A stretch of 64,000 bases of DNA from an uncultured Desulfobacter sp. (GTDB lineage Bacteria > Desulfobacterota > Desulfobacteria > Desulfobacterales > Desulfobacteraceae): positions 3,744,001 through 3,808,000 of the forward strand of contig OY762069.1 of assembly GCA_963665095.1 (NCBI GenBank). Direction: 5' to 3'. A program made the position numbers and the translations under genes. Of the stretch, positions 1 through 64,000 are shown piece after piece (position 1 is the stretch's first letter; each line of letters begins with the position of its first letter). The notes beneath the pieces were generated by a model. It made no database searches. It was given only the letters and a program-made list of their open reading frames with translations, and was not told where the DNA came from.

Positions 1-302
1 CCGGCGGAGAACAGCAGATGCTGGCAATTTCCAGGGCTCTGATGTCACGTCCCAGGGTTCTTTTGCTGGATGAGCCAAGTCTTGGACTGGCTCCCATTAT
101 TGTGAAACAGATTTTCAGTATTGTTAAAAAGATCAATAAAGACCAGAAGACGACGATCTTTATCGTTGAACAGAATGCCAACCTGGCCTTAAAAACCGCG
201 GACCGGGGTTATGTCATGGAAAACGGTGCCATCACCATGACGGATACAGGAGAGCGCCTTCTGGCCAATGAAGCCGTTAAAACCGCCTATCTTGGTATGT
301 AG
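1..302 (+). CDS. livF: Branched-chain amino acid ABC transporter ATP-binding subunit, C-terminal part (5' outside window)
   Basis: GGEQQMLAISRALMSRPRVLLLDEPSLGLAP...VEQNA: signature, Walker B and EQN motifs typical of LivF. Confidence 0.92.
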   Translation, partial: GGEQQMLAISRALMSRPRVLLLDEPSLGLAPIIVKQIFSIVKKINKDQKTTIFIVEQNANLALKTADRGYVMENGAITMTDTGERLLANEAVKTAYLGM

Positions 303-322
303 TCCGGATAGATAAAAAGCAA

Positions 323-354
323 TCCGGGCCGGCAACTGGATTTGCCGGCCCGGA
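323..354. terminator. Intrinsic terminator-like hairpin between convergent genes
   Basis: TCCGGGCCGGCAA / TTGCCGGCCCGGA 13-bp inverted repeat after the livF stop; no U-tract on the livF side. Confidence 0.55.
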
Positions 355-386
355 ATAAGAAAAGAAGAAAAAAGAAAATTTGAATC

Positions 387-572
387 TTATGATTTTTCGA
401 TGTCAGCCGTCCCTGCATGGAGAGTAGGATTCGCCGGACGGACGGAATTGGGTGTGAACTCAGGAACAGTCCCGACTCTATCGGGTTCTTTGAATACGGA
501 GACCTCTTTGTCAAATACTCTTAAACAATCAAAGATGTCACCCTGTACCGAATTTTCAGTTACCTCAATCAT
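387..572 (-). CDS. Small hypothetical protein (61 aa)
   Basis: ATG at 572 preceded by GGAGG; no recognisable motif. Confidence 0.4.
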   Translation of the reverse strand: MIEVTENSVQGDIFDCLRVFDKEVSVFKEPDRVGTVPEFTPNSVRPANPTLHAGTADIEKS

Positions 573-824
573 TTGCCTTCCTCCCTGAGTAAAGCTGTAA
601 AATTTCACCTTCGAGGAAATGATTCGGATTTTAACCCGGTTTTTCCTCTTTTACACATCTGCGAGAAAATATAACAAAGTCATTTAAGGCAAATCAATCG
701 GGGAATCCCTGATTTTTTTGACTTTTTTTGCTAAAAAACGATTATTTTGCGATGGCAGGCTGGAAAATGCCCGGAAAAATTCCCGGCAGGGGACAAATCA
801 AGTAAAAATCCGCCGGCGGCAGAT

Positions 825-998
825 CTATTCCACCTTAATAATTTTAACCACATGCCCCACCCAGTTCGGGGGCAAATAAATTCGCCCACTGTTACCGGAC
901 GCTTTAACCTCTTTTTCGATAATCTCTTCGCCGTACACCTCAAATTTTACCCGGGGCAGGAAAGCAGGCCGCTGTTCTTCTTCATTTTTCTCTTTCAT
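825..998 (-). CDS. DUF2080 family small protein (57 aa, below the ORF-track cut-off)
   Basis: Manual translation MKEKNEEEQRPAFLPRVKFEVYGEEIIEKEVKASGNSGRIYLPPNWVGHVVKIIKVE; the KxVKxSGNSGRxYLPxxWVG pattern is characteristic. Confidence 0.8.
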   Translation of the reverse strand: MKEKNEEEQRPAFLPRVKFEVYGEEIIEKEVKASGNSGRIYLPPNWVGHVVKIIKVE

Positions 999-1073
999 CT
1001 CTCACCCTTTATCAAAAATATCAGGTTATAATTTTTCTTCTGTTTATTCAAGGCAGCAGGCCGCCAGCAGCGG

Positions 1074-2417
1074 TTATTTTCTGAAAGCAACCGGCAGAAA
1101 CAGTGCGGTTCCCTCAGGCAGGTCATTGAAATCCAAAACCTGATTACCAGGCACCGGGCCCTGCCCGGGAATATAATAAACAACCCCGGCATTTTTAAAC
1201 TTTTTGCCGGCTATCCCGTAGGCCGTCTTATCCGTTGAAATGGTAAACGGCCCTTTATACCCGACCACCAGGCGGGTGCCGGCAGGCAGGTCATCCCAGT
1301 CCGAAATAGCAGAACCGGGAAGGACGGAACCTGATGGCAGAAAGTAGATGGTGGTTGCCGAACTGTAATCACGTCCCGCATGGGACCAGGCCGTCATCTG
1401 CCCTGAAATGGTTTTTACGGTTTGCTTTGCCTGCCGCCGGACCTGTTCGGTTTCCTGGTTCAGCAGTACCTTTGTACCGGCAGGCAGACGGTCCCAACCC
1501 AGGTCTTTGGAAATCCGGTCTCCGGGCAGGGTTTTGCCCCCGGGCAGCAGGTAAACAGTGGCAGGGGCATCATATTCTTCCCCGGCAATGGCCCAGGCAG
1601 AATTATTCTTTGAGATAATATCAGACTCAATCTGTGAGGCCAGGGGTTGCCGCGCGGCCAGATCCGTATCTGGTGTCGCGTAAAAAACACAGGCCAGCAC
1701 AGGATCTGCCATAAGCCTGCCCGACCTGACATCCGGGTCGTACGTCCAGGTTGGCCCAAGCCCGGCCAGGCGCCTGTCAAAATTTTTCGCACAGCGCTTT
1801 CGTCCCCTGTGATCTTTGGCAAACCAGGGATTGGGGCGGCCATATGCAATCTGGCTGTGGGTTAAGATATCCTTATCTGTCAAGCCGTATACCTGCTTGA
1901 GAATATGAAGGAGCATGCCTGCCGACCGGTACTGCTTTTGGGTTAGGGGGGCATAATGGTATCCCACAAATTCAATGCCCACAGATACCGAACTGATATC
2001 CGTCATACCGTTCCACATGGAGATTCCTGCATGATCGGCTCTGAATTTTTTATCCAGAATCCGGTATACGGTTCCATTTCTGGCAACAACATAATTGGCA
2101 TGCCCGCCGGGTGTGGTACGGCCGTTTGCAAACTGCTTACCCTGGGAAACCACTTTTAAGGTGCTTTCAAGGCCAAGTTCGGATGTATGTACAATAATCA
2201 GTAGAGTCCTGGATCTTGCTTTCTTTTTATAGGCCGAGTTGAGACTGGACCGGTAATCTATAATGCTGTTTTGAAACCGGTTAAGTTCTGTGACGGAATA
2301 GCAGGCCGCCGGCCCCGGCAACGCACAGAAAAGCTGAAAAAATACGATCCCCATGTAAACTGCCGGGAGGGCAGCTCTTAGCTTAAACAAGTTTATGGCC
2401 GGCCGGTTTCTGTACAT
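1074..2417 (-). CDS. N-acetylmuramoyl-L-alanine amidase (Amidase_2/AmpD-like) with C-terminal repeats
   Basis: IIVHTSE, HANYVV, ADHAG, SVGIEFVG, ILTHSQI motifs; hydrophobic N-terminus; repeated W-D-x-L-P-A-G-T units. Confidence 0.85.
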   Translation of the reverse strand: MYRNRPAINLFKLRAALPAVYMGIVFFQLFCALPGPAACYSVTELNRFQNSIIDYRSSLNSAYKKKARSRTLLIIVHTSELGLESTLKVVSQGKQFANGRTTPGGHANYVVARNGTVYRILDKKFRADHAGISMWNGMTDISSVSVGIEFVGYHYAPLTQKQYRSAGMLLHILKQVYGLTDKDILTHSQIAYGRPNPWFAKDHRGRKRCAKNFDRRLAGLGPTWTYDPDVRSGRLMADPVLACVFYATPDTDLAARQPLASQIESDIISKNNSAWAIAGEEYDAPATVYLLPGGKTLPGDRISKDLGWDRLPAGTKVLLNQETEQVRRQAKQTVKTISGQMTAWSHAGRDYSSATTIYFLPSGSVLPGSAISDWDDLPAGTRLVVGYKGPFTISTDKTAYGIAGKKFKNAGVVYYIPGQGPVPGNQVLDFNDLPEGTALFLPVAFRK

Positions 2418-2551
2418 GGACCGGCAGTATACCAGCCCGGGCTTATTAAAGAAAGGGACGGAAAAAGAAAACGCCTGCTATTCAGTGGTTTTAACGGAGG
2501 AGGGCATTAAAACACACAAATAGCAGGCGCCATATAAACCCCCGACAGCGT

Positions 2552-4558
2552 TTAAATTTTAAAATGGCCCACCAGCTCATCAAGGCTTTCCGCCAGTTCG
2601 GACAGCTCTTCCGCACTGGTTTCTATCCTGAGGCTGCGATCTGCCATATTGGCGGAAGACTGGTTCACCCTGTCAATATCTTTCGTGATCGTTTCTGCGA
2701 CCGTTGCGCTCAGACTCACGTTCCGGTTCACCTCATCAATGCCGGAAGAGGCATTGGTGATATTGTCGCTGATTTCCCGAGTGGCGGAAGACTGCTGTTC
2801 AACCGCTGTGGCGATCTCGGATACAATCTCATTGACCCTGGAAATAATCTTGGACACCTGCTCCATACCAGACATTGAGCCCTGGGCACTTTTCTGGATA
2901 TTATCAATTTTGTCCTTGATATCCTGGGACGCTTCTGATGTCTGGCTTGCCAATTCCTTGATTTCATTGGCCACTACGGCGAACCCCTTACCGGCCTCCC
3001 CTGCCCTGGCCGCCTCAATGGTAGCATTCAGGGAGAGAAGATTGACCTGTTCCGAAATGTCGGTAATGGTCTCCACCACCTGACCGATGGCCTGTGCCGC
3101 ATCACCGAGCTGGTTCATCCGTTCCGTGGACTCTCCCACCGTGGTGACGGCATTGCCGGCAACCTCCCGGGCAGTCTCCGTATTCCTGCTGATGGCCTCA
3201 ATGGTGGCATGCATCTGGTCGGCGGCATTGGCCACCATGGTAATATTATGAGTGGACTCTTCCATGGCCGCAGAGACTGAATTCATGTTCGTGGTCATCT
3301 CTTCGGCAGCAGACGCCACAGACCCGGACCGCTCTGACATGCTGGCGGCACTGTTGGCGACCTCTTCTGAAACCGTAGCCAGTTGTGCCGATGATTCTGA
3401 CAGGGTATGCACCCCTTTGGAAATATCTGTTATCATGTGCTGCAATTTTTCAATAAACACATTAAAGGTATGGGATAGAATCCCCACCTCGTCCCTCGAT
3501 GACACCGGCAGGCGACGGGTGAGATCCCCTTCCCCCTCTGCCATGGCTTTAAGTTCCATCACGGCCCGGTTGACAGGGACTGCGAAACTTCTGGCAGCAA
3601 AGTAAAGAATAACGGCCACGACCACAAGAATCACCAGCCCGATCACAACACTGTAGATAATAATTTCATTTACATACGCCCATAACTCATGCAGATCCTG
3701 GGTAACGGCAATACTCCAGCCGGTCATGGGAAGACTTGCATACCCGGCCTGCTTGTCTACACCTTTGAAGATATATGTATCATGGCCATCTTTTCCGGCC
3801 AGCATGTGGGCTGTAATTTCTTCCATGCCCTTCAGGGTTTTGACATTCAGTTCAAACACAAGATCTTTGTTGGGATGGGCAATAATCATCCCGGTTTCAT
3901 CCACCATAAACGGGTATCCGGTTTTCCCCACCTTAAAGTCCGTTAACTGACTGGCAAAGGCCTCAAGCTTGAGCACAATCGCAAAAATGCCTGCGAAACG
4001 GCCGCTTTTGTCTGTTTGAGGTACGGCCAGAACAATCGCATTTTCGCCGCTGCCCTCTGACTTGATTGGTTTTCCAATGACAGGCTGTCCCTTGTCCCTT
4101 GCCCGGGCAAAATACGCTCTGTCACCAATACTGACTTTTTTTTTCAGCATGGTCCCGCCATAACTGTCAGCCACAATATTTCCCTGCCTGTCTGAAATAA
4201 AATAAAAATCAATATCCTGCCCTACCTTTTTATGGACCTGCTGAAAATATTGGTTCAGCTCATTCAAAATAGGACGGGAATTATCTGTACCCTGCTCGGC
4301 CACCTGAAAGACAGCCTCCTTCACAAGGGGGACCATAGCCATTTCCTGGGCGGCACTTAATTCTGCCTTTAAAAAATTTTGCGTGGCTTTTGCCATGAAC
4401 ATGGCAATTCGTTCCGAATTTTCTAACCCGATTGAAAGCAGCGATTGTGACGATATGTTAACAGCCACTATTCCGACACTGCATATGGAGGCGAGAACAG
4501 CAATCAACCCGCCGGCAATAAGTTTAACACTCAGTCGGAAATCTTTAATTCGTTTCAT
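2552..4558 (-). CDS. Methyl-accepting chemotaxis protein (dCache, HAMP, MCP signal domains)
   Basis: Two TM segments; [42 protein letters not shown] before ATG 4558. Confidence 0.95.
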
Positions 4559-4926
4559 ACCCCCTCCTTGACCCTGCATTCAGTTTGTCTTTTTAAAATG
4601 AATTTATCTTTGCTGGCCAATACCAGACCTGAAAAAACGCAACGGTTATGAGCTAAAACGCCCCGCCTGAAATATAGACCTTACATTTCAGTGTTTATGT
4701 CAGATAGTAATAGGCGGTTCAGAAATTTTTTCACAGAATTTGGTTCAGCCTATCTTAAATACGAAAAAAAAACAAGCCCGGATCGGTCAACGAGAAATTT
4801 TCTTCTTCACTGCAAGATTCATTTCATCAACCTGTTACAATACAGGTAGGAGTTGAATCAACAAAGATATACAGAAAGGGGTATCTCACCAGACTGACGA
4901 TAAGGCGAATCCGCACGGCCGTTACA

Positions 4927-5775
4927 TCAGACGATAAACCGGGCAAGGTCCGCAGCCCGTTCATAAACTGGCGCAATCATCTCCGCAATGGTTTCCTGTT
5001 CCACCCCGTACTCATCCTGGGCCAGTTCAAACATTTCAGCCATTCCGGAATTAGCGTCCTCTTCCCGAAGGATGCCGACAATTCTTACAGGACCCAGCGC
5101 TACATGGTTTTTCACCTCAGCACCATGGTGTCCGCGAATGGCCGCTGCGATATTTTCAGGCAGCCCCCATTCCGCACAGATCCAGGATGCGACCTCCGTA
5201 TGATCCCAGGGAAAAATCTTTCGTTCCAGCTCAGCCAGATCCCCCCCCTTCTCCTGCCAGTGCTTAAAAATGGCCTCATACTCTTTGGCCCTTTGCTGGG
5301 CCAGGAACGGCAGGGCCAGGTCCTGGAGAAATGCGCCTGTAAAACACTCAGACTCCTTGGACGGGCAGATGATTTGGGCCAGTTCGTTGGCCAGAAAGGC
5401 CCGACGGGCACTGGTCAGCCAGAATCCTGACATATTATGGAATGGACAGGTCCGTTTAGGCATGCTTTTGGCGACACCCACCCCCAGCACCAGAGACTCA
5501 AGCTGGGACATTCCCACAAGCGCAATGGCCTGGGTTAAATTTTCAATTTCCTTGGTTGGCGAAAACGCGGCGGAATTGGCAATTCGCAACACTTTCACCG
5601 AAATTCCCGGATCCATGGAAAGGGTTTCTGCAATGGCGGAAGCTGAAGAATATGGGCTTCTTATTTTCTGGAGGATCTGCATCACCACCGCAGGGAATGA
5701 GGGCAGCTCATAATTCTTAAGGACTTTTTTTAAGTTTTGTTTTGGATCTGTTTTACCTTTGAAAAAAGTGAACAT
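4927..5775 (-). CDS. HDOD domain protein
   Basis: LPSFP...DPGISVKVLRIANSA...AIALVG...DHTEV...WGLP...IRGHH. Confidence 0.9.
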   Translation of the reverse strand: MFTFFKGKTDPKQNLKKVLKNYELPSFPAVVMQILQKIRSPYSSASAIAETLSMDPGISVKVLRIANSAAFSPTKEIENLTQAIALVGMSQLESLVLGVGVAKSMPKRTCPFHNMSGFWLTSARRAFLANELAQIICPSKESECFTGAFLQDLALPFLAQQRAKEYEAIFKHWQEKGGDLAELERKIFPWDHTEVASWICAEWGLPENIAAAIRGHHGAEVKNHVALGPVRIVGILREEDANSGMAEMFELAQDEYGVEQETIAEMIAPVYERAADLARFIV

Positions 5776-5794
5776 AGAGGATCATCCTGATATT

Positions 5795-6886
5795 TTATTC
5801 AGCACGCCGTGCCATTTTATTTCCAAGAATGCTCAACAATCCGCCAAGGCTCATATATCCGGTAACCGCCTGGGTTGTGGCAATGATCTGGGCCGTCACA
5901 GACGACGGTGTAATATCGCCGTATCCAAGTGTGGTCAGGGTCACAAAACTGAAATACACAGAAGAGAACCAGGTTTCATGACGCCCATAATCTATATCTA
6001 CGATGGTATACAAAATTGCAAAGCCAATGGTGGTTACAAACAAAAAAATAAACCATCGGGTCAGACTGCGGCCGCAATCCGAGGTCAGCCACCAGAGCCA
6101 GTAAATATAATTATGAAACCGGCTCTGGGTCTTAAACTCATACAGATAATTCTCATCTGAAATATGGCGGCGAACCAGATAGGCACCCCGAAGATCCATA
6201 TCCCTGATATCCGCGCCGACCCAGCCGGAAGTTTTAAAATTTTTGATTCCCGTCAGCCGGCACCGCCTTAAATCTGCCAGATCAAACCGGGTTTTGTATA
6301 CATTACTGTTTTTCAGATCACTTTCACAAAGGCAGGCACGGGTAAGGACAGTTTTTGACAGGTCTGCCTCCGTAAGCCTTGCCCCTGTCAGATCAACCGC
6401 CCGAAGGTCTGCTTTATACAGGTTTGAATGACTGAATACGGCATTGGTAAACTTTGCATTGATCAGACTGGTATAGGCCAGATCTGAACCGCCGAACCCG
6501 CAGTGTTTGCCCTGACATTCATTCAGCCTTGCCCATCGCAGATCTGCACCGAGGAACTCACATTCGTCAAGCACAGCCTTCTCAAGCCCCGCATAAAGAA
6601 ACAGACTGTGGCCCAGGTTTGCGCCACTTAAATTCACCCGGTTCATATGGGCAAATGAAAAATCATACCCGGACAGATCCAGCCCGGACAGGTCCTGATG
6701 ATTCAAATTGATTCCTCTAAGATCCAGTTGCAAAGGGCGCCTTGGATTTCCCGGATCGCACGACGTTTTAATCGTTTGGATCATGGCGTCTCCCAGGGTG
6801 CCCTCACCGTCAGGGTTGGCCTGCTGCCAACGGTGTTCAAAGGCCTGAATCTCCAATTCAGAATGCTGGATACCCTTTTTTTTCAT
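5795..6886 (-). CDS. Pentapeptide-repeat protein fused to a 2-TM potassium channel domain
   Basis: A(D/N)Lxx repeats followed by YFSFVTLTTLGYGDITP selectivity filter. Confidence 0.9.
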   Translation of the reverse strand: MKKKGIQHSELEIQAFEHRWQQANPDGEGTLGDAMIQTIKTSCDPGNPRRPLQLDLRGINLNHQDLSGLDLSGYDFSFAHMNRVNLSGANLGHSLFLYAGLEKAVLDECEFLGADLRWARLNECQGKHCGFGGSDLAYTSLINAKFTNAVFSHSNLYKADLRAVDLTGARLTEADLSKTVLTRACLCESDLKNSNVYKTRFDLADLRRCRLTGIKNFKTSGWVGADIRDMDLRGAYLVRRHISDENYLYEFKTQSRFHNYIYWLWWLTSDCGRSLTRWFIFLFVTTIGFAILYTIVDIDYGRHETWFSSVYFSFVTLTTLGYGDITPSSVTAQIIATTQAVTGYMSLGGLLSILGNKMARRAE

Positions 6887-7175
6887 GCCGACCTTATTAT
6901 TGGAATGTGGAAAAATATATTAATTACGCTGCTAATTGCTTGTTAAAAATAAATTACATTATGACGACGGGAAAGACAAAGCTTTTTTTCTTGACCCGGA
7001 GATAAGACATCCCTATTGTGACGCCATAGGCAGTACCCGTCCGGAATCAGCCTTTTGCAGAATCTTAGGACGGAAACGATGCAGTGCGGTCTTTCGTTAA
7101 ATATTACACAGGAAATCGTAATTATGCAACGATCGGCGCGCAGGAAAAAGGATTTTTAATCTTAAAGGAAATATT

Positions 7176-7544
7176 ATGGGATTTACCTTAGATCATTTTA
7201 ATATTAATGTGCTGGACCTTGAAAAGAGTCTGGTATTTTATGAAAAAGCACTGGGACTAACGGAATTAAGAAGAAAAACCGCCCATGACGGCAGCTATAT
7301 TATTGTCTTCCTGACAGATAACCAGTCGGCGAACAAATTGGAACTGACCTGGCTCAAAGAACGGGACACCCCTTACGATCTTGGAGATGAAGAATTTCAC
7401 ATTGCCTTTAAAACAGATGACTTTCAAGCGGCCCATGCCCTTCATGAAGAGATGGGGTGTATCTGTTATGAAAATAAGGATATGGGCATCTACTTTATTA
7501 ATGATCCGGATGGGTATTGGCTGGAAGTTGTGCCGGTCCGATAA
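7176..7544 (+). CDS. gloA: Glyoxalase I / VOC family protein
   Basis: HFNINVLDLEKSLVFY...LELTW...HIAF...DPDGYWLEV. Confidence 0.8.
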   Translation: MGFTLDHFNINVLDLEKSLVFYEKALGLTELRRKTAHDGSYIIVFLTDNQSANKLELTWLKERDTPYDLGDEEFHIAFKTDDFQAAHALHEEMGCICYENKDMGIYFINDPDGYWLEVVPVR

Positions 7545-7559
7545 ATAGAGGGAGAGGGA

Positions 7560-9218
7560 ATGCCCTCAAAATTCAAGGATGTCATACGGCAGTTCATGCA
7601 TCCGTCACCGGACAAGCCTGAAACAGCACTGTTCGGGTTTTATCTGCTGACCATGGTGGCCGTTTTTCTGGCTCTGGTCGTTATCCTGCTCATGAACCTT
7701 TCAACCCCTGTTGAATTTTCCAGAAACAGGCTGCATGAAATTATCGGCGCTCACAAGGGCTTCCACACAATCCTGCAACTTTGTCTTCTGCTCCTGGTTA
7801 CAGGCGTTGCTAGCCTGCCCCTGCTCTGGATACTGAAACAGGTATTAAAACCTGTCCGTTGTTATCTGGTGCGGCCGCCGGATCAGCCTGGCCAGCAGGT
7901 GTTAAAACAAAAGGCCGGCCAGCGCCTGATCAACTTGCCGTTTATCATGGTCCCGATGAACCTCATTCTGTGGATCATCACCCCGGCTATGATACTGGGG
8001 GGACTGTTCTTCTTTGGCAGAATGGATTTCACGACGGCAGTCACCTTTGGCATCCGCTCCGTCATGGTAGGCATCACTTCCTGCGGCCTGCTGTTTTTCC
8101 TTTTGGAAACCCATGCCCGCCACACCCTGATCCCGGTATTCTTTCCCAAAGGCCGGCTCACCAGCGCGAAAAAAGCCAAACGAATCTCCATTGAACGGCG
8201 GATCCGGGCCTTTTACCGGATGGGCAGCCTGATCCCTCTGCTCCACATTGTTTTAACCCTGTTTGCCCTCTATCTCCAGGTGAACACCTATCCTGTACCC
8301 ACAGAAGCGTATGCAAAGTCAGTTCTGTTGTTTTCCCTGGTGGTGTTTGGCATTTTTTTCTTTGGTACCGGCATCTTTACCCGGCTGATTTCCCGGTCCA
8401 TTGCAGATCCGGTTAATGACATGCTTCTAGTGGTAAACCAGGTGAAGCAGGGCAATTTTACCTCCCAGACCCGGGTGGTCACCAATGACGAAATCGGGGT
8501 CCTCGGAGATGCCGTGAACCAGGCCATCCAGGGCCTTGGGGAAGGGCAGCTCCTCAGGGATGCATTTGGCCGTTATGTGGACCCCAGGATCCGGGACGAA
8601 ATCCTGTCCGGCCGCATCCCCCTGGATGGAGAGTACAAATCCGTGACCGTGCTGTTTGCTGATCTTCGGGACTTCACCCCTTTTACCGCAGCCTATGATC
8701 CCAAAACCGTTGTTATGATGATCAATGCCTATTTCAAGGCCATGGAAATCGCCATTGCAGCAAACAAGGGATTGATCCTGCAGTTTTTAGGCGATGAGAT
8801 CTATGCGGTGTTCGGGGCGCCAGTGTCCGATCCCCGGCACGCGTCCAATGCGGTGAGTGCCGCCCTTGATATGGAATCCCGGCTTACAGAGCTGAATCGC
8901 GAATTCAAAGAAAAAAAACTGCCCAGCCTCTCCCACGGCATCGGCATCCACACAGGCCAGGTCCTGGCCGCCAATATCGGCAGCCCCAACCGGCTCTCCT
9001 ATCTTCTGGTGGGTGATACCGTGAACCTGGCCTCACGCCTCCAGAAAAAAACCCGTGATCTTGACGTGGCCATGATCGTCTCCCAGGAGACGGTCACGAA
9101 CCTGGAGCAGGATCCTGGAATTTTATCCATCAGGCCCCACAAAGAGTCCATTATGGTAAAAGGATGGGACAAACCAGTGGCCGTTTATGTTCGGGAACGG
9201 CCGGACCAGACGATTTAA
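7560..9218 (+). CDS. Membrane class III adenylate/guanylate cyclase with HAMP domain
   Basis: Multiple TMs; VTVLFADLRDFT, FLGDEI, GIGIHTG, GDTVNLASRL. Confidence 0.92.
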   Translation: MPSKFKDVIRQFMHPSPDKPETALFGFYLLTMVAVFLALVVILLMNLSTPVEFSRNRLHEIIGAHKGFHTILQLCLLLLVTGVASLPLLWILKQVLKPVRCYLVRPPDQPGQQVLKQKAGQRLINLPFIMVPMNLILWIITPAMILGGLFFFGRMDFTTAVTFGIRSVMVGITSCGLLFFLLETHARHTLIPVFFPKGRLTSAKKAKRISIERRIRAFYRMGSLIPLLHIVLTLFALYLQVNTYPVPTEAYAKSVLLFSLVVFGIFFFGTGIFTRLISRSIADPVNDMLLVVNQVKQGNFTSQTRVVTNDEIGVLGDAVNQAIQGLGEGQLLRDAFGRYVDPRIRDEILSGRIPLDGEYKSVTVLFADLRDFTPFTAAYDPKTVVMMINAYFKAMEIAIAANKGLILQFLGDEIYAVFGAPVSDPRHASNAVSAALDMESRLTELNREFKEKKLPSLSHGIGIHTGQVLAANIGSPNRLSYLLVGDTVNLASRLQKKTRDLDVAMIVSQETVTNLEQDPGILSIRPHKESIMVKGWDKPVAVYVRERPDQTI

Positions 9219-9602
9219 TATCGGGTTTAGCTGAATTTCGACAATTAATTTACTCAAAAACAGAAAAAGCAGAGGTTATGAGAAGCACGATGATAACGGA
9301 CGGTCCGTTTGCTGTAAAATATGCCCCGGAACCACAGCTGAAATTATGACAAATTTCAAAACCATACCTACAACTGTCGAACCGGAAAAATAGACTGGAG
9401 GTCAAACTCGCTCCAGCGAAAGCCAGCCCCCTTCCTACGGGCAGTAATTGTGATGCCCATTCTCAAGGCAAGGGACTGGCTTTCACTTTCGCTATCTTGC
9501 AGGGTAATTTGGAAAAATAAACAATGACACAGCGTTTCTAAACCATCCCTTTTGAACACTGGGGTCATTGTAGCCTTTTCATCGGAAACGATTACCGGCT
9601 GC

Positions 9603-10580
9603 TTATTTCTGGCCTGAAAAAAAACGAAGCGGATTATCAACGAGCATGGTGTTGATTTGCTCATCTGTAATGGCGGCTTTTTTTAACTCAGGCACAATAT
9701 CTTTAATAAAATGGGTGGAATTCCAATTATCAAGCGCCGGGCCCAAACTGACAGGCCTGCCCAGCCAGTAATTTACTTTGTCTTGTGATACCATAATATT
9801 ATCAACGTATCCTGCGCCTATCAACCCGATCAGACATGCTATCCGTCTGTCATCATTGGGAGCACCCCACCCTCCCTGGACACCAAAACGGTCAAAACCG
9901 ATAAACACACCTTTTTCCATGATACTCATCAGATAATCAAGATCCGTATTGCAGCAGCAATGACCAATTAAAACCTTAGAGGGCTCAACCCCTTCGGAAA
10001 GTAACAGATCCGCCTGTTCTATACCCTGAGAACCTTCCTGGGTATGAGTGATGATTGATATGTTCTCTTCTGTGGAAACCTTTGCCGCAGCTTTGAAAAA
10101 GGCTTTTTCATACGCTGTTATTTCATCTTTGCTGGAAGCCAGTTTAAATACACCAGCCTTGACACCTGTTTTGCCGATTCCCTCAGTGACTTCTCTTTTA
10201 AACAGATCATAAACTTCGCCGGCCATATCACCACCCAGCGCATCCCTGATTTTAAAATAGGCAGGAGCACCTTCTCCTTCATAATAATATCCGCTTGAGC
10301 AAATGATATTCAGGCCTGTCTCCTCTGATACTTTTTTCAACAGCAACGGATTCCTGCCGCAGTCATTAGGCGTTGCATCAACCACGGTTTTTATCCCGCT
10401 TTTTTTTATTTCTGTGGCAACAGCTATGGAATGGCTCAATGCTTCATCTTCTTTGTCTGTGTATCCGCTGTCCCCCTGCCATCCAGGGTAACCAAAAGCA
10501 AAATGTTCATGAATCAACGTTTTACCAAGCATATCCGCAGAAATTTTGCCTGTAACTGTGTTTGTTTCCAATTTGCCCAT
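9603..10580 (-). CDS. Phosphotriesterase-related amidohydrolase
   Basis: TLIHEH, VDATP..GRNP, ITHT, IGHC, FDRFG, VSQD metal-binding motifs. Confidence 0.9.
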   Translation of the reverse strand: MGKLETNTVTGKISADMLGKTLIHEHFAFGYPGWQGDSGYTDKEDEALSHSIAVATEIKKSGIKTVVDATPNDCGRNPLLLKKVSEETGLNIICSSGYYYEGEGAPAYFKIRDALGGDMAGEVYDLFKREVTEGIGKTGVKAGVFKLASSKDEITAYEKAFFKAAAKVSTEENISIITHTQEGSQGIEQADLLLSEGVEPSKVLIGHCCCNTDLDYLMSIMEKGVFIGFDRFGVQGGWGAPNDDRRIACLIGLIGAGYVDNIMVSQDKVNYWLGRPVSLGPALDNWNSTHFIKDIVPELKKAAITDEQINTMLVDNPLRFFSGQK

Positions 10581-10636
10581 TTTCCCCCCTTTGATTGTTT
10601 TGTTGAAAATTTGATTTAATTATCTGACACTATGTT

Positions 10637-12352
10637 GTGCCTGTGGCCCGGCGGGGGCATATTTCAAGCTTCCAATATTTTTCTATACTTCTTGAGTCAA
10701 AAAGCAAGTTCTTATCTGTATCTGTCGGCACATTTACCTATGACGACCTGAACCGCAAGCTAACGGATACAGTCAATTTCGGACCGTTCACAAAAGACAT
10801 TGCCTGCACCTGGGCTGCCAACAGCCAGAAAAGCAGTTACACAAACCCGTCCGTCAATGTTTACAATTACGTCTACGTCAACAACCAGCTCGCAGGCATT
10901 GAGCTGCCGGGCACCGGCACCATCACCACCAGCGCCTACAAATGGAACCGGCCTGCAACCATCCAGTACCCCGGCGGCACCAGACAAACCCGAACCTATG
11001 CCCCGCTCATGCGCCTGACCTCGGTAACAGACCAGGACCCCGGCAGCAACAACGTCATGGCCTACACCTACACCCACGATCCCCTGGACAACATCACCCA
11101 AAAATCCACGGAACACGGGGATTACACTTACGATTACGACACCCTCCAGCGCCTGACATCAGCAGACAACCCGGAAACCCAGACCGACGAGGCCTTTACC
11201 TACGATGCCGTGGGCAACCGCCTCACAGACGCTGAAAACACCGACACCTGGACCTACAACCAAAACAACGAGCTTGAAACCCACAGCAATACAAGTTATG
11301 AATATGATGACTACGGAAACACGGTCAAAAAGACGCTCAACGGCGTAACCACCCTGTTCTTTTACAATCTGGAAGACCGCCTGGAACGGGTAGAGGATGA
11401 ATCCGGAAACATCATAACCAAATACGGCTACGATCCATTCGGCCGCAGGCTGTGGAAGGAGACCTCCGGCACCAAAACATACTTCATGTATGCCGACAAA
11501 GGCCTGATCGGGGAATACACAGCCACAGGCACAGAAATCAAAACCTACGGCTGGAAACCCGGATCTACCTGGGGCACAGACCCATTGTTCATGAAGATCG
11601 GAAGCCAATACTATTTTTACCACAACGACCATCTGGGTACTCCTCAGAAAATGACATCTATCTCGGGAGCTGTTGTTTGGTCTGCGAAATACACTTCTTT
11701 TGGCAAAGCCGAGATTGATGCTGATTCTACCGTTGAAAATAGTTTTAGATTCTTGGGACAGCATGAAGATGTTGATGCTGGGTTGCACTACAATAGATAT
11801 AGATATTATGATCCTGATACAGGTCGATATGCTACCGCCGATCCAATTGGTTTTTTGGGTGGGCCCAACCTCTATGCATATGCCTCAAATGATCCAATAA
11901 ATTCGACAGACCCGTGGGGGTTGTGGCCTTATTACAAGCGTTGGGGTGGACCTGACCACACGGCGGGGAAAAAAGGTTCATGGGATTCTTTTTCAGACGC
12001 CTTCAGAGATGATATTAGGAAACAAATTCGAGATGGGTGGGATCCAAACTCTCGATATCGCCCCTTAGATGCTCAAGATACTTGTTATATGTATCATGAT
12101 ATTTGTTATGGAGAGTGTCGGATGAAGTGTTCAGGAGAGCCGTGCCCGATAGAATGTGAAAGGAAAGGATTAAATAAATGTGACCATGACTTGAAGGATT
12201 GCTTGATTGGAATTGGATTTTCAGGGAATGTTCTTGATGAGGCGCGTAGAATTGCAGCGATACCTGTATTTGAATTGCAACCTGCAAATCGAAATGCAAT
12301 AGCAGAGAATAAAAAGGATGGAGGTTATAGATGGTTTACCTGGCACTTTTAA
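10637..12352 (+). CDS. Rhs cassette 1: 5'-truncated YD/Rhs core + PLA2-like C-terminal toxin
   Basis: Homology to the other Rhs copies starts at ~10726; DHLGTP, RYYDP..GRY..DPIG, DPWGL cleavage motif; tip WGGPD...DAQDTCYMYHDICY. Confidence 0.85.
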   Translation: MPVARRGHISSFQYFSILLESKSKFLSVSVGTFTYDDLNRKLTDTVNFGPFTKDIACTWAANSQKSSYTNPSVNVYNYVYVNNQLAGIELPGTGTITTSAYKWNRPATIQYPGGTRQTRTYAPLMRLTSVTDQDPGSNNVMAYTYTHDPLDNITQKSTEHGDYTYDYDTLQRLTSADNPETQTDEAFTYDAVGNRLTDAENTDTWTYNQNNELETHSNTSYEYDDYGNTVKKTLNGVTTLFFYNLEDRLERVEDESGNIITKYGYDPFGRRLWKETSGTKTYFMYADKGLIGEYTATGTEIKTYGWKPGSTWGTDPLFMKIGSQYYFYHNDHLGTPQKMTSISGAVVWSAKYTSFGKAEIDADSTVENSFRFLGQHEDVDAGLHYNRYRYYDPDTGRYATADPIGFLGGPNLYAYASNDPINSTDPWGLWPYYKRWGGPDHTAGKKGSWDSFSDAFRDDIRKQIRDGWDPNSRYRPLDAQDTCYMYHDICYGECRMKCSGEPCPIECERKGLNKCDHDLKDCLIGIGFSGNVLDEARRIAAIPVFELQPANRNAIAENKKDGGYRWFTWHF

Positions 12353-12372
12353 TAAAAAGAATATCTAATAAT
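12331..12372 (+). pseudogene. Original 5' end of immunity gene 1, severed by IS4
   Basis: GGAGG (12320-12324) then ATG 12331 reads MVYLALLIKRISNN, in frame with WLLITSGC after IS removal. Confidence 0.8.
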
Positions 12373-13689
12373 CAGTAGTGTCCGGTTAGGTTTTTGCTTG
12401 CGCTGTACTTGTGATTTTTTGATCTTTGACAATATTGTCTCTGTTTAAACCCTCAGTCACACCCTGGTTCTGCTCGATCAGATCATTCAAGATGGCTGTT
12501 CTTAGCTGTCGAACCCTTTTAACAGAAACCTTCTCGTTAAATTCGTCTCGGCAATAGATTGCCAGCAACAGGTACGTGATGAGGCCACTAAGGATTTGCA
12601 CCATGAGGCCATATTCACTACGGGCAATGAGGTGGTAAACTTTCAGGTGCTCTTTCCACCATTTGAAAAAATCTTCAATGGTCCACCGGAGTTTATAAAC
12701 GGTCGCTATTTGTTCTGCTGTTAAATCATGCCTGTCCGTTGCCACATAGTATTTCACACCGGCAATTTTATAGCCAACAACCCGAACCGGCATTTTCGTC
12801 TGGTTTTGATTCGGAGTGCCAAGAAGAACCAGAGCGTCATAAAAGATGTAACTGTCAGCGTTGACTTCGTGAGTATCAATTACCGTTCTGGTTGTTTTGG
12901 CTTTTATACGGCAAACAAAATGCTTGCCCTGCGCCTGAAGCAGATCAAAATCGTGATGTGATTGATAACCACGATCCATGACACCGGTTTGCCCTTTGGA
13001 AAGTATCTTTGGAACAAAAGGACGCTCAGCTCCATTGCCCTCTGTCAGAAATATTTTGTTTGGAATGCCGTGATTAATATCAAATCCGCAATGTGCTTTG
13101 GCTTTCTTGCTTCCTTTCCTGTAGTTGGCCCAATGCATTGAAAGAACAGCATTTATAAGACTGCCGTCAATGGATACCAGATCGCCCAACTCAGCATGCT
13201 CCTTTGGTAGACACCCAACAGCCTGTTTATAAAGGTCTTCGAACAAAAATTGCAGTTGTTCAAGCCCTCGGTGGTTGACTGCTTCGCAAAAGCTACTGCG
13301 GCTGATACCGCCTTCCGGAGCAATATGTTCTTTGGCAAAAATATTTTCCTTGAGATCTTGGACTAAATGCCGGGCTGATTTGTGTTCCTGCAGATGGAAA
13401 TAAATCAGGGCATTTATCTGGTCTTCGAATGTCATTTTTAACGGTCGGTCTCCTCGAGATTTCAATTCTGGTGCTTGTGGAAACGACCTTATCAGAGGGT
13501 CACGAAACTTGTCAAAATTCAGGGACTGTATTGTGGCTTTGGTAATTGAAATGCGCGTCATTTGGGCTCCTTGATAAAATTTTTCAAGGCGCGCAAAAAT
13601 TTATACGCACATTTGTCAACATAAAAATGACGTTTTTTTGAATAATTTTAGATGTTTTTTATATGCAACAACCTAACCGGACACTACTG
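12373..13689 (-). mobile_element. IS4-family element, copy 1 (1317 bp)
   Basis: Terminal IR CAGTAGTGTCCGGTTAGGTT; 9-bp TSD TCTAATAAT (12364-12372 / 13690-13698). Confidence 0.95.
12386..13561 (-). CDS. IS4 transposase
   Basis: SIDGS, VMDRGY, Y.LRW.IE.FFK (YREK) motifs. Confidence 0.93.
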   Translation of the reverse strand: MTRISITKATIQSLNFDKFRDPLIRSFPQAPELKSRGDRPLKMTFEDQINALIYFHLQEHKSARHLVQDLKENIFAKEHIAPEGGISRSSFCEAVNHRGLEQLQFLFEDLYKQAVGCLPKEHAELGDLVSIDGSLINAVLSMHWANYRKGSKKAKAHCGFDINHGIPNKIFLTEGNGAERPFVPKILSKGQTGVMDRGYQSHHDFDLLQAQGKHFVCRIKAKTTRTVIDTHEVNADSYIFYDALVLLGTPNQNQTKMPVRVVGYKIAGVKYYVATDRHDLTAEQIATVYKLRWTIEDFFKWWKEHLKVYHLIARSEYGLMVQILSGLITYLLLAIYCRDEFNEKVSVKRVRQLRTAILNDLIEQNQGVTEGLNRDNIVKDQKITSTAQAKT

Positions 13690-14253
13690 TCTAATAATTG
13701 GCTTTTGATTACATCAGGTTGTATCGTTTTCTTCGGTTGTGCAACTTTGTCAGTTAATCAACAGAAAGAAATCCCTCGTGAAATAGTAATGTCTGATGGC
13801 ATGGAAATATGTGCCGCTGATAACAATGACTATATCTGTGTGATTGCGGTCGGAAATACGAAGAGAACGATAAAATGGGATGGAGAAGAGCACTCCATCA
13901 ACTTAATTCCAAGAAAAAAACGTTGGCATGGCAACTTAGGATTAATTACGCCTAAACCACCTATGAACATCTGGAGTACCAGAAAAGGGTTAATGCGAGT
14001 TCTGATCGAAGAGTGTCAAATAAATTATGATAACGTTGAAAATGCAGTAAAAAGATTACCATTTTATCAAGAAGATGGTATTAATGTTGCTTATAATGAT
14101 AGTGGGCTATTAATTATGTGGCGAAAAACAGTTTGGCCAGATGAGCAATTGTTAGATTTATCTATTTTTCAAATAAATATTAATGGTGAAAAACCGCACA
14201 AATTGCCAGGAAGCCAAAACGATAAAGTGGTTGTGAAAGGGAGCTCTTATTGA
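13663..14253 (+). CDS. Putative lipoprotein immunity protein for the PLA2-like toxin, copy a (start codon supplied by IS end)
   Basis: Directly after toxin 1, low GC, lipobox-like IVFFGC; homologous to the split gene at 55141/57279. Confidence 0.75.
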   Translation: MQQPNRTLLSNNWLLITSGCIVFFGCATLSVNQQKEIPREIVMSDGMEICAADNNDYICVIAVGNTKRTIKWDGEEHSINLIPRKKRWHGNLGLITPKPPMNIWSTRKGLMRVLIEECQINYDNVENAVKRLPFYQEDGINVAYNDSGLLIMWRKTVWPDEQLLDLSIFQININGEKPHKLPGSQNDKVVVKGSSY

Positions 14254-14303
14254 TTAAATTCAGGGAACACAAACAAAAGTATTGTCAATAGTCTGTTAAA
14301 AAT

Positions 14304-15620
14304 CAGTAGTGTCCGGTTAGGTTTTTGCTTGCGCTGTACTTGTGATTTTTTGATCTTTGACAATATTGTCTCTGTTTAAACCCTCAGTCACACCCTGGTT
14401 CTGCTCGATCAGATCATTCAAGATGGCTGTTCTTAGCTGTCGAACCCTTTTAACAGAAACCTTCTCGTTAAATTCGTCTCGGCAATAGATTGCCAGCAAC
14501 AGGTACGTGATGAGGCCACTAAGGATTTGCACCATGAGGCCATATTCACTACGGGCAATGAGGTGGTAAACTTTCAGGTGCTCTTTCCACCATTTGAAAA
14601 AATCTTCAATGGTCCACCGGAGTTTATAAACGGTCGCTATTTGTTCTGCTGTTAAATCATGCCTGTCCGTTGCCACATAGTATTTCACACCGGCAATTTT
14701 ATAGCCAACAACCCGAACCGGCATTTTCGTCTGGTTTTGATTCGGAGTGCCAAGAAGAACCAGAGCGTCATAAAAGATGTAACTGTCAGCGTTGACTTCG
14801 TGAGTATCAATTACCGTTCTGGTTGTTTTGGCTTTTATACGGCAAACAAAATGCTTGCCCTGCGCCTGAAGCAGATCAAAATCGTGATGTGATTGATAAC
14901 CACGATCCATGACACCGGTTTGCCCTTTGGAAAGTATCTTTGGAACAAAAGGACGCTCAGCTCCATTGCCCTCTGTCAGAAATATTTTGTTTGGAATGCC
15001 GTGATTAATATCAAATCCGCAATGTGCTTTGGCTTTCTTGCTTCCTTTCCTGTAGTTGGCCCAATGCATTGAAAGAACAGCATTTATAAGACTGCCGTCA
15101 ATGGATACCAGATCGCCCAACTCAGCATGCTCCTTTGGTAGACACCCAACAGCCTGTTTATAAAGGTCTTCGAACAAAAATTGCAGTTGTTCAAGCCCTC
15201 GGTGGTTGACTGCTTCGCAAAAGCTACTGCGGCTGATACCGCCTTCCGGAGCAATATGTTCTTTGGCAAAAATATTTTCCTTGAGATCTTGGACTAAATG
15301 CCGGGCTGATTTGTGTTCCTGCAGATGGAAATAAATCAGGGCATTTATCTGGTCTTCGAATGTCATTTTTAACGGTCGGTCTCCTCGAGATTTCAATTCT
15401 GGTGCTTGTGGAAACGACCTTATCAGAGGGTCACGAAACTTGTCAAAATTCAGGGACTGTATTGTGGCTTTGGTAATTGAAATGCGCGTCATTTGGGCTC
15501 CTTGATAAAATTTTTCAAGGCGCGCAAAAATTTATACGCACATTTGTCAACATAAAAATGACGTTTTTTTGAATAATTTTAGATGTTTTTTATATGCAAC
15601 AACCTAACCGGACACTACTG
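14304..15620 (-). mobile_element. IS4-family element, copy 2 (recombinant flanks)
   Basis: Same IRs and length as copy 1; left flank GTTAAAAAT, right flank TCTAATAAT. Confidence 0.95.
14317..15492 (-). CDS. IS4 transposase
   Basis: Protein identical to 12386..13561. Confidence 0.93.
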   Translation of the reverse strand: MTRISITKATIQSLNFDKFRDPLIRSFPQAPELKSRGDRPLKMTFEDQINALIYFHLQEHKSARHLVQDLKENIFAKEHIAPEGGISRSSFCEAVNHRGLEQLQFLFEDLYKQAVGCLPKEHAELGDLVSIDGSLINAVLSMHWANYRKGSKKAKAHCGFDINHGIPNKIFLTEGNGAERPFVPKILSKGQTGVMDRGYQSHHDFDLLQAQGKHFVCRIKAKTTRTVIDTHEVNADSYIFYDALVLLGTPNQNQTKMPVRVVGYKIAGVKYYVATDRHDLTAEQIATVYKLRWTIEDFFKWWKEHLKVYHLIARSEYGLMVQILSGLITYLLLAIYCRDEFNEKVSVKRVRQLRTAILNDLIEQNQGVTEGLNRDNIVKDQKITSTAQAKT

Positions 15621-16184
15621 TCTAATAATTGGCTTTTGATTACATCAGGTTGTATCGTTTTCTTCGGTTGTGCAACTTTGTCAGTTAATCAACAGAAAGA
15701 AATCCCTCGTGAAATAGTAATGTCTGATGGCATGGAAATATGTGCCGCTGATAACAATGACTATATCTGTGTGATTGCGGTCGGAAATACGAAGAGAACG
15801 ATAAAATGGGATGGAGAAGAGCACTCCATCAACTTAATTCCAAGAAAAAAACGTTGGCATGGCAACTTAGGATTAATTACGCCTAAACCACCTATGAACA
15901 TCTGGAGTACCAGAAAAGGGTTAATGCGAGTTCTGATCGAAGAGTGTCAAATAAATTATGATAACGTTGAAAATGCAGTAAAAAGATTACCATTTTATCA
16001 AGAAGATGGTATTAATGTTGCTTATAATGATAGTGGGCTATTAATTATGTGGCGAAAAACAGTTTGGCCAGATGAGCAATTGTTAGATTTATCTATTTTT
16101 CAAATAAATATTAATGGTGAAAAACCGCACAAATTGCCAGGAAGCCAAAACGATAAAGTGGTTGTGAAAGGGAGCTCTTATTGA
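15594..16184 (+). CDS. Putative immunity lipoprotein, copy b
   Basis: Protein identical to 13663..14253. Confidence 0.75.
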   Translation: MQQPNRTLLSNNWLLITSGCIVFFGCATLSVNQQKEIPREIVMSDGMEICAADNNDYICVIAVGNTKRTIKWDGEEHSINLIPRKKRWHGNLGLITPKPPMNIWSTRKGLMRVLIEECQINYDNVENAVKRLPFYQEDGINVAYNDSGLLIMWRKTVWPDEQLLDLSIFQININGEKPHKLPGSQNDKVVVKGSSY

Positions 16185-16234
16185 TTAAATTCAGGGAACA
16201 CAAACAAAAGTATTGTCAATAGTCTGTTAAAAAT

Positions 16235-17551
16235 CAGTAGTGTCCGGTTAGGTTTTTGCTTGCGCTGTACTTGTGATTTTTTGATCTTTGACAATATTGT
16301 CTCTGTTTAAACCCTCAGTCACACCCTGGTTCTGCTCGATCAGATCATTCAAGATGGCTGTTCTTAGCTGTCGAACCCTTTTAACAGAAACCTTCTCGTT
16401 AAATTCGTCTCGGCAATAGATTGCCAGCAACAGGTACGTGATGAGGCCACTAAGGATTTGCACCATGAGGCCATATTCACTACGGGCAATGAGGTGGTAA
16501 ACTTTCAGGTGCTCTTTCCACCATTTGAAAAAATCTTCAATGGTCCACCGGAGTTTATAAACGGTCGCTATTTGTTCTGCTGTTAAATCATGCCTGTCCG
16601 TTGCCACATAGTATTTCACACCGGCAATTTTATAGCCAACAACCCGAACCGGCATTTTCGTCTGGTTTTGATTCGGAGTGCCAAGAAGAACCAGAGCGTC
16701 ATAAAAGATGTAACTGTCAGCGTTGACTTCGTGAGTATCAATTACCGTTCTGGTTGTTTTGGCTTTTATACGGCAAACAAAATGCTTGCCCTGCGCCTGA
16801 AGCAGATCAAAATCGTGATGTGATTGATAACCACGATCCATGACACCGGTTTGCCCTTTGGAAAGTATCTTTGGAACAAAAGGACGCTCAGCTCCATTGC
16901 CCTCTGTCAGAAATATTTTGTTTGGAATGCCGTGATTAATATCAAATCCGCAATGTGCTTTGGCTTTCTTGCTTCCTTTCCTGTAGTTGGCCCAATGCAT
17001 TGAAAGAACAGCATTTATAAGACTGCCGTCAATGGATACCAGATCGCCCAACTCAGCATGCTCCTTTGGTAGACACCCAACAGCCTGTTTATAAAGGTCT
17101 TCGAACAAAAATTGCAGTTGTTCAAGCCCTCGGTGGTTGACTGCTTCGCAAAAGCTACTGCGGCTGATACCGCCTTCCGGAGCAATATGTTCTTTGGCAA
17201 AAATATTTTCCTTGAGATCTTGGACTAAATGCCGGGCTGATTTGTGTTCCTGCAGATGGAAATAAATCAGGGCATTTATCTGGTCTTCGAATGTCATTTT
17301 TAACGGTCGGTCTCCTCGAGATTTCAATTCTGGTGCTTGTGGAAACGACCTTATCAGAGGGTCACGAAACTTGTCAAAATTCAGGGACTGTATTGTGGCT
17401 TTGGTAATTGAAATGCGCGTCATTTGGGCTCCTTGATAAAATTTTTCAAGGCGCGCAAAAATTTATACGCACATTTGTCAACATAAAAATGACGTTTTTT
17501 TGAATAATTTTAGATGTTTTTTATATGCAACAACCTAACCGGACACTACTG
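16235..17551 (-). mobile_element. IS4-family element, copy 3
   Basis: Same IRs; 9-bp TSD GTTAAAAAT (16226-16234 / 17552-17560). Confidence 0.95.
16248..17423 (-). CDS. IS4 transposase
   Basis: Protein identical to copies 1 and 2. Confidence 0.93.
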   Translation of the reverse strand: MTRISITKATIQSLNFDKFRDPLIRSFPQAPELKSRGDRPLKMTFEDQINALIYFHLQEHKSARHLVQDLKENIFAKEHIAPEGGISRSSFCEAVNHRGLEQLQFLFEDLYKQAVGCLPKEHAELGDLVSIDGSLINAVLSMHWANYRKGSKKAKAHCGFDINHGIPNKIFLTEGNGAERPFVPKILSKGQTGVMDRGYQSHHDFDLLQAQGKHFVCRIKAKTTRTVIDTHEVNADSYIFYDALVLLGTPNQNQTKMPVRVVGYKIAGVKYYVATDRHDLTAEQIATVYKLRWTIEDFFKWWKEHLKVYHLIARSEYGLMVQILSGLITYLLLAIYCRDEFNEKVSVKRVRQLRTAILNDLIEQNQGVTEGLNRDNIVKDQKITSTAQAKT

Positions 17552-17566
17552 GTTAAAAATAATATC

Positions 17567-17589
17567 TGCTCTTTGAAAATTTGTTTTAT
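17567..17589 (+). promoter_or_regulatory. boxA-like motif TGCTCTTTGAAAAT(TTGTTTTAT)
   Basis: Resembles rrn boxA; TCTTTGAAAATTTGTTTTAT is shared with 27688-27707(-) and 57845-57864. Confidence 0.45.
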
Positions 17590-17601
17590 AAACTATTGAA
17601 C

Positions 17602-20600
17602 CGTAGCATAGGGCGACATGGTCACCGAGGCCATCACCCTGAGCAACAAGGGGCTTGCTACAATGACCGGCGTGGCCCTGACCCTGACCGACTCGCAGGG
17701 CAACGCCGCCCCGGACTGGGTACGGCTTAACACCCCGTCAGCCATCGGCACTCTGGCCGTGGGGGACGAACGCAATGTCTCCATCAGCTTTCTTCCCGGG
17801 ACTAACGAGCCCCAGGGCATGCAGATATTCTACCTGGCCATCACCAGCGACAACTATCCCGGGACAAAAATCGGCCTGTACCCCACCATCTCAAGTTCCG
17901 GCATCGGCAGTGTCCTGTTCAAGCTGTCCGATATCTACACCGGCACGTTCAATGCCAAAAACGAACTGATCCGGGGCCTTGGTAATGCCAGAATCCGGAT
18001 GCAGAACGAAGCCACATTAGCCGATCACACAGCCTCCACAGACGATCTGGGCGAGGCCCTGTTCGAGGATCTGCCCTCAGGGGCATACAAATGCAAAATC
18101 ACCGCAGACAACCACCAGGAGTACACCGGCCGTGTCTGGGTCAAGCCCGGCATTACCGTGGCAAAGGAGGTGTTCCTGGAGTACAACCTGATCACTGTGG
18201 AATGGGAGGTCAACGAGATCACCATTGAAGATAAATACGAAATCCTGCTCTCAGCCACATTTGAGACCGATGTCCCTGCTGCCGTGGTCGTGGCCGAACC
18301 CTTGTCCGTCACCCTGCCGGACATGGAAAAAGGCGATGTCTACCTGGGCGAGTTCACCTTAACCAACCACGGCCTGATCCGGGCGGACGACCTTGACATC
18401 CCCGTGCCTGACAGCGACGACAACTTCCAGTACGAGATCCTCACCGGCATCCCGGACTCCCTGGAAGCCAAGCAGCGGCTCACCATCCCCTACCGCATCA
18501 CCTGCCTTAACTCCCTGGAAGCTGACGAGGAAGACCAGACCGGCGGGGGCTGCTACACCTACCAGAAGTGCATCCCCATATCTTACGGGTATGAGTGCGC
18601 CAACGGCCGGAACACCAGCGGTGCCACCCGGCACTGTTTTTACAAGAGCGGCGGCACATGCGGCTCCGGCAGTTCCGGCGGCAGCACCAGCGGCGGGGGC
18701 TCTTCCGGCTACTATTACTCAGGGGACGGCGGAGCCTCATCTTCATCCTCAGCCCCGTCCTACACCCCCATGGAAACAGACGAACGAAAATGCCTGCCCT
18801 CACCAGACCCCAAAGAACCCGAGTGCGACAAATGCAAGGCCACCAGCCAGAACCAGAGCATCACCGTAGGCAGTGAGGTGAACACCCTTATGAGAGAATA
18901 CAGGGACGAGGCCACGGACCTGACCGTTAAAACAGCCGGGGGCTTGCTCTCCATCACCCGTCGGTACCAGTCCGGCACCTGGCAGTGGGATGACCTGAAG
19001 CAAATGGTTGACGGCCGTCCCGATGCCACCTCCCCGTACACATCTTCCGCCTATGGCCCGGATTATGTAACCCGGGGGGATGTGCCCTATGCAAAAACCG
19101 CCTCAGGCATATACAAAAACGAGACATTCACCATAGAGCGCAAAACCGATACAGATCAATACCAGGCAGACAAGTACACGTTCAAAGACAAGCACGGCAA
19201 CTGGATCATCTACGACGCTTCGGGCCGGCCCATGTCATACGGCAGCCGCACCGGCACCACAGCCACATACCTGTATAACAGCCAAAGCGATACCCGGCCG
19301 TACGGCCTTGAGGACCGGTACGGTTCCCTGGTGTTCTCGTTTGATTTTGACGGAGACGGCAACCTGATCCGGGTCTATGATGCCGATGCCAGGGAGGTGC
19401 GCTACGATTACACTGACGGCCGGCTCACCCGGGTCACGGATGTACTTGGCCATGAAACCTCTTACGAATACAGCAACGGCAACCTGATCAAAATAATAAA
19501 CGCCCTGGGCCATGAACTCCAAATTACCTACAACTCTTCCAATGATCCCGTCAGGGTCACCAATCCCGGCGGCGGGGCCTACACCTTTGAATACGACTAT
19601 GACAAGAACAAAAAGCAGTACTATGCCATGGTCAAAACCCCGGGAGGCTCAGTCAGGGAGATGTGGTACTCTGCCGACAGCGACACCATCCGGGTGGACA
19701 TAAACGGAGAGACCATCCAAAAGGTTGATGTGGACAGCAGGACCCACATCATCACAGACAGAGCCGGCAACCAAACAATCAAAACCTATGATGAAAACGA
19801 CAACCTTAAATCCGTTACCTATCCTGACGGTACAAAGGTGCTGTACCAGTATGACCTGTCCCTGAACAAGCCGGTGCAAAAGCAGGACCGGCGCAACAGC
19901 ATCACCACCTATGAGTACGATAATGCCGGCAACCTGATCCAAAAGGTTGATGCCAAAGGCACCACCACGGAACGTACCACCACCTATACCTATGATGCTG
20001 ACGGAAACATCCTGTCTTCAACCATTGAGGCGGATACCAGCACGGAAGAAAGTACCACCACCTTTACCTATGACACCACCGGTAACCTTGAATCCGTAAC
20101 AGATCCCGAAGGCCACACCACCAGGTTCACAAGCTTTGACATCATGGGCAATGTGCTGGCAAAAACCGATGCCAGGGGTAAAGAGTGGTCCTACATCTAC
20201 GATGCCAAAGGACGGCTGACGGCCACCACAGATCCTTTGGACCACACCACTACCTTTGAATATGATGCCCTGGACAACCGCACAGCTGTCATTGATCCCA
20301 ACCTCAAACGAACTGAATACGAATACGACAACCTGTCTAACCTGGTCAGGGTCACAGATCCCTCTGGGCAATGAGACCCTGATGACCTTACACCCCAGAC
20401 AAAAAGCTGGCTTCCCAAACGGATGCCGCAGGCAGCGCCACAGCCTACGAGTACGACAATGAAAACCGCCTGACCCTGACCACAGATCCTGCCGGAAATG
20501 AAACTCAGCTCACCTATACGGACGGGTCCGGCTGTTCCTCCTGCGCCTCAGGCACCGGCAACCAGATCGACACGGTAACCTACCCAACCTTCAAGAAGCA

Positions 20601-22629
20601 ATTCACCTACGACACCCAGGGAAGAAAGCTGACGGAAACGGACATCCTGTCTGATACGGAGTCCAGAACCACGGCATTTGAATACGACAATGCAGGCAAC
20701 CTGATCCTGAAAACCGACGCACAGGACAACGACACCCTTTACGCCTATGACGCCCTGAACCGCCTGACGCTCGTAGCAGATCCAGCCGGCGGCATAACCC
20801 GGTACGAATACGATGCCCGGGACAACCTGGTCAGCCTGACCGACGCCAATGACAACACCACAAGATTTGAGTATGACAGGGCCAACCGCCTGACAAAAGA
20901 GATCCGCCCCATGGGCCAGACAACAGCTTATGTCTACGATGAAAACGGCAACCTGGCCCAGAAGACAGATGCCAGGAACCAGCTTATCACCTATACCTAT
21001 GACGCCGCCAACCGCCTTACCCAAATCAACTACTACGCTGACGCATCAGACGCAGACCCCGCCAAAACCGTCAAGTTCACCTACGACAACGCCGGCAATC
21101 TGCTCACCTGGAACGATGGCTCTGCATCCGGCACATTTACCTATGACGACCTGAACCGCAAGCTCACTGATACAGTCAACTTCGGGCCGTTCACAAAAGC
21201 CATTGCCTGCACCTGGGCTGCCAACAGCCAGAAAAACAGCTACACAAACCCGTCCGGCAATGTTTACAATTACGCCTACGTCAACAACCAGCTCGCAGGC
21301 ATTGAGCTGCCGGGCACCGGCACCATCACCACCAGTGCCTACAAATGGAACCGGCCGGCCACCATCCAGTACCCGGGCGGTACTAAACAAACCCGAACCT
21401 ATGACCCGCTCATGCGCCTGACCTCGGTAACAGACCAGGACCCGGGCAGCAACAATGTCATGGTCTACACCTACACCCACGATCCCCTGGACAACATCAC
21501 CCAAAAATCCACGGAACACGGAGACTATACACTTACGATTACGACACCCTCCAGCGCCTGACATCTGCCGACAACCCGGAAACCCAGACCGACGAGGCCT
21601 TTACCTACGATGCCGTGGGCAACCGCCTCACAGACGCTGAAAACACCGACACCTGGACCTACAACCAAAACAACGAACTTGAAACGCGCAGCAATACAAG
21701 CTATGAATACGATAACAACGGAAACACGGTCAAAAAAACGCTCAACGGCGTAACCACCCTGTTCTTTTACAACCTGGAAGACCGCCTGGAACGGGTAGAG
21801 GATGGCTCCGGAAACATCATAACCAAATACGGCTACGATCCATTCGGCCGCAGGCTGTGGAAGGAGACCTCCGGCACCAAAACATACTTCATGTATGCCG
21901 ACGAAGGCCTGATCGGGGAATACACAGCCACAGGCTCTGAAATCAAAACCTACGGCTGGAAACCCGGATCTACCTGGGGCACAGACCCATTGTTCATGAA
22001 GATCGGAAGCCAATATTATTTTTACCACAACGACCATCTGGGCACGCCCCAAAAAATGACCACTGTCAATGGATCTGTGGTTTGGTCAGCTACATACAGT
22101 TCGTTTGGAAAAGCTGAGGTTGATGCGGATTCTACTGTTGAAAATAACTTTAGGTTCCCGGGACAGTATTGGGATGGGGAGACAGGATTGAACTATAACC
22201 GGCACCGTTATTATCATCCGGACACCGGCAGATACCAGACTCCTGACCCGATCGGGTTAGCCGGTGGTATTAACCCGTTTGTCTATGTCCTAAATGATCC
22301 TATCCAATTTATAGATCCTTTTGGACTCGACAGGGAAATTGGCGGAGGATTTGGACTTACTGCTGCTGTTGTGGGTGTTTCTATTAATATCCACACTGAA
22401 ACCTGTTGCGATGACCAAAATCAGAAACATCTGAGATCAGTTCAATCTATTTGTGTCGGATTCGAAATAGGATTAGGGTTAAAAGGAAGCGGCGGTGCAA
22501 ATGCTTCTATTAGTAATGATAAACCAACAAGAAAATGTCCTAAAATGTTTGACAAATCAGGTGGGTACTCAGAGGATTCTGGAGTTTGGGGTGCTCTGTT
22601 GGTATTCGGAAGGAAATATTCTCCTAATA
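17602..22629 (+). pseudogene. Rhs copy 2: 5'-truncated, two frameshifts, Gly/Cys-rich toxin tip cut by an IS
   Basis: ORFs 17618-20374, 20911-21561 and 21615-22640 are collinear with 49230-55148; indels near 20360 and 21528; tip continues at 30421-30527(-). Confidence 0.88.
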
Positions 22630-23484
22630 AAGGGTGTTGAAACCATCCAAATTTTCATAAAGTTTATGGGTTGCCTATATTTTCGATGGCATTTTTCCAG
22701 CAGTCCTATTGCCTAAAATGGTCGTATTATGATCTGATTTTTGTTTTTAACCGTTTCAAACAACGTTGAATCTGGTTCATTCTGTAATTCAGATTCACAT
22801 AGACACATTCCTATCAATAGGCGTGAAAAAAATTCAACCTATCATTTTAAATTTTATCCGGTGGCCGCGAATAACTCCTTTTGTCCATCATCTTTTTTCT
22901 TCGGTTTATGCCTGGTTCCAGCCATTTCAATCAACAATGTGACGATCGTTGTAAATGCAGATCGAACAACGACCCCATGCTGGCTTCTCACCCTTGTTTG
23001 TTCAAGTCCTTCTCTTTTCTTCATCAAATTGAAAGGACGTTCACAGTTCTTCCGAATGTCGATTGCTTTTTTGGAATGATAATGAAAAGTTGGCATTGGC
23101 TGAAAATGGCCGTTGTCAAAACCAATAATTCTTGATTTGGGACAAGTTGATTCAAATATGCATTCACCAGGATTGGCAGCACACCCGAACTCATGACCTT
23201 CCGGTGTGGCACCTATAAATTCCATTGGAATTTCGCAAGAGTCATCACAGGTGACTCTCAACGGAGAGTCCAAAACATTATCAGGAAGTTTTGCTTTTTC
23301 AGATGCCGGGGCCACAACATAAACACCGGTTTCCTTCAGGACAGAACCGTTACTGTCGTGATAAGCCTGGTCGGCGGTTATTAATTTCATATCAATACCC
23401 AGTGCCTGTGCAAGCTTAATCAATGGTTTTAAAAACAGGCTGTCGTGATGATTTGCTGCGCCCACAACAGAGACCAAAGGAAAA
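22630..23484 (-). mobile_element. IS5/IS1182-like element, 3' part
   Basis: IR AAGGGTGTTGAAA at 22630; TSD TAATA; ORF 22854-23477 has ADQAYH and RKNCERPFNLMK. Confidence 0.8.
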
Positions 23485-23583
23485 TGTCAGGCGGGGCGTG
23501 AACATGTCATAAATCTCCCGGTTTAAAAATGTAGGCGATTAAAGGGCCGGCCTCCAGATGCATGTAGACCGGCCTCGGCTTTG

Positions 23584-24318
23584 TTATTCTTCCGTCACAT
23601 CTTTCATTCTAAAACTCTTACCCTCAATGACCACAGGCTCGGTGTGGTGAAGAAGCCTGTCCAGCAAAGCTGATGTTAATGTCATGTCATTGTTGAAGAT
23701 CTCCGGCCAATCTTTGAACACCCGGTTTGTGGTTATTATGATGGCTCCTTGCTCATAGCGCTGACTGATAATTTGGAACAACAGGTCTGCCCCAATCTTG
23801 TCAATGGGCAGGTAGCCCAGTTCATCCATGATCAACAAAGTTGGCTTGAGGTATTTTCTCAGTTCCTGCTTTAACTGACCCGCCTTCTGGGCTGCCACCA
23901 GATTGTTGACGATATCAATGGCAGAAGAGAACAGAACCGTATGGTTTTTCAGGCAGGCCTGGTAACCTAAAGCAGTCGCAATATGTGTTTTCCCAACACC
24001 GACCGGGCCGATCACGATAATGTTACCCTTTTCTTCAATGAACTTGAGTCTGAACAGATTCTGGATCTGAGCCTGATTGATTTTTCTGGGCCATGACCAG
24101 TTGAACTGGTCCAGGGTTTTGATTACCGGGAACTTGGCCATACGGATACGGCGCTGGATGGTTTTATCATGGCGCAGTAGTGATTCATGCCTGGCAAGCT
24201 CTGATAGATATTGAACGTGGCTCCATTGCTTCTGGGCAGCCAGGGTAGCCACTGACTCATAGTTTTCCCTGATATAAGGTAGTTTTAAGTGGGACAGGCA
24301 TTTCTCAAGATCAGGCAT
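23584..24318 (-). CDS. istB: IstB AAA+ helper ATPase
   Basis: GPVGVGKT, LLIMDELGY, IITTN, LLDRLLH. Confidence 0.93.
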   Translation of the reverse strand: MPDLEKCLSHLKLPYIRENYESVATLAAQKQWSHVQYLSELARHESLLRHDKTIQRRIRMAKFPVIKTLDQFNWSWPRKINQAQIQNLFRLKFIEEKGNIIVIGPVGVGKTHIATALGYQACLKNHTVLFSSAIDIVNNLVAAQKAGQLKQELRKYLKPTLLIMDELGYLPIDKIGADLLFQIISQRYEQGAIIITTNRVFKDWPEIFNNDMTLTSALLDRLLHHTEPVVIEGKSFRMKDVTEE

Positions 24319-25786
24319 TTTTATCTCCTATGGCGGTATAAATATTAAGATCAGGCTCCTGGATTGTCAGGTTCAGTAAATCTGCTTTATGTGTAACATG
24401 CAGGGCTCCGGGCTCCTGGGGAGACCGAACCCGCTGCTCAAGGAGGTTGGCGATGTATTCACATGAGAATGCAGAGAACTTAAAGGCATCTTCAATGGCC
24501 ATGGCAACTTGTTCCCGGGAGTAGATTTCACTCAAGGCCACGATTTGCCGTACATGATGGGAGGCGTTAAGCCGCCTGTTCTGCAATTGCCTGTAATACT
24601 CCCGGGCCTTGTCAGAGATGCTTAAAAAACGCATATAAATTGCCTGGTCTCTGGCCTTTTTGCGCTGGCTCAAAAGGATTTTAGAGTGATCAGGATCTTC
24701 AAGGTCGTTTTTGCGGCCATAGGATCTGACATGGCGGGCAACCAACTTGTCTTCATGGTAAAAGCAGATCCGATCAGGGTAAAGCTTGGCAGTCAAAGCC
24801 ACCCCTGCCAGCTGGGCGGGTACTGTGTAAGCATTTGTATCGATGACTACCCTGTACTGTCTTGAAGCCCGTACCTGCTTTACCACACCGATATCATAGG
24901 GTTCTGACGGCAGAGGGTATAGGTGGGGCAATTCCAGGGCATACATCTCTGCGGGCTTTTGACCGGTCTCTCCGTGGGTTCTGACATTGGCGACAGTATC
25001 AAGCCAGTGTTTGCAGGTGGGCTCCATGATCTTAAAATCAGGGATTTCAAGACCGTTGAGCAGATTCTTTTTGACATAGCCCACAGCATTTTCAACCCGG
25101 CCTTTTTCATTACCCTTGCGCACATTACAGGGAACAATTGTAAATCCGTAATAATCTGCAAAATCAAGGTATCTGGGGTTGAAGACCGGGGCTTTCCCCA
25201 GCAGTCTTTTTAGAACAGCGGATTTGAGATTGTCCACCATGACCTTTTCCGGCACCTTTCCAAAAAACTCAAATGCATTCTGGTGGCAGCCTAAAAAATG
25301 CTCCATGGTCTGGGAGACCGTTAACTCAACGTACATCATGCGGCTGTGGCACATCACCATCACAAAAAAGCTCAACCGCCGGGTCGTGTTGCCCACCCTT
25401 ACTGTACTATAAGAACCCCAGTCCACCTGGGCAGCTTCACCCGGAGCAAAACTCAGTTTCAAATACGCCTTTGTTTTGGGCGGCCGCACCTTCCTGACAT
25501 AATCCTCAACAATGGTGATGCCCCCGGCAAAACCATCCTGGGTGATTCGTTGAAATATCTGGCGGGAACTGTAGGGATGTTTTTCAAGCATATGCAGGAT
25601 GGCGTTCTTATACGGATCAAGCTTGCTTTCTCTGGGGGCTGACTGTCTGGGCTGGTACCTTTTCAGGTTGGCCCACCTGGCAACTGTCCTGGGGTCCAGA
25701 TCAAGGGCATTGGCAATCTGGCTGTATGTCAGGCCGTCTCGGGTAAAGTAATTTCTGATTTGAACATAGGTTTCGTAATCAATCAT
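24311..25786 (-). CDS. istA: IstA DDE transposase
   Basis: N-terminal HTH; AQVDWG, VDNLKS, EKGRVEN. Confidence 0.93.
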   Translation of the reverse strand: MIDYETYVQIRNYFTRDGLTYSQIANALDLDPRTVARWANLKRYQPRQSAPRESKLDPYKNAILHMLEKHPYSSRQIFQRITQDGFAGGITIVEDYVRKVRPPKTKAYLKLSFAPGEAAQVDWGSYSTVRVGNTTRRLSFFVMVMCHSRMMYVELTVSQTMEHFLGCHQNAFEFFGKVPEKVMVDNLKSAVLKRLLGKAPVFNPRYLDFADYYGFTIVPCNVRKGNEKGRVENAVGYVKKNLLNGLEIPDFKIMEPTCKHWLDTVANVRTHGETGQKPAEMYALELPHLYPLPSEPYDIGVVKQVRASRQYRVVIDTNAYTVPAQLAGVALTAKLYPDRICFYHEDKLVARHVRSYGRKNDLEDPDHSKILLSQRKKARDQAIYMRFLSISDKAREYYRQLQNRRLNASHHVRQIVALSEIYSREQVAMAIEDAFKFSAFSCEYIANLLEQRVRSPQEPGALHVTHKADLLNLTIQEPDLNIYTAIGDKNA

Positions 25787-26165
25787 GGTTGCCCTCCGCT
25801 GCTGCTTTTAGAATATCTGAAAGACGCAGCATGGAGCCGTGCCGTTTTGATTTACCAGGAGCAGGGTCAAGGGCAAGCACCTGGTAAATAGGTCTCTGCC
25901 AGGCAATCAGCCCATTCTGTATTAACCCGGAACGTGCTGTCTTCAGGCCATCAGAATCCATGCACAGCCGATCCATGATCGCCTTATCTCCATAGTAGCT
26001 GATGCCTTGACTGTCGGCCACACACACCAGAAACAGATATAGGGCGGACTGGGAGTGTGTACACCTGTCAATGTGCCGTTCACGCACCAGGCGATGATCG
26101 ATCCAACTGAAGCTTTGGGGTGTTTTTCGAACCCTGGATGGTAAAATGGGGGCCTTTGCAATCAT
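25779..26165 (-). CDS. IS21-associated winged-HTH-like protein
   Basis: Overlaps the istA start, has an RBS; LYLFL...G.SYY...L...GLI pattern. Confidence 0.7.
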   Translation of the reverse strand: MIAKAPILPSRVRKTPQSFSWIDHRLVRERHIDRCTHSQSALYLFLVCVADSQGISYYGDKAIMDRLCMDSDGLKTARSGLIQNGLIAWQRPIYQVLALDPAPGKSKRHGSMLRLSDILKAAAEGNHD

Positions 26166-26646
26166 TTTGCTCTCCTTCTTTTTGGGGTTGTGAACATAAA
26201 ATGTCTTGCCCGTATTTTTTCATACGAAGGAGCGTGGAAGCGATGTCATCTTGTAACGCACTGCCTGTAAAGTTGGCGATTAACCCTATAATGACAGGAG
26301 GTTGCGCCCGTAAGAAATCTTGTAACGCATTGTCCATGAATTGCGTTGAATCCTGTTTATTTTCAGCCTGTTGGGGCAATATCGAGTCTTGTAACGTATC
26401 TGGGCTTTTGGTCTTCTTCCAATATCCGGGATTCTTCTTTCTCCATTCCTGAACACGTTCAACATGGGCAGGCCCACAAAAGTAGTTTCGATTTTCAGGC
26501 TTGTTCAGCCATTTTTTCTGGCTGCACCTTTTGCTGGCTTTTCTGCACTCAGATCTGGAACAGTATTTTTGAGAGTCTATATTTCTTGGATTAGGAGCGA
26601 ATAATCTTCTACAATTTCGGCACCTTCTTTTCTTGAGTAGTCCCAT
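26080..26646 (-). CDS. IS21-associated Cys-rich hypothetical protein
   Basis: CxxC...CxxxxC; GGAGG upstream; conserved in both copies. Confidence 0.7.
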   Translation of the reverse strand: MGLLKKRRCRNCRRLFAPNPRNIDSQKYCSRSECRKASKRCSQKKWLNKPENRNYFCGPAHVERVQEWRKKNPGYWKKTKSPDTLQDSILPQQAENKQDSTQFMDNALQDFLRAQPPVIIGLIANFTGSALQDDIASTLLRMKKYGQDILCSQPQKEGEQNDCKGPHFTIQGSKNTPKLQLDRSSPGA

Positions 26647-26836
26647 CTACATATTGCCTCCGATTCAAATCAGACATGAATAAGATCAGTATGTACGGAA
26701 AAAAGCAGAGGGCAAAGAAAGGAAAAAAATGAAGAAGACGAAATTTTTAAATTTGATTTTTAAGAGAAGAAAAACCAGCTAAGAACATACATTTTCAAAC
26801 CGGGGATTTGGCTGCATTTTCAAGACGGCCCTGACA

Positions 26837-27770
26837 TCCGGATATCATTGGTGTCCACGGCAATCACAAAATACGAGCGGTTCTCAAAGGAATAACCATA
26901 GTCTGTAAATGCGTGATCCGGCATGGGCAGGGTATTTACCTGAAGCCCGGATCTGTCTTCCCCCAGATAGAGGAAATATCCCTGTATCTTGCCCGAGGTA
27001 TCGGCATGGGTCCAGGTTAAAACCGGGGCGTCCGTATCGGTCTGGGACACTGCAAGGGTTGATACGGGCAGAAGATCAAAGTTAAGGTACCCGGAGTTTG
27101 ACGGGCCGGATTCATTGCCGGTGTTGTCCATGGCCGTGACCACATAACAATGATCTGTGGGTGAGGGTGTGGGGTCAATGACCGTGATCTGGTCAATGCC
27201 TGTGGCAAGGGGCGTCATCCCTTCCACGGAGAGGATTTCGGTGGCATCGGACCGGTAGATGGCGTAAGTGACAGGTTCCGTATAGGCGGGTTCCTCCCAG
27301 GTCAGTTTAATGCCTTTGGAGGTCAGCTCCAGAACCAGGTTGCGCGGGGCATTGGGGGCTGTGGCATCGGCACTGGCCGTGACAGTGTCGCTTAAGCCCG
27401 AGACGGACTCTTCCTGGTTTTCTATCCTGATGGTGGCCACGGCATAGGTGTAGGTACCGTCGAGGGTTGTCTGGTGGGTGTGGGTGGTTGTTGCTTCAAT
27501 TGTTTCCAGCAGTGTCAGGCCTGCCTCACCCGGGGCTTTACAGTAAATCTGGTAGCCTGCGGCATCTTCCACGGCATCCCAGGTGAGGGTGATGATACCG
27601 CCGGCCGCGGCTTTGGCTGTCAGGGACGACGGTGGTGCCAGGGGCGGCAGCCCGCCCTGGTAGACCTGGAACTGGTTGGCAGGGGTAATAAAACAAATTT
27701 TCAAAGAACAAGTTAGCTCTTTTGATCGTGGCCGATCTTTAAAATGACTTTTTTGCCCTCGAAAAATCAA
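26837..27770 (-). pseudogene. Rhs copy 3, 5' part (FN3-like domains), inverted away from its 3' part
   Basis: LTW..V..A.GY.IY / P.NL...LTW FN3 pattern; joins 34897 through TSD ATCCGGA; paralogous to 57782-58710. Confidence 0.85.
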
Positions 27771-27843
27771 GTATAGCCCCTTTTCGAAGAAGTGATTAAA
27801 AGCTATGCGCTTTATTACAGCTTATTATCGTGGCCCGACCCGG
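27683..27843 (-). repeat. Conserved ~160-bp leader (GGGTC motif, -10-like TATACT, GATCG/CGATC hairpin, boxA-like motif)
   Basis: Highly similar to ~57710-57870 on the plus strand. Confidence 0.8.
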
Positions 27844-27901
27844 CAATGGCAAAGAATAAATAATTCTTAGGGAATAGCCCGTCGTAAGGCCCAATTACCA
27901 T

Positions 27902-28048
27902 TTTATCTGCTTGATAGGCCAACCACAGCGCACCAAATTCTTCGGCCTTTAGGGTAGTTATTTCCTGAGACTGGCCTTTTACGAGGCCTGCTACCCGATC
28001 TGGTGGACCAATATAGGTTTGAGAAATAACCTTGGGGTTGCCGTTTAC
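27902..28048 (-). pseudogene. IS1634-family transposase N-terminal remnant
   Basis: Manual translation VNGNPKVISQTYIGPPDRV...EEFGALWLAYQADK resembles IS1634 N-termini. Confidence 0.6.
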
Positions 28049-28061
28049 CAGCCCCTTCGAC

Positions 28062-28403
28062 TTACCGATCCCTACCTCGTCCGACCATCTTGAATATAAA
28101 TGGAAAGATAGTGAACCATTGCAAAAGGCCAGGAATAAAAAGAGTTATCCAATTCAAAAAAACAGCATAAACACCTAAAGAGATATGTGCAGCAGGGAAA
28201 GCTATCTCTTGAATTTTAACAAATATCGGAAAAATAAAAATTGCTACCAAGCTTATAGGAAACGATATTATTGTCATTATCATATTACATAGCAATATAG
28301 CTTCGGAATTGTCTGTTTTCTTATACAAAATAATTATCCCTGTCAATGTTAATGACCCCAATAACAAATAACAATATTGTAAATATTTTAACATATTACC
28401 CAT
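28062..28403 (-). CDS. Putative 3-TM immunity protein for tip 4
   Basis: Start overlaps toxin stop (TAATG), low GC, hydrophobic. Confidence 0.75.
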   Translation of the reverse strand: MGNMLKYLQYCYLLLGSLTLTGIIILYKKTDNSEAILLCNMIMTIISFPISLVAIFIFPIFVKIQEIAFPAAHISLGVYAVFLNWITLFIPGLLQWFTIFPFIFKMVGRGRDR

Positions 28404-28966
28404 TATTTCCCCTCCACATCTATCGAATAGTCATTCATCAAAAAACACTGCTTTCTACATGTAACAATTACTGCGTCTGAATACTCTTTACAATCCATCC
28501 CTGGTCCAGGCCAACCATATTGCGGCCTATCTGGCCTATCTAGTTTTTCTTTTACGCATTGATCCATGCATGGATTATTTTTTTCTATACTTCTGCAGTT
28601 TTTAGGATCAAATTCATCATTATCCTTACTCGTTGTTGGCCTGCCTTTAGTATAAAAGAAAAATCCTCCATCTGCCGTTGTGCTACTACAAGTCATTTGG
28701 CCTGTAACTCCGTCTCTGACGCATATGTATTTATGCCAAGCGATACTTCTTTCTTTATCGCAAATAGCTAACGGCCTATGGCATAAAAATGTTTCTAATC
28801 CATTGGGATCTATGGAATTGACGGGACCATTTGAGGCGTAAGTAAATAGGTTTATACCACCCTCAAGTCCAATAGGATCAGCAGTAATATACCGTCCGGT
28901 TTCAGGATTGTAGTACCGGTGCCAATTGTAGTGCAGGTCGGTTGCGGCGTCATAATACTGTCCCGG
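28403..28966 (-). pseudogene. Orphan Rhs tip 4 (Cys-rich; His/Cys hydrolase-like)
   Basis: Rhs homology starts at PGQY; DPNGL followed by HKYI...YGWPGPGMDCKEYS. Confidence 0.8.
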
Positions 28967-28972
28967 ATATAC

Positions 28973-29020
28973 TCCGATGCACCTCCCCCTCCCGGGAAGC
29001 TGTTTTTTGTTCCAGAGCGG
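28973..29020 (-). repeat. 48-bp linker preceding an orphan tip, copy 1
   Basis: 47/48 identical to 47698-47745. Confidence 0.9.
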
Positions 29021-29137
29021 AGAATCTCCAGAATTGCTTATTTCAAAGAGCATAGCTGTCAGCAGGTATTTCTATGGCTACCTGAGTATTGCCAATAATT
29101 ATGTCCTCAGAATTCCTATCACTTGAATTCATTTCAG

Positions 29138-29461
29138 CTAATAAAAACCTTCACTCATAACCCATAAAAATAAACAGATAAAGATGCTAAAGGGGGTCAT
29201 TAAATGGGAAATAGCGACTAACTTATTTAATATTTTTTTTTTACCTTCTCGACGATAGCAGGCAACAAATTTTTTATTGAGTTCTTTATAATTATGGATA
29301 TTGCCCAGAAATAACGAAACGAACTCAAATAAATTAACTACATAATCATCTTTTTTTCTAAGGTAAGCTAAAATGAAAAGATTGCTCCCCCCATATAATG
29401 AAAACAAAAAAATTAGAGTAGCTTGAAAAATCAACTCATTTTTCACAACAGCGCCCTCCAA
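29138..29461 (-). CDS. Putative 2-TM immunity protein for tip 3
   Basis: Overlaps toxin end, low GC, N- and C-terminal hydrophobic helices. Confidence 0.72.
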   Translation of the reverse strand: MEGAVVKNELIFQATLIFLFSLYGGSNLFILAYLRKKDDYVVNLFEFVSLFLGNIHNYKELNKKFVACYRREGKKKILNKLVAISHLMTPFSIFICLFLWVMSEGFY

Positions 29462-30032
29462 TTACATCTTGTTTTACAACGGTTTTACATTGAGACCAAA
29501 ATTTCAGATCAAGCCCGAGGCCTGTTACGATTGTCATTGTTGTAGGATCTGATGAAGCCCAAGAGCCTCCGCCAAGAATTGCGCTTGAGAATCCGAAACC
29601 TGTTTCAAAGGTATATACATCACCGAGTCTTCCTTTGCATTTTTTGATACTTATCACTCGATTTAAAGTCCCTGCACCAGGACCATTCCCACCACCAATA
29701 GAGGCTCCTAAAGAAAATCCCCAGCATGTTGTTTGTATTGTCCGGACGTGTTTCCTATTATTATCATCACAACAGACTTCTGAAGACATTGACGTAGAGA
29801 AATGATAGCCAGGTAATGAGAATGAAAAACCTCCACCTATCTCCCAATGAGCTAAACCCAAAGGATCAATAAAGCGAATGGGATTGTTCTGAGAATAAAC
29901 GAAAGTATTGATTCCACCGGCCGTCCCTATAGGATCAGGCGTCAGATATTTCCCAATTTCTGGATCATAATAACGGTGCAAGTTATAGTGGATACCACTT
30001 TCCTGATCAAAATACTGTCCCGGGAACCTGAA
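29436..30032 (-). pseudogene. Orphan Rhs tip 3 (Gly/Cys-rich family)
   Basis: Starts at FRFPGQY; DPLGL then EIGGGFS...CCDDNNRKHVRTIQ...RCCEK. Confidence 0.82.
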
Positions 30033-30090
30033 CAATGTGAAATCATCATGCCTAATCAACATCCTTTATTGATTTCTTTTTTTTGTTCGT

Positions 30091-30405
30091 TCAGTAGCGC
30101 ATCATTTCTTGAAAAATTACGAGTAAAAATAAAGACAAAAAAGATATAATTAAAATGAAAAACGAATAGCGGTTTGCCAATGCTGGAAATTTATTTTTCT
30201 TGAGAAGTAGGTATTCATCTTGTAATTTTTTAAAAAATCCTAAATCGAGATTAGGAATTATAGGATTTTTTATCGCTTCATCTATTAACTCAAAATTATA
30301 TTTTTTAACGACACTTATCAGATATAATGTTGTAATAATAAATATGGGGCCTGCAATATATAACAAAATTTCCAATAAACTTATTAATGTATTAAAATCT
30401 TTCAT
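30091..30405 (-). CDS. Putative 2-TM immunity protein for tip 2
   Basis: Follows the displaced 3' end of tip 2; same topology as 29138-29461. Confidence 0.75.
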   Translation of the reverse strand: MKDFNTLISLLEILLYIAGPIFIITTLYLISVVKKYNFELIDEAIKNPIIPNLDLGFFKKLQDEYLLLKKNKFPALANRYSFFILIISFLSLFLLVIFQEMMRY

Positions 30406-30420
30406 AATAATTCCTAACGG

Positions 30421-30527
30421 TTATTCATCACAACATTTTCCAATTATTACATCTTTGATGATATCATTGCGGCACCCTGAATAGATATTCCAACCTCCGC
30501 CTAAACCCATAACCCAACCAGTGCCAC
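30421..30527 (-). pseudogene. Displaced 3' end of Rhs tip 2
   Basis: After TSD TAATA reads SGTGWVMGLGGGWNIYSGCRNDIIKDVIIGKCCDE*, continuing ...RKYSPN. Confidence 0.85.
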
Positions 30528-30532
30528 TATTA

Positions 30533-31544
30533 AAGGGTGTTGAAATCGATAGCGAGAAATTAGCAAAATTTATTTAAAATTCAATCAGTTAAAGATTGAA
30601 AAAACCTCTGTTTAAGTGTATTATTTTAAGCTGCTTAATTCAGAAAACAAAACACAAAAACAGAGGCATTATGCACGAGAAAAATATCAGGCGAATCATT
30701 ACAAATCAATTGAAAAAAGATTTTCCGAACTGGAAAAATATGACCAGGAAGTCCAAGAAAGAACTGACCAGAGAAATCATGATTGAGGTTGTGGATAATT
30801 ATGATTACTCCCAAGAATTGGGTCTTCCCATCGAAAAGCTTACGGGCATTGAAGATCAAAGCCCGTCTGGGGGAATTCGCAATCTTCAGGAAATGGCTAT
30901 GTATATTGATAACTTCCATTCTGATAACCTGTTTGATTTCGACCGGCTAAGAAAACCATATCCTGAAATTGTGGATGAAGAACTGCAGTTTGTTGACCAG
31001 CTTTTAGATAACCAAATTATCAACAGCCTGATTGCCCCAGAAGGGTATTCTGCTCCACACAGAGATATCCAACCCTATCAGCTATTTCGGATGGAGCTTT
31101 TGAAAATCATCAAATACCCTGAAATCAGCTACAGAAAATTTTGCAGTGATGAATATTTCGGCAGAGAACGAAAACAAAACAGGCGTTTTGTAGGATTAGC
31201 TCTAAACACCAAAAACCAGGTTGATCATACCGAACTGTGTCATTTCCGGAATGGGCTGCGATTTGTTCAGTTGATGAATGTCCTGGTGTATTTCCTCCAT
31301 TATTTTTATAAATCAGGCTGTCTGGAGAATACTGTTATTCATGGTGTTGATTCATCCGAGTTGCCGTCCGAAATCAATTATCCTCTTTGCACAATCAAAG
31401 TTAAGGGAAAGAAAATACGCATTTATTCCGATCTGGATTCTGAGTGTGGAAAACGCAGAAACAAAAGGGATAAGTCATTTTATGTTATCGGATACAGACT
31501 CCACACTTTAACTGCAATAAACCCCGAAACGGGCCATAGTTTTC
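30533..31544 (+). mobile_element. IS5/IS1182-like element, 5' part (transposase from ATG 30671)
   Basis: IR AAGGGTGTTGAAA; ...GHSF joins FPLVSVVG at 23484(-) through TSD TTTTC. Confidence 0.8.
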
Positions 31545-31734
31545 TGTCAGGGCCGTCTTGAAAATGCAGCCAAATCCCCGGTTTGAAAATGTATGTTCTT
31601 AGCTGGTTTTTCTTCTCTTAAAAATCAAATTTAAAAATTTCGTCTTCTTCATTTTTTTCCTTTCTTTGCCCTCTGCTTTTTTCCGTACATACTGATCTTA
31701 TTCATGTCTGATTTGAATCGGAGGCAATATGTAG

Positions 31735-32301
31735 ATGGGACTACTCAAGAAAAGAAGGTGCCGAAATTGTAGAAGATTATTCGCTCCTAATCCAAGAAAT
31801 ATAGACTCTCAAAAATACTGTTCCAGATCTGAGTGCAGAAAAGCCAGCAAAAGGTGCAGCCAGAAAAAATGGCTGAACAAGCCTGAAAATCGAAACTACT
31901 TTTGTGGGCCTGCCCATGTTGAACGTGTTCAGGAATGGAGAAAGAAGAATCCCGGATATTGGAAGAAGACCAAAAGCCCAGATACGTTACAAGACTCGAT
32001 ATTGCCCCAACAGGCTGAAAATAAACAGGATTCAACGCAATTCATGGACAATGCGTTACAAGATTTCTTACGGGCGCAACCTCCTGTCATTATAGGGTTA
32101 ATCGCCAACTTTACAGGCAGTGCGTTACAAGATGACATCGCTTCCACGCTCCTTCGTATGAAAAAATACGGGCAAGACATTTTATGTTCACAACCCCAAA
32201 AAGAAGGAGAGCAAAATGATTGCAAAGGCCCCCATTTTACCATCCAGGGTTCGAAAAACACCCCAAAGCTTCAGTTGGATCGATCATCGCCTGGTGCGTG
32301 A
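31735..32301 (+). CDS. IS21-associated Cys-rich protein
   Basis: Identical to 26080-26646. Confidence 0.7.
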   Translation: MGLLKKRRCRNCRRLFAPNPRNIDSQKYCSRSECRKASKRCSQKKWLNKPENRNYFCGPAHVERVQEWRKKNPGYWKKTKSPDTLQDSILPQQAENKQDSTQFMDNALQDFLRAQPPVIIGLIANFTGSALQDDIASTLLRMKKYGQDILCSQPQKEGEQNDCKGPHFTIQGSKNTPKLQLDRSSPGA

Positions 32302-32602
32302 ACGGCACATTGACAGGTGTACACACTCCCAGTCCGCCCTATATCTGTTTCTGGTGTGTGTGGCCGACAGTCAAGGCATCAGCTACTATGGAGATAAGGC
32401 GATCATGGATCGGCTGTGCATGGATTCTGATGGCCTGAAGACAGCACGTTCCGGGTTAATACAGAATGGGCTGATTGCCTGGCAGAGACCTATTTACCAG
32501 GTGCTTGCCCTTGACCCTGCTCCTGGTAAATCAAAACGGCACGGCTCCATGCTGCGTCTTTCAGATATTCTAAAAGCAGCAGCGGAGGGCAACCATGATT
32601 GA
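32216..32602 (+). CDS. IS21-associated HTH-like protein
   Basis: Identical to 25779-26165. Confidence 0.7.
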   Translation: MIAKAPILPSRVRKTPQSFSWIDHRLVRERHIDRCTHSQSALYLFLVCVADSQGISYYGDKAIMDRLCMDSDGLKTARSGLIQNGLIAWQRPIYQVLALDPAPGKSKRHGSMLRLSDILKAAAEGNHD

Positions 32603-34070
32603 TTACGAAACCTATGTTCAAATCAGAAATTACTTTACCCGAGACGGCCTGACATACAGCCAGATTGCCAATGCCCTTGATCTGGACCCCAGGACAGTTG
32701 CCAGGTGGGCCAACCTGAAAAGGTACCAGCCCAGACAGTCAGCCCCCAGAGAAAGCAAGCTTGATCCGTATAAGAACGCCATCCTGCATATGCTTGAAAA
32801 ACATCCCTACAGTTCCCGCCAGATATTTCAACGAATCACCCAGGATGGTTTTGCCGGGGGCATCACCATTGTTGAGGATTATGTCAGGAAGGTGCGGCCG
32901 CCCAAAACAAAGGCGTATTTGAAACTGAGTTTTGCTCCGGGTGAAGCTGCCCAGGTGGACTGGGGTTCTTATAGTACAGTAAGGGTGGGCAACACGACCC
33001 GGCGGTTGAGCTTTTTTGTGATGGTGATGTGCCACAGCCGCATGATGTACGTTGAGTTCACGGTCTCCCAGACCATGGAGCATTTTTTAGGCTGCCACCA
33101 GAATGCATTTGAGTTTTTTGGAAAGGTGCCGGAAAAGGTCATGGTGGACAATCTCAAATCCGCTGTTCTAAAAAGACTGCTGGGGAAAGCCCCGGTCTTC
33201 AACCCCAGATACCTTGATTTTGCAGATTATTACGGATTTACAATTGTTCCCTGTAATGTGCGCAAGGGTAATGAAAAAGGCCGGGTTGAAAATGCTGTGG
33301 GCTATGTCAAAAAGAATCTGCTCAACGGTCTTGAAATCCCTGATTTTAAGATCATGGAGCCCACCTGCAAACACTGGCTTGATACTGTCGCCAATGTCAG
33401 AACCCACGGAGAGACCGGTCAAAAGCCCGCAGAGATGTATGCCCTGGAATTGCCCCACCTATACCCTCTGCCGTCAGAACCCTATGATATCGGTGTGGTA
33501 AAGCAGGTACGGGCTTCAAGACAGTACAGGGTAGTCATCGATACAAATGCTTACACAGTACCCGCCCAGCTGGCAGGGGTGGCTTTGACTGCCAAGCTTT
33601 ACCCTGATCGGATCTGCTTTTACCATGAAGACAAGTTGGTTGCCCGCCATGTCAGATCCTATGGCCGCAAAAACGACCTTGAAGATCCTGATCACTCTAA
33701 AATCCTTTTGAGCCAGCGCAAAAAGGCCAGAGACCAGGCAATTTATATGCGTTTTTTAAGCCTCTCTGACAAGGCCCGGGAGTATTACAGGCAATTGCAG
33801 AACAGGCGGCTTAACGCCTCCCATCATGTACGGCAAATCGTGGCCTTGAGTGAAATCTACTCCCGGGAACAAGTTGCCATGGCCATTGAAGATGCCTTTA
33901 AGTTCTCTGCATTCTCATGTGAATACATCGCCAACCTCCTTGAGCAGCGGGTTCGGTCTCCCCAGGAGCCCGGAGCCCTGCATGTTACACATAAAGCAGA
34001 TTTACTGAACCTGACAATCCAGGAGCCTGATCTTAATATTTATACCGCCATAGGAGATAAAAATGCCTGA
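32595..34070 (+). CDS. istA: IstA transposase
   Basis: As copy 1. Confidence 0.93.
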   Translation: MIDYETYVQIRNYFTRDGLTYSQIANALDLDPRTVARWANLKRYQPRQSAPRESKLDPYKNAILHMLEKHPYSSRQIFQRITQDGFAGGITIVEDYVRKVRPPKTKAYLKLSFAPGEAAQVDWGSYSTVRVGNTTRRLSFFVMVMCHSRMMYVEFTVSQTMEHFLGCHQNAFEFFGKVPEKVMVDNLKSAVLKRLLGKAPVFNPRYLDFADYYGFTIVPCNVRKGNEKGRVENAVGYVKKNLLNGLEIPDFKIMEPTCKHWLDTVANVRTHGETGQKPAEMYALELPHLYPLPSEPYDIGVVKQVRASRQYRVVIDTNAYTVPAQLAGVALTAKLYPDRICFYHEDKLVARHVRSYGRKNDLEDPDHSKILLSQRKKARDQAIYMRFLSLSDKAREYYRQLQNRRLNASHHVRQIVALSEIYSREQVAMAIEDAFKFSAFSCEYIANLLEQRVRSPQEPGALHVTHKADLLNLTIQEPDLNIYTAIGDKNA

Positions 34071-34797
34071 TCTTGAGAAATGCCTGTCCCACTTAAAACT
34101 ACCTTATATCAGGGAAAACTATGAGTCAGTGGCTACCCTGGCTGCCCAGAAGCAATGGAGCCACGTTCAATATCTATCAGAGCTTGCCAGGCATGAATCA
34201 CTACTGCGCCATGATAAAACCATCCAGCGCCGTATCCGTATGGCCAAGTTCCCGGTAATCAAAACCCTGGACCAGTTCAACTGGTCATGGCCCAGAAAAA
34301 TCAATCAGGCTCAGATCCAGAATCTGTTCAGACTCAAGTTCATTGAAGAAAAGGGTAACATTATCGTGATCGGCCCGGTCGGTGTTGGGAAAACACATAT
34401 TGCGACTGCTTTAGGTTACCAGGCCTGCCTGAAAAACCATACGGTTCTGTTCTCTTCTGCCATTGATATCGTCAACAATCTGGTGGCAGCCCAGAAGGCG
34501 GGTCAGTTAAAGCAGGAACTGAGAAAATACCTCAAGCCAACTTTGTTGATCATGGATGAACTGGGCTACCTGCCCATTGACAAGATTGGGGCAGACCTGT
34601 TGTTCCAAATTATCAGTCAGCGCTATGAGCAAGGAGCCATCATAATAACCACAAACCGGGTGTTCAAAGATTGGCCGGAGATCTTCAACAATGACATGAC
34701 ATTAACATCAGCTTTGCTGGACAGGCTTCTTCACCACACCGAGCCTGTGGTCATTGAGGGTAAGAGTTTTAGAATGAAAGATGTGACGGAAGAATAA
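34063..34797 (+). CDS. istB: IstB ATPase
   Basis: As copy 1. Confidence 0.93.
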   Translation: MPDLEKCLSHLKLPYIRENYESVATLAAQKQWSHVQYLSELARHESLLRHDKTIQRRIRMAKFPVIKTLDQFNWSWPRKINQAQIQNLFRLKFIEEKGNIIVIGPVGVGKTHIATALGYQACLKNHTVLFSSAIDIVNNLVAAQKAGQLKQELRKYLKPTLLIMDELGYLPIDKIGADLLFQIISQRYEQGAIIITTNRVFKDWPEIFNNDMTLTSALLDRLLHHTEPVVIEGKSFRMKDVTEE

Positions 34798-34896
34798 CAA
34801 AGCCGAGGCCGGTCTACATGCATCTGGAGGCCGGCCCTTTAATCGCCTACATTTTTAAACCGGGAGATTTATGACATGTTCACGCCCCGCCTGACA

Positions 34897-37800
34897 ATCC
34901 GGAGCATGGGCCGGACCATTACCCTGCCCAAAATGTCCCTGGCACCGGCTGAAGATACGCAGATCAAACGCGGTATCATGAATGCCGTGTACTTTACCGT
35001 AGAAAATCAGTCCGGCAAAGCGTTATCCGGCATGAAAATCAAGGCGGACCTTGGCGGCCGCACCCACCAGTCCGCCGTCTTTGCCCTGGCAGCCAAAGAG
35101 TCCCAATCCATAGAGGTAATTATCGGCGGATATGACGAACTTGCCGATATAGAGCTTCTCACCACAAGCCTTGTGATCACGCCCAATGCCGGAGAAACCG
35201 TCACCATCACAAGAACGTCTCAGGTGGAGGTGTCAGACAGCCTGATGCCGCTGCAGATTAAAAACGAAGAATTCATCCGGGGCGGTGCCGGCAGGGTCTG
35301 GTTCACCCTGTCCAATACAGGGGCAGCCGTTGCCGAGATCGTCACCGCAGAAACCAGCAACGCCGCAGCCTCTTCAGAGATCCGGTACTATCTCATGGAT
35401 GAGGACGACAATGTCCTGTACGCCAAGGCGTTCAAGCAAAGCCTGGGCGACCACATCGTAACCCTGCCCAACAGGCGCACCGTGGCCAGGATACCGGCCG
35501 GCCAGATGTTTACCTCCGCCCCCATGGACCTGTTCGTCCCTGCCAATGCCCCGGACACGGTATACGTGCGCCTGGAGATTGACCATATATACAACAGCCT
35601 GGGCCAGGACAGCCAGGTTACCATGGCAGGCACCAGAACCCGGCAGCAGATCAGCCTGAAGGATACCTCCTATTACGGTGAGATCCTCTCCATAGCCCCG
35701 GAGGTCTCCAAGGGGGACCAGGACATTGTGATCACGGGCCGGGCCATTGACCGGGCCACTCAAGAGCCCCTGGCAGATGCGGCGTTGAACCTGTTTATCA
35801 CGGTCAGCGGTTTTGAGCGCAAAATCTCCGTGATGACCGGATCAGACGGTACCTTTACCCACACCTTTGAACCCCTTGAGAATGAAGCCGGCATTTTTTA
35901 TGTGCATGCGGTCCATCCGGATCTTCTGGACCGGCCAAACCAGGGCAGCTTTATCATCAACAAGGTCCAGGTTACCCCATCCAAGATCCAGGTATCTGTC
36001 CCCCGGAACTATGAGCAGAAGATCAGCCTCAAGGTAGTCACAGAAACAGGCACGGACCTGACCAACCTGACCGTGGCGGCCAATGCAGCGCTTCCCCAGG
36101 GGGTCCATCTGGACTGCGGTGAGCCCATCGCCATTGTTGAAGGCGGCAGAACCGTAACTTTAAGCCCGGTTCTCTGGGCAGACAACAGTGCCGAAGATAC
36201 ATCTTTGATTGAGCTTGTTGTCACCAGCGACGAGTCTGCGGGAGCCCCCTGGGCCACCATCCTGGTGGATGCCCTTTATTCTCAGAGCGAACCGGCCCTG
36301 TATTTTACTCCGGACCATATAGAAACCGGTGTGGCCCAGGGCGACATGGTCACCGAGACCATCACCCTGAGCAACAAGGGGCTTGCCGCCATGACCGGCG
36401 TGGCCCTGACCCTGATCAACTCCCAGGGCAATAGCGCCCCTGACTGGATACGGCTCAACACCCCGTCAGACATCGGCACCCTGGCTGTGGGGGATGAACG
36501 CAACGTCTCCATCAGCTTTCTTCCCGGGACTGATGAGCCCCAGGGCATGCAGGTCTTTTATCTGAAAGTTGAAAGCGACAACTACCCCGAAACCAAAATC
36601 GGCCTCTACCCCACCATCTCAAGCTCCGGCATCGGCAGTGTCCTGTTCAAGCTGTCTGATATCTACACCGGCACCTTCAATGCCAAAAACGAGCTGATCC
36701 GGGGCCTTGGCAATGCCAGAATCCGGATGCAGAACGAAGCCACATTAGCCGACCACACAGCCACCACAGACGACCTGGGCGAAGCCCTGTTCGAGGATCT
36801 GCCCTCAGGGGCCTACAAATGCAAAATCACCGCAAACAACCACCAGGAGTACACCGGCCGTGTCTGGGTCAAGCCCGGCATTACCGTGGCAAAGGAGGTG
36901 TTCCTGGAGTACAACCTGGTCACCGTGGAGTGGGAGGTCAACGAGATCACCATTGAAGATAAATACGAAATCCTGCTCTCAGCCACATTTGAGACCGATG
37001 TCCCTGCTGCCGTGGTCGTGGCCGAACCCTTGTCCGTCACCCTGCCGGACATGGAAAAAGGCGATGTCTACCTGGGCGAGTTCACCTTAACCAACCACGG
37101 CCTGATCCGGGCGGACGACCTTGACATCCCCGTGCCTGACAGCGACGACAACTTCCAGTACGAGATCCTCACCGGCATTCCCGAGTCTCTGGAAGCCAAA
37201 CAGCGGCTCACCATCCCCTACCGCATCACCTGCCTTAACTCCCTGGAAGCTGACGAGGAAGACCAGACCGGCGGGGGCTGCTATACCTACCAGAAGTGCA
37301 TCCCCATATCCTACGGGTATGAGTGCGCCAACGGCCGGAACACCAGCGGTGCCACCCGGCACTGTTTTTACAAGAGCTGCGGCACATGCGGCTCCGGCAG
37401 TTCCGGCGGCAGCACCAGCGGCGGGGGCTCTTCCGGCTACTATTACTCAGGGGACGGCGGAGCCTCATCTTCATCCTCAGCCCCGTCCTACACCCCCATG
37501 GAAACAGACGAACAAAAATGCCTGCCCTCACCAGACCCCAAAGAACCCGAGTGCGACAAATGCAAGGCCACCAGCCAGAACCAGAGCATCACCGTAGGCA
37601 GTGAAGTGAACACCCTTATGAGAGAATACAGGGACGAAGCCACGGACCTGGCCGTTAAAACAGCCGGGGGCTTGCTCTCCATCACCCGGCGGTACCGGTC
37701 CGGCACCTGGCAGTGGGATGACCTGAAGCAAATGGTTGACGGCCGTCCCGATGCCACCTCCCCGTACACCCCTTCCGCCTATGGCCCGGATTATGTGACC

Positions 37801-40153
37801 CGGGGGGATGTGCCCTATGAAAAAACCGCCTCAGGCATATACAAAAACGAGACATTCACCATAGAGCGCAAAACCGATACAGATCAATACCAGGCAGACA
37901 AGTACACGTTCAAAGACAAGCACGGCAACTGGATCATCTACGACACTTCGGGCCGGCCCATGTCATACGGCAGCCGCACCGGCACCACAGCCACATACCT
38001 GTATAACAGCCAGTACGATACCCGGCCCTCCGGCCTTGAGGACCGATACGGCGCACTGGTGTTCTCGTTTGATTTTGACGGAGACGGCAACCTGATCCGG
38101 GTCTATGATGCCGATGCCAGGGAGGTGCGCTACGATTACACTGACGGCCGCCTCACCCGGGTCACGGATGTACTTGACCATGAAACCGCTTACGAATACA
38201 GCAACGGCAACCTGATCAAAAAGACCAATGCCCTGGGCCATGAGACCCTGATCACCTACAACTCTTCCAATGATCCCGTCGAGGTCACCAACCCCGGCGG
38301 CGGGGCCTACACCTTTGAATACGACTATGACAAAAACAAAAAGCAGTACTATGCCATGGTCAAAACCCCGGGCGGCACAGTCAGGGAGATGTGGTACTCT
38401 GCCGACAGCGACACCATCCGGGTGGACATAAACGGAGAGACCATCCAAAAGGTTGATGTGGACAACAGGACCCACATCATCACAGACAGGGCCGGCAACG
38501 AGACAATCAAAACCTATGATGAAAACGACAACCTTAAATCCATTACCTATCCTGACGGCACCAAGGTGCTGTACCAGTATGACCTGTCCCTGAACAAGCC
38601 GGTGCAAAAGCAGGACCGGCGCAACAGCATCACCACCAATGAGTACGACAATGCCGGCAACCTGATCCAAAAGGTTGATGCCAAAGGCACCACCACGGAA
38701 CGTACCACCACCTATACCTATGATGCTGACGGAAACATCCTGTCTTCAACCATTGAGGCGGATACCAGCACGGAAGAAAGTACCACCACCTTTACCTATG
38801 ACACCACCGGTAACCTTGAATCCGTAACAGATCCCGAAGGCCACACCACCAGGTTCACAAGCTTTGACATCATGGGCAATGTGCTGGCAAAAACCGATGC
38901 CAGGGGTAAAGAGTGGTCCTACATCTACGATGCCAAAGGACGGCTGACGGCCACCACAGATCCTTTGGACCACACCACTACCTTTGAATATGATGCCCTG
39001 GACAACCGCACAGCTGTCATTGATCCCAACCTCAAACGGACAGAATACGAATATGACACCCTATCCAACCTGGTCAAGGTCAAAGATCCATTAGGCAATG
39101 GGACCCTGATGACTTACACTCCGGACCAAAAGCTGTCTTCACAAACCGATGCCACAGGCAGCACCACAGCCTACGAGTACGACAATGAAAACCGCCTGAC
39201 CCTGACCATGGACCCGGCCGGCAACGAAACCCGGCTCACCTATACAGACGGGTCCGGCTGCTCCTCCTGCGCATCCGGCTCCGGCAACCAGATCGACACG
39301 GTAACCTACCCGACCTTCAAAAAACAGTTCACCTACGACACCCAGGGAAGAAAGCTGACAGAAACCGATATCCTGTCTGACACGGAATCCCGGACCACGG
39401 CCTTTGAATACGACAATGCAGGCAACCTGATCCTGAAAACCGACGCACAGGACAACGACACCCTTTACGCCTATGACGCCCTGAACCGCCTGACGATTGT
39501 GGCAGATCCAGCCGGCGGCATGACCCGGTACGAATACGACGCCCGGGACAACCTGATCAGCCTCACCGACGCCAATGACAATACCACCCGGTTCGAGTAC
39601 GACCGTGCCAACCGCCTGACAAAAGAGATCCGCCCCATGGGCCAGACAACAGCCTATGTCTATGATGAAAGCGGAAACCTGGCCCAGAAGACAGATGCTA
39701 AGAACCAGCTTACCACCTATACCTACGACACAGCCAACCGCCTGACCCAAATCAAATACTATGCCGACGCATCAGATCCCGATTCCGCCAAAACCGTCAA
39801 GTTCACCTACGACAACGCCGGCAATCTGCTCACCTGGAACGATGGCTCTGCATCCGGCACATTTACCTATGACGACCTGAACCGCAAGCTCACTGATACA
39901 GTCAACTTCGGGCCGTTCACAAAAACCATTACCTACACCTGGGCTGCCAACAGCCAGAAAAACAGCTACACAGACCCATCCGGCAATGTTTACAATTACG
40001 CCTACGTCAACAACCAACTCGCAGGCATTGAACTGCCGGGCACCGGCACCATCCCCACCAGTGCCTACAAATGGAACCGGCCGGCCACCATCCAGTACCC
40101 GGGCGGTACTAAACAAACCCGGACCTATGACCCGCTCATGCGCCTGACCTCGG
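34897..40153 (+). pseudogene. Rhs copy 3, middle part (Ig-like domains, Gly/Ser linker, YD repeats)
   Basis: ORF 34876-40212, bounded by IS21 and the DDE/ExeA element. Confidence 0.9.
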
Positions 40154-40350
40154 TGAGAGGAAGCACGATAATCAATGGAGCGACAATCAGGATAAATCAG
40201 GGAAAGGCATAACTGTATTTTCAATGATTAGCAGATGTCGCTGCGCTCCGACTGATTTTATTGGGTTTTTTAAGGCATGAGCAGGAAAGCTTGAATAATA
40301 CAGAAAGGGGAAGCAGGTCAACCCCGCTTCCCCCGGCGCATTATTCAATG

Positions 40351-40593
40351 CTACCTGCTTTTGGCTATCCCTTGCCGGGTTTCCTCCCCAGGATGTCCCG
40401 GCTCCGTTTCACCAAAACCATAAAATTCATTTTCTCTTTGTTCCTCTTGTTTGATCTCCAGCAATTCTGTCAAAAGATGATTTTCCGAGTTTATTTTTTT
40501 TAAACTGACAAGGATCAACTCCATGACCAGATTGCCCAGCTCGTCGACAATTTCAGCCATTGTTTTTTCAAGTTGTGTTTCTTTGATTGTCAT
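40351..40593 (-). CDS. Small hypothetical protein of the element
   Basis: GAGG RBS; follows the ATPase. Confidence 0.55.
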   Translation of the reverse strand: MTIKETQLEKTMAEIVDELGNLVMELILVSLKKINSENHLLTELLEIKQEEQRENEFYGFGETEPGHPGEETRQGIAKSR

Positions 40594-40604
40594 TTTTATA
40601 CCTC

Positions 40605-41429
40605 TTATCTGGTTGGCGACGGTTTCAGTGAAAAAAGCTCTATGAAAAGTTTCTCATCCAGTTGCGGCAGCTCTCTTTGAACGCCCACTTCAAGCAGTTC
40701 TGCCGACATATTATTGAGAACCCGTAAGTTTCCTGTACAGTGCTCTACCAAAGCGGTAATTAAAGGTTTTGTCATGAGTTGAGGCGCTCCGGCCTGGTTT
40801 AGGCAATGCGCTATATAATCCAACAACTCTTCCCGGGTATAAGGCTCCAATTTTAACCGGAACCGGAGTCGACTGCCCAGGGCTACCAATGCACTGGTTC
40901 TGAACCGTTCCGGCAGCCGGGTATCACCACAGATAATGGTGGTCAATAAATTCTGGGAGTCAAAATCCATACTGTTGAGCAACCGAAGCTCATTCAGGCA
41001 TCCCGTAAGCATTTCCTGAGCCTCATCAATGAGCAGGACGGGCCTGAACAGGGTTGTTTTTATATGATTTTTCCATCGTTGCCGGAGATCTTTGAACCCT
41101 CCGTAACGGTTGGCCGGACTCAAATTGACACCAAACAATGTCCCCATTTCCCGATAAAAATCGGCTACACTGCTTTGGGGCCGCTCCATAACGCCGACAA
41201 CGACTTCATCAAGCTTGCCAAGCTGATGGGCAATCGCCTGCAGTATCTTGGATTTACCAAGACCGGGTTCTCCGGCAATCAATGCAAATCCACCGTTCAT
41301 GATCATATTTTCAAGGCGGATAATAAACGCGTCCATCCGGGGCGGATGCCATAATGAGTCCACAGGGATGTTTGGTAAAAAAGGATTGTACTTCAATCCA
41401 TAATAAGCCAGTAATCGTTTGCTGTTCAT
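40605..41429 (-). CDS. ExeA-like AAA ATPase
   Basis: YYGLKYNPF, GEPGLGKS, LLIDEAQ; TGATG overlap with the transposase stop. Confidence 0.88.
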   Translation of the reverse strand: MNSKRLLAYYGLKYNPFLPNIPVDSLWHPPRMDAFIIRLENMIMNGGFALIAGEPGLGKSKILQAIAHQLGKLDEVVVGVMERPQSSVADFYREMGTLFGVNLSPANRYGGFKDLRQRWKNHIKTTLFRPVLLIDEAQEMLTGCLNELRLLNSMDFDSQNLLTTIICGDTRLPERFRTSALVALGSRLRFRLKLEPYTREELLDYIAHCLNQAGAPQLMTKPLITALVEHCTGNLRVLNNMSAELLEVGVQRELPQLDEKLFIELFSLKPSPTR

Positions 41430-42874
41430 CACCTTTCCTCCATTGGCAAGTAGGCACAAGGCATTCCGGTTGCTGCATAATCGGACAAGAGCTTTTTAAG
41501 CAGGGCCGGTTCTAATCCGGACAGGGTTTCATGGCCGGGGTTGATTTCATCCGGTGTGGATCTGATACGACGGATTGCTGAAGCATTCTTTGTCTTGTCC
41601 TGGGGATAAATTGCGGCAAGCTTATTTCCGGTTCGTTTGTCTATCAGCCAGGCAACCGATTTATCCCAGGAGCAGAAACAGACATGAAGGCGCTGGATAT
41701 GATTAAACCGTGAAGGGATTTCAAACCGGATGCCCATCAAAGAGATGGTACCATCGGATAGACGCTGTTTTCTGGATTCACAGGCTGTAAACGAAAATTG
41801 AAGCTGTTCAGGTTCCGGTGCAGGACGGGACACATCCTTGCCGTCAAGGGCGCATTGCAATGGCGACATATGAATTTCATCATGGGTTGACTTGTTGTAT
41901 TCCATCTCGATCCAGGCCTGGGAGACCTGGTTTAAATATACCAGGGTCAAGGAATCCATCCGGCTCAGCATGGCGATCAGCCGGCCTTCAAGTGTACCCC
42001 AAAAGGCTTCCTGTTTCCCATTTTGATAGGGCGAGTACGGCAACGTGGTCTCATGGCTGACGCCCAATCGTTTAAGTCCATTGACGGTTTCATGAGCAAT
42101 CATGGCAGAACCATTATCTGTCATCAAAGCTCTGGGAAGCCCTCTTTTGTAAAACGCCTGGGACAAGCCGTGGATCAACACCTCTGCCGTTTCATTCAAA
42201 TACCATTGAATATGACAACACAGACGGGAGCGGTCATCAAGAATGCACAATGCCTTGGGCGTATGCCACTGACCTTTTTCGTCCACCACGCGCCTGCTGC
42301 ATTCGTGAAAGTCCAGATGCCATAATTCATGGATATTTTCGGCTTCATAACCGCGGACTTCATACGTTTCAAATCGTTTAGACGCTGATTTCTGTCCGGA
42401 TGTTTGATTTTTGTTATTGGAAGCCTTTTTTCTCCAACCCCGTTCAACCATACGCCTTCTCACACTTGCATAGGACGGCGGATTCTCACACAGGCCCTGT
42501 TCAGCGATTTCAGCTGCCAGGTTGTCGCAATGAAGCTGATAGCTCCATTGCGGATAAGTGTTGTACTGGACACCAAGAAGGCGGATCAATTCAGCATTCA
42601 ATGCTGTGGATTTGCCCATATCTGAACGGACTTTACGGCCCAGTGCCAGAATTGGGTCCTGACAATTTTTTGCCCTGTAATACCAGGCCTCAATGGTGGA
42701 AAAATGAAAACAGGTCGGTTTGTTCGTCACAGGATGAGAATAGATTTGACCTGCGAGCCGGGTCAGTTCAATTTGCAATTCTCCCTTTGCCGGAGGGCGT
42801 GCCAGTAAACCACCGATAACCGAAAAGCGAAATAATGCCCACAGGTCTGCCGGGTGTTGTGTTTTACCACTCAT
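41429..42874 (-). CDS. DDE integrase/Mu-like transposase
   Basis: LWHLDF, ILDDRSR, MTDNGS, NGKQE. Confidence 0.9.
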   Translation of the reverse strand: MSGKTQHPADLWALFRFSVIGGLLARPPAKGELQIELTRLAGQIYSHPVTNKPTCFHFSTIEAWYYRAKNCQDPILALGRKVRSDMGKSTALNAELIRLLGVQYNTYPQWSYQLHCDNLAAEIAEQGLCENPPSYASVRRRMVERGWRKKASNNKNQTSGQKSASKRFETYEVRGYEAENIHELWHLDFHECSRRVVDEKGQWHTPKALCILDDRSRLCCHIQWYLNETAEVLIHGLSQAFYKRGLPRALMTDNGSAMIAHETVNGLKRLGVSHETTLPYSPYQNGKQEAFWGTLEGRLIAMLSRMDSLTLVYLNQVSQAWIEMEYNKSTHDEIHMSPLQCALDGKDVSRPAPEPEQLQFSFTACESRKQRLSDGTISLMGIRFEIPSRFNHIQRLHVCFCSWDKSVAWLIDKRTGNKLAAIYPQDKTKNASAIRRIRSTPDEINPGHETLSGLEPALLKKLLSDYAATGMPCAYLPMEER

Positions 42875-42980
42875 AAATCAGGCTCCTTTTTAATTTCAGG
42901 TTAAAATTTCGGATCAACGCCTGGGATCAGGTGGTAAAACAACCTGCATGTATTTGTCTATGTTCATCCTCTGCGCGAAA

Positions 42981-43556
42981 TTATCCGGCCCTGATTTTGG
43001 ACCCGCCTGATAAGATTATCAGGCTTGATACAAGCGCGTCTCCGGCGTTGGATTTCACCGTCCGGCAATAATTGATGAAACTTGACGGCAGACGGCTGTT
43101 ACTGACACCGGCGGATATTTGCCCCCGAATCTTGCGCCAGGTTCGGCTCGCTGGAAACGTATCCTGAAAAAAGCCAAGCCAGCGGTTTAATGTGTTCCGG
43201 CAAATGCCTGTTCGTATGGACCAGTCAGACACGTTGACTTTTTCATTGGTATTTTGCCAGTCCGTTAAAACACACAGAATAACTGCAAACCAGTAGACTT
43301 TTCTTCCCAGAAAACGGCAGGACGGCGGCATCAGTCTTTTGCGACACCCTTCGTTTCCACAACACAGGCTGAACTGAATAAAGAACTCCTCCGGCACGCC
43401 CTCAGGCTCTCCCCGGGGCTTGCGCATGTAATTGCTGAAATATAAGGGGCCGCCACAATAGGGGCAAGGCAACTGTCTGTACTGTTCTGCTGTACTTTTG
43501 TCGATTTCGTAAAGACGGGAAAAAAGATTTTTATTTTTAATAAGTTCTGATAGCAT
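42981..43556 (-). CDS. Cys-rich hypothetical protein with a probable HTH
   Basis: CPYCGG...CC...CRKR...PPS.RFLGRKVY. Confidence 0.7.
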   Translation of the reverse strand: MLSELIKNKNLFSRLYEIDKSTAEQYRQLPCPYCGGPLYFSNYMRKPRGEPEGVPEEFFIQFSLCCGNEGCRKRLMPPSCRFLGRKVYWFAVILCVLTDWQNTNEKVNVSDWSIRTGICRNTLNRWLGFFQDTFPASRTWRKIRGQISAGVSNSRLPSSFINYCRTVKSNAGDALVSSLIILSGGSKIRAG

Positions 43557-43695
43557 ATCTCCTGCCCTGTTGGGGGTAATAGGGGCAGAAGTTCCATTGA
43601 TTATTTGCGAGATAAACGGGGGAGCTTCTGCCTCATCCCTGACATATCTTGCAAATTATCTTTAATTTTTCCATGATTTTTTGTGATCATTCTCA

Positions 43696-44975
43696 CCTCG
43701 GTAATAGACCAGGACCCGGGCAGCAACAATGTCATGGTCTACACCTACACCCACGATCCCCTGGACAACGTCACCCAAAAATCCACGGAACACGGAGACT
43801 ATAATTACGATTACGACACCCTCCAGCGCCTGACATCTGCCGACAACCCGGAAACCCGGACGGACGAGGCCTTTACCTACGACGCCGTAGGCAACCGCCT
43901 CACAGACGCCAAAAATACCGACACATGGACTTACAACCAAAACAACGAACTTGAAACCCACAGCAATACAAGTTATGAATACGATAACAACGGAAACACG
44001 GTCAAAAAGACAATCAACGGTGTAACCACCCTGTTCTTTTACAACCTGGAAGACCGCCTGGAGCGGGTAGAGGATGAATCCGGAAACATCATAACCAAAT
44101 ACGGCTACGATCCATTCGGCCGCAGGCTGTGGAAGGAGACCTCCGGCACCAAAACATACTTCATGTATGCCGACGAAGGCCTGATCGGGGAATACACAGC
44201 CACAGGCACAGAAATCAAAACCTACGGCTGGAAACCCGGATCTACCTGGGGCACAGACCCATTGTTCATGAAGATCGGAAGCCAATACTATTTTTACCAC
44301 AACGACCATCTTGGCACGCCCCAAAAAATGACCACTGTCAATGGATCTGTGGTTTGGTCAGCTACATACAGTTCGTTTGGAAAAGCTGAGGTTGATGCTG
44401 ATTCTACTGTTGAAAATAACTTTAGGTTCCCGGGACAGTATTTTGATGGGGAGACTGAGCTATATTATAATGGGTACAGATTGTACGATCCGGGGACTGG
44501 CCGGTATGTCTCGGCTGATCCTCTTAAGGTTAAAGGTGGAATTAACTTCTTTCTTTATTCTGAAAATAACCCAATTAAGCGAATTGACCCATATGGTTTA
44601 TTGTCATTTAAATGGCATGGGAATTGGGGCGGTCCTGGTTGGGCGGCAGGACAATATATTGCGGAGTCGGACCTTTCATATCAAGACTTTTTTCAAGTTC
44701 CAGCTCTGGATGAAAGAGATCGTTGTTATAGATATCATGATATGTGTATCTGGGCCGCTATCAAAAATAGCAAAAAAAATAACTGCTCTAACTCACAAGA
44801 CCTTAGCGATGCAATTGAAAGTTGCGACCATCGATTGGCTGATTGCCTTCGATATATAAGTCCGTTTAAACTATGCTTTTGGTATAGGCATGTTGGAGAT
44901 GATACATCAGGCCTTTTACCTGCTACGGTAGAAGCTGAACTGATTTTTGACGGTGTGGCACCAATTATTCATTAG
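43696..44975 (+). pseudogene. Rhs copy 3, 3' part with PLA2-like tip 5
   Basis: DPYGL then HGNWGGPGW...LDERDRCYRYHDMCI. Confidence 0.87.
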
Positions 44976-45030
44976 CACGCTCAGAACATAATGGATTTAA
45001 CCTATTATAAAATCTTACTACAGGAGCTTA

Positions 45031-45369
45031 ATGAGTTTTAGCCATATTACTTTACTGTCATTTTTAATATTGGGCGGCCTATTATTTCTTATAGTATTTA
45101 TTTTTCGTAAAAATAATTATTTTAATTTAAGTTGGCCATTTGGAATAGCATTTTTTATTTTTGGAATAGGTTATCATTTTATTCTTTGGGATACTTATAT
45201 GATGCCTCAAGGCAAACTCGCCTTACTTATCCCAATAGGTTTGTCTTTACCGATTTCCATTTTAAGTTTTATGTTTAAACCTTTTGGCTTTTGTCCTTTT
45301 TTATGTTCGATGACTATTCTGGGAAGCCTTCAATATTACTATATTGGTTCTTTTTTCACTAAAAAGTGA
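45031..45369 (+). CDS. Putative multi-TM immunity protein for tip 5
   Basis: AGGAG RBS, low GC, hydrophobic, directly downstream of the toxin. Confidence 0.78.
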   Translation: MSFSHITLLSFLILGGLLFLIVFIFRKNNYFNLSWPFGIAFFIFGIGYHFILWDTYMMPQGKLALLIPIGLSLPISILSFMFKPFGFCPFLCSMTILGSLQYYYIGSFFTKK

Positions 45370-45394
45370 CGTTTAAGTCGAGGAGAAGCAGGCA

Positions 45395-45440
45395 TTGAAT
45401 TATCAACTTTTTAAACCAAGCCCTGTATGATCTTTGAAAT
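45395..45440 (+). repeat. Inter-cassette spacer repeat
   Basis: TTGAATTATCA...CCAAGCCCTGTAT..TCTTTGAA, similar to 47635-47678. Confidence 0.75.
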
Positions 45441-45599
45441 AGGGGTCCTGGGGTCACCCATTAAAGGCCGGGTCAAGAGAAAAAACACCTCCCCGTGAAA
45501 AAAATTCCTTTTTTTCTTGACCCTCGCACTATTTGTAATTTTTCAAAATCGACAGCTTTTTTCCCTGTCCGCGCCTGTTATTTCGTCGTGTGGTTCACG

Positions 45600-45875
45600 G
45601 AAATGATCCGCACCAGTCACCCATCAGGTTCAAGGCAGATGTGTACCAGGCAAAATGCGTGGTACACGGCCCCTGGTCCGTTCGGACCCCAGAAAATCTT
45701 CAGTGCCGTACCGTGGCTAATTGTTTGTTTTCAAATCTTATGGTTGTTAACCAACCCCTTACAGGCTCACGGCACAGGCGAATCAGGATATAAAAAACTG
45801 TGTGGCTGCAGCAGTTGCCAATCAAACCTAATGGTTCATACCAACCCCTGAAATGGTTCGCTGCTGCAGCCTTAA
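45600..45875 (-). ncRNA. Putative bridge/seekRNA with two target-binding-loop modules
   Basis: Two stem/internal-loop modules carrying AGGGGU and AGGUUUGA or AGAUUUGA; these match the reconstructed target GGGGTCAAACCT. Boundaries approximate. Confidence 0.65.
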
Positions 45876-45876
45876 T

Positions 45877-46893
45877 TTACCGGCAAAAAAGACCTACCTC
45901 ATCAAAGGGGATCTGATCCCGCATGATATAGTAGGATGCACGGCAAATTTTGTTGCTCAACGCTTTGGTGGCTACAATCCCGTTTCGTTTGGCATTTTTG
46001 CGCTGGAAAAATTTTCTTGCTTCCGGGCAATACCTTTTTGCAAAATTTGCAGCTTCTACATATGCCCAGGCAAGATACTTGTTTCCGTTTTTTGTATTAT
46101 TTCTTCCTTTCTTCTTCCCATTGGATATTTTTTCACTTTTAACACAACGGCAATAGGAAGAATAGCATCCTACCTTGGCAAACCGTTTGATCTCGCCAAC
46201 CTCAAGCATGATAGTCAGTGCCAGAATATTGCCGACACCCGGTATTGTTTTAAGCATTTCAAAGGCTTTTTTCATTTTAACCTGGGAAAGCGCCTGTCGT
46301 TCAATCGCTTTGATGGAATTACTCAGGTCCTTGATGGTCCTGATCTGAAGTGCTGCCATGAACCCCTGATTTGAATCAAACATTTGATGAACCTCAGGTT
46401 CCTTCAATTTTTTGATCGCATTACCTGACATTTTTATGCCAAGTTGCCTTGTTACCATGCTTTGTAAACTCAAAATTTGAGTTGTTCTTTGCTGCACAAA
46501 CAAAAGTCTTCGGCGTAAAATATCCCGGACAGCTCTTTCTTCCCGAGGATAAATGTAGCCTTCCGGCAGAATGTTTAACCGCCTCATGTGTGCGAGCCAG
46601 AAGGAGTCCCACTTGTCGTCGGTATACTTGAGCCCTTCGTACTGTTGAATGGCTGACGGGTTGGCCAGATGAACTCTATAGCCGTTTTCCTCAAGGCCAT
46701 CAACCAGCCAGTACCAGTTGTAGGTTGATTCTACCACGATACCTTCCAGATTTTGTCTGAACGGTTCCAGAATTTGAAGTACATCCGGCAAATTATTGTC
46801 AAGCCGTTTTCCAAATAACCGTTTGTCATTTTCATCAATGATTCCTACGTAATTATTGCTTGAATGCAAATCAATTCCAGCGTAGAGTTTCAT
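45877..46893 (-). CDS. IS110 DEDD transposase/recombinase
   Basis: GIDLHS, VVEST, YTDDKWDS, TIPGVG, ISNG. Confidence 0.93.
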   Translation of the reverse strand: MKLYAGIDLHSSNNYVGIIDENDKRLFGKRLDNNLPDVLQILEPFRQNLEGIVVESTYNWYWLVDGLEENGYRVHLANPSAIQQYEGLKYTDDKWDSFWLAHMRRLNILPEGYIYPREERAVRDILRRRLLFVQQRTTQILSLQSMVTRQLGIKMSGNAIKKLKEPEVHQMFDSNQGFMAALQIRTIKDLSNSIKAIERQALSQVKMKKAFEMLKTIPGVGNILALTIMLEVGEIKRFAKVGCYSSYCRCVKSEKISNGKKKGRNNTKNGNKYLAWAYVEAANFAKRYCPEARKFFQRKNAKRNGIVATKALSNKICRASYYIMRDQIPFDEVGLFCR

Positions 46894-47136
46894 TTGGCAC
46901 CTCCTAAATCCAAAGTGTTCTTGTTGAACTGGTACTATAGCAATCGTTGCTATAGTTAGGGAGGTGTCACTTTTTTTTCTAATTTGCGAGGACCTGCCAT
47001 CATACGATTCTATGAAAAATATCTGTGATGACAGGTAGCTTTCGTTCCTGCTTTCGCCTGGCCTTTATATGATTATCAAACCTTGATTATTGATTACGCA
47101 AGATAAGTGTTACTGGCCAAAATCCTGTCATGCTTT

Positions 47137-47460
47137 TGTTGAAAATAACTTTAAGTTCCCAGGACAGTATTGGGATGCGGAAATTGGACTGCATTATAAT
47201 TTTTATCGTTATTATGATTCTGGGATGGGGAGATATCTGACACCTGATCCTCTTGGGTTAGCTGGAGGGGGGAATACTTATATTTATGTGGAAAATAATT
47301 CTATAAATTGGATTGATCCTTTTGGCTTATATCAAAGCTTAGGAGGCGGATTTGGCTTACTGCAGGCATTATAGCAGTGTCATACTCGGTTAATACTGAT
47401 ACTTGTTGTGATGAACAAGGGAATAAACATGTACGTACAATTCAAACTATTTCATTTGGA
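47137..47460 (+). pseudogene. Orphan Rhs tip 6 (Gly/Cys-rich family), frameshifted and truncated
   Basis: VENNFKFPGQY...DPFGLYQSLGGGFG; another frame reads NTDTCCDEQGNKHVRTIQT. Confidence 0.8.
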
Positions 47461-47617
47461 TCTCCAAGGGGGACCAGGACATTGTAATCACGGGCCGGGC
47501 CATTGACCGGGCCACGGAAGAGCCCCTGGCTGATGCGGCGTTAAACCTGTTTATCACGGTCAGCGGTTTTGAGCGCAAAATCTCCGTGATGACCGGATCG
47601 AACGGCACCTTTACCCA
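47461..47617 (+). pseudogene. 157-bp internal Rhs fragment
   Basis: Matches ~35705-35860 and ~49351-49487. Confidence 0.85.
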
Positions 47618-47697
47618 AGCCGAGGGGTCAGGTCTTGAATTATCAGTTTTTAAGCCAAGCCCTGTATAGTCTTTGAATTAAACTCTATAAGGGGACA

Positions 47698-47745
47698 CCG
47701 CTCTGGAACAAAAAACAGCTTCCCGGGAGGGGAAGGTGCATCGGA
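47698..47745 (+). repeat. 48-bp linker preceding an orphan tip, copy 2
   Basis: 47/48 identical to 28973-29020(-). Confidence 0.9.
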
Positions 47746-47750
47746 CCAAT

Positions 47751-48129
47751 CCGGGACAGTATTTTGATAATGAAACCGGCCTGCACTACAATTGGCACCG
47801 GCATTATGATCCTGATACCGGTCGGTACCTAACACCAGACCCTATTGGGTTTGAAGGCGGGGGAAACAAGTAGCACAACGCTGGACATTGAAAGTTGGTA
47901 TTGGCAAAATGCTTTATATCCGGATAAAACTACCTGTGTTCACGGCACAATAATAGGTCGGGGGGGAGTGGGGTGTTTAACTTGCCAAGAAGAAGCCCCA
48001 AAAAGAAGGATAGAAGAACAAGAAGCCTTTATGGAACGGGCTAAAAAATTAGCAAAGCCGCTAAATGATACCCAAGTTCGGTATCTTAGAGCTTTGGACG
48101 TCAGACCGGAATGCTTTTTTGTGCCGTAA
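47751..48129 (+). pseudogene. Degenerate orphan Rhs tip 7
   Basis: [33 protein letters not shown], then a frameshift/deletion into unrelated coding-like sequence. Confidence 0.65.
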
Positions 48130-48310
48130 TGGTCCGTGCAGCCATCGAATAAATTATCAAAGAACCATAAAATTGAGTGCGGAATGTACAACAGATCATA
48201 AGATTTTGCCTTTTTTCAGGCCCTTTCCCCAATTAATATGATCTTTTGGAGAAGGATATTGTGTCAAAATGATAAAAGCCTTGATCCACCTTTCCGATCG
48301 CACGGCAATT

Positions 48311-48550
48311 TCAATTTTCGATAGATTTCATTAATTCAGGGACCGTTTTAGCGGATAGAATTTTTCCCTTCAAAGCCTTCAAGAGGTTGATATCCTGGAT
48401 GGTTTTAATCTTTGTTATAATTGTTTTACAGTCATCACTGTCACCAAACTTGATGCTGACAGCCAACTCAATGCTTTCCTGGGCCAATTCAAGTCCCTGT
48501 TCAAGTCCTTGAGCATGTCCTTCTTTCCTTAATTTTTCAGCCAATGTCAT
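48311..48550 (-). CDS. Putative intragenic RpnS-like small protein (79 aa)
   Basis: In-frame AGGAGG-N7-ATG at MTLAEK. Confidence 0.6.
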   Translation of the reverse strand: MTLAEKLRKEGHAQGLEQGLELAQESIELAVSIKFGDSDDCKTIITKIKTIQDINLLKALKGKILSAKTVPELMKSIEN

Positions 48551-49294
48551 GATGATACCTCCTTTTTCCTCAGACAACGTATTTGACACGATGGTGTGGA
48601 TTTTTTCTGTTGTAATATCCTCAACGTTGCTGAATAAATATTTTATCAGGGATTCAAAATATTGCAATCCTGTTTCCTGTTCGGACAGGTCCTTTAACAG
48701 CGCAAAAATATTTGGCAATTTGTCTTCGATGTCCGGGTCAAATATATGTTTGAACAGCAGCAGGACAACTCTTGCCGTAATTGTTCCCTTGATCTGATCA
48801 TCAGTATATCTGGATAAATCATACAGAATAAACTCAAAATTCGGGATGTAATCTGCAAGCTTGTTAACCGGTCCGTCAAAGAGCGAAGTAAAATGTTTAT
48901 CCACTGTCCATTTATCCTTGCCGTGATATAGAACCAGAGGGATTACAATGGGCAGTTTCCTGCTTCTGGATTGTTTGAACCCAAGCCGCCAAATTTTAAC
49001 CATATACTCAACAAGCTGGAGATGGATCACACTGTCCGAATAGCTTTTATGCTCAAAAAGAAAGTATACAAACCCTGTGGCATCTCCGATCCTGACTTTG
49101 TAAAGCATGTCTGAATAATAATCTTTCAGGTCCTTTTCAATAAAGGAGTCTTTGCATATTTCAAGGGTATCCAGCCGAACAAGTTCAATGACTGATGGCG
49201 GCAGGTAATTTTCCAGGAAGGATCTGGCATTGCGCAGGTTGCTCCAGGTTTCCCGGAACAGCTTGTCATGGGAATGGTACAGTTTGTTTTCCAT
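48311..49294 (-). CDS. Rpn/YhgA-like PD-(D/E)XK nuclease
   Basis: HDKLFR...SDMLY...FEHKS...PIVIPLVLYHG...MTLAEKL..EG..QG. Confidence 0.9.
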   Translation of the reverse strand: MENKLYHSHDKLFRETWSNLRNARSFLENYLPPSVIELVRLDTLEICKDSFIEKDLKDYYSDMLYKVRIGDATGFVYFLFEHKSYSDSVIHLQLVEYMVKIWRLGFKQSRSRKLPIVIPLVLYHGKDKWTVDKHFTSLFDGPVNKLADYIPNFEFILYDLSRYTDDQIKGTITARVVLLLFKHIFDPDIEDKLPNIFALLKDLSEQETGLQYFESLIKYLFSNVEDITTEKIHTIVSNTLSEEKGGIIMTLAEKLRKEGHAQGLEQGLELAQESIELAVSIKFGDSDDCKTIITKIKTIQDINLLKALKGKILSAKTVPELMKSIEN

Positions 49295-49350
49295 ATCGGC
49301 TTTGTATCATGGGGCCTTGTGGGCTGCAAGATTTTATCCCGTATCAGGTT

Positions 49351-52300
49351 TTGTAATCATGGGCCGGGCCATTGACCGGGCCACGGAAGAGCCCCTGGCA
49401 GACGCGGCGTTGAACCTGTTTATCACAGTCAGCGGTTTTGAGCGCAAAATCTCCGTGATGACCGGATCGGACGGCACCTTTACCCACACCTTTGAACCCC
49501 TTGAGAATGAAGCCGGCATTTTTTATGTGCATGCGGTCCATCCGGATCTTCTTGACCGGCCAAACCAGGGCAGCTTTATCATCAACAAGGTCCAGGTTAC
49601 CCCGTCCAAGATCCAGGTATCCGTACCAAGGAACTACGAGCAGAAGATCAGCCTCAAGGTGGTTACAGAAACAGGTACGGACCTGACCAACCTGACCGTG
49701 GCCCCGGGTGCAGAACTTCCCGCAGGTGTCCATCTGGACTGTGGTGACCCCATTGCCCTTGTACAGGGCGGCAGGACCGTAACCTTAAGCCCGGTTCTCT
49801 GGGCAGACAACAATGCCGAAGATGCCTCCCGGTTTGAACTGACAGTTACCAGCGACGAGTCAGCCGGCACACCATGGGCCACCATCCTTTTGGATGCCCT
49901 TTATTCTCAAAGCGAGCCGGCTCTCTACTTTACCCCGGACCATATAGAAACCGGCGTAGCCCAGGGCGACATGGTCACAGAGACCATCACCCTGAGCAAC
50001 AAGGGGCTTGCTACAATGACCGGCGTGGCCCTGACCCTGACCGACTCGCAGGGCAACGCCGCCCCGGACTGGGTACGGCTTAACACCCCGTCAGACATCG
50101 GCACTCTGGCCGTGGGGGACGAACGCAACGTCTCCATCAGCTTTCTTCCCGGGACTAACGAGCCCCAGGGCATGCAGATATTCTACCTGGCCATCACCAG
50201 CGACAACTATCCCGGGACAAAAATCGGCCTGTACCCCACCATCTCAAGTTCCGGCATCGGCAGTGTCCTGTTCAAGCTGTCCGATATCTACACAGGCACC
50301 TTCAATGCCAAAAACGAACTGATCCGGGGTCTTGGCAATGCCAGAATCCGGATGCAGAACGAAGCCACATTAGCCGACCACACAGCCACCACAGACGACC
50401 TGGGCGAATCCCTGTTCGAGGATCTGCCCTCAGGGGCATACAAATGCAAAATCACCGCAGACAACCACCAGGAGTACACCGGCCGTGTCTGGGTCAAGCC
50501 CGGCATTACCGTGGCAAAGGAGGTGTTCCTGGAGTACAACCTGATCACTGTGGAATGGGAGGTCAACGAGATCACCATTGAAGATAAATACGAAATCCTG
50601 CTCTCAGCCACATTTGAGACCGATGTCCCTGCTGCCGTGGTCGTAGCGGAACCCTTGTCCGTGACCCTGCCGGACATGGAAAAAGGCGATGTCTACCTGG
50701 GCGAGTTCACCTTAACCAACCACGGCCTGATCCGGGCGGACGACCTTGACATCCCCGTGCCTGACAGCGACGACAACTTCCAGTACGAGATCCTCACCGG
50801 CATCCCGGACTCCCTGGAAGCCAAGCAGCGGCTCACCATCCCCTACCGCATCACCTGCCTTAACTCCCTGGAAGCTGACGAGGAAGACCAGACCGGCGGG
50901 GGCTGCTACACCTACCAGAAGTGCATCCCCATATCTTACGGGTATGAGTGCGCCAACGGCCGGAACACCAGCGGTGCCACCCGGCACTGTTTTTACAAGA
51001 GCGGCGGCACATGCGGCTCCGGCAGTTCCGGCGGCAGCACCAGCGGCGGGGGCTCTTCCGGCTACTATTACTCAGGGGACGGCGGAGCCTCATCTTCATC
51101 CTCAGCCCCGTCCTATACCCCCATGGAAACAGACGAACAAAAATGCCTGCCCTCACCAGACCCCAAAGAACCCGAGTGCGACAAATGCAAGGCCACCAGC
51201 CAGAACCAGAGCATCACCGTAGGCAGTGAAGTGAACACCCTTATGAGAGAATACAGGGACGAAGCCACGGACCTGGCCGTTAAAACAGCCGGGGGCATGC
51301 TCTCCATCACCCGGCGGTACCGGTCCGGCACCTGGCAGTGGGATGACCTGAAGCAAATGGTTGACGGCCGTCCCGATGCCACCTCCCCGTACACCCCTTC
51401 CGCCTATGGCCCGGATTATGTAACCCGGGGGGATGTGCCCTATGCAAAAACCGCCTCAGGCATATACAAAAACGAGACATTCACCATAGAGCGCAAAACC
51501 GATACAGATCAATACCAGGCAGACAAGTACACGTTCAAAGACAAGCACGGCAACTGGATCATCTACGACGCTTCGGGCCGGCCCATGTCATACGGCAGCC
51601 GCACCGGCACCACAGCCACATACCTGTATAACAGCCAAAGCGATACCCGGCCGTACGGCCTTGAGGACCGGTACGGTTCCCTGGTGTTCTCGTTTGATTT
51701 TGACGGAGACGGCAACCTGATCCGGGTCTATGATGCCGATGCCAGGGAGGTGCGCTACGATTACACTGACGGCCGGCTCACCCGGGTCACGGATGTACTT
51801 GGCCATGAAACCTCTTACGAATACAGCAACGGCAACCTGATCAAAATAATAAACGCCCTGGGCCATGAACTCCAAATTACCTACAACTCTTCCAATGATC
51901 CCGTCAGGGTCACCAATCCCGGCGGCGGGGCCTACACCTTTGAATACGACTATGACAAGAACAAAAAGCAGTACTATGCCATGGTCAAAACCCCGGGAGG
52001 CACAGTCAGGGAGATGTGGTACTCTGCCGACAGCGACACCATCCGGGTGGACATAAACGGAGAGACCATCCAAAAGGTTGATGTGGACAGCAGGACCCAC
52101 ATCATCACAGACAGAGCCGGCAACCAAACAATCAAAACCTATGATGAAAACGACAACCTTAAATCCGTTACCTATCCTGACGGTACAAAGGTGCTGTACC
52201 AGTACGACCTGTCCCTGAACAAGCCGGTGCAAAAGCAGGACCGGCGCAACAGCATCACCACCTATGAGTACGATAATGCCGGCAACCTGATCCAAAAGGT

Positions 52301-55148
52301 TGATGCCAAAGGCACCACCACGGAACGTACCACCACCTATACCTATGATGCTGACGGAAACATCCTGTCTTCAACCATTGAGGCGGATACCAGCACGGAA
52401 GAAAGTACCACCACCTTTACCTACGATACTCAGGGCAACCTTGAATCCGTAACAAATCCCGAAGGCCACACCACCCGGTTCACAAACTTTGACATCATGG
52501 GCAATGTGCTTGCCAAAACCGATGCCAGGGGCAAAGAATGGTCCTACATCTACGATGCCAAAGGCCGGCTGACCTCCACCACAGATCCTTTGGACCACAC
52601 CACCACCTTTGAATACGATGCCCTGGACAACCGCATTGCAGTAATTGACCCCAATCTTAAACGAACTGAATACGAATACGACAACCTGTCTAACCTGGTC
52701 AGGGTCACAGACCCTCTGGGCAATGAGACCCTGATGACCTTCACCCCAGACAAAAAGCTGGCTTCCCAAACGGATGCCGCAGGCAGCGCCACAGCCTACG
52801 AGTACGACAATGAAAACCGCCTGACCCTGACCACAGATCCTGCCGGAAATGAAACTCAGCTCACCTATACGGACGGGTCCGGCTGTTCCTCCTGCGCCTC
52901 AGGCACCGGCAACCAGATCGACACGGTAACCTACCCAACCTTCAAGAAGCAATTCACCTACGACACCCAGGGAAGAAAGCTGACGGAAACGGACATCCTG
53001 TCTGATACGGAGTCCAGAACCACGGCATTTGAATACGACAATGCAGGCAACCTGATCCTGAAAACCGACGCACAGGACAACGACACCCTTTACGCCTATG
53101 ACGCCCTGAACCGCCTGACGCTCGTAGCAGATCCAGCCGGCGGCATAACCCGGTACGAATACGATGCCCGGGACAACCTGGTCAGCCTGACCGACGCCAA
53201 TGACAACACCACAAGATTTGAGTATGACAGGGCCAACCGCCTGACAAAAGAGATCCGCCCCATGGGCCAGACAACAGCTTATGTCTACGATGAAAACGGC
53301 AACCTGGCCCAGAAGACAGATGCCAGGAACCAGCTTATCACCTATACCTATGACGCCGCCAACCGCCTTACCCAAATCAACTACTACGCTGACGCATCAG
53401 ACGCAGACCCCGCCAAAACCGTCAAGTTCACCTACGACAACGCCGGCAATCTGCTCACCTGGAACGATGGCTCTGCATCCGGCACATTTACCTATGACGA
53501 CCTGAACCGCAAGCTCACTGATACAGTCAACTTCGGGCCGTTCACAAAAGCCATTGCCTGCACCTGGGCTGCCAACAGCCAGAAAAACAGCTACACAAAC
53601 CCGTCCGGCAATGTTTACAATTACGCCTACGTCAACAACCAGCTCGCAGGCATTGAGCTGCCGGGCACCGGCACCATCACCACCAGTGCCTACAAATGGA
53701 ACCGGCCGGCCACCATCCAGTACCCGGGCGGTACTAAACAAACCCGAACCTATGACCCGCTCATGCGCCTGACCTCGGTAACAGACCAGGACCCGGGCAG
53801 CAACAATGTCATGGTCTACACCTACACCCACGATCCCCTGGACAACATCACCCAAAAATCCACGGAACACGGAGACTATAATTACGATTACGACACCCTC
53901 CAGCGCCTGACATCTGCCGACAACCCGGAAACCCAGACCGACGAGGCCTTTACCTACGATGCCGTGGGCAACCGCCTCACAGATGCAGACAACGCTGCTA
54001 CCTGGACCTACAACCAAAACAACGAACTTGAAACCCACAGCAATACAAGCTATGAATACGATAACAACGGAAACACGGTCAAAAAGACGCTCAACGGTGT
54101 AACCACCCTGTTCTTTTACAACCTGGAAGACCGCCTGGAACGGGTAGAGAACGGCGCAGGCCAGGTCATCGCCCAATACGCCTACGACCCCTTTGGCCGC
54201 AGGCTGTGGAAAGAGACCTCCGGCACCAAAACATACTTCATGTATGCCGACGAAGGCCTGATCGGGGAATACACAGCCACAGGCACAGAAATCAGAACCT
54301 ACGGCTGGAAACTCGGATCAACCTGGGGCACTGATCCATTGTTCATGAAAATCGGAAGCCAGTACTATTTTTACCACAACGACCACCTCGGCACGCCTCA
54401 AAAAATGACATCCATCTCCGGAGCTGTTGTTTGGTCTGTTAAATATTCATCATTTGGTAAGGCCGAGGTTGATAGTTCCTCTACGATTGAGAATAACTTG
54501 AGATTCCCGGGACAGTATTTTGATGGGGAGGCTGGATTTCATTATAATTTGTGGAGATACTATAACCCTAATTCGGGCAGATATATAAAAGCTGATCCTG
54601 TAGGTTCTGAAGGTGGTATAAATTGGTTTCAATATGTCTCAAATAACCCCGTTAAGCTGACGGATCCTTGGGGACTTTTCCAATATTACCACAGATGGGG
54701 AGGCCCTGATTATACTGCTGGTATAAAAGGCAAATCATGGGAGACATTGTCTAAAGCTATCAGGAAAGATGTTTTAAGACAAATCCAAAATGGCTGGGAT
54801 CCCTACTCTCCGTACGAACCATACGATGAACAAGATACCTGTTATATGTATCATGATATCTGTTATGGGGAGAGGCGAATTGATTGTCGAAGTCAAAAAG
54901 GATGCTTCAATGATTGTGTCAGGGCTAAACTTAATAAATGTGATAATGAATTAATGCGCTGCCTAATTAAAATTGGAATGTCTGGGGATGCTTTATCCGA
55001 AGCTCATAGGCTATCAGCTATACCAGTATTTGTAATACAACCAAAGGTTAGAACGGGGTATCATAATTTTATCCAAGGAGGAAGAACACCTCCTACATCT
55101 GGGACGTGGGATCTTACAACATCGATGCATACTCTTGTAAATGAATAA
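49351..55148 (+). CDS. Rhs copy 4: 5'-truncated but uninterrupted, PLA2-like tip 8
   Basis: ORF 49230-55148, homology starts ~49351; DPWGL then WGGPD...DEQDTCYMYHDICY. Confidence 0.88.
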
Positions 55149-55425
55149 AGGCCCTATGTTTTGGAAAAATAACAAAGTCGTGCTGTTAATTACTTCATTA
55201 TTTTTATTAATACAGTTAGTTTTAATTATTGGATTCGATTCACCTCGAAAGAAAGAAGACAATATTTTACCCAAAGAAATAGTTTTAACCAAGGGCATGA
55301 AAATCTGTGCCGAAACAGAAAATGATTCCATTTGCATTTCGGCTATCGATGAGAACAAGCGTTCAATTTTTTGGGGTAGGGAACATATTATAATAACTCT
55401 TGTCCCAAGACAACAACGTTGGCAT
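55141..55425 (+). pseudogene. Immunity gene 8, 5' part
   Basis: LPKEIVLTKGMKICA resembles IPREIVMSDGMEICA of 13663; cut at RWH. Confidence 0.85.
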
Positions 55426-57275
55426 CCCAAATCCACCGCCAATTTTTTACGTGGCATTCCGTGGCTGGATTTTTTGCTTTTTCTTAAAAAATTTCCAGCC
55501 GCGTGCGTGGCTTTTGGCATAACCGGCGTCCGCGCTACAATTCGGACAGAATTTTAGACGCACGTCCCCCTTTGTACTTCCATTCCTTTCAAAATTCCAA
55601 CAAATTATCCAGTTACCTCCTGAGAACCGTTATCCTGACGACAGCCCTTCCAGCAAGGCGATCCGTTTTCGGGCTCCTACTAAAACGTTAAAGCAAGGAT
55701 GACCTTTGGATAGCCTAAGGATCAACTCTCTGGACCTTTTTACTATTCGACCAGGGATATTGATAATTGAAAACCGGATGGCTTTCATCCTTCTGCCCAT
55801 CATTTGGGGCTCGAATGCCAAGCGTTTCAACATCTGGTTTAGATTAAGCGCCAGGATCATCATCCACCACCAGGCTGCATTTTCTCCAAAGTTACCCGAA
55901 GGCAATGTCCCCCCGGCCAGATCCTTTTTCATTATGGAGTGAACCTCCTCGCTTTTGCCGCATCTTTTGTGCAGCCAGTGGATAAGGTCCTCTCCATACA
56001 TATCCTGTTCCGGAATATTGGAGACAATACCAAACACTTTATACCGGAGCTCATCCATCTCCATGGTCGGAAACGGCAATTGCATTTGTTTGTCTTCCAT
56101 GCCTGGAAGAACCGGTTCAAGCACCTGACGTTTGGCAAGATAACGGTACTCAAGCCCTTTTTTGCTTTTCCCTATTCTTGAGGGGACAAAGCAGACTTCT
56201 GCCCATTCACTGCCGGTCTTCATTTTTTTACCGTTCATTTCTTTATAGATCGGCTTCCATTCAGAGGAAGGAACTTGGGCTACGGCAATTTTGAATGATT
56301 GAGTGACATCACACCCAACAGCAAATTCAATTCTCCCGAATCGATTGTTGTCTGCTGAATCACAATACTTTAAGAGGTCATGTTGGTAGCCGGCGGTATC
56401 TGATCTGAGCCGGACTTTTTCGACTCCCTGGGGTAAACAGGCCAGGGCTTCTTTGAAAACTCTTAATTGCTCGTGTCCTGCCGGAACATTCCCATCCCGA
56501 AATTCAGTGTGCAGGATCATATTCTGTTCAGCCCACCATGTATTGAAGGGCTGATAAGCCTTGAATCCTTTATAACAGAAGCTTGCTTCCTGTTTGCCTG
56601 TCTCAACCAGGGTCGCATCCTGATCCAGAGTGGCTGTTATGCATGGACGTGCCCCATTCATGGCATCACACATATCTTTGTTGATATGCGCGAAACCTTT
56701 AAGGTGGCGGTTAGAGGCCGGAATGAAAGCTTTGATTGAGGACTCTGAGCGTAACTGCTCTTGGGCGACATCATGAAAGGCCTTCAGGTATCTGAACATG
56801 GCTGAAGCAGAAGGAACAAATCGCTGTTTCTCTTTGCGCCATCTTCGTTCGATCTCACGCCTCTCTTTGCGTGGCAGCTTATAGTTCTCAGTTGAATGTA
56901 GTATCCTGCAAAATCCATGATCCGCATTTAAAATATTCAGATCGTCAACGCAGTTGCCGCCTGCAAGGTTCAACAGGATACCAGACAATACAAACTGGGA
57001 GTCTGTCCAGCCCTGGGAGCCCTTCTTTACGGTTAAATGCTTTTGAATCGATTTGGTCAGCCCAATCACTTTTGCCAAATCAAGATAAAGCGGCAGCCCA
57101 CCCAATGCAGTTGAGCCTCCGTCAGTTTTTTCCTGTTCGTACTTGAATGGTAAGATTCCCTGTGGCATAGTTTGTTGCACCCCGTTGGTGATAGTTTTTT
57201 GTTCGCACAAATACTCTATCTGCTTGAACCATCAAGCACAACGGGGTTTTTTATTTTTTTGATGGTGGATTAGGG
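55426..57275 (-). mobile_element. IS1380-family element
   Basis: IR CCC(A/T)AATCCACC; short TSD (CAT; longer if the terminal Gs are counted). Confidence 0.88.
55630..57168 (-). CDS. IS1380 transposase
   Basis: TALGGL, LDQDAT, FRDGN, RSDTAGY, RCGKSEE, FGENAAW. Confidence 0.9.
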   Translation of the reverse strand: MPQGILPFKYEQEKTDGGSTALGGLPLYLDLAKVIGLTKSIQKHLTVKKGSQGWTDSQFVLSGILLNLAGGNCVDDLNILNADHGFCRILHSTENYKLPRKERREIERRWRKEKQRFVPSASAMFRYLKAFHDVAQEQLRSESSIKAFIPASNRHLKGFAHINKDMCDAMNGARPCITATLDQDATLVETGKQEASFCYKGFKAYQPFNTWWAEQNMILHTEFRDGNVPAGHEQLRVFKEALACLPQGVEKVRLRSDTAGYQHDLLKYCDSADNNRFGRIEFAVGCDVTQSFKIAVAQVPSSEWKPIYKEMNGKKMKTGSEWAEVCFVPSRIGKSKKGLEYRYLAKRQVLEPVLPGMEDKQMQLPFPTMEMDELRYKVFGIVSNIPEQDMYGEDLIHWLHKRCGKSEEVHSIMKKDLAGGTLPSGNFGENAAWWWMMILALNLNQMLKRLAFEPQMMGRRMKAIRFSIINIPGRIVKRSRELILRLSKGHPCFNVLVGARKRIALLEGLSSG

Positions 57276-57278
57276 CAT

Positions 57279-57605
57279 GGTAAATTGGGACTAATTTCTC
57301 CCAGACAGCCAAATAATCTTTGGAAAAGTCCAAATGGAGTAATAAGGCTACTTGTTCAAGAAGCAGAAATAAAATTCGATAGTACAGGTCACGCATTAAA
57401 AGGAATTAATTTTCCCGGGAAAGAGGACGGTTATAATGTGACATATAATGACAATGGACTCTTAATTATATGGCATAGCACTCAATCCGAGGAGGAAAAA
57501 ACGTTAGATTTGATGCTCTTTCAAATGATTATTAATGGGAAAAAACCAAGCACGTTACCGGGTAGTAACAACGACAAGATCAATGTTACCGGGGGCCGAA
57601 ATTAA
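57279..57605 (+). pseudogene. Immunity gene 8, 3' part
   Basis: GKLGLISP...YNDNGLLIIW...INGKKPSTLPGSNNDKI, homologous to the 13663 protein. Confidence 0.85.
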
Positions 57606-57709
57606 GCGATAAATGGGGTAAGTGCCCGGTCGGGCCGAAAGTTCCGATTCTGGGTCGGGCCAAGCAAAATGATTTATAATCAAGCAGTTAACCTTGTTCA
57701 TTGCTGGCA

Positions 57710-57870
57710 TTGCTGGGTCACGATAATAAGCTGTAATAATAGAACATAGCTTTTGATCACTTCTTCGAAAAGGGGCTATATTTGATTTTTCGAGAGCAAA
57801 AAAGTCATTTTAAAGATCGGCCACGATCAAAAGAGCTAACTTGTTCTTTGAAAATTTGTTTTATTACCCC
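57710..57870 (+). repeat. Conserved leader, copy 2
   Basis: Paralogue of 27683-27843(-); hairpin 57815-57828, boxA-like 57842-57855. Confidence 0.8.
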
Positions 57871-60800
57871 CGCCCACCAGTTCCAGGTCTACCAGGGCGG
57901 GCTGCCGCCCCTGGAACCGCCGTCATCTTTGACAGCCAAAGCCGCCGCCGGCGGCATCATCACCCTTGGCTGGGATGCCGTGGAAGATGCCGCAGGCTAC
58001 CAGGTTTACTGCAAAGCCTCGGGTGAGGCAGACCTGACACTGCTTACCACCATTGAAGCAACAACCACATACAGCCACCAGACAACCCTTGACGGCACCT
58101 ACACCTATGCCGTGGCCACCATCAGGGAAGAGAACCAGGAAGAGTCCGTTTCAGGCCTAAGCGACACCGTCACGGCCAGTGCCGATGCCACAGCCCCCAA
58201 TGCCCCGCGTAACCTGGCCCTGGAGATGACCTCCAAAGGCATTAAGCTGACCTGGGAGGCACCAGCCTACACCGAACCTGTCACTTACGCCATTTACAGG
58301 TCGGCCCGGACTCAGATTTTATCAGTGGAGGGGATGACACCCCTTGCAAAAGACATTAACCAGACCATGGTAATCGATCCCACGCCCTCCCCAACAGACC
58401 ATTGTTATGTGGTCACGGCCATGGATAAAACAGGCAATGAATCCGCCCCGTCAGACTCCCAATACCTGAACTTTGAACTTTTGCCCGTATCAACCCTTAA
58501 AGTTTCCCAGACCGACACGGACGCCCCGGTCCTGATCTGGACCCATGCCGATACCTCGGGCAAGATCCAGGGGTATTTCCTCTATCTTGGTGAAGATACC
58601 AGCGGGTTGCAGGTCAACTCCGTGCCCATGGCAGAGCAGGCCTTTACAGACCACGGGTATTCCTTTGACAACCGTTCGTACTTCGTCATAGCCGTAGATA
58701 CCAATGATGTCCAAAGCATGGGCCGGGCCATCACCCTGCCAAGAATCACCTTTACCCCGGCGGCTGATACCGGGATCAAACGCGGCATCATGAACGCGGT
58801 CTCCTTTACCATAGAAAACCAGTCCGGCAGGGCTTTATCCAACATGATCCTCAAGGCGGACCTTGGCGGCCGCACCCACCAGTCAGACACCTTTGCCCTG
58901 GCGGCCAAAGAATCCCGGGCCGTTGAAGTGATCATTGGCGGATATGATGAACTTGCCGATATAGAGACCCTTGCCGCAAGCCTTGTAATCACGCCCAACG
59001 CGGGAGAAACCGTTACCATCACAAGAAATTCACAGGTAGACGTATCAGATAGCCTGATGCCGCTGCAGATCAAAAACGAAGCGTTCATCCGGGGCGGAGC
59101 CGGCAAAGTCTGGTTCACCCTGTCCAACACAGGTGCCGCCGATGCACAGATCGTTACAGCAGAGCGAAGCAATACTCAAGACTCTTCAGAAATCCGCTAC
59201 TACCTCATGGATGAAGACGATAATGTTCTTTATTCAAAGGCGTTTAAACAAAGCCTGGGCGATCAAATCATCACCCTGTCCAACAAACGCACCGTAGCCC
59301 GGATACCCGGCGGGCAAATGTTTACATCAGCCCCCATGGACCTGTTCGTCCCTGCCAACGCCCCGGACACTGTATACGTACGCCTCGAGATTGACCACAT
59401 ATACAACAGCATGGGCAAAGACAACCAGGTCACCATGGCCGGTACCAGGACCCGGCAGGAGATCAGCCTCAAGGCCACCTCTTATTACGGTGAGATCCTT
59501 TCCATCGCCCCGGAGGTTTCCAAAGGGGACCAGAATATTACGATCACAGGCAGGGCCATTGACCGGCTGACGGATGAGCCCCTGGCAGATGCGGCGTTGA
59601 ACCTGTTTATCACGGTGAACGGATTTGAACGCAAGATTCCGGTGATGACCGGAGCCGACGGCACCTTTACCCACACCTTTGAACCCCTTGAGGGGGAAGC
59701 CGGCATCTTTTATGTCCATGCGGTCCACCCGGATCTTCTGGACCGGCCGGACCAGGGCAGCTTTATCATCAACAAGGTCCAGGTCACCCCGTCCAAGATC
59801 CAGGTATCTGTCCCCCGGAACTATGAGCAGAAGATCAGCCTCAAGGTAGTCACAGAAACAGGCACGGACCTGACCAACCTGACTGTGGCGGCCAATGCAG
59901 CGCTTCCCCAGGGGGTCCATCTGGACTGCGGTGAGCCCATCGCCATTGTTGAAGGCGGCAGAACCGTAACTTTAAGCCCGGTTCTCTGGGCAGACAACAG
60001 TGCCGAAGATACATCTTTGATTGAGCTTGTTGTCACCAGCGACGAGTCTGCGGGAGCCCCCTGGGCCACCATCCTGGTGGATGCCCTTTATTCTCAGAGC
60101 GAACCGGCCCTGTATTTTACTCCGGACCATATAGAAACCGGTGTGGCCCAGGGCGACATGGTCACCGAGACCATCACCCTGAGCAACAAGGGGCTTGCCG
60201 CCATGACCGGCGTGGCCCTGACCCTGATCAACTCCCAGGGCAATAGCGCCCCTGACTGGATACGGCTCAACACCCCGTCAGACATCGGCACCCTGGCTGT
60301 GGGGGATGAACGCAACGTCTCCATCAGCTTTCTTCCCGGGACTGATGAGCCCCAGGGCATGCAGGTCTTTTATCTGAAAGTTGAAAGCGACAACTACCCC
60401 GAAACCAAAATCGGCCTCTACCCCACCATCTCAAGCTCCGGCATCGGCCATGTCCTGTTCAAACTGTCTGATATCTACACCGGCACCTTCAATGCCAAAA
60501 ACGAGCTGATCCGGGGCCTTGGCAATGCCAGAATCCGGATGCAGAACGAAGCCACATTAGCCGACCACACAGCCACCACAGACGACCTGGGCGAAGCCCT
60601 GTTCGAGGATCTGCCCTCAGGGGCCTACAAATGCAAAATCACCGCAAACAACCACCAGGAGTACACCGGCCGTGTCTGGGTCAAGCCCGGCATTACCGTG
60701 GCAAAGGAGGTGTTCCTGGAGTACAACCTGATCACTGTGGAATGGGAGGTCAACGAGATCACCATTGAAGATAAATACGAAATCCTGCTCTCAGCCACAT

Positions 60801-63800
60801 TTGAGACCGATGTCCCTGCTGCCGTGGTCGTGGCCGAACCCTTGTCCGTCACCCTGCCGGACATGGAAAAAGGCGATGTCTACCTGGGCGAGTTCACCTT
60901 AACCAACCACGGCCTGATCCGGGCGGACGACCTTGACATCCCCGTGCCTGACAGCGACGACAACTTCCAGTACGAGATCCTCACCGGCATCCCGGACTCC
61001 CTGGAAGCCAAGCAGCGGCTCACCATCCCCTACCGCATCACCTGCCTTAACTCCCTGGAAGCTGACGAGGAAGACCAGACCGGCGGGGGCTGCTACACCT
61101 ACCAGAAGTGCATCCCCATATCTTACGGGTATGAGTGCGCCAACGGCCGGAACACCAGCGGTGCCACCCGGCACTGTTTTTACAAGAGCGGCGGCACATG
61201 CGGCTCCGGCAGTTCCGGCGGCAGCACCAGCGGCGGGGGCTCTTCCGGCTACTATTACTCAGGGGACGGCGGAGCCTCATCTTCATCCTCAGCCCCGTCC
61301 TACACCCCCATGGAAACAGACGAACGAAAATGCCTGCCCTCACCAGACCCCAAAGAACCCGAGTGCGACAAATGCAAGGCCACCAGCCAGAACCAGAGCA
61401 TCACCGTAGGCAGTGAGGTGAACACCCTTATGAGAGAATACAGGGACGAGGCCACGGACCTGACCGTTAAAACAGCCGGGGGCTTGCTCTCCATCACCCG
61501 TCGGTACCAGTCCGGCACCTGGCAGTGGGATGACCTGAAGCAAATGGTTGACGGCCGTCCCGATGCCACCTCCCCGTACACCCCTTCCGCCTATGGCCCG
61601 GATTATGTGACCCGGGGGGATGTGCCCTATGAAAAAACCGCCTCAGGCATATACAAAAACGAGACATTCACCATAGAGCGCAAAACCGATACAGATCAAT
61701 ACCAGGCAGACAAGTACACGTTCAAAGACAAGCACGGCAACTGGATCATCTACGACACTTCGGGCCGGCCCATGTCATACGGCAGCCGCACCGGCACCAC
61801 AGCCACATACCTGTATAACAGCCAGTACGATACCCGGCCCTCCGGCCTTGAGGACCGATACGGCGCACTGGTGTTCTCGTTTGATTTTGACGGAGACGGC
61901 AACCTGATCCGGGTCTATGATGCCGATGCCAGGGAGGTGCGCTACGATTACACTGACGGCCGCCTCACCCGGGTCACGGATGTACTTGACCATGAAACCG
62001 CTTACGAATACAGCAACGGCAACCTGATCAAAAAGACCAATGCCCTGGGCCATGAGACCCTGATCACCTACAACTCTTCCAATGATCCCGTCGAGGTCAC
62101 CAACCCCGGCGGCGGGGCCTACACCTTTGAATACGACTATGACAAAAACAAAAAGCAGTACTATGCCATGGTCAAAACCCCGGGCGGCACAGTCAGGGAG
62201 ATGTGGTACTCTGCCGACAGCGACACCATCCGGGTGGACATAAACGGAGAGACCATCCAAAAGGTTGATGTGGACAACAGGACCCACATCATCACAGACA
62301 GGGCCGGCAACGAGACAATCAAAACCTATGATGAAAACGACAACCTTAAATCCATTACCTATCCTGACGGCACCAAGGTGCTGTACCAGTATGACCTGTC
62401 CCTGAACAAGCCGGTGCAAAAGCAGGACCGGCGCAACAGCATCACCACCAATGAGTACGACAATGCCGGCAACCTGATCCAAAAGGTTGATGCCAAAGGC
62501 ACCACCACGGAACGTACCACCACCTATACCTATGATGCTGACGGAAACATCCTGTCTTCAACCATTGAGGCGGATACCAGCACGGAAGAAAGTACCACCA
62601 CCTTTACCTATGACACCACCGGTAACCTTGAATCCGTAACAGATCCCGAAGGCCACACCACCAGGTTCACAAGCTTTGACATCATGGGCAATGTGCTGGC
62701 AAAAACCGATGCCAGGGGTAAAGAGTGGTCCTACATCTACGATGCCAAAGGACGGCTGACGGCCACCACAGATCCTTTGGACCACACCACTACCTTTGAA
62801 TATGATGCCCTGGACAACCGCACAGCTGTCATTGATCCCAACCTCAAACGGACAGAATACGAATATGACACCCTATCCAACCTGGTCAAGGTCAAAGATC
62901 CATTAGGCAATGGGACCCTGATGACTTACACTCCGGACCAAAAGCTGTCTTCACAAACCGATGCCACAGGCAGCACCACAGCCTACGAGTACGACAATGA
63001 AAACCGCCTGACCCTGACCATGGACCCGGCCGGCAACGAAACCCGGCTCACCTATACAGACGGGTCCGGCTGCTCCTCCTGCGCATCCGGCTCCGGCAAC
63101 CAGATCGACACGGTAACCTACCCGACCTTCAAAAAACAGTTCACCTACGACACCCAGGGAAGAAAGCTGACAGAAACCGATATCCTGTCTGACACGGAAT
63201 CCCGGACCACGGCCTTTGAATACGACAATGCAGGCAACCTGATCCTGAAAACCGACGCACAGGACAACGACACCCTTTACGCCTATGACGCCCTGAACCG
63301 CCTGACGATTGTGGCAGATCCAGCCGGCGGCATGACCCGGTACGAATACGACGCCCGGGACAACCTGATCAGCCTCACCGACGCCAATGACAATACCACC
63401 CGGTTCGAGTACGACCGTGCCAACCGCCTGACAAAAGAGATCCGCCCCATGGGCCAGACAACAGCCTATGTCTATGATGAAAGCGGAAACCTGGCCCAGA
63501 AGACAGATGCTAAGAACCAGCTTACCACCTATACCTACGACACAGCCAACCGCCTGACCCAAATCAAATACTATGCCGACGCATCAGATCCCGATTCCGC
63601 CAAAACCGTCAAGTTCACCTACGACAACGCCGGCAATCTGCTCACCTGGAACGATGGCTCTGCATCCGGCACATTTACCTATGACGACCTGAACCGCAAG
63701 CTCACTGATACAGTCAACTTCGGGCCGTTCACAAAAACCATTACCTACACCTGGGCTGCCAACAGCCAGAAAAACAGCTACACAGACCCATCCGGCAATG

Positions 63801-64000
63801 TTTACAATTACGCCTACGTCAACAACCAACTCGCAGGCATTGAACTGCCGGGCACCGGCACCATCACCACCAGTGCCTACAAATGGAACCGGCCTGCCAC
63901 CATCCAGTACCCCGGCGGCAGCAAGCAACTCCGGACCTATGACCCGCTCATGCGCCTGGCCTCGGTAACAGACCAGGACCCCGGCAGCAACAATATCATG
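57782..64000 (+). CDS. Rhs copy 5: FN3/Ig-like + YD repeats, runs off the window
   Basis: Collinear with 27770-26837(-) plus 34897-40153; absent from the ORF track, consistent with no stop before 64000; start uncertain. Confidence 0.85.
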   Translation, partial: MIFREQKSHFKDRPRSKELTCSLKICFITPAHQFQVYQGGLPPLEPPSSLTAKAAAGGIITLGWDAVEDAAGYQVYCKASGEADLTLLTTIEATTTYSHQTTLDGTYTYAVATIREENQEESVSGLSDTVTASADATAPNAPRNLALEMTSKGIKLTWEAPAYTEPVTYAIYRSARTQILSVEGMTPLAKDINQTMVIDPTPSPTDHCYVVTAMDKTGNESAPSDSQYLNFELLPVSTLKVSQTDTDAPVLIWTHADTSGKIQGYFLYLGEDTSGLQVNSVPMAEQAFTDHGYSFDNRSYFVIAVDTNDVQSMGRAITLPRITFTPAADTGIKRGIMNAVSFTIENQSGRALSNMILKADLGGRTHQSDTFALAAKESRAVEVIIGGYDELADIETLAASLVITPNAGETVTITRNSQVDVSDSLMPLQIKNEAFIRGGAGKVWFTLSNTGAADAQIVTAERSNTQDSSEIRYYLMDEDDNVLYSKAFKQSLGDQIITLSNKRTVARIPGGQMFTSAPMDLFVPANAPDTVYVRLEIDHIYNSMGKDNQVTMAGTRTRQEISLKATSYYGEILSIAPEVSKGDQNITITGRAIDRLTDEPLADAALNLFITVNGFERKIPVMTGADGTFTHTFEPLEGEAGIFYVHAVHPDLLDRPDQGSFIINKVQVTPSKIQVSVPRNYEQKISLKVVTETGTDLTNLTVAANAALPQGVHLDCGEPIAIVEGGRTVTLSPVLWADNSAEDTSLIELVVTSDESAGAPWATILVDALYSQSEPALYFTPDHIETGVAQGDMVTETITLSNKGLAAMTGVALTLINSQGNSAPDWIRLNTPSDIGTLAVGDERNVSISFLPGTDEPQGMQVFYLKVESDNYPETKIGLYPTISSSGIGHVLFKLSDIYTGTFNAKNELIRGLGNARIRMQNEATLADHTATTDDLGEALFEDLPSGAYKCKITANNHQEYTGRVWVKPGITVAKEVFLEYNLITVEWEVNEITIEDKYEILLSATFETDVPAAVVVAEPLSVTLPDMEKGDVYLGEFTLTNHGLIRADDLDIPVPDSDDNFQYEILTGIPDSLEAKQRLTIPYRITCLNSLEADEEDQTGGGCYTYQKCIPISYGYECANGRNTSGATRHCFYKSGGTCGSGSSGGSTSGGGSSGYYYSGDGGASSSSSAPSYTPMETDERKCLPSPDPKEPECDKCKATSQNQSITVGSEVNTLMREYRDEATDLTVKTAGGLLSITRRYQSGTWQWDDLKQMVDGRPDATSPYTPSAYGPDYVTRGDVPYEKTASGIYKNETFTIERKTDTDQYQADKYTFKDKHGNWIIYDTSGRPMSYGSRTGTTATYLYNSQYDTRPSGLEDRYGALVFSFDFDGDGNLIRVYDADAREVRYDYTDGRLTRVTDVLDHETAYEYSNGNLIKKTNALGHETLITYNSSNDPVEVTNPGGGAYTFEYDYDKNKKQYYAMVKTPGGTVREMWYSADSDTIRVDINGETIQKVDVDNRTHIITDRAGNETIKTYDENDNLKSITYPDGTKVLYQYDLSLNKPVQKQDRRNSITTNEYDNAGNLIQKVDAKGTTTERTTTYTYDADGNILSSTIEADTSTEESTTTFTYDTTGNLESVTDPEGHTTRFTSFDIMGNVLAKTDARGKEWSYIYDAKGRLTATTDPLDHTTTFEYDALDNRTAVIDPNLKRTEYEYDTLSNLVKVKDPLGNGTLMTYTPDQKLSSQTDATGSTTAYEYDNENRLTLTMDPAGNETRLTYTDGSGCSSCASGSGNQIDTVTYPTFKKQFTYDTQGRKLTETDILSDTESRTTAFEYDNAGNLILKTDAQDNDTLYAYDALNRLTIVADPAGGMTRYEYDARDNLISLTDANDNTTRFEYDRANRLTKEIRPMGQTTAYVYDESGNLAQKTDAKNQLTTYTYDTANRLTQIKYYADASDPDSAKTVKFTYDNAGNLLTWNDGSASGTFTYDDLNRKLTDTVNFGPFTKTITYTWAANSQKNSYTDPSGNVYNYAYVNNQLAGIELPGTGTITTSAYKWNRPATIQYPGGSKQLRTYDPLMRLASVTDQDPGSNNIM

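Follow-up and report, generated by a model that had tools for sequence, protein, structure and literature searches.

Bridge RNAs are described as a single two-stem unit in the available text of PMC12045711 (here and below, papers and preprints are cited from the portions of their text available to us), and in IS621 the pairing of the handshake guides favors insertion and disfavors excision (PMC11208158 section 11; PMC13626964). A long non-coding part 3′ of the gene and sub-terminal inverted repeats are features of the IS1111 type, in which the repeats measure 7–17 bp (PMC11208160 section 12), while the guide RNA lies downstream of the gene with the top-strand match first (PMC11187229 section 9). 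Donor guides are placed in a multi-loop in many IS1111 elements (PMC11208160), and the Evo-PIN preprint mentions deviating structures.

The element that we analyzed lies on the minus strand at 45455–47078 of the window, the whole 64,000-nt stretch of DNA from an uncultured Desulfobacter sp. (contig OY762069.1) to which all coordinates refer. This span includes a 2-nt core, CA on the plus strand, at each end (45455–45456 and 47077–47078), and was delimited with a second copy and an empty allele. The empty site proposed in an earlier, sequence-only reading of this DNA proved real, as a contig of run X14 connects 45453 directly to 47076. The second full copy in the genome is identical in sequence and has different flanks with the same junction core; both full copies occupy exact sites of the target-binding loop described below as loop B, and the genome also holds a partial copy with a nearly identical 3′ end and several fragments. 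Taken together, the empty allele, the two copies and the family flanks indicate IS110-type insertion around a short core, without target duplication beyond it. Just inside each end is a perfect 8-bp sub-terminal inverted repeat, TAAAGGCC at the right end (45462–45469) with its counterpart at the left end (47060–47067), a length within the IS1111 range, and the guide region is downstream of the gene with the top-strand match preceding. The target halves on the plus strand are TGGGGT (45449–45454), read by the first guide of loop B and also of a second target-like loop, A, and AACCT (47079–47083), which is exact to B and has one non-wobble mismatch to A.

The gene encodes an IS110 recombinase of 338 aa (45877–46893, minus strand; PF01548 and PF02371, with NF033542 above its cut-off) that combines the DEDD RuvC-like domain with the Transposase_20 domain. 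Judged from spacing and alignment, D8, E55, D93, D96 and S257 stand at the places expected for the DEDD residues and the catalytic serine. The protein matched the IS621 and ISCro4 structures weakly (E about 4e-7), a weak NCBIfam match to TIGR-Tas reached 21.7 bits against a cut-off of 100, and the nearest name among relatives is the label ‘ISGsu4 family’ on the database record of a 46% relative. Domains, sub-terminal repeats and the downstream non-coding part thus bear out the earlier assignment to an IS110-family element of IS1111-type layout. A conserved hairpin covers the transposase ribosome-binding site (46896–46968, minus strand); it is kept in most relatives, and RNA-library contigs were deepest there, although these contigs come from relatives with 8 to 16 differences over the end region and cannot show strand, ends or level. 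Searching Rfam with the element returned no RNA family and a single weak chance match inside the gene.

Several observations concern the ends and surroundings of the element. TTGACC at 45471–45476 (minus strand) is a candidate −35 box of a promoter that would form on end joining and overlaps a target-like site located within the element at 19 bp from its end; no end-to-end joint of the element was among the joints listed for run contigs, and promoter and terminator scans gave sites not in excess of shuffles. The right end (45457–45476) is tandemly duplicated over 19 bp in seven loci, two of identical sequence (L001, L034, L037, L040, L241, L257 and L265), and run X14 also has a joint from 45474 to 47080; the internal target-like site may act as a false end that leaves a 19-bp footprint. 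A decayed related element, L276 (genome G000, C1 about 3402000–3402481), is without B and A and stops exactly at the internal donor-guide sequence, with GGGG adjoining its end, so the DNA of a guide may act as an element end. The element is surrounded by RHS/YD-repeat genes, variable C-terminal cassettes and a small membrane-type frame, which we take to be the layout of a polymorphic toxin locus; the frames of this setting in the open reading frame list are at 43683–44975, 45031–45369, 47090–47374 and 49230–55148. An integrase with an ExeA-like ATPase, as a pair, and an Rpn-like (PD-(D/E)XK) frame presumably flank the region (40605–42874 and 48311–49294).

We assessed the non-coding end in relatives and predicted an RNA with three loops, all on the minus strand, with a common arrangement of CC and UGG motifs flanking two guides. 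Loop B (45804–45871), identified from covariation, flanks and the handshake tally given below, is a target-binding loop with guides at 45844–45849 and 45825–45829, a core match at 45823–45824 and a handshake AU at 45821–45822. Loop A (45706–45777), identified from stem covariation, target tracking and its linker, is target-like, with guides at 45754–45759 and 45734–45738 and a core match at 45732–45733, and a 12-nt linker (45720–45731) replaces the handshake. The donor domain (45604–45785) was obtained from a consensus fold of 60 sequences with compensatory changes; it contains guide 1 (45692–45701), two inner hairpins, guide 2 (45618–45624) and a handshake AC (45616–45617). In that fold the segment immediately 5′ of A pairs with the one immediately 3′ of donor guide 2, and this outer stem (45778–45785 with 45604–45611) encloses loop A, so that B is predicted to stand alone and A to form a side branch inside the donor domain. 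Columns of the B outer stem were 86–97% paired, with 7–43 compensatory changes each (109 non-redundant sequences).

The motifs named in the sequence-only reading were recovered, namely the B stems (45804–45814 and 45861–45871), the B guides (45822–45829 and 45844–45849), the A guides (45731–45738 and 45754–45759) and TCACCCAT (45617–45624). Its A stem (45703–45709 with 45769–45775) did appear in a single-sequence fold, but was dropped because it was 74% paired across 84 non-redundant relatives, compared to 94% for the register 45708–45715 with 45768–45775. Its claim that A and B are modules of one architecture likewise stands in part: both match target within the CC/UGG frame, but A is enclosed by the donor outer stem and the spacings are unequal, with 2 nt from the core match to the closing UGG motif in B and 11–13 nt in A for 64 of 85 cluster representatives (range 6–17). 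Folded singly, B was more stable relative to shuffles than A (z = −4.75 and −2.53). The single-sequence fold partly pairs B’s guides with each other, and a fold that keeps the guides open costs 13.5 kcal/mol above the single-sequence minimum over 281 nt, which suggests that the open form would need protein. When the 420-nt end was subjected to dinucleotide shuffling, at least two target-matching guide pairs appeared in 1 of 1000 shuffled sequences. Beyond the donor domain (window about 45560–45600, and relatives) there is a further AACC motif, together with a conserved GAAA(U)AAC..GG..GCG, unpaired in the consensus fold, possibly a half-module or processing signal.

The survey comprised 281 loci including the window, from genomes and metagenomes, with metagenome loci chosen by the donor-guide pattern independently of A or B. 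The donor guide could be anchored in 214 loci and both donor guides in 203; those with a stop codon and both donor guides gave 136 distinct ends, a count that leaves out 10 loci without a parsed first donor guide. Three loops (one B, one A and the donor loop) were found in 120 of the 136 and four in 9, which have two B loops and one A, such that an RNA of exactly two loops is not the rule in this family. Loop A was present in 129 ends, with transposase identities among relatives of 49–100%; by eye, the 7 ends in which A was unparsed include one true deletion (L057), with long inserts in A in most of the others. Five plasmid relatives from Beta- and Gammaproteobacteria (46–51% identity) have the same layout by eye and pattern search, and profiles recovered parts of it in three of the five. 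In genome G316, three near-identical copies (L253, L266 and L267) occupy two kinds of site even though their transposase contains a stop and they lack the B guides, donor guide 1 and the whole of A; a complete relative within that genome probably mobilized them in trans. These results indicate that the three-loop RNA is a real and widespread predicted variant of the bridge RNA.

Of 157 loci, 121 have a donor guide 2 identical to the element end and another 27 differ from it by a wobble in the core, and an ATGGATG variant of the guide recurs in the element end in 4 of 7 cases, while donor guide 1 matches the element in part only. The proposal that TCACCCAT is a donor guide was therefore upheld, as guide 2 covaries with the end. 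The core, which had been placed at a shared TCA junction, needed correction: a clade at 52–53% identity has a right junction TG|C rather than TG|A, and the third base of TCA changes with the target in this retargeted clade, so that the core is 2 nt, CA on the plus strand and TG on the transposase strand.

In 121 of 130 loci (106 AC, 15 CC), and also in both TC cases, which are plasmid loci, the donor handshake, formed by the two bases past the core match in donor guide 2, was identical to the target dinucleotide that comes next. Among 163 B loops, the corresponding dinucleotide is AT in 146 and GT in 13, in agreement with the donor’s AT, and the left donor end is AT in 135 of 136, although the ends were located by a pattern that favors AT. 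These dinucleotides of B and of the donor loop are, as predicted from this agreement, handshake guides of the IS621 type. Loop A has no such dinucleotide: at the handshake place, one of 156 loops reads AT and another AC. We also considered A as the carrier of an excision handshake and rejected this, because agreement of these two bases with the following two of the target was seen in only 1 of 156 loops, such that the handshake is missing and not replaced by one favoring excision; the linker of A had no visible covariation with target or donor.

Agreement between guides and insertion sites was scored over five flank bases at 114 unique sites for which both guides and the variable flank were parsed, after manual correction of two mis-parsed A guides; a further six disagreements between parses were left in their original form. 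Both loops matched the flank, B (4.10 vs. 2.41 when shuffled) more closely than A (3.39 vs. 2.38), and the order of the two held with one site per cluster (85); the shuffled values disregard the kinship of the relatives, which overstates significance. At 127 positions in 106 single-B sites where the loops differ, the flank had the base of B in 97, of A in 14 and of neither in 16, and 7 of the 14 A-following positions can be read by B through wobble. Among 83 sites with different guides, 37 were free of non-wobble mismatches to B only, 2 to A only, 18 to both and 26 to neither. At position −2, the flank was C in 26 of 31 sites with C in B and U in A, compared to 24 of 60 with U in both. On the other flank, B matched better at 66 of 122 sites, A at 8, with 48 ties. 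In 34 disjoint nearest-neighbor pairs, changes in the flank were mirrored by B in 30 of 57 (0 in the opposite direction) and by A in 12 of 57 (3 opposite), and four of five later sites with both guides had differing guides, all exact matches to B. B had a non-wobble mismatch at 32 of the 114 sites; these counts may therefore be blurred by guide RNAs that other copies supply in trans. The two guides of B covary with both target halves, which supports the earlier claim that B matches both target strands, and B likely chooses the insertion site, to judge from these comparisons.

The sequence-only reading had instead taken A as a second, independent insertion guide that widens the target range, which the 97 B-following against 14 A-following positions and the 37 B-only against 2 A-only sites do not support. 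We consider it quite unlikely that A is a less efficient second guide that widens or buffers the target range, even though several counts lean that way. Its flank match is above chance, A is exact at 3 of the 83 discordant variable-side sites, one of them of the predicted AATCT type (L091), it matches better than B at 8 of 122 other-side sites, and in L355 it matches one flank better than B; these cases also speak against site choice by B only. At position −3, A’s base is found in the flank of 5 of 23 sites where the two loops differ and of 1 of 11 where they agree. Against this, A rescued 2 of 28 sites poorly fitted by B while fitting 18 of the 55 that B fits, it has no handshake, and in this genome the set of sites open to A lies inside that of B: with wobble allowed, 19 empty sites are A-compatible, all among the 27 that are B-compatible, and there is no exact A site in this genome. 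Thus, A cannot widen the range here if wobble is tolerated, and site matches suggest that wobble pairs are tolerated in targeting. The window’s own guide pair occurs at eight sites (AGGTT five times, AGGCT, AGACT and AGATT once each); the AATCT target proposed for A is therefore found at one of the eight, but B can read AATCT by wobble.

A degenerate repeat family as target, also proposed earlier, was not borne out in this genome. The palindromic repeat TACTC-TGACCCC accounts for 37 of 1050 TGACCCC sites genome-wide (G000), and this common class fits neither guide, so we rejected an abundant repeat as the target here; one such repeat, at about C1 6041500, carries an insertion of the left end of another IS110 relative (66% identity). 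A reading in which A recognizes the other arm of a palindromic target was likewise rejected, with no fit by eye in a few flanks. An RTCAA motif occurs upstream in 44 of the 114 family flanks.

The likeness between A and B of the same element is high at the guide positions (z = 11.0 and 7.6) and low at neighboring unpaired positions (z = 1.3, 0.6, 0.7 and −3.4), values that shuffling without regard to kinship inflates, and confinement to pairing positions argues against simple copying from B. Between neighboring relatives, A had changed at 25 of the 57 positions with a changed flank base vs. 16 of the 113 with the same base, and A changes with wholly different targets, in unrelated target classes. 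In light of these patterns, we think it improbable that A survives from an ancient duplication of a loop, as a structural relic retained for loading a recombinase dimer or stabilizing the donor domain, with guides that resemble the target through common descent or sporadic copying from B. A’s place inside the donor domain would suit such a relic, as would the lag of its guides behind those of B and their lean to U and A next to the core (C>T 31 and G>A 21 of 103 differences), which implies weaker pairing; 7 of 50 changes shared by A and B in one outer segment (pair test) leave room for copying. Yet likeness restricted to DNA-pairing positions and changes of A with the target in close relatives and unrelated classes are not what a relic predicts. 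Conservation in 129 of 136 ends together with likeness at pairing positions only bears out the claim that A is selected to match target-like DNA, and the family comparison indicates a selected, DNA-reading loop with another job than site choice.

The sequence-only reading had also proposed a natural multi-guide array. Loop A does not fit this, as it does not predict insertion sites, and the units are not equivalent, with B, A and the donor loop differing in arm length and nesting; the idea fits the minority of relatives with two complete B loops. The evidence for true multiplexing in these 9 of 136 relatives is suggestive and thin. The guides of the two B loops always differ in the listed double-B elements, although one of the 9 ends has a degenerate B. 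In genome G075, one element in four copies occupies a site that only the first B loop fits in two cases and a site that the second fits best in the other two, where the first B loop and A could also read by wobble. The flank fits the first loop in L025, L063 and L084 and the second in L019 and L020, and further family searches added no double-B elements.

Comparison across the family establishes the predicted three-loop fold, the covariation of guides with flanks, the presence of handshakes in B and the donor loop but not in loop A, and the enclosure of A by the donor domain. We tentatively favor, at somewhat below an even chance, a predicted bridge RNA of three homologous loops in which B reads the insertion site, the donor loop the joined ends, and A acts as a conserved accessory that keeps loosely to the target and grips the flanks of the resident copy during exit. 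By analogy with IS621, each loop would bind one recombinase dimer, B and the donor loop would form the insertion complex, and their handshake pairs would drive insertion forward and oppose excision. A might then replace B in an excision or direct-transfer step, with its weaker pairing next to the core and without a handshake, holding the resident flanks where B’s handshake would hinder and picking no new sites, so that entry and exit would be served by separate loops of one RNA. The excision product of IS621 reportedly increased when each target arm had four mismatches (preprint 10.64898/2026.08.31.748434 section 7), and an RNA with only the target loop was active in direct transfer (preprint 10.1101/2025.10.25.684509, sections 5 and 8). 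However, excision by IS621 can proceed with only the donor loop, and a combination of two target-loop dimers is termed non-productive (PMC13626964; preprint 10.64898/2026.08.31.748434), so an exit loop may be unnecessary or inhibitory.

These two IS621 results favor a role for A as a brake or clamp, which we regard as unlikely overall: an A-bound dimer on the flanks or on target-like sites, without strand exchange, would limit excision, re-insertion or donor–donor recombination. A reads target yet is without a handshake, as such a clamp might, and in IS621 it is on the element ends that two target-loop dimers are non-productive (PMC13626964). Handshake pairing already disfavors excision in IS621, though, and a clamp should match the flank at least as well as B, whereas A matches it worse. 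A broader version of the exit-loop reading is possible but rather doubtful, namely that the RNA is direction-switched, with the handshake-bearing entry loop B and the handshake-free exit loop A alternating on the same donor loop to encode insertion vs. excision, and with some lineages adding B loops as a multi-target array. How an IS110 element exits with an RNA tuned for insertion is disputed (cut-out, copy-out, donor-only or direct transfer), and a natural third loop that reads target without an insertion handshake lets the question be tested directly. Were A an exit loop, it would offer a ready design for one-way or reversible bridge recombinases, and the double-B relatives are possible natural templates for multiplexed targeting.

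No bridge or seek RNA was reported to carry a second target-reading loop in the available literature text, figures apart, which also took in PMC12288879, PMC13604230 and preprints 10.1101/2025.05.14.653916 and 10.64898/2026.10.21.760802; given the multi-loop of PMC11208160 and the deviating structures of Evo-PIN, the fold may have been drawn earlier without comment. Two proteins with the motif of the element’s family are in the tree table of PMC11208160, as available, without an ISfinder name, and no sequence in the source-data file of PMC11187229 has the family’s NWYW motif. TIGR arrays resemble this RNA in having repeated two-guide units read by a Nop-type domain (PMC12045711), but here the units are unequal, reading one target and the donor, and the effector is an IS110 recombinase. 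The element shares with the IS1111 seekRNA elements ISEc11, ISPa11 and ISKpn4 a downstream non-coding region, sub-terminal repeats and a top-strand match 5′ of the bottom-strand match, and their short, target-only seekRNA could correspond to loop B; seekRNAs are, however, described in the available text with one pair of target matches per RNA (PMC11187229). With CazIS110-1 it shares a free target loop beside a full bridge RNA in direct transfer (preprint 10.1101/2025.10.25.684509), but the free loop of CazIS110-1 is a fragment of its single target loop, whereas here two distinct, differently built target-reading loops are encoded. As in IS621 and ISCro4 (PMC11208160, PMC11208158, PMC13626964), a recombinase with DEDD and Tnp domains goes together with two guides around an inner hairpin and a 2-nt core, and, as in IS621, the handshakes match the other DNA after exchange, with the AU of the target loop set against the AT of the donor. 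Unlike in these elements, the RNA lies downstream of the gene of an only distantly related recombinase, the core is TG/CA rather than CT, and there are three predicted loops instead of two, with a multi-branched donor loop enclosing a target-like loop that is free of a handshake.
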